Source: Podarcis vaucheri (taxonomy: Eukaryota). From it: DNA of 64,000 nucleotides. Positions within the stretch are counted from its first letter, which is position 1. Each line of letters begins with the position of its first letter. The stretch is taken from assembly GCA_965113315.1 (NCBI GenBank), contig OZ220369.1; one strand, given 5' to 3'. The notes below the pieces were generated by a model that saw only the letters and a program-made list of their open reading frames with translations, had not been told where the DNA came from and did no database searches. The translations under genes and the position numbers were made by a program. Positions 1-64,000 of the stretch are shown piece after piece.

Positions 1-910
1 CTCTGCCGCTGCCTGAGAGGTGCCCGAACTGTGCTGCAGCATGCTCTGGCTGTGAAAAAAGCACTGCTCATTAGAAATGTGATCTGAATATCCTCCCTAG
101 ATTTCTTGGTATCATAGTATTAAACATTGCTCAAGTCTTGGAAGAAGGGGGTCAGAGGAAGGAAGGTGGCTTGCAGGACCTGTTCTAGGAATAGAGGCCA
201 TCCCACTGTTGTTTAGGAAAACTGCGGTTTGATTCAGTGTGGCAAAGCACTTGTACTTGGCACTATCTGCATAATCCTGCTCCACCTCACTTCAGATAGA
301 GAAGGATTTTGGGAAGACGCCAGCGGCAGAGTGGCTGAGATTGGCTGATTTTGTCACATCGGTTGTGTGGTGGGGACCTGCGGGCTCCCAAAGGTAGCAA
401 CAGGATTCCCCAAGTTATACCCACATGTGTTCAAGCCAACTGGATTGTTGCTCTCGGGGACCCTGAGGAATATGAGCGAATTGTTATTTACCGTTGATAT
501 GCCAGGCAGTGTGCTCTGGGCTTCCTGTGCAGCTGTCCAGCAGGCAATGGGATTCTGCCGCGAAGTTGGCTGGATTCCACTCCATTTCTAAGGATAGCAA
601 GGGATGTTGTGCTGGGGCGGAGGGGCGGAGGGGGAGGGATGTTGCATCCAAACAGGTTCTGGAATCCAAGTTCCCAAAACATTAGTCAGTTGTCCTACAG
701 AGATAGCAAATGTCCTCAACAGGAAAGAGGGCTCCATCTGCTGCTTTTTCACCCTTGAAAAGCCTGGATGTTTTCGGAAGATACAGTTCAATGGGCTTTT
801 GTGTGTCATACATCTGTGGAATGCTGCTTGAGGGCCTCCCCCCAAACTCTGCCATTGGGTGGGCCCAGATATGAAGCTTTTCTAGACAAAACAGTCCCAC
901 CATTTAGTTG

Positions 911-914
<4 letters not shown>

Positions 915-997
<83 letters not shown>
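915..997. repeat. (TG)n(AG)n compound microsatellite
   Basis: Seen directly; similar tracts at 17170-17238 (GA), 17779-17816 (CA), 30651-30721 (CA/GA) and 16140-16171 (AGAC). Confidence 0.95.
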
Positions 998-998
<1 letters not shown>

Positions 999-1077
999 AT
1001 TCATGCCCCCAGAAGAGCTTGTAGACCCAGTGGAACAACCCAAATATCACAAAGTGTGGCAGCACCTACACTTTGGA

Positions 1078-1326
1078 AGATGAAGAAGAAGAGTTTGGAT
1101 TTGATATCCCGCTTTATCACTACCCGAAGGAGTCTCAAAGCGGCTAACATTCTCCTTTCCCTTCCTCCCGCACAACAAACGCTCTGTGAGGTGAGTGGGG
1201 CTGAGAGACTTCAGAGAAGTGTGACTGGCCCAAGGTCACCCAGCAGCTGTATGTGGAGGAGCGGAGACACAAACCCGGTTCCCCAGATTACGAGGCTACC
1301 GCTCTTAACCACTACACCACACTGGA
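1078..1326 (-). mobile_element. tRNA-derived SINE with a (CTT)n tail (Squam2/Anolis-SINE2-like), inserted in an L2 fragment
   Basis: Near-identical to the copies at 24408, 46335 and 60884. The flanks rejoin as gtggcagcacctacactttggaactccctgcctattgacatcagg, an L2 3' region. Confidence 0.8.
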
Positions 1327-1720
1327 ACTCCCTGCCTATTGACATCAGGCAGGCACCTTCACTGTAGTCTCATAAGGCTGTGGCTTATGGGAGTTGTAGT
1401 CCACCACATTGGGAGGGCACCATGTAAGCTATCCCTGCTCGCTGGGAAAGCTGCATTAACCATATTCACACTTAAAAACAAAAACCTTGCAGCAGAGGAG
1501 GGAAAAAAAGGTATTCTTAACATATTCTTATGAAGGCATCCTGCCCCCCTTCCACTCTTTAAAATAAAGGTATTCAGTGTTTCACCAGTCTCGTCACACT
1601 TTTTATATGCAAGCACGTTCCACCTTCCTCCTCCTGCCCCACCTGATGCTCCTCTCTGGCTGCCACTCGTCTTGCTTGAGGTGCAAAGTGGAGGTTTTTG
1701 TTAGAGGATGGAGAATGAAG

Positions 1721-1760
1721 TGGTTGCCTAGCAACCAGGGGTAGGGGGCCGTGTGTTTAC
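1721..1760. promoter_or_regulatory. RFX X-box with an adjacent forkhead site
   Basis: TGGTTGCCTAGCAACCA (1721-1737) is a near-perfect palindromic X-box; TGTTTAC lies at 1754-1760. Confidence 0.45.
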
Positions 1761-3057
1761 AGAGCTGGACAGGATCCAAGATCTGGGCACCCTGTCTTTT
1801 ACCCAGCTGGGAAAGTATCCGCAGCTTTTCACCTCCCCTGCCCCTGTTCCATTTTGGGTTTTTGCAGTCGATGGCTTAAGCATTCTGATTTTGCAATACT
1901 GTCACATGGTCTGCAATGTACTCTGAATTTAGGCTAGGGGTCCTTAATATTTGGTAGTATTCAAATAAGATACTGATTTGCCAGAAGCCTGACATTTGTT
2001 ATGGAAACATAGGCACACCAAGATCTGTTTCAATATTCCTGAGCAGCTTACAGAAAAGTGAATCATTCATCTGAATATGTAAAAGTTATCCTGGTATTTG
2101 ACATTTTCTGGAATATTGTACAGATTCCTTACCAAGTGATGTGCATCACAATTTGGCATCCCCATGACTGAAACAGCTTTCCCTGTCTGCCCCCATCCCT
2201 GATCTCTTGGATTGGGAAAATCTGAAGGTGGATTCTAAGTAGGGGTTTTTTTGGGGGGGGGATATTTATATTTTAAGTTTCCAATAGATACAAAACAAGA
2301 ACAGATTAAAAAAACAGCTTAAAAAGAGAACGGGGTGGGGGGCGGGAAAGAGTCCTAGGCATGAATAATAAGTGCAGTTGTCTGTGGGTTGAACGTCAGC
2401 TTCCAGATTAAGAAAAAAAGCATGAAAATCTTTCCTGTGTGAAGCAGAGTGTGAAGTTATCATTTAACCATCAAGTGTAAGTCCAGATTTGCCGGACTTG
2501 TGATGATGGTTGTCTTGAGAATGACAGTTTTGCTGGATAAAAGAAGGATGCTGCACCACAGAGCCTGGCGATTCTTTTTTTTTTAATTGTTATTTATTGT
2601 TATTTTTAATGTTATTTGTTTTTTGTTTTTTAAAAGATCCTGGTGATTTTTAATAAGTGGTTCCATCTATCTAGTGTAAGATCTTGGGCTGATTCTAAGT
2701 ACTTTTGCCTCAATGTGGTTCAGTCCTTCATGCAACTGGGAACCCTGATAGTTTATCCAAACTGGTACCCATTTGTTCCAGTCAATGTTCATGGGAGAAG
2801 GAGGCATCTCCTAGGACATGGTTATGGTTACTAATTCTCAGCTTCATGGAGAACCTACCAGGTATGTTGACAAATCTTTTTGAGACTAAGGAACACATTT
2901 ACAGTTTGCTGGCCATTTGAAGTTCACACAGCTGTGATGCACAAGGCCAACACATGCACACTCATTCTCCCTGGTATTTATACACCCACACCCATACATA
3001 AATGCCCCTCACATACAACGCACACAAGAAGCATACGGACAAACTGCTGCAAATGAG

Positions 3058-3420
3058 CTGGAGGGCAACCAAGATGACCAAGGGACTGGAAACTAGACTC
3101 TAAGAGGAAGGGTTGAGGGAGTTAGGGATGTTTAGCCTGGAGCAGAGGAGACAGAAGAGGTGACATGATAGCTATCTTAAATATCTGAAGGGCTGTCGCA
3201 TGAAAGATGGAGCAAGCTTGTTTTCTGCTGCTCCAGAGGGTAGGACTCATGTGGATTCACGTGGCAAGAAAGGAGATTCCATCTAAACATGAGGAAGAAC
3301 TTACTGAGGGTAAGAGCTGTTCGACAGTGGAATGGAGTCCCTTCAGTGGAGGTTTTTAAACAGGTTGGATGGCTATCTGTCAGGGATTCTTTAGGTGGAT
3401 TCCATTTGTGGAATGCTGCA
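3058..3420 (+). mobile_element. CR1 LINE 3' fragment
   Basis: agggcaaccaagatg...gatgtttagcctggag...taagagctgttcgacagtggaa; similar to the 23580 copy. Other short CR1 ends lie at about 25899-26020 (-), 27675-27743, 36480-36650 and 50340-50408. Confidence 0.85.
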
Positions 3421-5336
3421 CCCGGGGAAACATACCTGGCGCCATCAGTATCAGATTTCATATGACAGGCTAAAACCGTATTCATTCCCCATGCTTTTGG
3501 TTGCAAACATGGATCATGCTTTGGTACAGTTTCTGGCTTGATTCATAGCATTCATTTTTTAGTAGAGTGGGATAGGATTTGTCCTTTTTATACTTCTTGT
3601 TCGATGAGCACCCATGGAATTCTTTTCTATTGTGTTTTCGCTATGTATTTAATTTTTAAATGATTGCCAAGCCCTTTTGTATTTTATGGATTCGTAAGTC
3701 ACTTGGAGACATCTTCTTGTAGAGATGAAATAATAATAATGGTAATAATAATAATAGTAATAGACAGTCACTGGAGTACTAGACACATACTAAAGACTGT
3801 GATACGAAAGACCTCCCCACTGAGCATTCAGTGTTTTTATTCATCCCATAATAACTCTGCTAACCTACCTGACTCTAGGAATCATTTCAAGGCAAGTCTT
3901 GCCTGTCTTCCTGGTACTTGATACATATTCGGAGGCAGAGTATAAATTGTGGCTATTGAAAAGAGACTGGTGGAAGGAGAAAGGATCCAGTCTAGGGTGG
4001 CAAAGTGGACCTGCCTCATAATCCCTCTTCAATGTTTGTGCTAATGATGTATTGATTATTGATTAGAAGGTCATGGAAGTGTATTCCTTTAATCCAGTTG
4101 GTGGATCTTCCATTTCCAAACATCTCTTTCACATATTTCCCTCTTTCTCTCCCAGTTCTTTAATATCAACAAGCTGCTTCATATTTTACACCTGGGAGGA
4201 AAAAAAATTCCTGAGTATCAAATGCACTCGTGCATAGAGTAATTTGTTAATGTTGTGTTGATTTTATTAATATTACATTGAACAGCTTGGCTGTGCCCAG
4301 TGGAATGTTTGACTTTTCCTTTTTAAACAGCAGACCTCCGAGCCAAATGGCAAACTGCTTTTCACGCCCCTCCTTTGAAATTTCATAAGAACAGAAGAGG
4401 CTGGATACTGGATCAGGCCAAAGGTCCATCTCATCCAGCATCCTGTTCTCACAGTGGCTAGCCAGATGTCTGTGGGGAACTCACACGCAGTTTCAAACAA
4501 CTGATATTAATAAACATTACTTCCCCTGACTGTGGGGGCAGAGCATAGCCACTGCGTCTAGTAGCTATCAATAGCCTTACCCTCCCATAACTAAACAGTG
4601 CTTACATCTGGCACCATGGTCTGTGGAGAGCTGGCCTTAAATATACAAGCATTTGAAGTTTTTGTGTTTGTTTGTACACATAGTAATAGTGTGGTGCTTC
4701 TTTAGATTCAGATGATAGTATCTTGGGTGAACTATAATCTATAGACCTTCAGTTTTCATTTTGTAATAAAGAGTAAGTTTCTAGCATTTGTAGACCCTGA
4801 GATATGATGAAACACATACAAGCACTATTATTTTCAATTTTTATTTTTTGTGTGTGAGAAATTAGTCTGCTCCCAGCTTTCATTGTTTTACTACCACCAC
4901 CATCTCACCACCACCAAAAAATCTCTATGGGTAGTATTTAAGTTTGTCACAGATCTGAAAGAATGGAGAAATAAAGTATGGCATTGGACTTCCCCACACT
5001 CCCTTGACCAGTGGGTGTAGAAGGTTATTTGAGTAAGTAACAGCCACAGGTAACTGATCTGCCTGGAAAACAGCAATTTGGATGAGGCCTAATGTCACTA
5101 GGGATGACTAAGGAAATTGATTTCTGTGGATTCTAATACAAAGTGACATCCTAAGTTTTTGTGTGGATCAGAACTCATTTATCAGATTTCACTCTTTCCA
5201 AATGTTCCAACACCATTCTTGGCTGAAAACACTCTTATACTGAGAGAAAATATGGTTAGAAATTTATATTTTGAGAGAAAGTATTTTTTTAGAAAAATAC
5301 ATATTAATGTAATATTGAAATGCAAATTGGGTGTAT

Positions 5337-5383
<47 letters not shown>

Positions 5384-5459
5384 CGACGTGAGACCTCGTC
5401 GAAACGTCGCACAGACACCCCGACTCTTACACGGGAAGACACCCGAAGACACCAAAACC

Positions 5460-5509
<50 letters not shown>

Positions 5510-5592
5510 CTTTCGTAGATTTTCACGGGTACAGGAATGCAGGTTTTGGTGTCTTCGGGTGTATTCCCGTGTAAGAGTTGGGGTGTCTGGGC

Positions 5593-5626
5593 GACGTTTC
5601 GACGAGGTCTCACTCGTCATCTTCAG
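5593..5626 (-). ncRNA. Minimal hammerhead-ribozyme-like motif (copy in the 3' pLTR)
   Basis: Exact reverse complement of 6825-6858. Confidence 0.7.
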
Positions 5627-5863
5627 GCTGGTGCTTTCGGCTTCTTGTTACTGGAACAGAGCAGGATCTTAGTGTTTGAGTTCCTATAAATACTGTTGAG
5701 GGGGTGTGGTGTATAGCCTCCAACGTTCTGGGCAGAGAGGAAGTTCCTAGATTAGTGTGCCTTTTCTTCTTTTGTTCCTTAATTACTTGAGGGATATCTT
5801 GAGTGATTTCATGAGTGATATTCTGAATACCACTTAGGTGGGTCATTAAGTGTGGATTAGTTG

Positions 5864-6672
5864 CTAAAGCTTTCGTGTCTTGACCTCTTGAGCTTGTGAA
5901 GAGTTTTTCGAAGATGGCTGTGCTGCATTTAGTTGTGCTCTGGCTTGGCTTCGTGTATAGGGGCGAGCTGTGGTTTTGTGCCCTGTGCCAGCCAGATCTG
6001 TGTAGGGATTGCAGGGGGGTGCAGCATCCGGAGGTGCCACTATAGTTTGGCTACTGGATGGAGTTTGTAATTTATCTGTGGAGAGGGTCTGGGTTTGGGT
6101 CTGGTGTGGTTGATTGGTGACGGCGTTCTGTGTGCCTCTGGTTCTGGTGTCGGTTTTTGTGGGGAGGGCTAATTTCCAGATGTCTGGCAGGCGGGACGTG
6201 TCGTCACGCTTGTTCATGTTGTGAGGGTGTTTCTCTATCTCGATGGCTTCCATGATTATTCTCTTGTGGTGATGTTCCATGTTAAAGAGCAATTTGGAAT
6301 CTGCAAAATTAATTTCGTGTCCTGTTTCTTTCATGTGTTGGAAAAGAGAGGAAGTTTTTTCTTCTTTTTTGACGGCATTCTTGTGTTCTGCGATACGTGC
6401 ATTTATTCGTCTGTTTGTTTGTCCAATGTACGTGGCTGGGCAGACTTTGCAGGGTATTTCATAGACCCCTTGGTTTTCCAACTGGATTTTGTCTTTGGGG
6501 TTTCTGAGGATATTGGCTATTTTTTGGTTGGTGCAGAAGGCTGTTTTGATATTGTGTTTATGGAGGATTTTGCTAATTTTATCTGTAGTGCCCTTGATAT
6601 AAGGAAGGAGGGCCATGCCATTGTTTTCTTCTGTGTCTTGGTTTTTGGGGGGTGTTTCTTTTTGGATTAGCT
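5864..6672 (-). CDS. 5'-truncated Penelope-like element ORF: RT thumb/linker plus GIY-YIG endonuclease and a C-terminal extension
   Basis: ORF 5864..6706 contains LPYIKGTTDKISKIL...QGVYEIPCKVCPATYIGQTNRRINARIAEHK...EAIEI...NKRD, the typical PLE GIY-YIG motifs. The first ~11 codons come from junction DNA. Confidence 0.93.
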
Positions 6673-6824
6673 TGGTAACCCTGGTAACCCCTTGGTAACC
6701 CCTCAACAGTAACCCCTCAACAGGGGTTGAGGGGTTACTGTTGGTAACCCCTCAACAGTATTTATAGGAACTCAAACACTAAGATCCTGCTCTGTTCCAG
6801 TAACAAGAAGCCGAAAGCACCAGC

Positions 6825-6858
6825 CTGAAGATGACGAGTGAGACCTCGTCGAAACGTC
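6825..6858 (+). ncRNA. Minimal hammerhead-ribozyme-like motif in the Penelope pLTR
   Basis: CTGAAGA-T-GACGAG-tgagac-CTCGTC-GAAAC-GTC: CUGANGA box, 6-bp helix II, GAAA box and GUC triplet, with a palindromic ACGT in place of helix III. Confidence 0.7.
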
Positions 6859-6909
6859 GCCCAGACACCCCAACTCTTACACGGGAATACACCCGAAGAC
6901 ACCAAAACC

Positions 6910-6951
<42 letters not shown>

Positions 6952-7062
6952 CTTTCGTAGATTTTCACGGGTATAGGAATGCAGGTTTTGGTGTCTTCGG
7001 GTGTCTTCCCGTGTAAGAGTCGGGGTGTCTGTGCGACGTTTCGACGAGGTCTCTGAAGATGA

Positions 7063-7096
7063 CTGAAGATGACGAGTGAGACCTCGTCGAAACGTC
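7063..7096 (+). ncRNA. Minimal hammerhead-ribozyme-like motif (third copy)
   Basis: CTGAAGATGACGAGTGAGACCTCGTCGAAACGTC, core identical to the other two copies. Confidence 0.65.
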
Positions 7097-7129
7097 GCAC
7101 AGACACCCCGACTCTTACACGGGAAGACA

Positions 7130-7273
7130 NNNNNNNNNNNNNNNNNNNNNNNNNNNNNNNNNNNNNNNNNNNNNNNNNNNNNNNNNNNNNNNNNNNNNNN
7201 NNNNNNNNNNNNNNNNNNNNNNNNNNNNNNNNNNNNNNNNNNNNNNNNNNNNNNNNNNNNNNNNNNNNNNNNN
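7130..7273. other. Assembly gap (others at 25767-25897 and 38699-38846)
   Basis: N runs. Confidence 1.
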
Positions 7274-8645
7274 ACAGAAATGGAATGGCAAGGGCTTATG
7301 AATGTGAAGACATGAGGAGGTGACGTAGCAAAAATAAATAAATAAAAAATCCATCCCTAAATGTCTTCGGTGGGGAGCATGTCTCATCTCCCCACAGCAG
7401 AAGACACCCTGTTCTTAGAGTGGCTGACCAGATGCCCCAATGGGAAGCAGAACCCAAGTGAAACAGCATTCCTCGCCCAATCAGGTTTCTAGCAACTGTT
7501 ATTCAGAAACATTACTGCCTCCAAAAGTGGAAGCAGAGCATATCCATCATGGCTAACAGCCACCAATAGCCCTCTCCTCCTCCATGTATTTGTCTAATCC
7601 TCTTTTAAAGCCATTTAGGTGGTGGCTATCATTGCCTCTCGTGGGAGTGAGTTCCATAGTTCCATTGCTACTTTGCATTCCAATCTTTAATTCTACGTTC
7701 TTTGCACAAGAGGGGAATGAGGTCAGCCACTGCTTCATGATCCATCCCATGACCTAGGCAGGATCCATGCCTTCTGAAACTGAAGTCGTTTAGATGTTTT
7801 AATCTGTCTGTTCCCTGCATTCCAGCCCCTTTTCTGGACTGTGTTTTTCTTCCTTAGCACACAGGGATGCAACCCCCCCCCAACAATTCTGTACTCCGTG
7901 CCTGCGTGCAAATTAAGGGTTGAGTTGTGCCAAATTGTTCCTCCAGCTTGTTCCGCACTCTTTACATTTCCTCCGTGTTTCCCAGCAAAATGAAATCATT
8001 AAATACACAGCGCAAATTACTAAACCTGTTCCATAATCACACACACACACATAATTGACAGGGTAAGAAGCTCAGATTGCAGCAAGGCATGCAGCAAAAT
8101 GTTTATGGCTGAGTCTTCTCCTCTCCCCCCCCCCAAGTTTAAAGGTCAACAAGAATATTTTTCTATAATTTGACAGGCACACGAGAAGTAACGCGACTCA
8201 TTTGTGGTCAGGTAATTCACAAAGAAATCTATAAATCAAGCTAAGAGGAATATTAGATCATGCTCATATCTGAACCCATCTGGCTCGGTTCAAGAAAGAA
8301 ATCAATAAGAGACAGGACGCTCGGAATTACCAATGATTTATGCCCTTGCATCCTGGGAGAGGAACATTTGCAGTTTGAGAGTCTCCTCCTCTGAGGGATG
8401 GCCTCTTTGCCCATGCAGTCATTTGGGGGAAGGAAATATTTTCAAAGGCACCAGTGATGCCATGTGACTTCCCAAGTGGTGTGCCCCAGGAGCTCCAACA
8501 ACATTGCAGAGGATTTTTGGGTACTCCTCTCAGATCATGTGGCACAGCAATTTGGACAGCATAATGTCTTGGGACTGTCCCTGCAACTACGCTCACAGGG
8601 ATAGGGTGTGGGTGGGTGCAACGGTAACTGTGCGGTCTCTTACAG

Positions 8646-9258
8646 CAGGGGTCAGCAAACATTTTAAGGAGGGGGCCGGTTCACCGCCCCTCAGACCTTT
8701 TGGTGGGCCGGACTGCATGCATGTGGCAGAGGGGGGCTTCTCTTCCCCCTCTCTCCCAGCCCCTCCCCTCCCCCTGCTTTCCTGCCTCCTCCGCCGCTCT
8801 GCCTGCAGTTGGGAGCGGGCGGTGGTTGTGGCGCCTCTCCTTTCTGGGCCAGCTTTCCCAGGCGCCAGGCACAGGGCCAGCAGGCACACCAGGCTCCAAC
8901 CGAAGCCCCGTGACATGCCCATCATGGTGCCCACAGCGTGGCCATGGACAGAGAGGCCGGCGGGCGGGTGTTAAGTCTGGGCCATGCCTCAGCGCATGGG
9001 CGTCAAGACTTCAGATTGGCTGGCACCAATCAAAGCCCAGCTCCCTTCCTCCGCAGGGCGGGGAAAAGCCGGGAGGGAGGAGGTGCCGCTGCAGTGGGGG
9101 GGGGGGAATTGTGCCCGAAAAAAGCAGAAAATAAAATAAAATGGTGCAGCCCAAATGATCGTGTTGATCCAAGCGGTGATTCCAGGACTGTCTGCGGGCC
9201 GGATCCAGAGGGCTATTGGGCCTGATCTGCCCCACGGACCTTAGTTTGCCAGCCCATG
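8646..9258. mobile_element. hAT (Charlie-like) non-autonomous DNA transposon
   Basis: TIR-like ends CAGGGGTCAGCAAAC / GTTTGCCAGCCCATG; perfect 8-bp TSD TCTTACAG (8638-8645, 9259-9266); GC-rich interior. Confidence 0.85.
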
Positions 9259-9744
9259 TCTTACAGCTTCTGGAGGGGCTGAGCTTGCCACTCTCTTTCT
9301 TCAGCCCTAAAAGGCTCTGAGAGTGGCTTACAAATCACTGGAGTAGGGTGGGGTCCTTCCCTCAGGTTTACAATCTGAAAAGACATGACACAAAAGGAAA
9401 GTGAATCTGGAGGGAGGATGAGATAAGCAAATACTGAATGTGTGTAGAAGCTTACTGGGGCCAGGCCACCAATCAGGTGAGGTGACCTTAAGCAGCAGTT
9501 GTGGCCACCAGCTGTTTCTCTCTGGCCTCTTTTAACTCTCCTGCTGCCATCATGGCAGACAGGGTCTGTGGAGGAGGAGGCTGTGGCAGCAGGAGGACTG
9601 TGGAGGAGATGATGGCACAAGCTGGGTGGCGCAGTGGAGGAAGAGGTAGTGTCAGGGGGCTGCAGAAGAGAAAGAGGAGGAGGGTGGCATCCCCCCCACT
9701 CAAGTGGCAAAACATCCTGGGCCAGCCTTGATGCTTACCCATTT

Positions 9745-10200
9745 GCAGAACAAGGAAGTAGTTTTTCTCACTGCAGAATCATGCAAACTCATCCTTAATA
9801 TGCTGCCCTCACTATGGATGGATTCTAGGTCCACAAAGGTAGGTGTGGTTCCTTGATACACATCTGAAAGCCTCTGGGAGGAGGTGTGTGATTCCTCAGC
9901 TGGAGTAGGCTCAGGACAGGTGAGGGTCACCTGCCTCATCAAGCCCAGATGCTGCAATCAGCATGAAAAGTATAAAAGGGTAGCAGAGCTAAGGGGCTGT
10001 GTCTGCTCAATTAGCCACATTGATGGACCTTGACTTGGACCTCCATGGGAACGTGCTTTGGGTTTGACTCTGGACTGTATCCTGACTGCTGGACTTTGCT
10101 ACTTAAATTGATCCTAAACATTGTTTCCTGACCTTTGGACTTTGCTTGTGTGGATCAACCCTCAGACTTTGAACTTGCCATACTGACTTGCATCCAGGTA
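9745..10200 (+). mobile_element. Possible solo LTR (Gypsy-like)
   Basis: TATAAAA at 9971, followed by repeated TGGAC(T/C)/TTGAC motifs typical of LTR U5 regions; TG...CA termini and TSD not confirmed. Confidence 0.3.
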
Positions 10201-10930
10201 GGACAGGAGTTCAGGAAAACATGTCACAGATGAATGAAGAAGGAAGTGGCAATTGCAATCTTGATATTTACCCCCTCACAATGGGGACACAACCCCTATT
10301 GCTCTGGCCACTTCCATCCATTTTCACATGGGGGCATAATGCAGAATCAATTTCCGTTCAGCTTTTATTTCCGGAATGAAATTAGCTCATGAAAAAGAGC
10401 TTATCAAGGGCATAAAATATGCAAGAGACCCAGGTTATGTGTGGACTAGGTAGGAAAACCAAGATCTCAACATGCATTGAATGCAGAATATCATGTATTC
10501 AGTCTCAGGTTAGGTTTCTTTAGGTACAAATTCATCTAATGACCAGCTGGGGTTCAAGGAGCAAAGGGGTCAAAAAGTGCTAGTCTTTCAGCCTGGACCA
10601 ATGCAGCCACACTGGGTTCCCATATCTCCTCTGCTGCAGCCCATATGCCTTTGTGTGGGGCTGGTTCCCCTCTTTCTTGCCTTGTAGGTGGGCTATTGTC
10701 ATGCTGAGGCATCGGTAGGGGTGGGAAAGGAGGCTGTCTGACAAGAGCTTGGCATTTACAAATCTATGGTGTGACCACATTTGCAATACAATAGCTCTGT
10801 TCACCCCACTTTGAAAATGATACTGTAGCATGGAAAAGGTTCAGAAGAGGGAAACCAAAATGATCAAGGGTTGGAGTTTTCGGTTTAGGGAAAAGGTGAG
10901 CATGGCATAGAGAAAGTGGATGGGGATACC

Positions 10931-11056
10931 CAGTGGCATAGCGTGGGTTGTCAGCACCCGGGGCAAGGCAAGTAATTTGCGCCCCCTAACCCTAACCCCC
11001 AGATGTTGCACCCGGTGCGGCCGCCCCCCCCCCGCACTCCCCACGCTACGCCACTG
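10931..11056 (+). mobile_element. hAT MITE (CAGTGGCGTAGCGTGGG TIR family), copy 1
   Basis: 17-bp TIRs with one mismatch; 8-bp TSD GGGATACC. Confidence 0.9.
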
Positions 11057-13239
11057 GGGATACCACAGGAGGGAAGAGTGATCCTGCTTGTGAATTTCCC
11101 ACAGGCCTCTGGTTGGCCACTCTTAGAACAGGTTGCTAGACCAGATGGGCCACTGGCCTGATTCAGCAGGGTCTTACTATGTTCTTATCTTGCATATTAT
11201 TTATTCATTCATGTATTTAATGCATTTATATACTGTACCACCTTTCTCCCAAGTTGGGATTCAGGCTTAAACTGTGATGTGTTTATGCAACTATTCAAAT
11301 ATACCTGAGATGAGACGTGATATCACTGGTGGGGGGAGGGGGTAGAGAAAGAGAACACTCTAATTTTGTGGCAAGGTTAGAAAATGTGGTTGGCAGCTGT
11401 TCCTGCATCCTGAGATGAGACATTTTTACAACGTATTCACAGGGAAATAAATTTAAAGAGCAGTTTTTGATTACAGTTGCTGGAGAACAGACCATTTGTG
11501 CTGTGCCATTCTTTTCTGAATGACTCGGTGCTCTTGGGGCCAAACTGGATGTGACTGGGGAGTTCTGTGACTGGATCTCCTGAGTAGAGAAGGAGGAAAA
11601 CTCATCCAGTTGCCATTTTAATACAAACTTAGAGAATTTGCATTTCCTGAACCAATATACAAACTGAAACACAGCTTTCCTTTCACATCCCCTCTTCTCT
11701 GAATTCTGTAAGATTGCAAAACCGTGTGTAGTGAAAAGTGCATGTAAGAGTGGCTATATTAGTTTAAAAAAAATAAAGCAGAAAAATGCATTCTATGCTT
11801 GCAAAAAAAGCATTTATTAGGCAAATGCCCATAAAATACACACACATTTTAAAGCAAACTCTGTTTTCAAAAAAGCTTTCCAATTGATGTAGAAATGGGA
11901 CAGACTTAAGAGTGGGAAAATGAGAAACTGAAAGAAACTGAAATTGACAGATTCATCCTTCCTGAAATGAATAGGTTCATCCATGCCTAGCTGTAAGTTT
12001 TTGTCCCACTTATAAATGGATCTGGCTCACAGAACAGAGCAACGGAGTTTAAACCTTTCTGCCTTCCATTTTCCCAATGAAAACTCACACCCCACAACCA
12101 GCTATTTGTTATAGGCACATCATACCTATGGGGGGGGGAGTGCAGACATTTTAGAAAAAAGGTGAGTGAAGACTATGAAATTATACATGGTGTAGAGAAA
12201 GTGAATAAGGAGATATCCCCTCACGCCAGTCCAAGAATCCCAGAGTGATCCAGTGGCTCTGGTTAGGCAAAAGGAATCACTTATTCACACACTGCAATAG
12301 TTTAAACTGTGACATTTGCTACCACAAGAACCATTTGGATGGCTTTAAATGGGGATGAGACAAATTTGTCATAATGTCACTAGTCATAATGGGTATAACC
12401 CAATCCCAGTTTCAGAGTTGGTATGCTGTGAATGCTTGTTGCTGGGGGTCCTGCTATTGCCCTTCATGTTTTGCTTGTGGGTTTCTTTTGGGATAGGGTG
12501 AGGAAAGCCAGGACCACAGGTCAAATATGTGGTCCTCCAGGCTTTTCTGTGTGGCCCTCAGTCCACACCCCTCATCAGCCCTGCTCTGTGCCCATCTTTA
12601 GTGCTGGAACTGTGATAATTCAGGCCTGAGGGAGGATGCGGACAGCTATTTCTGTGTGTCTTTATATGCAGAAACCTTACCCTTTTGTGTGGCTGAAATG
12701 AAGCACGTTGTACAAAGGCACATCCCTTGCTTAGCCCTGGGGATGGAAGGAGCTGTCCATTTTGGTCCTCTCTATTTCTTGTTCTTCCAATCTTAAATGC
12801 AGTTCTCTGCATTTCTGCAACAATCTGTTGGTTTATTTAAAAAAAAAAATCCTCATGAGAATTCTTCAGAATTTCAGTACGAATTTCTCCCAGGGAGCAC
12901 ATTTTTAATTCAGCTTAACTGATATAAACGGTTTTGCAAATTGTTTTCCCTAACAGGACAATTTTTTGCACATTGTTTTCACCAATAAATGCATTCTTAG
13001 GTACACTTTCTCCTAATATAAGCATTTTTGTTAATACTGTAGTGTTTGGCTGGAGAACAGCACCACAACATTCAGATAAGTGCAGATTTCAGAGGATGGA
13101 TGTGTGTATTATTTCACAAATCTGATAGATTGAGCTTTGTATGTGAACTGAATCAAACTTATGCCCACTTTTGCCTCTGGAGCCATGCACCACTGGTGTG
13201 TGATTCCTGGAAGGATGCTCACAAAGAACCATTGGACTG

Positions 13240-13590
13240 AAAATGGCCTCAATCCAGTATACCTGAAGGAGCATCTCCACCCCCATCGTTCTGCCCGGAT
13301 ACTGAGGTCCAGCGCCAAGGGCCTTCTGGCGGTTCCCTCATTGTGAAAAGACAAGTTACAGTTACAGGAAACCAAGCAGAGGGCCTTCTTGGTAGTGGCA
13401 TCCACCCTGTGGAATGCCCTCCCATCAGATGCCAAAGAAATAAACAACTATCGGACTTTTAGAAGACATCTGAAGGCAGCCCTGTTTAGGGAAGCTTTTA
13501 ATATTTGATTAATTACTGTATTTTAATATTTTGTTGGAAGCCACCCAGAGTGGCTGGGGAAACCCATCCAGATGGGAGGGGTATAAATAA

Positions 13591-13626
<36 letters not shown>

Positions 13627-13650
13627 GTTATTATTATTATTATTATTAGT
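13240..13650 (+). mobile_element. L2-clade LINE 3' end with a (TTA)n tail
   Basis: Encodes GLNPVYLKEHL...RILRSS; continues ...agggccttctt...tggaatgccctccc...ggggtataaataaattattatt. Confidence 0.75.
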
Positions 13651-14929
13651 TCCCCTTCTGTGCCATATGAGTATGTGACTAGCCACTGTCAAAGCAGAAT
13701 GCTGAACTAGATGGTAGGCCTTTGCTCTTAGAAAGCTGGACTTACTTGGATCCTTGCAGTATATTGGCTTTTTTTCTTTCAGTTCTTTTCTTTTTTACTT
13801 CAGAGTTGCTTAAAAACAAAATCAGTTTCTATAGGGTGGCAAGGTCAGATTCACACACATACCCCCACTTCAAGCAAAGGGTCCTCCTCCCCAATAGCAC
13901 AACCCTTCTCAGTTTTAGTTTGCAGGGCACCTAAAAAGGCCACAGGCAGTGTGAACCAATTCACGATTTTCATGTCTTGCTTGTTCCAGGTTAAAGGGGA
14001 ACCATGGAAGCTACTTTGTCTGAGACAGGGATGGAGAAAACTGCCAATTTTGCTTTTCCTTGCTTTCTTGTTTTTCCAAGCTTCTATTCAGCTCATATTC
14101 CAACTTCAGTTTGCTTTTTTAAAAAAAGTCCTCACAGAAATTCACCAGCATTTTTTAAGTGTGCCTTTCTCTCAGCAAGACACATTTACCGCTTTCCTAC
14201 AATCATGCGGCATACAAATTTTGTGAAATAAATAAGCTTTCTGTGCAACTTGGCCTATGTTCCCTAACAGCGAAAGTTTTTGTATGTTACTTTTGCTAAT
14301 TTAAGAATTATATGTACACTTGCCCCAGTATACACATTTTCTGGTCAGAGAACTGCTTTGCAACATTCAGAGTACAGAAGCTTTGGGAGGAAAGCTGGGT
14401 TTCGGTTTTAGGAAGTACAAATTAGTTAGATTTACATTAAAATAACCTTTTGGGGGGAAAGGTGGAGGAGAGGGTAATGGCAGAGCAACTGCCTGTGTTT
14501 CTGGACGACACATAATATCTGGATCCAGTCCAATCTGGGTTTGGGCCTAGTTTCTGGACTGAATCCCCCTTGTTCGCACTGATGGATGACCATCCTTGGT
14601 GACCTCTCCTCCTACATTGGGAGAGGGAACACTGGGAGTGTGACCCTGCCTATCTCTCAGCAGCCTTTGATACCATTGACCATTATATCCTCTCCTGAAT
14701 GGGATGGGTATTGGAAGCAGTATTCCAGTGGTTCCATTGAGTGGTTCCAGTAGCACTATTCTAGAGTGGTTCCAGTGGCATGGTTAAGTCCAGAGAGTAT
14801 CTTTGGGGGAGTACTGTTTGACCCCTTGGCCCTATGAGGTTTTGCAGAGCACTAATTTGTCCCCCATGTTATATAACATCTATTTGAAGTGATCACAGTG
14901 GAAGAACAGTGCCATCGCATACAGCTGTT

Positions 14930-15310
14930 TCATCTGAATCAGGAGAGGCTGTGCAAGCTTTGGATCAGTGTCTTGATGTAGGGGTCATAGCTGTCAATGT
15001 TTCCCTTTTTTAAAGGGAAATTCCCTTATTCCGAATAGGATTCCTCGCAAGAAAAGGGAAAATTGACAGCTATGGTAGGGGTGCTATGGGCAAGGATCAA
15101 TAAACTGAGTTTGAACCCTGGGAAGACGGAGGCTCTCTGGGTAGCTGGTTCCTGTGTCTGGAAGATAGGCCGGCCGCCTGTTCTGGTTGAGACTGCACTC
15201 CTTCTCAAGGATCGGGTAGGTAGCTTAAGGTAACTCCTTGATACATCTTTGCCATTAGAGGCTGAAATGACCTCTGTTTCTAGGAGTTCCTTTTATAGGC
15301 ATCTGGTACA
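14930..15310 (+). mobile_element. Decayed L2-clade LINE RT fragment, interrupted by the 89-bp MITE
   Basis: aataaactgagtttgaaccctgggaagacggaggctctc encodes NKLSLNPGKTEAL, the L2-type LNPxKTE motif. Confidence 0.6.
14986..15074. mobile_element. 89-bp hAT MITE
   Basis: TIRs CATAGCTGTCAAT / ATTGACAGCTATG; perfect 8-bp TSD GTAGGGGT; inserted in an L2-like RT fragment. Confidence 0.85.
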
Positions 15311-15315
15311 CCAGC

Positions 15316-15487
15316 CAGTGGCATAGTGTGGGGGTGCAGGGGGGCCGGCCGCACCGGGCGTAACATCTGGGGGGGCGCTCGCACTCGCAGTGCTAAAATC
15401 CACGGGTTAGGGTGCTAAAATCCATGGGTTAGGGGGCACAAATTACTTGCCTTGCCCCGGGTGCTGACAACCCACGCTACGCCACTG
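15316..15487 (-). mobile_element. hAT MITE, same family, copy 2
   Basis: TIRs CAGTGGCATAGTGTGGG / CCCACGCTACGCCACTG; 8-bp TSD ACACCAGC. Confidence 0.9.
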
Positions 15488-16138
15488 ACACCAGCCAGAG
15501 CCATATCTGCTTCAGGATCATATTTAAAGGTTGCACATTGCCCTGATATGTCATGATATGGCAGCAAAGAAATGCTTTTATGAATAGAAATAAGTGTCAA
15601 ATAAAACTGAATTCTTTTTCCAAGCCTCCCCCCCAAAAAAAAACAAACCAGGAAGCTAGCACCATGTAGAAATCCATTAACCTAAATTTTTACATGTCTG
15701 CCTGCGACTCTGGGTTGGGTCTTTTCCAGATGCAGGGCTAATGGTGTAAATACAACAATCACACAAGGCCGGCCAGCCTCCACAGTTTGCCATTATTGGT
15801 TTCCCTAATCCCCACACCTGAAAAATGTACAGTCCAAATTTAATCCTACCCCATGTCATATCAGACACTGAAGCCTTTTGATCCGCTTCAGAACATACAG
15901 GATTTATTTGAAAGCTTTTTGACATACGCTTCACATCTCTCAACTTAATAAAAAAATCTCCAGCTGGCCTCATGTTCAGCCTTCCCAAGAGCCAAAATGA
16001 AAAATGCCAAATTGCCTTGGCATATTCTGGTCATGCCCAGGAGACGAAGGAAGAAATGGGCTGGCAGAGGGTGAGAAATTATTCCAAACATTTAGCGTAC
16101 GCAGGAGGAGGGTGTCTATGAGCTATCATGACAGGGGG

Positions 16139-16171
<33 letters not shown>

Positions 16172-17186
16172 CCTGAGAGAAGAGAGTATTCGCATTGTGA
16201 AAAAAGGGGAAAGCTGTAAGAAAAATAATAACAGAACTCTCCCTTTTAAGAAGCGTAAGTTGAAAAAGGAATTAATTCTGATATAATCTTTTAATAACTA
16301 TTTTAGCCTGGTTTGGGAGTTAAAGTCATTTAACAATTTGATTGTAACTAAGAAATAGTGCCCAGGTTTTCTTCTTTCCTCTTCCCTTCCCTTCCTTTTT
16401 ACATTTTGTGCCATTCACTTCAGATTGTTAGCTGTTTTCTCATTGACATTTATAAGCTGCTGCCTGGGAGTTACTTATAAGCTACTGTTCTCAATAACCA
16501 TGCCTATGCCTTTAAAACTGGGGGTGGTGGTATTATTTTGTTATGTTACGTATTTTTATGCCATAAACCACCTTGTGATCCTCGGATGAAGTTTATATAA
16601 ATCTAAATCATCATGATTATCATCAATGGGCCTTAGGTCTGATTCAGCAAGGCTACTTACGTTCATGAGTTACATGACTCATGATGAAACTCATGGGGCT
16701 AAGTCCTTGAAGGGCTGTTCTCTGTAAGCCTTTCAGGTATAAGAAGGAAGTGTTTCTCCAGTATCTCTTAGTGTTTAAGAACATAAGATGAGCCTGCTGG
16801 ATCAGGCCTATGGTCCATGTAGTCCAGCAACCTGCTCTCACAGTGGCCAACCAGATGCCTGCAAACCGCAAGCAGGATTCGAGCCCCAGAGCATTCTACC
16901 CTGGCATTCAGAAACATCGCTGCCTCCAAGTGTGGAAGTAGAGCACAGCCATCCTGGCCAGTAGCCATCAATAGTCACCCCCCCCCCAATGAATTTGTCT
17001 CATCCTCTTCTAAAGCCATCCACATTGGTAGCCATTACTGCCTCCTGTAGGAGCAAGTTCTATAGTTTGAGTCTGCACTGTGTGAATAAGTCCTTTCTTG
17101 TATCTGTCCTGATTCTTCCAACATTCAGCTTCATTGAACGTTTGTGCAATGTGAGTGCATGGGGGGGAGGGGAGGGGGGAGGGAGG

Positions 17187-17241
<55 letters not shown>

Positions 17242-17776
17242 TACATCATCTTTCAGATGTTTGGGAAATAATGGCCGTGTCTTTTCCTCATACCTCTTAG
17301 GATCAAGATAATTTTTTTCAGAACACACAAAAAATGTGCTTGAATACAAATGTGGTTCACCTAGAGAGATTTTTTAAAAATGCAATTCCATTTTCTTGGA
17401 CTCTTGGGATATTTCCAACATATTCTGTCAGGCATGGAAGCTCCAAGTGTCTCTTTCCTCAAAGTTTATAGAAATTTCTCAATTTGTTTCCAGTGTAATG
17501 AATACTGACTGACTCTTGAAACGACACCCAGTTCCCTGAGACAGGAGAAGGACAAGATGAATTAAAGAAACATCCGTATGTACTGCTCATTTCCTGTAGA
17601 GGAGATGATGATCCTGGAAATGAATTGTGCACTTTCCCTCTAGCCCCAGTGCCCAAAACAATCTGCATCTTTACAACCACATAAAGCCCTTTTCTCTGCG
17701 ATGCTGCCAGTTGTATTGTAAATACATTGGGGATGCAAGCATGCAAGGATTTGCGGCTTGGGCTGATTGTATCTCT

Positions 17777-17823
<47 letters not shown>

Positions 17824-20800
17824 CTACACATACTTTTGTAGGTCAGCTCAGGGTATAAATTTTTATTAGGTCTCTTCTTAAGAATATATTATGGGCTCTG
17901 CTTGATCCTATTATTATGAACCCCTTAAGAACAGTGTCATAAAGATGTAACATGCTTCTCTCTGCCCCCTCTCCTGTCAGTTCACACCAAGGACGCCATC
18001 CATCAGAAGGTTTTCCAGGACAGTCCCCACTGATATGAATGAAGTTCTGCAAGAGGTGTGCAGATCCCATTTATTTCAATGGCAATTGTGCAGGAAAGCT
18101 ATCTAGTGCACTGCATGCTAACATCGTAACTATTTTCTTACCTTTTCTGCCCAGAGAGATGTGAGTTAAGGAACTTGGCATGGCTGTGGAATTGTTTCGG
18201 ATCTGAAATGAATCAGAGGTGCTTTGCAGAAAGCCGAGCAGAGATGAAGTGGCTGGAACAGGAGGGCTCAGAAATCGAAGCTTTGTTGCTCTGCAAACCA
18301 TCTGCATTTTAGATGCTGCCCTTTACCTTACCTCTGCCTATTTTGTAAAGATTTCCAGTGGACTGACTCTGGAGTCTTTTCCTAATAAAGACACCAAGAA
18401 GTGGGGAGGGGGACTGGAGGCAAGTGAGAGCAAGCCAGGAGTCAACAGACTAATGTCTGACATTACCTACATCTTTACGCCCTATAGATATTGCTGAACT
18501 CCAGCTCCCATCAGCACCAGCTGATGTGACCAATGGTCAGCGATGATGGGAGTTGCAGTTCAGCATGATCTGGGGGACCACAGTTTAGCATTATCGCAAT
18601 TGGGCATACAATATGAAGCTTACCTGAACTTTTGAAGGCAGGATTTGGCATAGTGATAAAGCAGGAAGGGCTGTTTGCCATGGAGGGTGAGGGATAGCGT
18701 ATGAAAACCTCCCGTTGCAGCAAGCTGATTTGAGGAAGTAGTTGCTAGGTTTAGAACCAACAAGTGGATTCTGCCAGTTGTAGCTTCTGCCATTGCAGTT
18801 TTGACCTGGTATTCTGTTCTGCTGGTTCCCTGGACTCAGAAAGTGGAATCATTAAACAAAGCTTCTTTCAAATCACTAAACTGGTCAGGACCCTGGACAG
18901 TTCCCAAGGGTCCCCTTGGCAAATTTTATATATTGATTTGAGCCAACCACTTAATTCATATATGGAGAATAAATGATGTCAAAATTCACAGGAGATAATG
19001 TTAAGTGTGTTTTGTTTTTGCTTTTAGTCCAGGGGGCGGGGAGGCACTTCCTTCAGCTCTGCTGTTGCAGATGCCACTGCTGCGGTGAGCTCTCACTGCT
19101 GTCACATTCAAGGAAGAATAATTTGGTGGCCCTCAATTGGAATGGGATGCTATTTCCCCGACGGAGAGGTCATCCTTTCCATCTTGTTCAGCCGGTGGTA
19201 TTTGCTCAGAGCACAGAGATTGGCAGGCTCTTTCCTAATGACAAGGTCTCTCTGCCCTGGAGGGCAGCATCATTATATCTTCGTCAGGCAGCTCTTTTAT
19301 AAAGGTTTGCCTGTTTTTAAGGGTCGCTATGTATGAAAGGTATATGAAAATACACCAATGAACTTTGGCCCTTCCAACAGCAAAACAAATCTATGTGTTG
19401 CAAGAAGGTGAGATGAAGAGGAAGAGGAAGTTGGTTTTTTTCTCCATAGAACTAAAGGTGCTAATTAATTAGTATTTTAATTAACTAAAACTTGAGTGAG
19501 AGCTGTGCAGGAGAATGGGGCTTATGCAGGAGAATTTAGAGGGAGGGAGCATCTGTCATCTCAGATGTTGATGGACATCTGTACCCCTCCAGATGTTGTT
19601 GGACTCCAACTTTCATTAGCCCCGTCAGCGTGGAAAATAGTCGAGGATTATGGGTGTTGTCCAGCAACATCTGGACAGCTACAGATGCCTCCCTACCACC
19701 CACACACTGCAAGATTGTGCCCTTCAGTTGCTTAATTAGTGGCTACCAATTTAAATAATTATGAGCTAAATTCAGCTGGTTGGGCCCATGCGTTGAGAGC
19801 TTCACCTTTTATACCTAAAGTTCTGGTGCATTGCAATAATAAGGAGCCATATTCAATATGGCTTTCCTTTCTTGTCCATGGTTCTGTTCAGAAAGCACAT
19901 CGAATGATGGTTTTCACAACCGAACAATGGTGAACCAGCTGCTTTTCTGCTTTTGTTTCCCATCTTCTCTGTTCACTCCTTTCCCTGTAGCACAGAAGCC
20001 TCTGGACTTTAGGTAAGGGTCACAGCTGTGGTTTGCCAGTCCAGAGACCATACAAACCATGGTTAAGCTTCTCTAATTGTGGTTTGTCATGATGTATGAT
20101 GAGTCCAATGGCTCTGTAAATGGCAAGTTATCTTACACCTTACTTTCTCAGAAAGTACCTTACTATCTTACACCTTAGTGTCTCAGAAAGGCACTATTAT
20201 TGAGGTATTATTAATATATATGTGTGTTTGCATTTTTAAAAATAAGGTAATTGATTAATCAGTAAAATACAAGTGTTCAAAACTAAAAGCTCCATTTTTT
20301 TCCCTTGCATGAAATCTTTCCTCCACTATTCTTGCACTTTTGGGAGACTCATTAATGAAATATAAAAACTGGTATCTCGGGGCTCATGGTTGGTTTATTT
20401 TGGATTGTGGACAAAAATTCACACTCTTCAAAAGCCGATAATTCTATTTGCTAGTTTTGTCTATACTGTATGCTCCAGGATAGGTGCTACTGTCCTCATT
20501 GCGCATTTATAGTGATGACAGTTTCCAGATCGTTTCGTTGGCAAGCTGTGGCTGAATTTTCCTTCAGGGCTTCCTCCCCATCCTCTGCAACTGTCAGGGA
20601 ACAGGAGGGGCTTGACAGCTTCTGCTAGGCAGGGACCAGAAAGCCTACACGATATTTTCCTCACACTTTGCTCTCTTGCAGAGGCAGTTTGAGAAATGAC
20701 TAAGATCACATCTGCACCAAGCATTTAAAGCAGTGATGCCCCTTGAACAGTCGTGGAAACTTCTGGGAGCGTTGGTTTGTTTAGGGTGCTGGGAAGACTG

Positions 20801-21671
20801 GCTCTACGAGGTCAGCACCCTTAACAAGCTACAGTTCCCAGGATTCTCCATGACTGTTAAAGTGGTGCAAGAGTCCTTTAAATGTATGGTGTGAATGTGA
20901 CCCAAGGAAGGGAGGGCCAAGGATGCAATCCTCACTCCTCACAGTAGCCTTCTGCCCAAGATACTCCACATTTTCCTGGTGTTATAGGACTAGGTGACAC
21001 TTCTCAGGAGGGTCTCCCGTTTGCTGGAGCTTACCACAGCAGAGTATCAACAGCTAGCAAATTCCAAAGGGCAAGTTTGCAGTCTAAGATCCGAACAGTA
21101 TCCAGCTGTGAGGAAGCAAAGCACAAGTTCTCCAGCTCAGGAGCTTTGAGGTCAGAAGTTGAAGCAGGCAGAGTATGCAACTCTGCTTTGACCAGGTGAG
21201 GTGAAAAACAAACAAAAAAGCAGACAGTCTCCTGCACTTAATTCCAGGCCTGGCCAATCCAGGGTCTTCCTACTGTCTGCCAGTTACAGGGCTGGATCTT
21301 TACATCGCTGTTCCCCTTTATGCCTGTAGAAGTCTTTCAGAGGCCTGCACAGTCCATGATGTAGCTCACCCAAAGGATTCTGGCTGTGCGATCCAAGTCC
21401 TGCCCTCTGTTCCATTGTGAATTCGCCAGAGAAGGAAGCTCCCTGCCCTGCCCTGCCCTTCAGCATGGTATTGCAGTGACCAGCTCATCAGTGGCACTTG
21501 ACCCTTGTGTCAGGTAAGGCTCCATCTGCCTGTCTCTGGTAAAGCTGGCTCACAGCCCCAGAAAACAATCAAAACAGAAGTGGCTAAGGGATGTGGCATA
21601 GAGTAAATCAGGAAAAAAATTGGCCTTCAACAGCCATGATCCAGATGACGTGCTGCATTTGTTCTGCATGG

Positions 21672-22110
21672 CATGGAGAAAGTGGATAGGGGAAAGGGTT
21701 TTCTTTCTCCTTATAACACTAGAACTCATGAACATCCAATGAAACTGGATGTTGGAGGATTCAGGACAGATAAAAGGAAATGCTGCTTCACGCGGAACAT
21801 TGTTACGCTATGGAACTCAGCACCACAAGAGGCAGTGATGGCCACCAACTTAGATGGCTTTAAAAGAAGATTTGCAAATTCATGGAGGGGAGGGGTGTGG
21901 ATGGCTACTAGCCCCAATGGCTTTTCGCTGCTTCCACAGTTGGAGACAATAATGCTTCTGAATACCAGTTGCTGGAAGTCACAGGAGGGTAGAATGTTCT
22001 TGTGAACAAATACTGCTTGTGTATTTCACATAGACATCTGGTTGGCGACTGAGAACAGGATTCTAAGCTAGATGGGCAATTGGCCTGATGCACTGGCCTG
22101 GCTCTGTGTT
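21672..22110 (+). mobile_element. Second CR1 subfamily, 3' end with a long 3'UTR
   Basis: Decayed ORF2 end (NTRTHEHPMKL...LWNSAPQEAVMATNLDGFK) followed by the UTR. UTR-only copies lie at about 4384-4590, 7400-7670, 11085-11190, 16775-17140, 26868-27010, 35045-35265, 46177-46334 and 53615-53960. Confidence 0.75.
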
Positions 22111-23579
22111 CTAATATTCACAGCCTTTTTAAAATGAAAAAAGAAAGCTATTCTAAGCCCAATAGAACTGTGCATGCTTCATTGCAGCTTTATTGCAGAC
22201 AATGCAGTAGGAATTGGAGGGTGGGATTTGTTATGTTTGTATTTGAACGTGAACCTAACAAATTCATGCCTCCCCCCCCATAAAAAAAGGTAAACCGAAA
22301 TTCAACTATGCTTTCTCTGACTTTTGCAATTCAGGTCTCCAACCAAAAAAATGTGCACAAAAAGTGTGTATCTTGGTGAATCTAATAATGGCATTGTGGG
22401 GGAAATTATTTCAAAAACATCAAACAAAATGGCAAATATTCCCCCCTTTAAAAATGTGCATAAAAATGGGTCTGATTTTTTTGTGTTGAGGGTTTTGTTT
22501 TCTTTCTTTTTTTAAGCAACACCCTCTAAACAGATGCAAAAATGGGGTGAACTAAAGGCTGGGGAAATGAAGAAGAGAGAGGGAGAGAAACCAAATGGAC
22601 AGATTGGTCCATCCTTAATTGTGCATTGCATGTGCCTGTCCACCTGGCACATCAGAAGATGCAGCCATCCAGTTCAAGGGGGATTGGGTGGGCAGATGAA
22701 TATTGCAGTGCACATCTGCACCCACCAGTGGCTCCATGTGTGGCAATCTTCCAGCTGCAGGTCTTCCTTGGAAGAAAGGGCATGGTGGAACATGACCTGT
22801 TTGTCCTCCTCTAGTTCTCCTCTGACTGCCATTCTAACTGTGTAGCTAGAAGTCTGTGAAGTTGAGTTGCTGTTTGCTCAGTTTCCTGGGATTTGCATGT
22901 GGCTGTGACTCTGCATATAGTGGGCTTAGCAATGGGATGCAGAGTCACACGGCTCCTTGAGCGCCTGGCTGTAAAGGGAGTGTTCAGCTCACCTTCTTTT
23001 CTTTGTCCTCCACCATTAATTAAATCTGCTCTTTCCTCCTGGGTGACAATTAAACATCTGCAGGATGTGGGGAATTTTAGCACCGGGCAGGGAAGGAGAA
23101 CTCTGCCTCTTTCTGTTCTTAGCATAATTGCTTGCTTTTTAATGAGGAAGGTGGTTTTTTTAAAAAAAACAAACCCAAATGCCTAACTATTGCTGCTTCT
23201 GCATGCAGGATTATTTGCATATCACTTCATCAAGTTAAAAAGGGTGTGAAAATGCCACACTCTTTTTCTACCCCTCTGCTTGGTTTTAATGAAGGATAAA
23301 GTTTCTCACTAATGACGGTAGGGAAATTAGTTTCAAATCCCCAAGGACTCATGAAAGAAGCACCAAGGATATCAAAAGGACAAAGAGAAGGGAAAGGAGT
23401 GGGGGTGGGAAATCGAGACACCAAATCTCACAAAGGCCTTTGGGCGTTGTCATCCAAGAGACGGCTAAGTTTTCCATTTAATATAAGTATCGGGGAACTC
23501 TACGAGGCTGCTCCGAAGGGAATACTGATGACGAACTGACCAATAAGTGATGCTCAGAAAAGCACCATATGTAATCAAT

Positions 23580-23967
23580 GGAGCCTGGAGAAGAGGAGGT
23601 TAAGGGGTGATATGATAGCCATGTTCAAATATATAAAAGGATGTCACATAGAGGAGGGAGAAAGGTTGTTTTCTGCTGCTCCAGAGAAGCGGACACGGAG
23701 CAATGGATCCAAACTACAAGAAAGAAGATTCCACCTAAACATTCGGAAGAACTTCCTGACAGTAAGAGCTGTTCGACAGTGGAATTTGCTGCCAAGGAGT
23801 GTGGTGGAGTCTCCTACTTTGGAGGTCTTTAAGCAGAGGCTTGACAACCATATGTCAGGAGTGCTCTGATGGTGTTTCCTGCTTGGCAGGGGGTTGGACT
23901 CGATGGCCCTTGTGGTCTCTTCCAACTCTATGATTCTATGATTCTATGATTCTATGATTCTATGATC
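23580..23967 (+). mobile_element. Young CR1 LINE 3' end
   Basis: Open ORF2 C-terminus (LEKRRLRGDMIAMFKYIKG...FLTVRAVRQWNLLPRSVVESPTLEVFKQRLDNHM) and an (ATTCTATG)n tail. Confidence 0.92.
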
Positions 23968-24407
23968 TCCAACGTTGTTGATATAGAAACGGCAGTGTTT
24001 TTCTTCTTATCTTGTATTCAGAAGAAACATGAGTTCTGACAATCTAATATTTTGTTTGTTTACAGCAGGGTCCTTTCTAACTTAACTAAGGGCCAACCCT
24101 GACATCACCCCATTCACACAATTAGAAATACTCTTTAAGAGTAAATGGACAGCATAGGACCCTCCAATCCACATCAGGATTGGGAGGAACAAGGGGCTGT
24201 TCACTTTTTTCCCACCATGCTGTCATTTTTGTTTGGTTCCAATCAAGATATTGCATTTTGTGTTTCTTTCAGGATTTTCTTTTTATTCTACGTTCTGTTT
24301 AATGCTACCCCTTCCTGCTCACCCAATGGTCCATCTGATGATGAAGGGAAGTTTAAACCTCTCCACACACCCCAGTGCCATGCCTACTCTTCCTTTCTGC
24401 CACTATT

Positions 24408-24677
24408 GAGAGCCAGTGTGGTGTTGAGAGCCAGTGTGGTGTAGTGGCTAAGAACGGTGGACTTGTAATCTGGTGAACCGGGTTCACATCCCCGCTCTTC
24501 CACATGTAGCTGCTGGGTGACCTTGGGCTAGTCACACTTCTTTGAAGTCTCTCAGCCTCACTCACCTCACAGAGTGTTTGTTGTGGGGGAGGAAGGGACA
24601 GGAGAATGTTAGCCGCTTTGAGACTCCTTTGGGTAGTGATAAAGCGAGATATCAAATCCAAACTCCTCTTCTTCTTC
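24408..24677 (+). mobile_element. Squam2-like SINE with a duplicated 5' head
   Basis: GAGAGCCAGTGTGGTGT occurs twice in tandem; A/B-box-like head; (CTT)n tail; CTATTG on both flanks. Confidence 0.85.
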
Positions 24678-24789
24678 TATTGGCAAGGTCTTGAGGAGGT
24701 AGGGAAAAAATGGTGATGGGGAAGGATCTGACCCACCCGACCCCTCCCCCCAGGCTGAGGCTTAGCCATCGCTGATATACAAATTTATG

Positions 24790-25430
24790 AGCAAGGGTGG
24801 TTCCTGTTTATCTCAGGAGGCAGTGGAAGAGTGTGCCTTTGGGGATAAAGTCAAACCATTGGAGAATTCAGGTGTGTGCAGCAGGTGCAGAGACTGATAC
24901 AGGAGAGACAAGTTTTATTGGAGTTGGGGCAGATGAAGGTGTCCGGTTTTGCTACTACAGGTGCATCGTGGCATTTCTTCTCTCTGTACTCCTCCCAGCA
25001 GTCATTCTTCCTGTGGTCACTGCTGTGCATACATGCCCTTCCTATCTGTCTTCAGGCACTGTGATAATCTGTAAGGCGTTCCCACACGATGGGGTTAATA
25101 TTGTCAGTCTTTATGTCACATTTGCAGACATCTTTGTAATGCAGAGCTAGTCTGCCAACATGCCTAGTGCCTGAAGCCAGCTCCCCGTAGAGCACATCCT
25201 TGGGGATCCTGCCATCTTCCATTCTGTGTGCACGGCCAAGCTAATGTAGAAATCACTGAGACAGAAGTGCAGACATGCTGGGAATATGGGCTTGGGAGAG
25301 CATATATTTGTTTGAGACTTGTCCTGCCATGTGATGCCCAAAACCTTTCTGACACAGTGTATATGGAAGCTCATGGTGGGTGTAAGTTGCCTATGACTCA
25401 CTTCCATAAAGCAGAGTGCTCAATACACAA
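24790..25430 (-). mobile_element. Decayed RTE-clade LINE 3' fragment
   Basis: Minus-strand frames give HCVRKVLGITWQDK...HRMEDGRIPKDVLYGELASG...YKDVCKRD, an RTE C-terminal signature. Confidence 0.7.
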
Positions 25431-25451
25431 GCCTAGTGGACCTTCATCTTT

Positions 25452-25766
25452 GGTCCAGTATATCTGAAGGAGCGTCTCCACCCCCATCGTTCTACCCGGA
25501 CACTGAGGTCTAGCGCCAAGGGACTTCTGGCAGTTCCCTCACTGCGAGAAGCCAAGTTACAGGGAACCAGGCAGAGGGCCTTCTTGGTAGTTGCACCCGC
25601 CCTGTGGAACACCCCCCCACCAGATGTCAAAAAGAACAACAACTACCGGACTTTTAGAAGACATCTGAAGGCAGCCCTGTTTAGGGAAGCTTTTAATGTT
25701 TGATGTATTACTTTATTTTAATATTTTGTTGGAAGCTGCCCAGAGTGGTTGGGGAAGCCCAGCCAG
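25452..25766 (+). mobile_element. L2-clade LINE 3' end, same family, running into the gap
   Basis: Near-identical to 13250-13575. Confidence 0.75.
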
Positions 25767-27139
25767 NNNNNNNNNNNNNNNNNNNNNNNNNNNNNNNNNN
25801 NNNNNNNNNNNNNNNNNNNNNNNNNNNNNNNNNNNNNNNNNNNNNNNNNNNNNNNNNNNNNNNNNNNNNNNNNNNNNNNNNNNNNNNNNNNNNNNNNGGT
25901 CATAGAACTGTAGAGTTGGAAAGGGTCCCAACGGACTAAATCACAACTAAAGAATTCCTGATAGATGGCCATCCAACCTCTGTTTAAAACCTCCCGTGGA
26001 GGAGAGTCCACCACCTTCTTAGGTACATTAGTTTACTGTGGTTTTGTGGATGCAATCTAATGTGTTGATCTTCTGAATGCATAACATCCTGGTTTGCTCT
26101 GAACTCTACAAGCCTTTCCAAGAACTTTCCAAGCCTCCTGTTTGGAAATTGGGGGTATGCCTTCCACCTCGCTCTCTTTCTCTGTTCCCTTTCTATGTGA
26201 CAATGCTTCGTATGCAAGAGGGGTCACTGCAGTTTATTCCTGAACGAATTGTTTCAACCCTTGTCTATGCTGCGTGGTGGGTGTGCAAGGGTTCTCTGTA
26301 TATCAGCTACATATAAATGCCTTTTGAAGATCACACTCAGGGAAAGGTTTTCAAGCACAGTTGCAAAGATGGATAAATAGAGGGTCAGATTCAAAAGCAA
26401 AACACACACACACCCTTACCTACCTGCTGTGCTCAGTAGGAATATTATACCTAGTTATGTGGTGGAATCTCAGCACGATTCTCCAGCCACTCCCTGATGT
26501 ATGCAGGAAGCTATCTTCAGGATAAAGCTGTAATTTCCACCCCAGGGTGCATGCCTGACTCCAGTCATTGTTACCCTCTGAAAAAGGGTACTCAGCTGGC
26601 ACACTGCTATCTGCAGCCACAGGAGTTCCTTTAATAGCATCTCTGATTTGTGGTATTAAACAATGTGCAGCAACTCACAATGCCCAACTGCTGGATATCC
26701 AGGTTGGTCCACTTCACAATGCATTACCAAAGGCTGATGAACGGAGAAAACTGACAGATGAGTGGAGTAGACAAGCTTCCTACAGGAGCAGGCATTGAGG
26801 GTGTGACTGGATTCTTCTGCAGGGCAGAGCCCCGGGGAGCAGAGAAATGCTGAAAGCTCCAAGTCAGGTCATAAGAACTTAAACCTACTGGATCAGGCAA
26901 ATGGCCTATCTAGTCCAGCATCCTGTTCTTGCAGTGACCGACCAGATACTTGCAGGAAGCCTGCAAGCTGGACAGAAGCACAACAGCGCACTCTCCACCT
27001 GTGATTCCCTGCCCCTGACTGTGGTGGTTGAACATGGCCTTGTCTCTCCTTCCCCTTGGATATCTTGGTTGCCCTTTTTTGAACCTTTTCCCAGCTCTGC
27101 AACATCATTTTTGAGGTCCCCTTCTCTGGGGGGAGAACT

Positions 27140-27352
27140 GGGTCAAAACTAACAAAATGAATTTCAATAGGGATACATGTAAGGTTCTACCCTTAGGTGG
27201 GAATAATCAGGTGTACAATTATAAGATGCAGGACACCTGGCTTGGCGATAGTACATGTGAAATGTATCCAGGTGTCTTAGTAGACCAGAACCTTAACATG
27301 AGTCAACACTGTGATACAGCAGCCAAAAAAAAGCTAATGCTATTCTAGGCTG
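27140..27352 (+). mobile_element. CR1 LINE RT fragment
   Basis: Encodes MNFNRDTCKVLPLGGNNQ...LVDQNLNMSQHCDTAAKK, a CR1 RT thumb motif. Confidence 0.8.
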
Positions 27353-27788
27353 CTTCTGCAGGGGGAATTAGATACTATAGATATTAATTCCAATTAACCC
27401 CCATTTGGTAGTTTGAAAAGAATGTGTTGGATACCTATATCCAGAAACATGGGGCTAAATAATGCTCTTTCCAGTAAGAGAGTGCCAGCAGAAATTTAAA
27501 AAGGCACAAGAGCCAGTGGCATGGTGAAACATGGGAAATACAGGTTGTTAGACCCTTTTAAAATACCCCATTTAAAAACACATCCAGTGCTTTCCCCCAC
27601 TCTCCTTCCCTAGCAGTGAACAGACCACATAATTTAGTAAGTTTAAATGGCTTTTTTTTACTAAACCTCTTCAAAGATTCCTGCATTACAGGGGGTTGGA
27701 CTAGATGACCCTCACGGTCCCTTCCAACTCTGTGATTCTATGAAATGTCATATTCTTATGTTTATCCATGCTGCAGTAAGTAATAAAA

Positions 27789-28133
27789 AAAGGTAAAGGT
27801 ACTCCTGCCCGTACGGGCCAGTCTTGACAGACTCTAGGGTTGTGCGCTCATCTCACTCTAGAGGCCGGGAGCCAGATACTTCCGGGTCACGTGGCCAGCG
27901 TGACGAAGCTACTCTGGCGAGCCAGAGCCGCACACAGAAATGCCGTTTACCTTCCCGCTGGTAAGCGGTCCCTATTTATCTACTTGCACCTGGGGGTGCT
28001 TTCGAACTGCTAGGTTGGCAGGCGCTGGGACCGAGCAGCGGGAGCGCACCCCGCAGCGGGGATTCGAACCGCCGACCATGCGATCGGCAAGTCCTAGGCG
28101 CTGAGGTTTTACCCACAGCGCCACCCGCGTCCC
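27789..28133 (-). mobile_element. Sauria SINE (Squam1)
   Basis: Reverse complement begins GGGACGCGGGTGGCGCTGTGGGT and ends in an (ACCTTT)n tail; TSD-like GCAGTAAG(T/C)AATA on both sides. Confidence 0.9.
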
Positions 28134-28155
28134 TAGCAGTAAGCAATACAATGGT

Positions 28156-28309
28156 CAGTGGCGTAGCGTGGGGGTGCAGGGGGGGCCAGCCGCACTGGGC
28201 GCAACATCGGGGGGGCGTGCGCTCGCACTCGCAGCTCTCTGCCCCTACCTGGCAGGGGCACAAATTACTTGCCTTGCCCCGGGTGCTGACAACCCACGCT
28301 ATGCCACTG
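28156..28309 (-). mobile_element. hAT MITE, same family, copy 3
   Basis: TIRs present; 8-bp TSD ACAATGGT. Confidence 0.9.
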
Positions 28310-29772
28310 ACAATGGTACAAAAATCTTGTGTGCGCAGTGTGGTAAAACCACACCTCTTGGTCTGATCCAGCAGGTTTCTTCTTTTTATCATCTTTATTA
28401 AATTTACATGCCTCCCTATACCCAGGGGTCTCAGGGCAGTATATTCTGCTCTAAGCCTCAGGGGTCATAGTTAGGGTTCAAACATTTTCCCTCCAAATGA
28501 CACACACTGTGCTCTGCCCCAGACTTTCCTCAGGCTAACTTGGACTTTATAGAGTATCCAAGTCAGCTTCCTGAAACTTTTACATCGGTCCTTGAACAAT
28601 TGCCAGGAAGGATGGGATTGCAGTTAATTCTAACATAATTTTTTGTCCAGGGCTGACCTCAGGCATTTTTCTGAGCAGAAAATGACACTTGCAACCTCTC
28701 CCCCTAAACACATCAAGGTTTCCAAGGCCAGCCAAGTTGCTTTGGCACCTGAGACAGAAAATCCCACAAGTGCCTCTCCTGAGCTGAGAAAAGGCAATAG
28801 TAATAAATTAAATAGCTAACTGTTCATGGCACCCCAAATCAGCATCTGTCTCACTTTCCCTAATGGTAGGGTCAGTTTTTTTGTTGGTTTTTTGAGCGGT
28901 GTATGTCTCTCACTCCTTTTGACTGAGCACAATCAGCAACAGAGTGCAGCTGAAATAATTTTGAATTCTCTATTACCGAAGCCAGCAGCAGTCACCGTCT
29001 TATGATTCATGGGAAGCAGAAGTTTGATCTGAGTGGTGGGAAGAACTGAGACTGCTGCACTGATTTTAAAAATAACCTATGGCTGTAGATCATTTGTTAA
29101 TTATAGAATAATGCACTGAAAGGCTTAAATTTAGCCTCTCCTGGGAACTTTCCAGCGTATGTGATGTAAGCACAATAAAGTCACATGAGCTCAGCTTACA
29201 TTCAGATTTTGGTTGGTGCCAAGTGAGCAGTCGAATCAGAAGCCCCTCACAACACAATAATGTTGCATGAAACCTTGGAGAGCCACTTCCACTCCCTGTA
29301 GACAATACTGAGCTCGATGAACCAAAGGTCTGAGTCTGTACAAGCCAGCTTCCTATGTTCTGTGACAGCAAATTTATTTACTTACTAAATTTATTTACTT
29401 ATCATTCAAATAGTCATGGTTCCGTGGCACAACCGGTACTGCAGTGTGAAAATGATGTTAGAAAATAGGACAGAAGCGTTTGCATAATAATCAGGAAAAC
29501 TAGTGCAATATTCCCCATATCTGTGTGCACTCTTGGTGGAGACATGCACTAGTAGCTGAAACTCTCATGCAACTTGCCATTAGGACTGAGCAGCACAGAC
29601 AACTCCCATGAGAAGCAGGACCAGAGCCTCAGGCAGCCTAGGAAACAACTGGCAACCAGATGTAGTGTGTGCTGGGTAGAGGGAACTTGCAGAGTTGCTG
29701 TGTGCTTGGAAGAGCAGTAACGCATTGTGCATAGTGATGGGGGGGGGGAATTCAGTTCAATTCACATTTTAA

Positions 29773-30136
29773 GGGACGCGGGTGGCGCTGTGGGTTAAAG
29801 CCTCAGCGCCTAGGGCTTGCCGATCGAAAGGTCGGCAGTTCGAATCCCCGCGGCGGGGTGCGCTCTCGTCGTTCGGTCCCAGCGCCTGCCAACCTAGCAG
29901 TTTGAAAGCACCCCCAGGTGCAAGTAGATAAATAGGTACCGCTTACCAGCGGGAAGGTAAACGGCGTTCCGTGTGCTGCGCTGGCTCGCCAGATGCAGCT
30001 TTGTCACGCTGGCCACGTGACCCGGAAGTGTCTCCGGACAGCGCTGGCCCCCGGCCAATAGATGTGAGATGGGCGCACAAACCCCAGAGTCTGTCAAGAC
30101 TGGCCCGCTCGGGCAGGGGTACCTTTACCTTTACCT
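29773..30136 (+). mobile_element. Sauria SINE (Squam1), full length and CpG-rich (young)
   Basis: GGGACGCGGGTGGCGCTGTGGGTTAAA head, B-box GTTCGAATCC, (ACCTTT)n tail. Confidence 0.92.
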
Positions 30137-30658
30137 AATATGCACTTACTGAAACTATACCCAAACCAAAATGCCATGACCTTTTGTGATCACACCCACC
30201 CCAAGGAAGACTTGAGACGGTGCTTTAAGTTGGGGAAAAGGGTTATATTTACTATATATAACATTAAGGGGATATTGAGGATCTGCAGATAAAATCCATG
30301 AACCCAATTTGTTCCAATGCAACCAAACCAACCAAAGTCCAAGCAGGAAAGTTCCCCACTTAGAGGGGAATCATCTCCTTCCCAACTCATGAGGTGATGA
30401 AAGTGCCCTGCAGTAAAGATTGGAAGGAGTTCTTCCTCCTTGCTACATCAACACTGGACAAGCTCGCCTCGGCCCCACTGGTTTGGCATTTATCCCAATG
30501 TACATGCCCGGTCCCTTCTGAGTTTCAGATACCTGGTCAAAGCTGTCTTACTTCTGGAAGTCTTTGTGCCCTGAATGCTCCTCAGATTTTTACTTGCTCT
30601 TTCTTGGAGATTTTGAAATTATTGAGGTTTAAGATTTTTGAGGTTTGATTTACACATA

Positions 30659-30723
<65 letters not shown>

Positions 30724-32400
30724 TGAGGGTAAATGAACTACCAAGAGGGCCTCCTCTGCCAATCTCAGCACCCAAGAAGGTCTGTAGGGAAGGAGGAGAT
30801 CTTTCAGGTATTTGGGGTCTGAGTTGTATGGGGCTTTCAAATCAGTGCATCTGTTTGAAAACAAGGGTTATGAGATATAAGTGGAACCACAGTTACTAAT
30901 CTGGTCGCTACATTTTGCACCAGCTGGAGTTTCTGAGATAAATGTCTCATCTCAGAGCTTTAAAAATGTGTGTATGTTTAAAAAATAATAATTCTATGGG
31001 CTTATTATTATCAGTACAGCCATAAGCAGCAGCTCCCCACCAGGTTTTTTGCTGAAAAGAAATTGAGTGTGCAACAAGTCTTTCATCATAATCACCTTGG
31101 CAATGCAAAGTAATTCATAAAAGAAGTAGGGATGTATTGAGATCCAATATTGTTTTAGTCTCGATCAATATTAATAATTGTTTTGCATTTTTAGAGTGCA
31201 GTATACAACTGAAAAATGTGCAAAGACCAGCCAGCGGTTGCCAGCACAATAAATCCTCTTATTTATACTTAAAGGCACCATAATTTAACTTTCAAATGTT
31301 TCTATAAAAAAATATTACAGAAGATGCCATTGATCTGTAGAAGAAAATTGTTATCTTTTATTTATTTGCAAAATGTTAGGCCCTGCTTTAATTATACATG
31401 AGCTAAAAAGGTCAGTAACTATTTTATTAAGATCTGCAAAGTGGAACTCAAGAGCTTCATACAAATAATATTTCTGCAGCGCCAGCCTGTGAGGGTCTGC
31501 CAAACCTTCAGCTGCTTATGAAGGCAGAAGGTTATGCACACATTAGCAAAGGTTAACTCTGGAGTACCAAGGGGAGTGAGACCTTTCACGTCCCTGACAA
31601 CAGAAATTGCATTAGAGTTTTCGGATGGGGATTTTTCAATTTGCAATTATGGAAAAATTCTTTACAGAGATGAGCCTTTGCTTGAAAATGCATGAGGAGA
31701 ATGGGTACTTCAAAGGTTAAGATTCAGCAACTTTTGCTAGTGCTTCAAACTTCAGAAGTTTTATATCTGGGGCTATTTCTCCACACTCTGTTTCAGGCAT
31801 GCCAGCTTGCCCCCGTGACTGAGGGTACTGGCACTGCACGATGTGCTGGGGGGGGCAAGTTCCTCCCCCCCCACACACACACAATGACGCCCCTGCTCTG
31901 CTTCCAAGGGATGTTGCTGGTTGGCTTGTGAAAGGGCAAAGACAAAGGCGGACCCAATCGGAAGACAGTTAGTCTCAGTTATACCCTGTTGAAATCCATA
32001 ATTAGGAAGTGTAAAGGCTAGGGCTTGGGCTTGTTTTCCGTTTCAGTGGCCGTGTGGTGTGAAAACGGCCTCCAAAGATTGTAATCCTTTCTAGGCCTTG
32101 TTAGATTCTAATCGTCTTTTGTGGGGAGTGGTGTACAACTACTGTTGACAAAAATATATATGCAAAAGTAGGTGGGTTGGTCCATAAGGAGGATTCCAAA
32201 ATGCAGCTCTTTTCACAAAGCCAATTGCAGCCAATAGCCCAGCCCCCAAGAAGAGAATTTGATGTGGCTTCATATATGATATAATATACTGAGTACTTGT
32301 ATACATTTAACATTTGCTTCATGCTTTAGAGACCTTAGTATCATGGTTTGTTAGGGGCATTGCCATATCTATTTCTTTTATTATTTCTTTCTTACCTTTA

Positions 32401-32645
32401 CAGTGGTACCTCTGGTTACAAACTTAATTTGTTCCAGAGGTCCGTTCTTAATCTGAAACCGTTCTTAACCTGAGGCACGTTTTCGCTAATGGGGCCTCCC
32501 GCTGCCGCTGTGCTGCCAGCACGCAATTTCTGTTCTCATCCTGAGGTAAAGTTCTTACTTCCGGTAAAGTATTACTTCCGGGTTAGCGGAGTCTGTAACC
32601 CAAAATGTTTGTAACCTGAGGTGTTTGCAACCTGAGGTACCACTG
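32401..32645. mobile_element. Tc1/mariner (Tigger/pogo-like) MITE
   Basis: TIRs CAGTGGTACCTC / GAGGTACCACTG flanked by a TA TSD. Confidence 0.85.
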
Positions 32646-32649
32646 TATT

Positions 32650-32860
32650 AGCTCACTTTTTTCTCCAAGGAGCTCAGTGTGGCATGGGTGGTTCTTCCTC
32701 TCCTCATTTAATCCCCACAACAACCCTGTGAGGGAGGTTAGGTTAAGAGGCAGTGATTGACTTGCAAGGTCACCCAGTGAACTTCAGGGCTGAGTGGGGA
32801 TTTGAACCCTGGTCTCCCAAGACCTAGTTCAGCACTCTTACCACTATGCTACACTGGCTA
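32650..32860 (-). mobile_element. MIR/CORE-like SINE remnant
   Basis: CORE-like segment acaaccctgtgagg...caaggtcacccag...ggatttgaaccc; similar remnants at about 41270-41430 and 61950-62170 (+). Confidence 0.6.
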
Positions 32861-34520
32861 TATATCTGACGGTCTGTCTGTAACATATGCACAGTTATTC
32901 CACTGAATGTTACTCAAGCAGGAAGAAGCGAGTGCTAAACGTGTACAAGTACTCGTGCTTCAGACTGCCAGTCACTGTCTCTGTTCCTTATTAACTCGTG
33001 GGTGGCTGATGTGTGAAAGGCAGAGTGCGTTTTCCAGAGCTCTTTTTAATTGGAGGTTTCACGTTAACAGCTCAAATGAAGATTAGCGGGGGATAGCTCA
33101 TCTCAGAATAATGCATGCGAATTGAAAATCACCTTGACAAAACAGATGGAGCTCTCAGTCATTAGGGAGAGAGTGTTTGTGCTGTTTCAGTGACAGGCAA
33201 ATTACTCACCATGACTTTAAAGATTAAGAGGACTAGTATTGGGTGAAAGCAGCCTTGATGCATTTGGGTATGAAAGTTGCTAAAATAATGCAAGGAATTG
33301 TACTTTTCCTACTGGTGCCTATCGTATTGCTTTCTTGAAGCTTAGGAAAGCTGTTGCCTTCCCTCTGTGCACACCCCACTTCCTCTCTTGAAGTAGGATA
33401 ACAAAGCAAAGGAATATAGGAATATATCCGATAGGATATAGGGTTATATCTGCTTGGAGCAGCCTATGTTTCCTCCTCATCTGTATTTTCCTGAGGATAG
33501 TGCAAGGGGACAGGGGTTTTGGGTGAGGTGTCCAGCGGTGGAGCAAGCCGATCGGGCACCTGGGGCAGCGCTGTTAGTATTGTAATGTCTCATTCTCACA
33601 TTGCATAATGTTGCAGGTTGCCTTTAATTACTTAATTGATGTATGAGTATGGGAACTATTTAAATGTCTCCTCTCTCTGCTCCTCTGCTGAAGAAGATGG
33701 ATGTGAGAGTTGTCTTGTTGTTTTGTTATTTGCTTTATAAATAAGACCTTTGATGTTACCATTCAAACCACAGTTGCTTCTGCCGCATTCTGCTGTAAAG
33801 GACTGAGTTTACTATCTGCAAATGGGTGTTTAATGCTTACAGGCGCATGTGTGTCCTGTGCCCAGGGGCAGGGCCAGCCACCTGCAGAGTGGGGCAAACT
33901 GGGGCAGGATGCTCTGCAGGGCCTTGGAGGAGTCTGCCTGCCTCCTCCCACTCAGCCACCCTACAGGTGAGGGGGGAGGTGGCTGGCAGACCGTTCGGGG
34001 CAGCGCGGAGCCTGCAGGTGCCCAAGCCACTGTGTCACTCCCAGGAGAGACGCACGATGAGTGCCACCCAGCATTTCGTCACCCCCCTCAGTGGTGACCC
34101 ACCCCCCACCACACACCCCTTCCTCTGTCCCAGGGGGTGTCACAATTTGAGACCTGCCTTCCTTTGTAGTTGGTTGCAGTACTTTGAAGATGCTGTCATA
34201 GTATTGCAGGTCCACTTGGAAGAGGATGAGCCAGCAGTGAATCTCCTCGAACAAACGATCTGCTGTTCCTTTCCAAAGGATGGGATTGAGAATGCTTTGA
34301 ACTATGCTTTGTATTGACAGGGCTACACTTTAGCTGCCTCAACCCTCTTCTATACATGTTGTGCACATGTTTAAATTTAGGAAAGAGTTGTGCAACAGAG
34401 TCCCGGGACTAAGATTGCGGTCCACGAATCAGTGTAATTATTTGCTCTGGGTGGGGCAAAGTTGCTTCAGGAATTTGCAGTGCCAAACTTGGATGGCATT
34501 AAAAGAGGATTAGGCACATT

Positions 34521-35034
34521 AGGGGACACATCAGGTAAAAGCCTCAGCGCCTAGGGCCAGTGGCGTAGCGTGGGTTGTCAGCACCCGGGGCAAGGCAAGT
34601 AATTTGTGCCCCCTAACTCGTGGATTTGCACCCCCTAACCCGTGGTTTGCGCCCCCTAACCCTAACCCCCAGATGTTGCGCCCGGTGCGGCCAGCCCCCC
34701 CTGCACCCCCCACGCTACGCCACTGCCTAGGGCTTGCCGATCGAAAGGTCGGTGGTTCGAATCCCTGCGGCGGGGTGCGCTCCCGTTGCTCGGTCCCAGT
34801 GCCTGCCAACCTAGCAGTTCGAAAGCACCTCCGGGTGCAAGTAGATAAATAGGGACCGCTTACTGGCGGGAAGGTAAACAGCATTTGCGTGTGCTGTGCT
34901 GGCTCACCAAATGCGGCTTTGTCACGCTGGCCATGTGAAGCGCTGGCCCCCGGCCTCTTAAGTGAGATGGGCGCACAACCCTAGAGTCTGTCAAGACTGG
35001 CCCATATGGGCAGGGGTACCTTTACCTTTACCTT
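34521..35034 (+). mobile_element. Sauria SINE interrupted by a hAT MITE
   Basis: Same body and tail as 29773-30136; TSD TTAGGCACATT (34510-34520, 35035-35045). Confidence 0.9.
34558..34725 (+). mobile_element. hAT MITE, same family, copy 4, nested in a Sauria SINE
   Basis: Perfect TIRs; the 8-bp TSD CCTAGGGC duplicates SINE sequence. Confidence 0.92.
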
Positions 35035-37518
35035 TTAGGCACATTCACGGAGATGAAGGCTATCAGTAGCTGCTAACCACAATGCTCATCCTCTGACTCT
35101 GCTGTTGGAGGCAATGTGCCTTTGAATGCCATTGTGAAGAAAACTGTTGAGCTCCGGTCCTGCTTGTGTTCTTTCCACCGGAATCTGGCTGACCACTGAG
35201 AGAACAGGATGTTGGATTAGATGAGCCACTGGCCTGATCCAGCACGATATTCTTCTTATGCTCTTATGGTGATTAGGGGCAGGGATGCTGGCTCCTGGCT
35301 CCTCTGCTAAGCATATCAATGTGTTTTTATGGGGAGACCATGAAAGGGTGCAACATGAACAATTATTTTTTCACATCATAGATTGCAGATTTTGGTGCCA
35401 CAATAATCTTTATTACTTTTAGTTGTGACATCTACGGATTATGTAAGCTTGGGGGCAAAAGGTGTGCATGACCCTCTTGCCTACTACAACTGCTTAACAC
35501 AAATATTACATGGAATAGTCAGAGGCATTTTTTGTAGTACACCATCTGTTCACCTAGGACACTGGGCAGGCTTACTTGGTCTCAGTTTGACACCACTGCT
35601 AAGCCCTTAGGAACACTGAAAACACAAGGCACTTTGGTTTCAAGAGAATGGGGTGCACGTTCTGTTATGTACAATAGAATTTCACAGAAAACACAAGTTA
35701 CACACAAAAAAAGGTAGTGTACCACTCCAAATCCTTTGCCCATCTAAGTGCACAGAAAATAGTAGATCTAGCTGAGATGCAACACCTAGAGAGCTGTACT
35801 GACCATTGCAATGCATCTCTAATTATTATATAATTAAAAGATTATTGCAAAATCTTAAAAAGTTGTATAATGTTGGGAGGAGTGTGGCTGTGAGCAGGCA
35901 TGGCTGTGACCATCATAAAGGGATCCTGCACTTCTGAATTTGCCATTTCACTTCTCTTCTCAACTGAAGAATGTTGCTGAGAGTCCAGACTAACTCAGGA
36001 CTCCCCAGAACACAGTTTGAAAGCCACAACTGCAGGCCTCGGTGACCCACCTTAACCATAATTTGGGGACTCTGGAAACAAACTCTCATAATTCCAAGAA
36101 CAGTTTTGGAAACATTTGCAATTCAGATATGCCCTAGAATGGTTCTAGTATTTGTTTATGCCCAAAAGGTTTTTCAAGCATGGAAATGTCCCAATATGTG
36201 CCATTCTTATTTTCGTATAATAAATGCAAACTCAACCCTCAAACCCTGGAAGCTACTACTGCAAGTTTAATTTCCATTAAACACAGACAACAGACGATGA
36301 AATAACATTCTGATAACATTTATCCTGAACTATGCCCCCAAATGAATAGTGCATTCTTGTTTAATGTGGACAAACAAGAGCAATAAATGTAGATACTTTA
36401 TTTTCTTATGAGTATAATATTGAGTACAAAAAAGCTGTAAATTCCTCCTGCAGCTGGGTTGTCCCTTTTTATTGCTGTTTAAAACAAGCCTTGGGATTCC
36501 CACTCCCGAACTCCAAAATGTCACTGGTTGCTTCCATGGCCAGCATTCGAGGTGGGTGGGGTTAGGCAATAGCTGTGATTCTTGCATTGCAGGGAGTACG
36601 GCTAAATTACCCTTGGGAGTCATAGAATTTTACAGTTCTATGATTCTATTAACAGCTGGGTCTGGAAGACTTTTGAGCAGACCCACTTCCGATCCTCCTC
36701 CCTGTCAGTCCTCTTATATATTATAACTGAGATGTGTTGCCTATGAGTAGCAGGTTTTGCCCAGGTGCTCCTCCCTCTGACCTCCTCATGTTTAGAGGCT
36801 GGCTGTCCTAAGTAAAAGCACTTTGTTGTACTTTATCCATCCACCCACACATAGCCAGGGACACAATGGAACCAGGATGGCGAGGGCCCAAGAGTTCATG
36901 AAGTTCTGGAGCGGACTATGGTTGCCTGTTCCTAAAAGGGTGCAATCAGCTTCCACTCCCAAATTGGCAATTCTCAGCAAGGTGAGAGTCCTGATCCTGT
37001 CCCTCTGCTAGGACAACAATGAACAGATATGAACTTCCTATGCCTAGAGATGCATATGCAATATTTATTAGTTTTGTCTAAACTGGGGCTGGGGAATCTG
37101 ATTCAGCCCAAGGGCTACAACATCACGTTTGAAAAATGTTTAACTAAAAGGAAAGTACAACCTTGCAACAAAACGGTATTTGTCTCAATGAAGGACAGGC
37201 TGTAAACTGTTTAAATAAATAAGCAAACTCAACCCTACAGCCACCAGAATTATAAAGAAAAAATAAAGCAGCATGAGAATGGCAACTTTTCTAACAGGGA
37301 AAGGAATAATTGGGGAAATTGGAGGACAGGTTTTGGGTATGGCGCTAGGAGAGATTCAGAGACTTAGTGAGTGTATGCTTCTCTTCTCCTGCCCTCCCAA
37401 CCCACAGGTGGCCTTGGAATGGAAAGGCAGCTGAGATAATGACCCTAATCTCTGCTTTGGAGACGGAGCACATTTTCTTCTTTCCCTGGTCCCAAACTGG
37501 ATTGATTTGAGGACGTCA

Positions 37519-37630
37519 ATGATGAAGCTGACCTGCATGTTCTCCTTCATCCTGCTGTTTGGAGCAGCTGGGCTGGTTGTCTTCATCCACCTGCAGGATC
37601 CAGAAGAAATTGTTCATCAGCAAACACCAG
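37519..37630 (+). CDS. CHST8: First coding exon of carbohydrate sulfotransferase 8 (GalNAc-4-O-sulfotransferase 1); encodes the cytoplasmic tail and type II Golgi membrane anchor. The exon including 5'UTR spans 37408-37630.
   Basis: Translates to MMKLTCMFSFILLFGAAGLVVFIHLQDPEEIVHQQTP(G), closely matching the recalled mammalian CHST8 N-terminus (MRLACMFSSILLFGAAGLLLFISLQDPTELAPQQVPG). Pyrimidine-rich acceptor ends cccacag at 37407; phase-1 donor CAG|gttaga at 37630/37631. No downstream coding exons were recognised in the window. Confidence 0.92.
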
Positions 37631-40600
37631 GTTAGACTTTGGTTTTAACATATTATCTTCTCATGTTTTTCCCCCCACCTGAATTGTTTGTTTGGACAAA
37701 ATCATTCTCCTTGGTGAGAAATGTTCATGGTGACCAAGAGGTCTGTATTTGTCTGTTGGAAATGTTCATATTGTCAAGTGAAGGAAGGTTTCTCTCCCCC
37801 CTCTCCCAGTTAAATATGCTTGCAGTGAGTTTTCATGGAGGGAGAAGGCACATCAGAAAAGCACTGTCTGAAGTGCTTCCCCCCTCTTTAAAAGGGATTG
37901 GGAATTGGAGTGAGCTGCGAAGGAAAGGGTGGGCAAGTGGTGAGGGGATTTGCAAGAAGGTGGGTGAGATGTCAAGGGAGGGGGTTGCTCAGGCATGGGG
38001 GAAAGTTGGTTGGCAATGGGGTTGGTAGGTAGGCAGGGTTGCTGAATGGAACGAGCAGGGTCCGCAGCCCCTTGCTCAGTATAAAAATGAAAACAGAAAA
38101 ATTCAACACAGCCTGGTTCTCGCTACAAACAGTGTGATCTGCCACTTATGCACTACCAAAGCACACAATTGTTCTCCATCAAGTGATACCGGTTTAATGG
38201 AGGTTGATGTGTATGAAGAGACCCAGTTATCCCCTTCTATCCCTCCTTCATAGCTGAACAGATTTGCACCACTTCCGGATTGCACCTGAACATCTGCCTC
38301 AAAACTAGATGCGTCCTCGTTCTCCATGCATCCCACCTCCTCAAAAGTAGAGCAGAATTATACTCTGGAGGAGAGAGTCATTGCTCATTGTTAATGCATT
38401 CAGTCCAGTTTAATTTGGGATAGTGTAGCTTATAAAACAAGGTTAATAAAAGATGGTCTGCTTCCTTCACATTCTCTGTCTGCTCTAGAAAGTGTTCTTT
38501 ATTGTTTTTAGCCCGAGCAACCACGATACAAAACCCTTGATGTACTACTTAAGCCAGAATAAAACGAGAGTCATAAAACTTTAAGTAATGCTTACATTAC
38601 TTTCCGTCAGCAAAGTGCTCCTGACAGTAGCTGTTTGTGTTGATTTGTTACCATTCATTTATCCTTTCCCCGTGCTTCACACTGCAACCTAATTGTAANN
38701 NNNNNNNNNNNNNNNNNNNNNNNNNNNNNNNNNNNNNNNNNNNNNNNNNNNNNNNNNNNNNNNNNNNNNNNNNNNNNNNNNNNNNNNNNNNNNNNNNNNN
38801 NNNNNNNNNNNNNNNNNNNNNNNNNNNNNNNNNNNNNNNNNNNNNNCTATATAGATAGATAGATATTCCCCAGAATGGTGGTGGTTGTACTTAGAGCCTC
38901 AGCCCGCCCCCTTTTCTGGTAGTTGACAAACATCCTGATACTTAGACTTTGGTACCTGACATTCACTCTTAACAGGAACAGTTTTTGATGGACAGCACTT
39001 TGCAAAGAACAAAACAGATTTTGTGAATGTCTGCATTAACTGTGGAACGTATTTCGTTGGCTATGACAAGCGTAGTAGCTTCACTGAGAGCAGATACTTG
39101 TAGGGATGTTATTACAAAAGAATGGCGGAATGAAAATTTATAGGGCTGCTCTGAATGCTCTGCATTTCCAGCATTTGCTTCGGAAACAATATATTGGAGG
39201 GAGCTAAAGAGGCTGCCACATCCCACTCCCACCTTTCCTTCTGAATATTTGTATCCTTCTGTCCTGCTTTTCTGGGCTTGCTCACATGTTACACTTACAG
39301 AGGTGTGAGCTGTTTCTACGCACGTGCAAGTGTTTGTGTGAAAGGGTCTGTACTTGTTGATTTGTACAGCTCAGCCATCGCATGCACAGACTGTGCAGCC
39401 ATTGAGTGGAATGTTTGAGAACCCCAGCTGTCTTTTCCTGCCAGTGGCTGCTGTTCTTCCTTGGCCATGAAGGCTCTTGGCTTCTTTCTCCACCCCGTTG
39501 CTGAATCAAAGGGGCTGTAGTCTTGTTCACAGGTGCCCATGATGTTATTAGTTTAGATACAGTGCTGTGAAATTATCAGCAAAATCTTGGGGAACGCCAA
39601 CAGGATTAAGTGGTTGCGTTGGCAAATGAGGTGAAGGACTATGAGGTGAGGAAGGAGGAAAATGGCTTCAATGAGAAGTGCTGTACCAAACCTATGTACA
39701 TGTCTTTGTAGTTGAGGACATGAGAGAGGAGCGGCGGGGGGGGGGTAGGAGGTGCTTTTCAACATGAAACGAAGTAAGACAGCCTTTCCAGTGCTTTCCT
39801 AGAAATTAGTTTTGATACTGGTATATATGAGACGGTAATGGAAGTGAAGGGAGTGAGAAAGTAGCATCATTGTGATGGAGGGGGCATTCAGACGTGGGGA
39901 ATATTGTGTCAATTTTTCTGGTGATAATGCAAGCACTTTGCTGATGTTCCTTTCACACTGCAACACCTGTTGCATTATGGAATGGTGGGTCTTTTTGACT
40001 GATATACTGGCATGTTGCATGGGTGTAATGCAAAGCAACACCAAATGTCACTGTAGAACATTGCTACTCTCTCGCTCTTCCCACATAGGTCTGCTTCTGG
40101 TCCTCCATTGATTCTCCCATGAAAACAGTAGGAAAGAACTGCATGTGGCTTTACCACCCCACAATTTTCCAGATTAAGGGGGCTGCAAATGTATTTTTTT
40201 CTGGAATCAAATTACACAGAAATGAATGCTCAATGTAAGCTAGATTCCATTAGTTTTCCGGAACTGTCTTTTACATCTTGTGAAAGCTCAAATACAATTT
40301 TGAAATTAGCCGTTTGGTAAACCTTAGGGAAATGGATTAAATCGTTATGTGAATGCAGCCAGATTTCTGTAAATTCTCCTACCTGCATTGGGAGTCCTTC
40401 AGTCCAATGCATAACTATATTTAGTGTCTGTTCTTAAATTTAAAACTGGGGGTTTAAGCCTGTATCTTCAGTGGTGCCTTTCCCTTAAAAAAAAGGAAAC
40501 TTTCCTTCCCTTTTCCTTATTTCCCCCATACTTTATTTATTATATTTCCTTAGGTTCAAATCCCACTTTCTTCCATCATGGAACCCAGGGTGGTATGCTG

Positions 40601-42315
40601 GTGGTTCCCAGGCAGTCCTCTATCTACATTACTGAGCAGACCCTGACCTGCTTAGCTTTAGCAGCATGGTGGTTTCATATGGCTTCAGAAGACCTGTAGG
40701 GACAATGTCATGCAGTGGTTAGTGTGTTGGAGACTCTAGCTCAGTGTCAAGCTTCAGGGAATTGGCTTCCTTCCCTGCTTTGGCAGAAGATAAGCAGAAC
40801 AAAAGGAGCCTCTTACCCGTTAGAAACTTTAATGATCACAGCGAGAGAACAAAGAATTCATTTCTAGGAATGAAGCTGCTCCCAATTAAAGGTCCCACCC
40901 ACTTTCTCCCTAGTCACCCACATCACTCCCGCGTCTTGTAACCTGATCTCGCAACCATTGTGCTTTCTGTGCTGCCACCTTATCTGCTCTTCGTGACCTT
41001 GGGCTAAGCGGATGGACACTTTCAAGCGGCAGTCAGTCAGTTAACTCCCTCACATTTCTCCTCTTCTTAGCTGTTCCCCAACCAGTACCTCCCAGCTTCT
41101 GCCTTCTGAACTATGTCCCTCTGCAAACCACTGTTCCAAATCTATACTGTCCTCCTGTTCCTGGGAAGATTCAGGATCCTGATCAGGAACAGGGGGAGGG
41201 GGAGGCTCTCACCATTCCTTCTCACTGCGGTCCTCCTCAGCGCAGTCCCTGACACTCAGATTGACATTCAGCCATGACTCACTGGGTGGCCTTGAGCCAC
41301 TGTTGCTAACTCTCAGCCTAACCTACCTCACAATATTGTTATGAAAGTTTAAAACAAGGGAAAGGGGGAATATATCTATACCAACTCAAGCTTCTTGGAA
41401 GAAAGGTGGGATATCAATGTACAAAGTAATAAAAAGAAAATGCTTCATGGACTTCATTCATTATTGACTGCCTTCAGTATAATGCACCTCCACCTTTCGT
41501 TACTACTCAGGTATTCCATGCATTTGGGGATCAGGCTCAGTGTCTATGCCTATGCCTATATGTATATGTATATGTATGCCAAATTTGCATGCAGCAAATT
41601 AGACATTGGCTAAGTGGTGGGAAATGTCTAAAAAGTTGTCTAAGGCTGGACAGTTTTTAAAAAAAACCTCTTTTCTAAGGAGCAATGAAAGGGCAATTAA
41701 GCAAAGTCAGGGTGGGGAGGCAATGAAGTGACAAAGAGGTCTCTGGGGTGGAGAGAGATCAATAGGTGAATGTGCAGGCAGATTTCCCTCTAAGGTTGAG
41801 GGAGAGAGGCAGAAGAATAAGAGGAGTCAGGAGCAAACATTTGTCCATGCAACCTACTTGCAGAGCTAAGGAATGCTGTATTCAGGTTAATACCTGTTTT
41901 CTAAGGCAAATAGTCTAAAGTTGGGGGGAGAAATTTACCAAACAAATTTGACCTTCCTGTGATGTTTCACAAACTGAAACACAGTGAATCTTCAAAATTT
42001 GCCCTTCTCCAAATGTTGTGATTCAGTTCCAAACAATGTGTAGAGAAATGTGTTTGTGTACATGTACACCCACACCCACCCACCCACTCACACACAATTC
42101 TGGGAATATTATATATTACTGGGAGTAACATTCAAAAATGCATCATATCATCAGAGGAGAATCCTTGCAAAAAATGGGCATATTGGGTAACATTGTCTAC
42201 AATACAATAATGTGCATATTAGCAGAAATGTGGGGGTAAAATGCTGGCAGATTTTTGTAATGACTTCTTTTTTAAAAAAATAAAATTGTGAACTGATGAG
42301 GAATTGTGGCAAGGC

Positions 42316-42616
42316 CCTGTGACGGGGTGAGCTCGCATTGTTCGGTCCCAGCTCCTGCCAACCTAGCAGTTTGAAAGCATGCAGTGCAAGTAGATAAATA
42401 GGTACCGCTCCAGTGGGAAGGTAAATGGTGTTTCCGTGTGCTGCTCTGGTTCGCCAGAAGGGGACTTAGTCATGCTGGCCACATGACCCGGAAAAACTGT
42501 CTGCGGAAGTGGACAAACTCTAGCTCCCTCAGCCTATAAAGTGAGATGCACACCGCAACCCCAGAGTCATTCACGACTGGACATAACTGTCAGGGGTCCC
42601 TTTACCTTTATCTTTA
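42316..42616 (+). mobile_element. 5'-truncated Sauria SINE of a different subfamily
   Basis: Core ggtcccagctcctgccaacctagcagtttgaaagca...gtagataaataggtacc and a cctttaccttta tail. Confidence 0.8.
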
Positions 42617-45600
42617 AACATAGATTGTAGAGTGGAATGAGAATGCATTTCGCATCCCATTAGTGTGGGAGTGAGATTTTCCACATCTGTGTTCCTCCAA
42701 GAAAAAGACTTACTTGGTTTGACACGGGCTTGGGGCCTTTTCATCAGGTGCCGTCTGCTGCCAATCAGAGAGGGGAGAGGAGCTTGCCTTCTAAGCCAAC
42801 TCCACACCCTAAACGTTGCAGTTTTCTCTTTGCTGCACCCTCCCCAATGCAGTAGATGCTCTGTTCATTGCCTGTTCAAGGGCTAAGCAGGAATCTTGGC
42901 AGGAGTCCCTTCAGATGGCCTTGGCCTCTTCTCTTTTGCCTACTGCCTACTGCTGGGAGTCTTGTTTGGAGTGGCATTGTTCAATTGGTTCAGTTGGTGG
43001 TTAGTATGGGAAGTCAGTGTAAGAGTTAGGGATTAATCAAATGAGGCAGTGTTGGGTTAAGGGCCCTCTTGTCACCTTTTGTCATCGGGGTGCCCTTATG
43101 CTTGACACGCGTTCTGCGGTGAATGCTAAAACAGTGATGCCACAGTGCATGCCAAGACCAGATTTCCAGGGTGTTTGGAGCAAGGAGGAGGGGTTCCTGC
43201 CAATCCTTTCTTCTAACATCACAGGTGAAGCCAGTCAATCTGCCCATGACTCATAAGGGAATTTAACCCTCCGTTATTTTGATTTGGTTAATTTGCTTAT
43301 TGGTTTCATTATATTTCAATAGATACATCCTTTCCCCAAATTGCTGGTGTGTGAATTTTTCCCCAGGTGTGTTGGTAAAGTGGGAGAACCTGGAAATAGA
43401 CACATTCACCCATCCCTGCCAGGACAACATGGAAGCTTTAGCTTCGGAGTGCATAGTTTTCTTCCAGTGTTTTCTGGAACAAATCATGTGAAAATCCATC
43501 ACAGAAATTGTTCTATAGTTAATCCCATTGAATGCACGCTGTAAATCCTTAGGGTTAAACCCATATTCTCCTTTGTAAACATTTGGTAGAATGGGCTGTT
43601 TATTCGTTCATGCATTAGAGAGCTATTGCCTTCTGTGTTGCTCATTCTGATTCAAAAATAATGGTAAGGACATGGATAGGAACTTCTGCAAAATAGTTTT
43701 CAGGTAAGGTGGAAAACTTGTTCTATTAGGGGTATTAAATGTTGCAGTTTGCACATCTCCTAACAAGGTATTTATATAAGGACATCTTCTGCACCTTGGG
43801 AGGTTTGGTGCCCAAAGATTTTGCATTTATAGCATAATACTTGGTAATTGCCTGCACTGTTCTCATCCAGGTGTCACGAAACCAGCTAGCACTCTGGACT
43901 GGTCATGATTATTGCACTCAGCAGTGAAATCTCTCAGAATAATGACTATCCCATTATAAACAGGGGGAATTTATAATGAATCAATCAACACCTCTCCTTT
44001 GCCAGCCAGGACTGACCCCTTTAGCAATCTGAACAAGTCAAAGCCCCGCTAAAGGGAAGTGAAGAGTTGATGCAAATAATGAAAAAGTGGTCAGCCAGAA
44101 ACTTTGTCTCACTTTTTAAAGGTGTATTGAGACTCTCGTCTGTCTCGGGTCTCAGCAGGGATCAAGTTCCAAACTCAGCTGGGTTTGCATTTTGATGTGA
44201 GCCTACCTGGTGCTTCCTAAAACAACATGTAAACTGAAATTCAGCTCTCTGTTGAAACTCAATTTCCAAATTTTATGATGCATTTCTTGGCCAAGAAGCT
44301 GTGCAAGAGAATGTGCACATTAGGCAAAGTATGCAGAAAAATACTTATCATGTTGAAAATAATATACAGATTGTTGGCTGGTTATAGGGATCATGCAACT
44401 CCCTTGCTATAACAGCCCCAACGGTTAGCAGTCTGTTTCCGGGCATGATTCAAAATGCTGGTTATCACCTGTAAAGCCATATGTAGCTGAAGTCCAAGCT
44501 ATCTGGAAGACTGTATTCCCTCATACAAACCTGCCCACGTTTTGAGATCTTTATGGCAGGTCCTTCTCTTGGTCAGATATTGCAGCCAAGGCTTTGTCAG
44601 CTTTATCCATAAAGTTACAATGCAGGAAAAATGCACAGCTTTCCATGTTCCCAGCATCAGCCTGCATTTTGGTTTTTTGAAGTACTGAGTCAGCTTTCAA
44701 GATACATATTAAAATGATATATCTGTGAGCTTGCAGGAAGCAAACAATAAACTCAAATAACAATGATTAGCAAATACTTTGAGCAGGAAATGTACACATC
44801 CTATGTTGACTGAACCATAATTCAGAACCCCTATTCATGAGCAGTTGTTTGCACATATGAGTCCCCTTGCAAGCAGCCATGCTCAGTGTGTGGAGCTAGC
44901 ACAGTGATCTGATGATGCCAGGGGTGGGATGAGGAGTGTGGGCCCACTCTGGTTTAAAATTTTGTGTGCTCTGCACATGAGCAGTGCACAAATAGGGCTT
45001 ATCTCTAGCTAGGATATCAGCTTTTGCAAAACAGAACGATATCTCTTCAGCAGACAGTAAGAGTGTGCCCACTTGATGCAATTTCTACACAACATAAAAC
45101 AACCTTGGATTGGAATGGATACCACACTTTGTTTGCCCATCAAAAATCTCCAGCATCCTGTGTAAGCCTTTCAAAGTAAGCCAGATGAAAATTTCTGGCT
45201 TTAGGTCAGCCTCAGGTCAGAAGGTTAAAACCCTTAAATGTCAAGTATAATCTTGATACATGTCTAAAGAATATAAATCTAGGTTCAGGTGCCTATCTCT
45301 GCCCAGTCTCAGATTTGTGTGTGTTCATTTTTCTTTTTGGTTGCCTGTTTATGAATCAATAACTTTAGAGGTGTTTTAAAATCCATGGAGGTTGAATTTT
45401 GTTATCAGCAACTGTGCGCTGTCCTGCCTCATCCTACCCCCAACTCACTGGCTTTGTACAGAATACTGCACTGTAAGAGATTATGAGAGGAACACCTTGG
45501 GGGGGGGGGAATCTGAATTACCATTTAAAAAGTTGAGGACTCTTGATTGACTTTATATCCCACTGTCCCATCTGCCCGCAAGGAGCCCAGAGTGGCAGAC

Positions 45601-46334
45601 ACAGAGCCGAAAAAGGAAACATTCTAAACCAGTTAAAACATTCTAAAAACAGTTGCAGTTAAAAACATTCTTCCATTCAGTGGCAACTCATGGCCAGGCC
45701 TGAACCCACATTGGAGTGGAATTAAATAATCCATGTAAATTAAGAATGCCTGCAGCAGCCCCACTACAACTTTCTCCACCACCATCACCCTAAAGGGAGT
45801 ATTTGTGACTAGTCAATAGTTATTGCAGTCCAAGGTGTCCAGGGCCAGTTGTTTTAGAACTGCCAGTGCCACCACTTCATGCAAGCAGGGACCACTCTCA
45901 TGCAATGAAGCATTAATCATGCTCTGGAACCAACCAGCCAACCCCCTACTGCTAGCCAGGAGGGACAGGGAGCAGGGGAGCATGTGGTTGGGCATGTAGC
46001 CTCCAGCACTGTGTCCACATCAGCTGACTGCATCTGCTGAAACTGATCCCACAATACATCACCGACTCTGACATTGGTTACATCATCTGCAACTGCAGTA
46101 ACAGGTCATCCAGACGTCCGATGACTTTATCCTCAAAGTGTGTAGCCATATAAATTTTTATGAAACAAACAGTGAGCATAAGAACATAACACGCGTCTGC
46201 TGGATCAGGCCAATGGACCACCTAGTCCAGCATCCTGTTCTCACAATGGTCAACCAGATGCCCTGTTGGGAAACCCTCAAGCTAGACATGAGCACAAGAG
46301 TGCTCTCTGCCCAGATGCAATTGCTGGCAACTGG

Positions 46335-46627
46335 AAGAAGAAGAAGAAGAAGAAGAAGAAGAAGAAGAAGAGGAGGAGGAGGAGGAGGAGGATGATTTGA
46401 TATCCCACCTTTCACTCCCCTTCAGGAGTTTCAAAGCAGCTAACAATCTCCTTTTCCCTTCCTCCCCCACAACAAACACTCTGTGAGGTGAGTGGGGCTG
46501 AGAGACTTCAGAGAAGTGTGACTAGCCCAAGGTCACCCAGCAGCTGCATGTGGAGGAGCGGAGACGCGAACCCGGTTCCCCAGATTACATGACTACCGCT
46601 CTTAACCACTACACCACACTGGCTCTC
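46335..46627 (-). mobile_element. Squam2-like SINE with an expanded (CCT)n(CTT)n tail
   Basis: Same body as the 24408 copy; the tail forms an (AAG)n(GAG)n microsatellite at 46335-46391. Confidence 0.85.
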
Positions 46628-47786
46628 TGGTATAGAGCTGAGAGGCCTCCTTCCTGTGACAGAAGCTCACTGCATTCAGGTGAACCGTGTGCCTGTGCCC
46701 ACGCTGCAAGCAGACTTGGCCCAGGTATTATGCTGCCTGAAGTCAAGGACCAGACGGTGCCCCTTCCCATTATGTGCACAGCATCCACCAGAACTGTCAG
46801 TTGAATCTTCCTTCAACACTGATGAGGGGACAACATTCTCCACTGTACCTGAGTGCAGAAGGCTGCCTAAGGAGGTATACAGCAGGTTAACTGAGCGACT
46901 TAGCAGGAAGGGTAGGGAGATTGCTGCTGCCACCCCCAGCTTCTGCCACCTGAGGCAGAGGACTCAGTCTGTCTAACAGTAGAGTCCATCCTGAATGTCA
47001 GCTGTAAATCTGTACTCCCTCTGTGGGAGTACGATCTGTGGGGACCACTTTTAGAATGTAATGTCCTTCATCCTATGTCTGATCAATCAGCCTAGTTTGG
47101 TCTGCCTATGAGAGAGAGAGAGAAACAGGGCAGGGAGATTGTACTGAGCCAGGTGACCAGAGATCGGCTCCCTTGCATTTTGCTCCTCTCAGCTTATCAG
47201 AGCTGCTTGAGCATCGAGATCTGCATCAGCGCCACTCTGTGATTCCTTGCAATTACTTATTCCAAACACATGCACACATCATGTTAGGTACAAATTACAG
47301 AGTGGTGTACACAACTCGGCGATAACTGCTCATCTCCATAATGCTCTCCCACTCTACAATGCACAGCTTGTTATCTTTACAAGGAACTTAAAAAAAGAGA
47401 AAAAAAACATTGACAAAGCAATTGAGGATAAATGGGAAAGCTATATGCAGTTTAGAAGAAAGCTTGTACCCTTTTAAGCTATCAAAAATAAAGGTAACAT
47501 CATGTGCTGGCGCTAATGCCAACAATGCGAGTGACACTATCCAGAATGGTCTAAGATACAATAAGAAAGCAATCACTTTTTTATACACAAATCTTATGTT
47601 TGTGAAACATAAGGCAAGTTTTGGGTAGGTCACATGATTATTCTTCAAGCACAAATGAAAATCTGCAGGATTAACAGTGTCCCAGAAGTGAGCATGCAGA
47701 TCCATCACAAGCAGATACAATGCAAATAGTTCTGGGCATTCAGATGGCAGCTCAACAGCAAACACTTAGTCCAGGGTTTTAAAAAC

Positions 47787-48540
47787 TTATTTAGGGAACC
47801 TTGGCCTCATCAGTTGGACTAACTCCACATTGGTGAAGACTCTGTTGAAGAGTCTGCTGCACATTAAGTCCATTTGGGGCACTGACCAGACCTTCTGGGT
47901 CTCACTGTTGCCTGGAGAAAACTTAAGAGTGTGCCTTAGATGTTCTGCCCTGACCACAGTTGAGAGTTGACTGGCAGACACAACAGATGTCTGAGAGTGG
48001 CTTAGAAGATGGATGTCAGGCAGCATCTGGATGTCAGGCTTACACCTGGATGTCAGGCTTACAGGACCTTGAACAGCTCCTATCACATGGTTTGCTTGAA
48101 TGGAAATCAAACTTAGGCCTTTTATTGGTGGGTGGGATTACCCTTTCAAGGCTCTGCCTCCTTCCTGAAAAGAGGGAAGTCTTCAAGTCATAGTCCTCCG
48201 GCATGGAGCTTAGCATCCCATCACATCTCAATCACTTGCAAGTTGGATGTGCAGCCCACGGGGAGCAAGAGACCCCCAGTGCAAAGAGGTCTGCTTCCTC
48301 GGAGAAATCTGGTTCAATATGGTACTGTCTCCTGGTTTTCCAGTTTGGAGGTCTCTGGCTCAAAGTGATCCTTGCTGATCAGCTCAGCATTGGTGTTCAG
48401 CATTCAGCTGTTGTTTCCCCGTCTTGTGTGCCAGCATCTTAGCTGCTGCTCTGTACTGGGGTCATGATACTGGAACACATACAGTACTGTATTGAACTTA
48501 TAGTGACTGGGAATTTGTCTTTTTGGAGAGATTGCCCACC
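47787..48540 (-). pseudogene. Candidate decayed coding segment or retrocopy of unknown identity
   Basis: A single frame of ~250 codons with four stops and one 19-nt tandem duplication; no TE hallmarks recognised. Confidence 0.35.
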
Positions 48541-49386
48541 TACCTTTAAAAAAACAACTTGAGGGGCATCCTTGTAGTTTCACTGCTTATGAATGCTCAA
48601 AGTGGCAGCATTTGTACACAATAATATATATTGGAGGGCCCCGTTTCCCCTCACAGAGCTACAATTCCCAGAGTTCCAGGTGAAGAGGGATTGATTCTTA
48701 AACCACTGTGGAAATTGCAACTCTCTGAAGGGAAGATAGGAGTCACCAGACAGCTCTCAGCACCTGTAAGAAACCACAGCTCCCAGAATTCATTGCGGGA
48801 AGCCATGGCTTAGAGTAGCATTGTAGCACTTTAAATGTATGGTGTGAATGAGGCCCTGGTCTAACAGTGCTCCTTTCTGCAGCATTTTATGCCAGTAGTC
48901 AGCTGAAGCGCTGTTGTTGAAAGGCCTGGCGTAAGTTTCATTTGAGGCTTCCCTGCACATTTTTCTCCTTTCCCTGACAGTGCCCTTTGTCTTTTCGACA
49001 GAGATTTGTTAAAGAGGTGTTTGTTTTCTTCAGACAATTCTATTTTTAAAACCTTCAGAGGCTGACACCTCTTTGTTGTTCCTGGCAAAATCAAAAGCAG
49101 CATGCTGTCAGGCAGCTCTATTTCTGATCGGGCACTAGGCAAGATATCACAGAGAAGAGAAACAAGAGTGCTGTGATGTGTCAAGAAAGATCAACAGTCT
49201 TGACTTAGAGGCTTAAAGGAAACATCCGCCTCAAAAAAAGCACCTGCCTTCCCCGCCCTTTCATACTGGTAGTCAAGAGACCTGTGGGGCATTTCTCCTT
49301 TTCCGTCTAAAATGCTGGACAAGACCCCTTCACTGGATGAGGGGATAGTATGGATGTAGGAGGCAGGAAATGTGATGAAACTAATA

Positions 49387-49612
49387 CACTGGTACCTCAG
49401 GTTACAAACTTAATTTGTTCTGGAGATCCGTTCTTAATCTGAAACTATTCGTAACCTGAGGTACCACTTTAGCTAATGGGGCCTCCCGCTGCCGCCACGC
49501 CGCCACCGCATGGTTTCTGTTCTCATCCTGAGGTAAAGTTCTTAACCCGAGGTACTACTTCCGGGTTAGTGGAGTCTGTAACCCGAAGTGTTTGTAACCT
49601 GAGGTACCACTG
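49387..49612. mobile_element. Tc1/mariner (Tigger-like) MITE, same family as 32401-32645
   Basis: TA-CACTGGTACCTCAGGTTACAAAC ... GTTTGTAACCTGAGGTACCACTG-TA; interior highly similar to the first copy. Confidence 0.85.
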
Positions 49613-49734
49613 TATAGGCAACTTCCAATTGCCATGGGGGTTACATTCCAAGGCCCCGCGCATTTAAGCGAAATCATGTGTGTTTGAAACACCATTGAAA
49701 AGCCTAGAAACACCTGGTTATGATGTGAATGTGG

Positions 49735-49909
49735 CCTTAGTCAGGCCCACTAGCCCATCTAGTACACTATTGTCTATGCTGATTGGCAGCATCTCTCCAG
49801 GGTTTCAGGCAGGAGTCGCTCCCAGCCCTACCTAGAGATGCTGTGGATTGAACCTGTGGTTTTCTGCATGCAAAGCAGATGCTCTACCACTGAGCCATGG
49901 CCCTTCCCC
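49735..49909 (-). mobile_element. Squam3-like tRNA-derived SINE
   Basis: Reverse complement reads GGGGAAGGGCCATGGCTCAGTGGTAGAGCATCTGCTTTGCATGCAGAAAACCACAGGTTCAATCC; partial relatives at about 29266-29360 (+) and 62760-62910 (-). Confidence 0.75.
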
Positions 49910-50725
49910 AATTATAGGGTTGTAGGCCATCTAATGCTCAGTGCAGGAGATCCCCAACAGATAGCTTCCCCACCTCTGCTTGAGGAGAACCTTTGAATTT
50001 ATTCAACACTGCTGCGTCAGTTAAATTCAAGAAGAGACTTCTTTTAACCTGAGGCCATGTGCATACACAGATGGGTAAAGAGCTGCTGGGGGCTGGTTGG
50101 GGTGGGTGGAGAAAGATGCAAGTGAACTGTGTGAAGCAAGAGCAATAGCAAAGTTGTGCATGCTCTGGTTCCAGAATTAATTTGAGTTAAACTGAAATGG
50201 AGTAAGAGTTGAATTCAGAGCCAAGACCAACAGAGGAACAATAAAGAATGGATCAGGGGGCATTGGCTTACCCCTGGCCCTTGTTACCAGTAAATTATTT
50301 CCAATCTATCTTGTTTTATGGCTGTGCTAGTTGGGGCTGATGGGGTTGGACTAGATGATCCTCAGGGTCCCTTCCAACTCTACAATTCTGTGGTTCTGTG
50401 ATTCTATGTACATGAAAATGTACCGTTTAATGGAGCTGTTGCTTCAGCACAACAATTTGTCAGGGGACAGCCCCAAATAAGTAAAGTACCCATATCCACC
50501 GAGGTAACCTTTGTGTATGTTCATGCTCAGGTTCTTAATCAACAGCTTTTTAAAAAATCTAATTAGCTAGTTAAGCTTGTTTGATGGCTTCAATTTATTT
50601 TGTTCGGGATATGGTTATTACCTTGTAAACAGGAGGCAATCTCTAGGAGTTACATAATTAACACTGGGAGAGAGACCTTTGCGCATATGTAAGATGGAGC
50701 TGGATTTCTTTTCTTGATGGAAACT

Positions 50726-51131
50726 AGGGATGGCAGAATCTCCTAGTGCCTCGTTTTCCCAATCTTAAATTCAGTTCTCAAATCTGCAGCAATTTGCATT
50801 AGAGAAACGGAATTGTAAAATTCAGATAAGGGCAAATTTTGAAGGATGGCTACATCTATTGAGGACAAACCTGGTTCAGAAAAAGGAGCACAGTTATATT
50901 TCATTTTTCACATTTCCCTGACTTCGCAATAGTTCTCAGCTTTAAAAAAATGCGTATTTTAGGATAAAATGCATGCAAAAATGTATATTTTGTGAAATAA
51001 CTTTAAAAAGAAAGTTAAATTGTGGGCAGTTCTATATATTTTTAAATGCAGATTGATGCATGAATGTATGGGCAGACTTACAGATAAAATGTGGAAAAGT
51101 CATGGTCTAGAAATTGACAGATCCATCCCTA
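50726..51131. mobile_element. Old hAT-like non-autonomous element of the TAGGGATGG family
   Basis: Inverted termini TAGGGATGG / CCATCCCTA; no clear TSD remains. Confidence 0.5.
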
Positions 51132-54100
51132 CTATACACTTTATGAAATGGACATTTCACTCCATTTTCTCACCTAATAAACCACTCTGTGTGAAGTGGC
51201 TCTAAGGATAGTTCCCGCAAGTGTTTTAACACTTCAGAGCAGCATGACAGAATATAAGTGTGGACCTGGGGCACCTGTCACAGGAAACCTGAGTGAGAGA
51301 GTATGTGCAATTCATCTGTCTACATTCTGCACCCTGAATTAATTCAGATAATAGATTAGATACCCACCTTTGCACAAGCCGCAGGGCTGTTTACTACAAA
51401 CAAGTAGATAAAAATCCATAAAAACACACAAAAACACATAACTCGCCACTAAAAACTACAAGCAGCAGCAGCAAGAACAACAACAATCAGGTCTCTCCTT
51501 CAAATACCTGCTGATAAAGCCACCCAAAACACGCCAAATGCACCTCAGAGGTCAGGCCAGATGCACCTCACTAGGGACAGAGTCCCACATTTGAGGAGCC
51601 ACCACTGAAAAGGCCCTTACTGGGGGGCACACTACTTCTGAAAAAGAGATAGGACAAAGTGGGACATGCCATTTTGGTCCCATTGGCCACCCCATCCATG
51701 TGAAAAGGCACCTACATCAGCCACCACTGCCCTCACTCACAGAGAGTTATTTCCATGGGAACATCCAACTCCTGGCATTCAATGAAATATTGGGTACATG
51801 TTCAATGTCTGAGTGGCTAATTTAATACAGACAGAAACCAACCAGGAAGAGCAAACAGTGTCTTGAGCATTCCCAGCTTGTGTTTTAATTGCATTCCCAG
51901 CTTTTTGACCCTCTAGGAGCTCTTGGAAGCAGGAGTCCTAAAGAAGGTATTGGCTGGATCTTAGATTACAGCTGAGACAAAAGTGTATGTTGTATAGATC
52001 AGGATCGGGCCGGTATAATTAAATTTTGAGCCCATCGCTGTTTCTCCTCTTTTCTTCATACTTCAAATGTGGTGGGATATTGGCAGTGCCATGACTAATG
52101 TGAGGAGTAAATCAAGTGTGATTCAAGCTTTGAAGTCAGAGATGGGAGAAAGAGCAAAATTCGGCTTGGTTTTCTCCTGCATAAATTCTATAATTTCATG
52201 GAAGAAGGAAACCGTGTGACTGATTTCCCTTCAGAAGATAAGCGTGCTTCAGATGCACAAGAGCTTCAGATGCTGTTATCCTTCCCGAATAAACAATGAA
52301 AAGCTCACTTCAGAGTGGAGGGGAATATTTCCATAGATTGGGATAATCTATTTCCCCTCTTAATGCCTCACTTGTGGCTTTTGGGGACAGGAAACATCTT
52401 GTTCTCAGCACACGGTGTTCCTTCTCCTCTCCTCCTTCTCCAGTGCATGTGAAAGTGCCACATATCAGGGTACGAAGCTGTGCCTGGGTTGCACATGTGG
52501 AAATGAAGCAATAAAAATATTACTTAGTTTTTACCACTTGGGACAGTTAAATGGTTCTCCAAGGGGTGGAAATTCCTGGACTTGGAAGACTAGCATTTCA
52601 AAGAGAGAGCAAGGTTAGAACTCTTCTCCCTTGCACGCTGTGTGTGTGCATACACACATATGTGCAAATAGTGGCACTTGATTATGCAATCGCACACTCA
52701 TAAATGGTATACTGACAACTGCTGTCATTTACAGGCTATGTACCAGGGCACACTTGTGAGCTGCAAGAGAATTGTCATTATCTTGTGAGAGATACTTCGC
52801 TTCTTACGAATCAAATATGGAGGAAAAGCCTGTGCCTTGCTTCTCTGCCTAACTCAGTGCTCTGGTCTTGACTCCTTCTAAGCATCCTGTACTGGGATAG
52901 GTACTTCTGCCTATCTCTGCTTCACTTGCAATTGGATTGTACCATTTCTAAATGTACATATACAAGAGTTACCTAGAAGAGACAGTCAGTCGCATCTCTG
53001 CATAGGTCAGTGCACTGAATGCATACCCAAATCATGCAGAAATGCAGGTGGCTGCCTCCTTGGAGGGCAAGAACTCTTTCTATGACCCTCTAAAAACAAG
53101 CCTTTTAATGTTTAAGACTGAATATGTATTTCCAGTTTTAATTGATGGGGGGGCATGGTTCAGCTTGCCAGATGTTCGCAAAACACAAATGGAATAAGCT
53201 GCTTGATCAGTACGTATACATATTTTAACTCAAGAAGGAATTTTGTCCCAGGCCTAGTTGGTCTGTGGGCTTCTGTGTTTTTTTGTGTGTGTTCTAAAAG
53301 CCCTCTTAATATGGCTCATTGACTCCCAACATCTTGCCCTTAATATGACAGGGATCACTAGTGTGGCCCCTATTTATTCAATCCACTCTAAGCACATGGA
53401 CAGATGGATCTCAAGGATAGTCTGCACATCTGCATTCAGAGAATCTTGGCTGGTTCACATCCCATTTCCCATTTTTACCTATAACTTGAATTATCCTCCT
53501 GCCCTTAAAATAATTGCTCCAGTGCCCTAACAAATCATGGCTGCAATTGAAGTTCTTACCCCATTAGAAGAGGCAATGACACTTGGTGGACCCTGCAAAT
53601 AACCTGCATGCAGGAGAAACATCAGAAGAGGTCTTCTGGGTCAGGCTGGTGGCCCATCTAGTCCAGCATCCTATTCCCACAGTGGCCAACCAGAAGCCAG
53701 TAAGAAACCCACAAGCAGGACCTCAGCATGAGAGCACTGTCCCTGCCTGTGGTCTCCAGCAACCGGTACTCAGAAGCATGCTGCCTCTGGCCTCCATGAG
53801 ACCATAAGAACTTGCTGGATCAGGCCAAAGGGGGCCCATCCAGCTTCACATTCTGTTCTCACAGTGGCCAAACAGACGGCCATCATACAAGTGGGACCCA
53901 AGCACAAGAGCACTCTCCCCTCCTTTGGTTTCCAGCAACTGGGATCCAGAGACATAGTGACTCCAACCACAAGGAATGACCCTAGGCATTGCCGCATCAT
54001 CACCCCTTACCACATGTTTTCCACATGTTAAATGGGAGTCAGGTTCTTTCCCCTAGCCCTCGCTCCCAGTGACATCGCAGGCATGAATACAATACAGATT

Positions 54101-55792
54101 ATAAACTCCCTTTGCACATTAGCATTCTTACAGAAAATGATAAATATTAATAATAATGGTGATGATGCCCTTTATTTCCACTGGGCCTCAATTAAGAAGT
54201 GAAGCCGAGCGCCTTCGGAGTGCAAGCGACAGGAGCACAATTGAAATATATTGAATATATAATAGGATCTGTGGGTTCCAAACTAGAGGAGGAAGAATGT
54301 CGCAGGCATTAAAACTGTTTTGTGTCTCCAAGATTCACACGCTATAGAAAGTAATTGGATCATTATATTGCTGGGGACATTTATTGCCTGCTAAGATTGA
54401 GGTTGGCTGTGTTGAAATTTGCATTGGTTCCACTTCTCCTCCTACTGTCATCATTTCATCACCCGTGGGAACTTTTAGCAATACAGTTTTCTGGGCCCAC
54501 GGTCTGTTAACATTAATTTGGGGATTGCAACTATTAGGCTTCTGTAGCCTAATTTAATTAGGTGCGGGTTTTTCCTCCCGGTTTTAGTCATTGATTTAGT
54601 TTTCTTTTAAACATATTTTAATGTGTCTGGCAAATCTAATCTCTATGGATGTGTGTGTTTTATTTTTTAAAAAAACATTTTTCTTCGTGAAAAACAAATA
54701 TTCACAAAAACATTCATTATAGAGTAACAAAGACTGAGGAATATAATGCATGGTGCTTGCAGAGGTGTTTAGGGGATGGATGGATTTGCTCATTTCTATT
54801 CCGTGTCCATTTCATCTTCACTCAATCACAGCTCCGTTCTGTGTTTTGTAGATTTATTTATTTTTTAAGGCAAGAAAACAAGCGTTTATATTGTATACAT
54901 TTTATACCCATTCTTCCCATAAAATACACGCTGTTGTATATACATCCTCCCCACAAAATGTGCACTTTGATGCATTTTTGGAACCCAAACTGTTTTGCAA
55001 AATTCAGAGACATGCATGATTTGATGGATAGTTGCATTCCAATTTATATTTAAGCCCGGGCCTGGCAAATTAAGTTGGTTCACTCAAGAATGCAGACTGA
55101 ATGAATTTATCCAGCTTTCCTAGAGTGTATCTTGAACCCTGATATTGCAGAGAGATTGCATGGAGAACAGAGTGAACAGATGCCAGTGGATTCCCGCAAG
55201 AGACATGTGCCTGTGGCTCTTTTCAGTGGCTCTGCAGAATTCTCAACAGTTGCAGTGGGTAGGGGCTGCCCACATCTGAAACCAATTGGACACCTAAGAG
55301 TTGCTGCAGCAAAGCATTGCTCAGTGTTTTCAAGAATGGCATTTTGTAGATAGCAGGGTACCTGTTCATTTCATGATGGTGTTGTTCAACAGCAAGCTCT
55401 CCTAGCTCTGCAGCAGTCCAGGACAAGCCTTGCGGCGATCCTGCAAAGCTTCTCTCCCCAGCTATCTGGTATAACTGCAGGCACCCCTAAACACGATCTG
55501 AAGCATAAGCTGCCATCACTGCATTTCAGAAGAAAATTCAAAGGGAAGAACTGTTCAATAAACCCTACATGTACACAATCCACCCTTTTCCTCACACATG
55601 CATCAGATGCCACTGCAGTGTAACTTGTTAACGAGGTTTACATACAAGCCCACTTGAAATGAATGGAGTGCTCTGGTTCTCAGGAGCATGCAGTCCTGCT
55701 CACTTCTGGAAACAATGATGTTCCAACCTTGGAAAGGAAATTTGTAAATGTAGTTCATTTCCCTCCCAGGCTGGACATAGGCTTTTAAGAAA

Positions 55793-55835
<43 letters not shown>

Positions 55836-56052
55836 ATACCCCGCCCATCTGGCTGGGTTTCCCCAGCCACACTGGGTGGCTCCCAACAGAATATTAAAAA
55901 CATGATAAAACATCAAACATTAAAAACTTCCCTAAACAGGGCTGCCTTCAGATGTCTTCTAAAAGTCAGATAGTTGTTTATTTCCTTGACATCTGATGGG
56001 AGAGCATTTCACACGGTGGGCACCACCACTGAGAAGGCCCTCTGCCTGGTTG
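55793..56052 (-). mobile_element. L2-clade LINE 3' end with a (CAT)n tail
   Basis: Reverse complement matches 13375-13590; (GAT)n at 55793-55832. Confidence 0.75.
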
Positions 56053-56360
56053 GGGAGTGACTGAAGAGAAGGATCACTTCCCAACATCCATATTTCTTGT
56101 CTCCAACTGTTGCCTCTGGTCAAACAGGCTGGACAGGATTTTAAAACAAGACAAAAACCTACTAGCTGGAGGTGAAAGTGAGATGGTTGTGTACACATCA
56201 GCAATAACATTCCCACCCACAAGCACCTTCAGGTTCAGACATCACACCAAACCATGGTTAAGGAAGCTCAATTAAAGTTTGGTGTGAGATCTGAACTGGC
56301 AGACCACCACAACTGTGTTTGCCTCAACATGTGAACAATCAAAGTGGGGGTGGGGTAAGA

Positions 56361-56564
56361 CAGGGCTTCCCATGAGGCAAGTTGCCTCAGGCAGCAGATC
56401 CAGCCTCCAAGGAGCATGACCCTGCTCCTCTCTGGCCTCCTTTTTACTCCCCTGCCATAGGGGTGGGATCTGTGGCAGTGGCAGTGACAGGGGGCTGTGG
56501 AAGAGAAGGGGGGCTTGCCTTTTTTTGTTTGCCTTAAGTGGCAAAAAGTACTGGGATGGCCCTG
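56361..56564. mobile_element. Old hAT-like MITE
   Basis: CAGGGC...GCCCTG termini; degenerate 8-bp flanks GGGTAAGA/GGTTAAGG; related decayed copies at about 9455-9730, 28648-28875 and 46715-46995. Confidence 0.45.
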
Positions 56565-58299
56565 GGTTAAGGACACATGTGGAAGCCTGGACCCACAGTG
56601 ATTTAAAAGGCTCCCTCATTTCAGGGACAGGTGTACTCATATTTTAATGAACTTTAATATAAGCCCCCTGCAGACCTTTCCCACTCAACAGAGCCATTGT
56701 CTGAGTGAATGAGATGTACAGGGATGATGGGGGTGGGAAGCCATGATTGTTTAAGGTGTTATTGTAGCACACTGAATGCATGGTGGGAATGTGGGCTAAG
56801 AGAGAGAGCAGAGGGTAGGACTCTGCACCCATAGGCACCAACTCTTAGGGGCCCAGCTCTTTTGCCCCCCTCCAGTAATTTCTTTGGCGGCTGCTCCCCC
56901 CCAATGTTCAGAATGACCAGGGGGTGGAGGAGGCCAGGCATGGATCCAAGTTTGGCATGGCTTCAGTGGCCGACTCCTCCTGCTGCCATGGAGGAGAAGG
57001 GGAGGAAGCAGCCCCCAGCCAGTGGCAGAGAAGGAAGAGGAGACTCATCCTGGAGCCGAGCAGGCACGGCATGATGTGGCTTCAGTGACTGGCTCCTCCT
57101 GCTGCATAAGGGACAGATGGGGGAAGCAGTCCCCAGCCAGTGGCAGCGGGAGGAGGAGGCCAAGAGTGAGAGAGGAGGAGCTGTCTGCCATTGAAGCCCC
57201 ACTGCCACTGTGTTCGGCTCCGCCCCTGGCTCCTCCCAACATCCTGACATCACACATATGTCATGGCACCCCAATCTTTGGAACCTCTGTCTAAGAGCAG
57301 GCTGGGTTCTTCATGCATGAGCTCGCCAGAGGCAAGAAGCAAACAGAACCACCCATCCCACCGATGGCCTGACTTCTTTCCTTTTTTCTAGAGAAGTGGA
57401 AACTTCCCAGCAAACTGCTGTGCTGCCTGGTGTGGTGAGCAGAAGATGGCTCTAATGTGACACTGATAGAGACACTCCTCTGTCTTAAGTGCTATCCAGC
57501 CCAGGAATGGGTTAAAAAACCTTGAGGGGAGAACCAGCAGGGAAGGCACAGTGTATAGGGGTGCAGGAGAGAGAGCGAGAGAGAGCTAGCTTTAGATCGA
57601 AAGGTCCATATTAACAAGGCTATTGTATAGCAGTCAGAATCCAATGAACAAAATTGGTCCAAAATTTACTAGTCACCCCTGGGGTGATATAAGAGCAATT
57701 CAAGCATAAGAAGATAGTTACTGCAGCAGCAATAATATGTGAGGGTTTGTGGGCTTTTTAATGGAAGATTTATTTTAACAACATCGTCATTTTGAAAACA
57801 TATTGACTGAGATGCCTCTTAAGAGTGATATTTTTTGCAAAGTGCAGATATATGGGGGTAAGGGTCCCCTTCCTTGCCCTATTTATACTATATTTAGAAG
57901 CATCGTGAGAAAATTGACACAGTAATGATAGCAAAACAGTAGTGACTTCAGCATTTTTTATATCTCTGAGCTCCCTGGACATGGCAGGTTACAAATGATG
58001 ATCACATAAAGAAAGAAACCGTTCTGGAACTTTAATCAGAACCGTGGACGGGGGGTAGGGGTGGGGGTGGGGTGGAATTTAATTCAGTTTGCATTAAGAG
58101 GCAAATCCACCTAAGTCACGCGTTCCAAAACAATGTGCTAACTGAAACACAGTGCTCCCTTGAAATTCACACTTCTCCAAATTTTACAATGCAGTTCTGT
58201 AACCAAAAAGGGTACAAAAAGTATGTTTATTACATGTGAAAAAGCAATTAAACACCATTCCTGTATTTGAAAATGAACGCATATGTCAGCAGGAAAGGA

Positions 58300-58565
58300 G
58301 AGGTCTTCTGCATTGCTCCAGCAATGGATTCAAACAACTAGAAGGGAGATTCCGACAAAACACCAGAAAGAACTTTTTGACAGTAAGAGCTGTTTGACGT
58401 TGGAATGGACCACCTCATAAGGTGATGGAGTCTCTTTCCCTGGAGGTTTTTAAACAGAGGATGGATGGCTGTCTGTCAGGGACTCTTTAGCTGGGATTCC
58501 TGCATTGCAGGGGATTGGACCAGATGATCCTTGGGATCCCTTCCAACTTTACAATTCTCTGATTA
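58300..58565 (+). mobile_element. CR1 LINE 3' fragment
   Basis: gacagtaagagctgttt...ggaggtttttaaacagagg...cccttccaac tail. Confidence 0.8.
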
Positions 58566-60883
58566 TATTATTATATCAGGATGGTGGCAGAATGGAAATG
58601 GTTACACTCCAACCCACATATTGTAAGCATAGCAGGGGGCCCTCAATGTGGTTTCACTACCCTCAGAAGCTCAAGGGGTGGTGACCCAGGAAGATGGTCG
58701 TCTCAGTGGTGGCCCAGAACTCCCTCCATACAGAGGTGTATCTTGCACCTTCATTATACAGCTTCCAGGGAATGCTGCAGAAGCACCTCTTTGCCCTAGC
58801 TTTTGACACTTGAGAGGTATGTTTTTAGGTCCCACCTTATTTCTGTGATTAAAAGTTCTTCTAAACTGTTGGTCCTGAGGGAGGAGGCAGGTGACTTTCC
58901 CTGCCTCTAATATTACATGTCATACAATAAAGGCTGTATTGTCTGGGCTGTGTCCACTCATCTCAGCATCCTCTCTGTTAAAAGGTTTTTTCCTGGTTTT
59001 TGTAATGCTTCAAACACCTGCAAAACTTGTTTAAAGCCAGAATTAAAGTTGCACCTTGGCTGTGGAACTCCCTCCCCACAGAAGAATAGGTGGTGCTGAC
59101 ATTGTCCATATTTTGTTACTGGCTGAAAATGTTCCCGTCCACCCAAGCATTTTGGGAATGGAGGCCTGGATTTAAGAGTGTATCCGTGAATAGATGGCAC
59201 TTGGCCTGCTCTATTAAGTATTCTAATTGCTACATTTTGCTTATTTTAGCGGTTTTATTGTTTAAAATGTATTTTATTGTAAGTCGTGCTGTGATCATCT
59301 TTTGATGAAGGGAGGGATAGAAATTGCTTTTATAAATAAGTAAGCGCATCATCGTGGTGTAGTGCTGGTAATCTAAGCTATTGCCTCCGTGCCCTTACAG
59401 TGCAGGATAATATATTACAGCGATGATACCTTTAAACACATCTGAACTAGAATCAGATCAGGGCTGTTCACATGCTGCGCTGCATTCAGACACAAGGAGT
59501 CTGGACCCATGTACGGAAGTTTGTGTGAATGATTGTATATGTGGTGAATTTCTTCCTATATATAGCTAAATGTAAGGCTGTCATCACACAGCCCCCATTG
59601 GAGGATCTGAAGCATCTCATCACAATCCTGGATTTGTTTGAAGTTGGGGGGGCAGGAGTAAAGGAGAAGGCTGGTTTTAAAAGGGTGGTTTTAAACAACA
59701 GCAGAGGTTTGAATAAAGCAAGGATAGAGGGACGCAGAGGAGCTGTGAGGATCTGGAAGGAACTGTGATGAGATGTGGAGGCCTGGGCATGTGGGACTGA
59801 CAGGGCTGACGAGCAGTAAGAGCAGGGGCAGCATAAACATAAGCAAGTGGATGAAACTCCTCAAAAATGTGGAGTGCAGATTGGAAGTAGTGTGTACCTA
59901 TGTACGATTGTGAGGAGTCTTCTGCTATAACATTTTAGAATAGTGGGGTGGTTGGTTTTTTACTACAATATGAGTCTATTTCACATGTGTTTTAATGTAC
60001 TATAGTTGTATTGTATTGTTTTCTTCTGTAACACTCACTACTTTCCACTTACATGGGGTGTGGTTTTTGTGCTCTTTGGGGACCCTCTCCTCTTTCTATG
60101 CATATTTGATTGCTCATCAGTGCCTTGCCTGGTCCATGGCCAACAGTTTGTGCCCATCCCCATAATTCATTGCTACCCAAGTCAGAGGTCATGCACCATC
60201 GAAGTTCAGTATCATCCCACCACCAATGGATTTCATTGTATATTTTTCTGAACAGTTGCTGCATATTTTATATCTAGATCAGGCCTCTGGGGGCATTTAT
60301 TCTTTCAGTTATTTTATATTTGATGCTGGATATCTGGCAGCATCTACTGGTTGGTGGCTTACTGGTTCTTCCCCAGCCTCAAAGCAACTCACACCAGGTT
60401 GCCTCCCCCTTCTGTTTCTCTGCAACTCACTTGATGCTTCATGTTGAGCCCCAGCCAAGCATCCTTTGGCTGATCTGGAAGAGGATGGTGTTGTGGTTGC
60501 TTGGAGACTGCAGGTGGTGTTCCCCAGTCATCTCCAAGCTGACCACAATCTGGTGGGGAAGATGCCTTGGAACTGCTTATCAACTGCATCCCAGCCTCTT
60601 CCTCCTCCAGAGAAGCAAAATGCTAGCCCTGCCAGGCTGTTCTTCAGAGGAGATGCCAGCCACCTGGCTCGCTTTGGCACCCCCTGTTGGAGACAGATGC
60701 CCAGGCTCAGCTGTTTGATGAATGAGATAGTTCTACAAAGGGTTTGAAGCAATAGGAGACTCAAGCCTATGAGGTATTCACAGCGTCCCCAGTACACATT
60801 TAATTATTACAGGATGGATTCTGTAATTCACTTTGTCTGGATTTGTCTGCTCAAAACCTTCTAACTTTTAAATATTGGGTCTT

Positions 60884-61129
60884 GAAGAAGAGAAGAGTTT
60901 GGATTTGATATCCTGCTTTATCACTACCCTAAGGAATCTCAAAGCAGCTAACTTTCTCCTTTCCTTCCTCACAACAAGTGCTCTGTGAGGTGAGTGGGGC
61001 TGAGAGACTTCAAAGAAGTGTGACTGGTCCAAGGTCACCCAGCAGCTGCATGTGGAGGAGCGGAGACGTGAACCCGGATCCCCAGATTACGAGTCTATCA
61101 CTCTTAACCACCACACCAGACTGGCTCTC
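60884..61129 (-). mobile_element. Squam2-like SINE
   Basis: Same body as the other copies. Confidence 0.85.
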
Positions 61130-62492
61130 AAGTGCACAAGAAGACTTAGGAGCAGGAATCGTGTAACATGGCAGAACCACGAAGCACACCTGAGAATCAG
61201 GATAAAAGATCTTGGCAAAATGATTACAGAGCAACATTAATTTCCCAGAACTGTATAGTCTGAAATTATGTTAGAATCAAATAAACTGAATGTACTGTTG
61301 CCACGTTTTCTGGCTTTGCGTGCAGGACAGAGGGAAGGTAAAGGTTCAACAGGTGCAGCTTTCCCTTGTGCTGCCTCTCCATGCTTTATGCTGAACCTCT
61401 TTAGATCAGTGCTGAAGGCACAGAACGTGTCAGAAAAAAATGGCGACATCTCTCCAGTTGCCCCTTAACCAAACAACAGGCTCTCACATGCATTGACAGT
61501 ATTAACAATTCATAAATGCACCAAGGAGAAATAAAAGGCTTTAGCAGCTCTGCTGAGTCTTGGAGGCATTGATTAAGCCCTGGACGTGCTGGTCTGTCAT
61601 TATAGCAGTTACTCAATAAGCTCAGGGTTTGTCTGTCTCTTCCCTTTGTCATTGTCCTGGCTGCCCCGCTCCATCTCAGGCTGGCAGCAATTCCGGAAAA
61701 TGAACTGCCGCTATGGGATAATCAATTAATAAAGCCGTGGACTGCTTGACCGAGCCTTCTAATGAATGCTAACATGAAAACACTGGTCTGACAAGCTGCA
61801 GGCCATGGTGTGTTATGCACTCACTACTTTATGAGCTTGTGGGGTGGGGGGGTGGGGGGACGGCAGTTGCGGCAGAGGCACAGTGAGAAAAGTCTGCCTC
61901 AGGTGGTGGGCTTTGCCTGGAGATAAGAGTGGCAGAGTAGGAGACAGGGTTGGCCTGATGGTGTAAGCGGTTAAAGTTTCTGAATAGGACCAAGGAGAGA
62001 CTATGGTTCAAATCCTTACTTAGCCACAAAGCTCACCTGGGACAAGCCATTGTCTTTCAGCCCAACCTCCCTCACAGGGTTGTTGTGGGGATTAAATGAG
62101 GGGGAGAAACATGCAACCACTTTGAGCTCCTTGAAGAAGAAGGTGGAATATAATGTGATAAATAAATTAAAATAAAAGCACAGTTGCTATGGGAGCAGGC
62201 AGTTAGATAACCTGCTCCCAAGCTGCTTAGAACTTCAAAGGACATCAACAACACTTCAAATTCAGGGACACGCCTCTTGCAGTTGAGTTTTTGTGGTTTA
62301 TTTTATTGATTTTCCAGCTAGTGGGTTGGTGTGGCAGTGCCCCATTTTCCCAAATGAACTACTTTCCACCAGTAAAGAACTTATTGGCAGATTGTGCTCC
62401 ATGTTGAGTTGAGTTGTGTCTGTGCTCTTGTTTTATTATTTAAAATTTCTCCTCCCACCCCAGTGACCAAATATGCTATTCAAGGGTTGTTG

Positions 62493-62554
62493 ATGATGAC
62501 GACAACAACAGCAACAGCAGCAGCAGCAGCAGCAGCAACAACAACAACAACAAC
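62493..62554. repeat. Compound (GAT)(CAA)(CAG) trinucleotide microsatellite
   Basis: gatgatgacgacaacaacagcaacagcagcagcag...caacaacaac. Confidence 0.9.
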
Positions 62555-63980
62555 ATACTATCCTCAGCAGCTGAAACCTATGCAAAACCGTCACAATAAC
62601 ACTAGAAAATAAAGTGAAATTCACAAATAATTAGCATTTGCTGAGTTTAATCAATCAAGCATAAATTTGCCCCAAGTAATTGTGCAGTGATTTAAAAACA
62701 TATTAATATTAATGCAGCTACTTATGATAATAACTGCAGGTATCTTGGAGGAGCATCTTAGGAACCCAGAAAGCTGCTCTATACAGTGTCAGATTGTTGT
62801 TGCGTCTAGCTCAGCTGACTGCCAGCCATGGCTCTCCAGGGTTCCAAGCAGGGAGCATTTCCTGCCCTACCTGGAGATAGCAGAGAATTAGGCTTCAGGG
62901 CATTGAGACCTGCAAGGCTTCTTTTTCAACCACAGTATGTTTGCTGGGGGAATTGGCTGAGAGGCGAGGGATTTTGGGTGGGGGTGTTGTTTTGTTTGAA
63001 AAATGAGAAAGTACCGGGTTTTTCTTAGGCAAGAAAATGAACTGGGCCCATTCAGCTATTTTGTAGAATAAATTGCAAGAATCAATCAATCAATCAATCA
63101 ATGACCACTGGGACAACAGACAGCCCTATCGGAAGGGCACACACATCCCACAATGTCAGAAACAGGCCCATTATCATGTAGCATTGTCTGCCTTCCCCAC
63201 TCAGGTATATGCCAGGCAAACCTGCTGCAATGCCAGAAAAGGTCTTTGTGTTGTTTTCTTTCTGGGTATGCAATTTACTTACCTGTCTGAATACATTATT
63301 TGGACTGACTTATGCATTGGCAGAAAGTGGTTTGTTTTTTCCCCCTAAAAGAAATAAAATATATTAGTAAATCCAATTTTGGATTTTCTGCGTGTACACA
63401 AAGTGGACTGCTGGAAAGTCGCCTTTTGATTTTAATTGAAATTGATTTTTTAATATCATTGCCACCTCTCTGGAGTTTATGGAACTCTATGATTGACGCA
63501 GCTGTGGCCCATCTTTCATTCATCTCTCAGATCCCAGATTTGCAAAGTGTTGATTCATGAATATTTGTGAAATCTAGATGCAGAGGTAATAGTGTTTCCT
63601 TCTCCACAAATGAGGTGAGTTTCTGTTACATTCACAATATTCTTTCTTCATCTGATGCATTTACGAAATGGCCACAACTGAAGATTAGGTCTTGGATGGC
63701 ATGGAGTGTGGTATTTTAAAAGGGTTTTCAGGGGCTACTTTTCTTCTTAACAGCAAATAATAATAGTACCACTTGTCAACATATTTTAAACCCTTCCATC
63801 TACAGCAAAGGGACTTGAGCCTTTCATATGCAAACCTGAGAAAGATTATGGTGATGAACCAAAGGCGGAATCTCCAAGTGACCACTGCAAAATCAACCAT
63901 TTAATGCTTTATAATCAATCACACAGAGCCTAGTTAAACTATGGAACTCGCTTCCACAGGAGGAAGTAATGGCCACCAAC

Positions 63981-64000
63981 TGTTGTTGTTGTTTAGTCGT
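63981..64000 (-). mobile_element. Probable 3' tail of a BovB/RTE element continuing past the window
   Basis: tgttgttgttgtttagtcgt matches the recalled reverse-complemented BovB (CAA)n tail; only 20 nt are visible. Confidence 0.45.

Follow-up and report, generated by a model that had tools for sequence, protein, structure and literature searches.

Among the described systems with which the present locus can be compared is PAc, a Poseidon element of Anolis carolinensis, whose enzyme, when purified, cleaves AT-rich DNA on both strands and extends the two of them (Frangieh et al, 2024; PMC11167929). As described there, reverse transcription starts from two internal RNA sites that are non-homologous to the cut DNA, one of these starts lies at +111-118, and the tail of an insertion is the sequence between the two starts. 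The same account gives no strand difference in start site and leaves the steps after first-strand synthesis unvalidated (PMC11167929). PAc belongs to a different family and comes from another lizard lineage. Common to both are AT-rich targets, a GIY-YIG endonuclease at the C-terminus, an open reading frame (ORF) that starts inside the pseudo-LTR (pLTR) at hammerhead stem II, a ribozyme cut predicted about 26-28 nt after the ATG, and two fixed 3' ends set apart by a tail of some 30 nt, of which the distal end is at +111-118 in PAc and at +112 to +114 here (PMC11167929). In arrangement the two differ: PAc loci are described as tandem (PMC11167929), whereas the array reported here is made of inverted units, joints and repeated hits in a microsatellite.

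The locus also resembles the typical unit of Penelope-like elements (PLEs), in which a 5'-truncated body lies next to an inverted truncated copy, a tail of 30-40 nt is present at one end only, and microsatellite targets hide any target-site duplication (PMC8557442, PMC3846280). How such inverted units form is an open question according to Craig et al (2021; PMC8557442). In the accounts given in these two papers, resolution by the endonuclease is made responsible for the tail, and self-priming for the inversion, whereas the present array has an iterated joint templated from both ends; a bias towards (TA)n is stated there for Naiad and Neptune with an extra zinc finger, whereas the protein described here is without that finger. 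Short pieces of flanking sequence in direct and reverse-complement orientation, as in the joint of our unit B, are known from polymerase-theta end joining (Chan et al, 2010; PMC2895639). Those scars were found at transposon-excision and I-SceI breaks, whereas here they would lie between two retroelement cDNAs, and the 64 nt of joint B are at the long end for polymerase-theta inserts. Short hammerhead-bearing units derived from pLTRs, such as occur here, have further been described as non-LTR retrozymes, which form head-to-tail tandems, whereas the present array is alternating and inverted and includes coding sequence (bioRxiv 10.64898/2026.07.22.740005). A retrozyme identity, for which the head-to-tail tandem is the criterion, was rejected because the orientation of the pieces alternates. 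In LINE-1 twin priming, both target ends prime cDNA and the product is a head-to-head inversion closed by a microhomology join, the second priming taking place at a variable internal position and the two arms hardly overlapping. In contrast to this, the second start is fixed at the present locus and the pLTR is duplicated.

A cluster of young Penelope-type insertions

Re-examination of the window, the 64-kb stretch of DNA analysed here, revealed five pLTR pieces at 5340-7129 in the order + - + - + (one repeat, three (AT)n tracts), with the alternating orientation that a preliminary description had claimed (Table 1). Element positions are counted from the ATG inside the pLTR (+1), which corresponds to 5620 on the - strand and 6831 on the + strand; in this numbering the long - arm of unit B covers -1063 to +114. 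Solo arm A1 and unit B, which carry different variants of the pLTR, are in tail-to-tail contact across the (AT)22 tract. Apart from the three tracts (42, 44 and 36 nt), the 64 kb contain no alternating AT run of at least 12 nt, and a motif and repeat scan found no second PLE copy or hammerhead motif elsewhere in the window. Some details had to be corrected: (AT)n separates the units as described, but not pieces 4 and 5, between which there is a 10-nt duplication instead; the two common arms of unit B, given too short before, each comprise 167 nt and are 100% complementary; and the last piece starts at 7063, not at 7076. The 144-N gap that follows is predicted to contain the last 21 nt of the A2 arm and then (AT)n. 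Two further gaps (25767-25897, 131 N; 38699-38846, 148 N) indicate that the assembly was probably made from short reads. On both sides of the array (4384-4585 and 7485-7660) there are old copies of another dispersed repeat, whose copies are 70-80% alike and numerous in the window.

Table 1. Features of the array, with positions in the window and in the element (+1, ATG inside the pLTR).
Feature	Window positions	Strand	Element positions	Basis or remark
(AT)21 tract, left target remnant	5340..5381			sequence
A1 5' joint	5381..5388	+		8-nt inverted copy of 5397-5404, joined to (AT)n
A1 solo pLTR arm, variant A, without tail	5388..5464	+	+8 to +84 (end at +82/84)	
(AT)22 tract between A1 and unit B	5463..5506			
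Unit B 30-nt tail	5507..5536	-	+85 to +114	codons of ORF start
Unit B pLTR stretch common to inverted arm	5537..5703	-	-83 to +84	
Minimal type I hammerhead motif	5593..5626	-		motif scan; stem II fold; features in PMC4209133
Minimal type I hammerhead motif, further copies	6825-6858; 7063-7096	+		motif scan
ORF 3' part, 272 codons, GIY-YIG endonuclease with CCHH-type residues	5867..6683	-		5'-truncated at 6683
Unit B head-to-head joint, 64 nt	6684..6747			composed of seven pieces, templated locally by the ends of the two arms; 18-bp hairpin
Unit B inverted arm, identical to - arm, without tail	6748..6914	+	-83 to +84 (end at +82/84)	
(AT)18 tract separating unit B from A2	6913..6948			
A2 tailed arm, variant A	6949..7053	-	+114 down to +10	
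A2 head-to-head joint	7053..7062	+		10-nt tandem duplication of + arm start
A2 inverted arm, cut by gap	7063..7129	+	-6 to +61	
144-N gap, directly after array	7130..7273			

The Penelope-like identity proposed before is upheld by the GIY-YIG domain, its homologues and the layout of the pLTRs, and the array is a cluster of young Penelope/Poseidon-type insertions. The body on the - strand encodes 272 residues with a GIY-YIG domain (Pfam E 3e-4; 21.4 bits, just below the cut-off of 22.6), and its translation displays two cysteines within the core and two histidines later on (CCHH). A protein search with the endonuclease yielded 32 homologues at E ≤ 1e-10, the best of which are 98% identical over the 174 residues searched and include a Podarcis muralis protein that has the reverse transcriptase in the same ORF; next in order are snake, agamid and beetle proteins. 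Judged by these relatives, the host is probably a lacertid lizard. Through its 5' truncation the window copy is devoid of the reverse transcriptase, which the relative P0003 (98% identical) does contain (RVT_1, E 4e-16; DKG motif visible). As reads show the native ORF running past 6683, the truncation point is fixed at this position. The extra CX2-5CxxC finger upstream of GIY-YIG, a feature of Neptune, Nematis and Naiad (PMC8557442), is absent from the window protein, so that by domain make-up the element fits Penelope/Poseidon. Inverted pLTRs, a tail at one end and an AT-repeat target, all expected of such elements, are also borne out: an adjacent inverted 5'-truncated copy is present in units B and A2, the 30-nt tail is confined to the - arms, and there are three (AT)n tracts.

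The pLTR includes the first codons of the ORF (ATG at 5620, 38 open codons to the end of the tail). By eye, the N-terminus encoded there resembles those of the relatives P0019 and P0030; a protein search with this peptide gave no match among five candidates. At the other end of the ORF (5867-5915), the frame differs from that of P0003, the family is polymorphic for indels at 5893 and 5909, and the C-terminus past the endonuclease looks variable. Metagenome contigs scanned with 20-nt words contained one match, due to chance and without further likeness, and viral contigs contained no relative of the element.

To the family at large we mapped the query 5497-6765, using contigs of three sequencing runs (X1, X3 and X7) and RNA reads of a fourth with another species label (X23). 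The family is abundant (7937, 1495 and 11534 contigs mapped in the three contig runs), half or more of the words of 4600-6790 are found in 12 of the 24 listed runs under seven organism labels, and near-identical copies exist in several related species. Because the mapped runs differ from the window at near-fixed sites, they appear to represent other animals. Runs X1 and X3 share an organism label and differ from each other at near-fixed sites (e.g. 5589, 5811, 5827), which suggests distinct subfamilies or lineages.

A minimal hammerhead motif, with a helix II of 6 bp and with the ATG in its core, is present in every pLTR that extends to -6. Compared with the features collected in PMC4209133, the motif has the conserved core, the extra base before helix II, a G-C first pair, palindromic 15.2-16.2 and a long helix II, and would be cut after +28. 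Helix I has, by eye, only 2 bp compared with the 4-5 bp of the criterion; a helix I of 2 bp is reported for D. virilis (PMC4209133). Rfam returned no hammerhead among 69 matches up to E 10, and the matches themselves, hairpin-driven microRNA families below their gathering scores, were dismissed. Among the 473 RNA reads mapped, read ends did not pile up at the predicted cut. One X1 contig exits the element at +29 (5592), the base after that cut, and continues with a short upstream-pLTR piece in opposite orientation and then (AT)n. The + arm of A2 starts at -6 (7063), the first base of the hammerhead core, and in RNA reads of organism E groups of 7 and 8 leave the element at about -7 and -9 (5627, 5629); 5' ends at this upstream edge could mark where an RNA begins, where a splice acceptor lies or where a cDNA came to a halt. 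The loop of hammerhead stem II, which may act as a pause site, is the stopping place of two of the five inner ends (+8 and +10; 5388 and 7053).

Fixed ends and source copies

Both complete + copies end at CTGC and then enter (AT)n, and both - copies have the 30-nt tail before (AT)n, exactly as first described. The complete arms thus have two ends that are 30 nt apart, +82/84 in the two tail-less and +114 in the two tailed arms; the ambiguity of 2 nt at the proximal end (+82 to +84) arises because the element itself reads AT after CTGC. Set beside the PAc data, these positions are likely to be the enzyme's two internal reverse-transcription start sites, the match to the proximal PAc site resting on tail length. 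Ends at the same element positions together with the known PAc starts support the fixed internal priming site that had been suggested (PMC11167929). Since no strand difference in start site is described for PAc, the data do not imply that a proximal start must pair with a distal one.

The same ends recur in the family. In six contigs of X3 and 11 reads of X23, element sequence gives way to (TA)n at the proximal end, 5537; among the ends listed for X1 and X7, the loose end at 5537 is absent. A form of the distal end two bases shorter runs into AT in 66, 39 and 64 contigs of X1, X3 and X7 (44%, 56% and 46% of depth) and in 23 of 40 reads of X23, and is due either to a second start or to sequence variation within the family. 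As other animals and species show both ends running into (AT)n, the ends are family-wide. At the tail end (5507), relatives have by eye a histidine at the matching codon; given this codon and the AT two bases earlier in about half of the family copies, both ends may share a GCAT context. Within 5497-6765, no site at which many molecules begin or end reached the threshold in the four runs. Folds of the tail-region RNA were unstable across variants (z -1.9 and -1.1), for which reason we claim no structure there.

The two pLTR variants of the preliminary description were recovered with precisely its three differing sites (+31, +42 and +58), and a fourth difference between A and B lies at +89, in the tail. 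No mismatch was seen between arms joined head to head (0 of 167 and 0 of 52 positions). Tail-to-tail neighbours across AT have 3 mismatches in 77 and 3 in 75 positions, and the unit of insertion is the head-to-head pair, not a hairpin across the AT tracts. Hairpins around the AT loops, which had been envisaged, can form on paper but pair arms of different insertions. The letter of variant B at +58 makes up less than 1% of depth in X1, X3 and X7 and is found in none of 85 RNA reads of X23, and its presence in both B arms means that they come from one source copy and one event. Other letters of unit B are likewise rare in X1 (5563, 5854, 6065, 6072, 6074 and 6674, where 94-99% of depth reads otherwise). 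At +58 variant A agrees with the majority, and its base at +31 accounts for 61% of X1 depth and is absent from X3; with such bases in the family, A1 and A2 may be one event or two. The three to four differences between A and B support at least two insertions from different source copies, and three are likely.

Joints and the route of integration

Joint B is composed of seven pieces of 4-15 nt in direct or reverse-complement orientation, each of which also occurs in the terminal 20 nt of the left arm, in the initial 20 nt of the right arm or within the joint as it grew. Locally repeated 8-mers cover 97% of its length, compared with a mean of 2% and a maximum of 42% in 500 shuffles, and 77% can be derived solely from the ends of the two arms (no more than 16% in any of 2000 shuffles); it also contains a perfect 18-bp snap-back hairpin. 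The inverted arm of B begins 980 nt from the truncation point (-83 versus -1063). Of the other joints in the array, the 5' joint of A1 is a fold-back at hammerhead stem II and that of A2 has a 1-nt overlap with the - arm. Among the 12 X1 joints listed for other copies, at least five inserts are by eye locally templated (after 5592, 5697, 5829, 5834 and 6298), and four joints run from the element interior straight into the AT margin, like A1. A cluster of X1 joints at 5577-5580 adjoins the variant site 5579 and was discounted as a hot spot. None of the 15 joints listed for other copies changes strand, which leaves head-to-head units undocumented elsewhere in the genome.

In flies, direct and inverted templated inserts depend largely on polymerase theta (PMC2895639); fold-back inserts in yeast also arise without it (PMC11724301), and the reverse transcriptase itself could in principle make them. 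The simplest reading of a joint templated from both arm ends is that two free DNA ends met in the middle of the unit, and the make-up of joint B favours two separately primed cDNAs followed by repair over self-priming. Templated head-to-head joints, which like the hammerhead motifs and the start of the ORF within the pLTR had escaped the preliminary description, are the most informative part of the array, and it is joint B that adds to the literature searched, the fixed ends being mostly a known signature.

We therefore lean, with modest confidence, towards a stack of two or three young insertions with two fixed ends, made by two-sided cDNA priming and host end joining; this explanation rests on one complete unit, B, the outer end of A2 lying in the gap and A1 being one-armed. 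In such a scheme, the endonuclease would cut both strands in AT-rich DNA, as its anole relative does in vitro. By analogy with PAc, one target end would prime at about +112 to +114 and yield the tailed arm, while the other would prime at +82/84 and yield the tail-less arm, both arms of a unit being copied from one source copy, either from two RNAs or from the two pLTRs of a tandem RNA. Both cDNAs would stop early and their free ends would be joined by repeated microhomology-primed synthesis, perhaps by an enzyme of the polymerase-theta type, giving the templated make-up observed. Priming at a single end would leave a stopped cDNA to be joined straight to the repeat, as in A1, and each insertion would leave (AT)n on both sides, open to new hits. 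Extended to a rule for Penelope elements, by which an enzyme dimer cuts (AT)n, one cDNA is made per fixed RNA site and target end, and polymerase theta joins the heads, the scheme is tentative.

The inverted arm might instead go back to a single priming, with self-priming or a template switch on the first cDNA, or on an antisense RNA, producing this arm before the far side of the repeat is joined. Identical arms agree with such a course, as do the palindromes at or near the joints (the hairpin in joint B, stem II beside the A joints), and junction palindromes in rotifers have been read as self-priming on an antisense template (PMC3846280). A simple fold-back, however, does not account for a B arm that starts 980 nt from the truncation point, nor for a joint that holds pieces of both ends; moreover, the arm stops at +82/84, beyond a longer AT match at +57-59, and this stop is common to the solo arm A1 and the loose ends in other animals. 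We consider a single priming rather unlikely. The proposal that the fixed end is set by AT microhomology of the repeat with a site inside the pLTR fared worse than the priming site itself. The AT of the element at +83-84 does give a 2-nt overlap with the repeat at the proximal end, and the shorter distal form one of 1 nt, but between +30 and +114 there are six (B) or five (A2) alternating A/T runs of at least 2 nt, and the longer ones, a 3-nt match at +57-59 in B and a 4-nt match at +88-91 in the A tail, are unused; in addition, the start in vitro is internal and non-homologous to the cut DNA (PMC11167929). Microhomology is thus a distinctly improbable cause, the fixed junction is a published feature and not a new one, and an AT overlap of one to two bases may fine-tune the start but does not choose it.

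The pieces might owe their order to an error of assembly, with fragments of several loci strung together via (AT)n beside the gap; this has to be weighed because the array adjoins 144 N, the family is abundant and such structures are prone to mis-assembly according to Craig et al (PMC8557442). Joint B has zero depth in four of four runs, which fits a private young insertion and would also be possible with an assembly error, but the runs appear to be from other animals and contigs cannot show absence. At the six listed places, furthermore, B has the rare and not the majority letters, unlike a collapsed repeat. Assemblers work with overlaps longer than the 4-15 nt of the joint pieces, which are therefore too short to be mis-joined, and an error of this kind appears improbable. 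Very improbable indeed is one older insertion that was later rearranged through breaks at (AT)n hairpins or cruciforms and microhomology repair: long hairpins across the AT tracts are predicted, and TA repeats do break and undergo microhomology end joining in cancer cells (PMC13645644), yet the arms on either side of an AT tract differ at 3 sites, with a tail on only one of them, and hence are not mutual copies, and it is the 5' ends, remote from the AT tracts, that carry the scrambled joints.

Implications for the Penelope family

Two-ended priming, if true, would explain the inverted pLTR, the one-sided tail and the undefined 5' end of these elements, and microsatellites would be self-renewing landing pads, as fresh (AT)n is left on both sides. 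The question also bears on efforts to insert genes with Penelope enzymes, in which the second end determines what product results. With a young and abundant family of near-identical copies, long-read genomes could settle how the units form by way of their ends and joints. For its class the array is nothing unusual, and nothing points to a host function; its remaining value is that of a natural example whose joint hints at a testable second half of the Penelope integration cycle.

Follow-up and report, generated by a model that had tools for sequence, protein, structure and literature searches.

Three identical hammerhead motifs, placed on both strands of a probable intron of the lizard Podarcis vaucheri, raise the question of whether they act on the transcript of the gene in which they seem to lie or belong to something that has its own reasons to carry a ribozyme. 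The window, which is the whole stretch of 64,000 nt from contig OZ220369.1 (assembly GCA_965113315.1) analysed here, suggests the latter. With a probability of roughly 0.9, we consider the three motifs to be the terminal-repeat hammerhead of a very young retrotransposon of the Penelope/Poseidon type, present in three likely separate insertions in one (TA)n tract, and likely to be without effect on host RNA, since long hairpins are predicted to keep them locked. The ribozyme would instead act on the element's own RNA and, by analogy with the related element of Anolis, would likely need the protein of the element to do so.

Hammerhead copies and anatomy of the insertion cluster

As described in the initial annotation, an identical 34-nt motif is present at 5593-5626 (-), 6825-6858 (+) and 7063-7096 (+), and each copy can be parsed as a minimal hammerhead composed of the CUGAAGA box, a U, helix II, GAAA, the palindrome ACGU and C17. 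[quoted passage not shown] The additional U noticed between A9 and G10.1 is real and turns out to be the middle letter of the start codon of the element (A9-U-G10.1). A helix I of 2 bp, which had been ascribed to all copies, holds for copies 5593 and 6825 and fails for copy 7063, where a 10-nt duplication has replaced the 5' strand and leaves an A-G mismatch at the first helix I pair. By inspection, no longer helix I is evident adjoining the core, and a splicing event that alters helix I, as in D. virilis, was rejected, as an intron of 25 nt would be required. A loose hammerhead core pattern occurs nine times in the window with 7.7 occurrences expected by chance, thus without excess; two additional partial copies, at 5388-5464 (+) and 6950-7053 (-), lack the CUGANGA box. 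Rfam reported no hammerhead at gathering score over the window and, over 5300-7129 up to E = 10, 80 matches which all score below the gathering thresholds, include no hammerhead family and are mostly to microRNA hairpin models, which we read as a reflection of the inverted repeats.

When mapped against a natural full-length copy of the element, L026, with the A of the start codon numbered +1 and the preceding base 0, the region 5340-7129 resolves into three units with (TA)n tracts between them. The tract at its left edge (5340-5381) is the likely target. Unit 1 (5381-5464, +), in which an 8-nt remnant of an inverted arm precedes a fragment of the pseudo-LTR (pLTR) from +8 to +84, lacks the CUGANGA box and has kept GAAAC-GUC; its part 5388-5464 is 96% identical to the full-length copy. 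Beyond a second (TA)n tract (5463-5506) follows unit 2, one 5'-truncated element with an inverted arm that accommodates both copy 5593 and copy 6825. Its long arm (5508-6683, -) consists of the last 1,176 nt of the element, that is the end of the ORF, the 3' pLTR and a 30-nt tail ending at +113, and is 100% identical to L026 over these 1,176 nt. The arm includes the 3' piece of the ORF (5864-6683, -), which encodes the linker and a GIY-YIG endonuclease (E = 0.00047; 20.9 bits, below the cut-off of 22.6) and is devoid of the reverse transcriptase (RT) because of the 5' truncation, the first hammerhead copy (5593-5626, -) with its 2-bp helix I and start codon at 5620-5618, and the tail itself (5508-5536, -; +85 to +113), which according to the mapping and the arm-end counts lies between two recurring 3' ends and agrees with the 30-40 bp tail described in PMC11167929.

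The 64-nt inversion junction (6684-6747) holds repeated short copies of both arm ends and a small palindrome, an appearance which resembles the templated insertions of end-joining repair. The inverted short arm of unit 2 (6748-6914, +) covers the pLTR from -82 to +84, is complementary to 5537-5703 at 100% over 167 nt and contains a TATA-like box at 6759-6766 as well as the second hammerhead copy (6825-6858, +), with a 2-bp helix I and the start codon at 6831-6833. Separated from it by the (TA)n tract at 6913-6946, the short neighbouring unit 3 has a left arm (6950-7053, -) from +10 to +113 that lacks the CUGANGA box and is 96% identical to the full-length copy, the above-mentioned 10-nt duplication at its junction (7053-7062, +) in place of the helix I 5' strand, and a right arm (7063-7129, +) which starts exactly at C3, carries the third copy (7063-7096) without helix I and enters an N stretch. 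This right arm contains -5 to +9, absent from the left arm. Units 1 and 3 are both 96% identical to L026 and show variants of a commoner subfamily; unit 2 probably derives from a different source copy, and the units appear to have been inserted separately. The 100% identity of unit 2 to L026 suggests that it was inserted very recently. An older family of short repeats is also represented in the window, by diverged copies (80-85%) at 4408-4472, 7496-7614, 16797-17019 and 11102-11187.

A young Penelope-like family with inverted arms

The exact 34-mer occurs 11,140 times in the 1.61-Gb genome (5,582 forward, 5,558 reverse), equivalent to one motif per 145 kb, and its reversed control 0 times, which indicates that the identity of the three copies reflects recent expansion of a repeat and not local selection. 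A 43-nt version which includes the helix I flanks, missing in copy 7063, still has 10,732 genomic copies. Long genomic matches to the element are 98-100% identical (40 scored of 1,038 candidates), and the commoner subfamily differs from the L026 type by approximately 2% over the last 1.2 kb of the element; the median arm identity of 97% in 39 sampled clusters is an identity between subfamilies and is not usable as an age.

The full-length copy, L026:993-3707 (-), contains an uninterrupted frame of 905 amino acids beginning at the hammerhead ATG, with the first methionine encoded by A9, U and G10.1 and the cut site 25 nt after the start codon. In this single ORF, of which the window holds only a 3' piece, an RVT_1 domain (358-536, E = 2.7e-15) is followed by a C-terminal GIY-YIG domain (705-744), a weak match (E = 0.0011) below the Pfam cut-off. 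That the hammerheads reside in the pLTRs of a Penelope-like element, as the initial annotation had presumed, is supported. The intact frame, with 100% identity to the long arm in the window over 1,176 nt, suggests that the family is still active. Among 1,976 protein matches, the best named relatives are from Podarcis muralis, with 99% identity and 70% of the query covered, Vipera latastei, with 82% identity and 60% covered, and Anolis carolinensis, with 45% identity and 96% covered. The step from 82% in Vipera to 45% for the best Anolis protein might reflect horizontal transfer between lacertids and vipers, or merely a missing Anolis paralogue.

From its sequence features, the element is filed under the EN+ Penelope-like elements, in the Penelope/Poseidon clade, although none of the 1,976 matches carries the name Poseidon. 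The linker between RT and endonuclease is, as read from the sequence and the alignment, without the extra cysteine motif which is present in Neptune and Nematis (PMC8557442). Direct or inverted pLTRs combined with 5' truncation, and a 30-40 bp tail often at one end only (arm ends in the sampled clusters), are further features of the Penelope/Poseidon clade found here; inverted 5'-truncated copies and a one-sided tail are described for Penelope-like elements in PMC8557442. A literature search combining Podarcis and Penelope, judged by titles and the beginnings of abstracts and with most subscription papers and the repeat databases outside its scope, retrieved no paper on this family, which may nevertheless be catalogued already. 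The family, which counts 11,140 identical hammerheads and keeps a full-length frame intact, represents a recent, possibly ongoing burst of a Penelope element in a vertebrate.

How ordinary the arrangement is can be seen from the first 100 listed motifs, which span 12.6 Mb of contig C1 and fall into 44 clusters. Motifs on both strands are present in 30 of these, at least three motifs in 11 and two same-strand motifs within 350 nt in five. For arm mapping, 39 of the 44 clusters, all other than that of the window, were retrieved as 40 stretches, a sample chosen for intact motifs. Arm 3' ends cluster at +83/84 (52/110) and +113/114 (54/110), with a TA run abutting the 3' end in 98/110. The head-to-head units combine one long and one short end in 31 of 37 cases, two long ends in four and two short ends in two (p = 2e-5 vs one half); with a duplicated unit removed, long/short pairs still make up 30/36 (p = 3e-5). 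At the 5' side, 31/106 arms start between -45 and -28, 12 of them at -41 and seven at -36. An apparent pile of 55 arms at -43 was rejected as an artefact of subfamily differences, as it disappeared once another natural reference was used. None of the 106 arms in this sample starts at the cut site (+27 to +29); since sampling for intact motifs makes arms that start inside the hammerhead visible only as partners (12/106 start at +1 or later), their absence is weak evidence.

Some sampled loci stand out by their architecture. L057, L065, L067 and L088 hold perfect palindromic mini-elements with both arms from -41, and others start from -36 with short inserts (L065, L074); run-off may have produced them repeatedly, or they may all be copies of a single mini-element. 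At L035:3100-4200, four same-strand hammerhead units, spaced by approximately 254 nt and each accompanied by a TA run and an inverted short piece of the tail, look like a tandem array born from pLTR stubs, as proposed for retrozymes.

Integration of the element can be envisaged as follows. The element endonuclease would cut the (TA)n target, reverse transcription would start within the ORF, at a distance of 84 or 113/114 nt from its beginning, and a pair of truncated cDNA arms would become joined head to head at their truncated ends, an arrangement that puts hammerheads on both strands; later copies would land in TA runs beside earlier insertions. Since -41 sits 30 nt past the TATA-like box, we infer a transcription start there. 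As to how the two arms arise, one tentative possibility, to which we give a chance of about one in three, is that a dimeric element protein primes both strands of the cut (TA)n, with cDNAs from +113/114 and +84 and from RNA left uncut by the hammerhead; the initiation site in its 5' copy would be the origin of many cDNAs, whose synthesis would run off at the transcription start approximately 30 nt past the TATA-like box, giving hairpin mini-elements of 120-155 nt. The excess of long/short units (31/37) and the arms that begin at -45 to -28 (31/106), with none at the cut site, speak for this model. PAc, the Poseidon element of Anolis carolinensis, is reported to nick and extend both strands of AT-rich DNA, is a predicted dimer and initiates reverse transcription internally, at two sites between which the tail lies (PMC11167929). 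In 30 long/short units compared (one unit split by the reference cut was left out), the short-ended arm extends more than 10 nt further 5' in 13, the opposite holds in four, and both ends lie within 10 nt in 13. Each arm in those first 13 units accordingly possesses sequence absent from the other and neither is a plain copy; unit 3 of the window, with -5 to +9 on its right arm only, resembles them. Against two-ended priming, later deletions at the centre of a palindrome could create such asymmetry, and among the longer units 5' ends within 60 nt of each other are found in 6/17 vs 1.6 expected after re-pairing (p = 0.0025), near-symmetric junctions which fit the published fold-back model, in which self-priming was proposed (PMC3846280). 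Both routes, two-ended priming and fold-back, may operate. The insertion junctions can test the origin of the inverted arms and of the tail, and whether hammerhead-cut RNA ever serves as a template.

Host gene context and the predicted fate of its RNA

Approximately 30 kb downstream of the cluster, the first coding exon of a CHST8-like gene (37408-37630, +; ATG at 37519) supports the statement that the + strand is the sense strand of the gene. A Sulfotransfer_2 exon, for which the nearest Atlas cluster is carbohydrate sulfotransferase 9, is located 181 kb further on the same strand and may belong to the same gene, which is presumably CHST8 judging from its N-terminus and its position beside PEPD; an AMP_N exon, encoded by the opposite strand, is situated 117 kb upstream of the window. 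Putative RNA contigs from two of four runs (one each) cover the exon 37408-37630 and depart from it at the donor. An upstream exon is reached by neither of them, the downstream loose end has no match in the window or in the 10 kb that follow, and two raw-read runs, of which 6% and 12% were examined, gave no reads on this exon. Within the 164 kb scanned, one CpG island alone is not a repeat copy, a unique sequence of 2.1 kb (L044:3400-5500) that is located 26.6 kb upstream of the window and holds a donor-like site on the + strand near 4481. It probably represents the promoter together with the first exon of the CHST8-like gene, and its position makes it likely that the cluster lies in a 5'-UTR intron. 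Three CpG-rich patches in the window, as well as one far upstream, were not accepted as promoters, being repeat copies; those at 27701-28500, 29601-30200 and 34401-35100 are copies of one repeat of roughly 360 nt, likely a SINE. The pLTR promoter in 6748-6914 could also drive + strand transcription by itself.

Any + strand RNA of the cluster would comprise three sense arms and two antisense arms, and the antisense partners of the + copies extend over 167 nt at 100%, 82 nt at 93% and 52 nt at 100% identity. The predictions are for secondary structure at equilibrium and omit tertiary contacts of the ribozyme, proteins and fast co-transcriptional events. In each of the three folds tested, only one of the two + copies retains helix II. 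In 6780-7129, copy 7063 pairs with 7002-7053 (P = 1.0), and a dimer lies 42.6 kcal/mol and the single possible core 22.8 kcal/mol above the free ensemble. In a nascent RNA ending at 7100, copy 6825 is paired with 7030-7053 and the respective costs are 33.9 and 14.0 kcal/mol, and in the whole cluster copy 6825 pairs with 5537-5703 at costs of 107 and 87 kcal/mol. The left arm of unit 3 (6950-7053) is therewith a predicted antisense trap for both + strand hammerheads; copy 6825, which is intact, would be free for roughly 170 nt of transcription until the trap emerges. In the fold of 5330-5671 (-), the minus-strand copy 5593 is likewise captured by unit 1, with whose antisense it forms pairs at P about 1.0.

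Hairpins of this kind might themselves matter to the host, as double-stranded RNA that would undergo editing or dicing, by which the CHST8-like transcript could be dampened or disturbed. The fold-backs, 52-167 bp long with 93-100% identity, and a fold z-score of -17 speak for such a role, which is also compatible with the insertion of a young retrotransposon as the best explanation. The same arrangement is, on the other hand, common to many of the sampled clusters and nothing singles out that of the window, so that a role as a regulator of the host gene is probably unimportant; we regard this reading as unlikely, if the most plausible of those that assign the cluster an effect on host RNA.

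Considerably less probable, in our estimation, is a single cut of an unpaired copy assisted by the element protein, in cells that make this protein and with a partner RNA transcribed at a different one of the approximately 11,000 loci, where the pLTR promoter at 6759 could supply + RNA without CHST8. The family has an intact frame, one of the three + strand sense arms stays unpaired in every fold, and the Anolis ribozyme, which does not cleave without protein, cleaved on addition of the protein, endonuclease-dead protein included (PMC11167929). According to the same source, however, no RNA-seq reads end at the cut site in Anolis, and in an insertion assay the protein required a template that included the ORF's first 172 nt, compared with at most 113 nt in the arms mapped here; the 0/106 arms at the cut site, from a biased sample, point in the same direction. 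If the protein did help to cut intronic copies, many lizard transcripts would be exposed.

The initial annotation had proposed that copies 6825 and 7063 could form a double hammerhead in the CHST8 pre-mRNA, which would cut it or free a small linear or circular RNA. Both copies are indeed in the sense orientation of the gene, 238 nt apart, at a probably intronic site and with intact cores and the ACGU palindrome, and minimal hammerheads cleave as dimers, albeit with low activity (PMC4209133). Copy 7063, though, is without the 5' strand of helix I, so the core that would cut after 6858 cannot close; as it cannot serve as enzyme strand, one cut after 7096 is the maximum and no linear or circular piece would be released. 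Neither two complete cores nor an accessible dimer fold, as a functional intramolecular double hammerhead would need, emerges from the models, and the probability of helix III pairing between the copies is 3e-14 for 6780-7129 and reaches 1e-8 when the nascent RNA up to 7100 is folded, in which copy 6825 is already occupied by 7030-7053. Published work agrees, as the PAc ribozyme of Anolis did not cleave without protein, its cleavage was dispensable for insertion and no RNA-seq reads ended at its cut site (PMC11167929). This proposal finds no support and is the least probable of all.

Elsewhere in the sample, L031:5977-6300 and L077:449-700 hold pairs of hammerheads on the same strand, at distances of 180 and 204 nt, and no intervening antisense copy was seen in either. 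Three same-strand pairs without an antisense copy gave 14.0, 14.6 and 23.5 kcal/mol and one with an antisense copy 51.7 kcal/mol, so that in this fold model pairs without antisense arms still cost 14 kcal/mol or more. The L031 and L077 pairs, with a predicted cost of 14 kcal/mol for that of L077, are better double-hammerhead candidates than the pair in the window.

Comparison with known systems

Hammerheads in amniote introns are known from RECK, CTCL and DTNB (PMC6155905). The Podarcis copies share with them type I topology, a likely intronic position and the sense orientation of the gene, but those ribozymes are conserved across amniotes and are drawn with tertiary contacts, whereas the Podarcis copies are minimal, repeat-borne and very recent. 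Non-LTR retrozymes (bioRxiv 10.64898/2026.07.22.740005) are likewise short non-coding hammerhead units derived from pLTRs; they are described as head-to-tail tandem arrays with a complete hammerhead in consecutive units, and a retrozyme was rejected for the cluster, as the Podarcis units are arranged head to head, are of unequal lengths and are separated by (TA)n.

Closer are the minimal hammerheads that metazoan Penelope-like elements carry (Cervera and de la Pena, 2014; PMC4209133), with which the motif has in common the type I core, the unpaired nucleotide 9/10.1, G10.1-C11.1, a long helix II, the palindromic 15.2-16.2, pairs on opposite strands and thousands of copies. Helix I of 2 bp, as in D. 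virilis, differs from the 4-5 bp of the hammerheads in that study, and the uniformity of the 11,140 identical copies contrasts with the heterogeneity stressed there, D. virilis (97/130 identical) excepted.

The nearest described system is PAc (Frangieh et al., 2024; PMC11167929), in which a single ORF with RT and C-terminal GIY-YIG also begins at helix II of the hammerhead, the cut site follows 26 bp after the start codon (25 nt in the Podarcis element), two recurring 3' ends about 30 nt apart bound the tail, and the targets are AT-rich. The 3' ends at +84 and +113/114 of the Podarcis element compare with a start region of 111-118 in PAc. The two nevertheless belong to separate families, the best Anolis protein, presumably PAc itself, being 45% identical, and they differ in that the Podarcis element targets (TA)n tracts and shows inverted arms in most of its sampled clusters.
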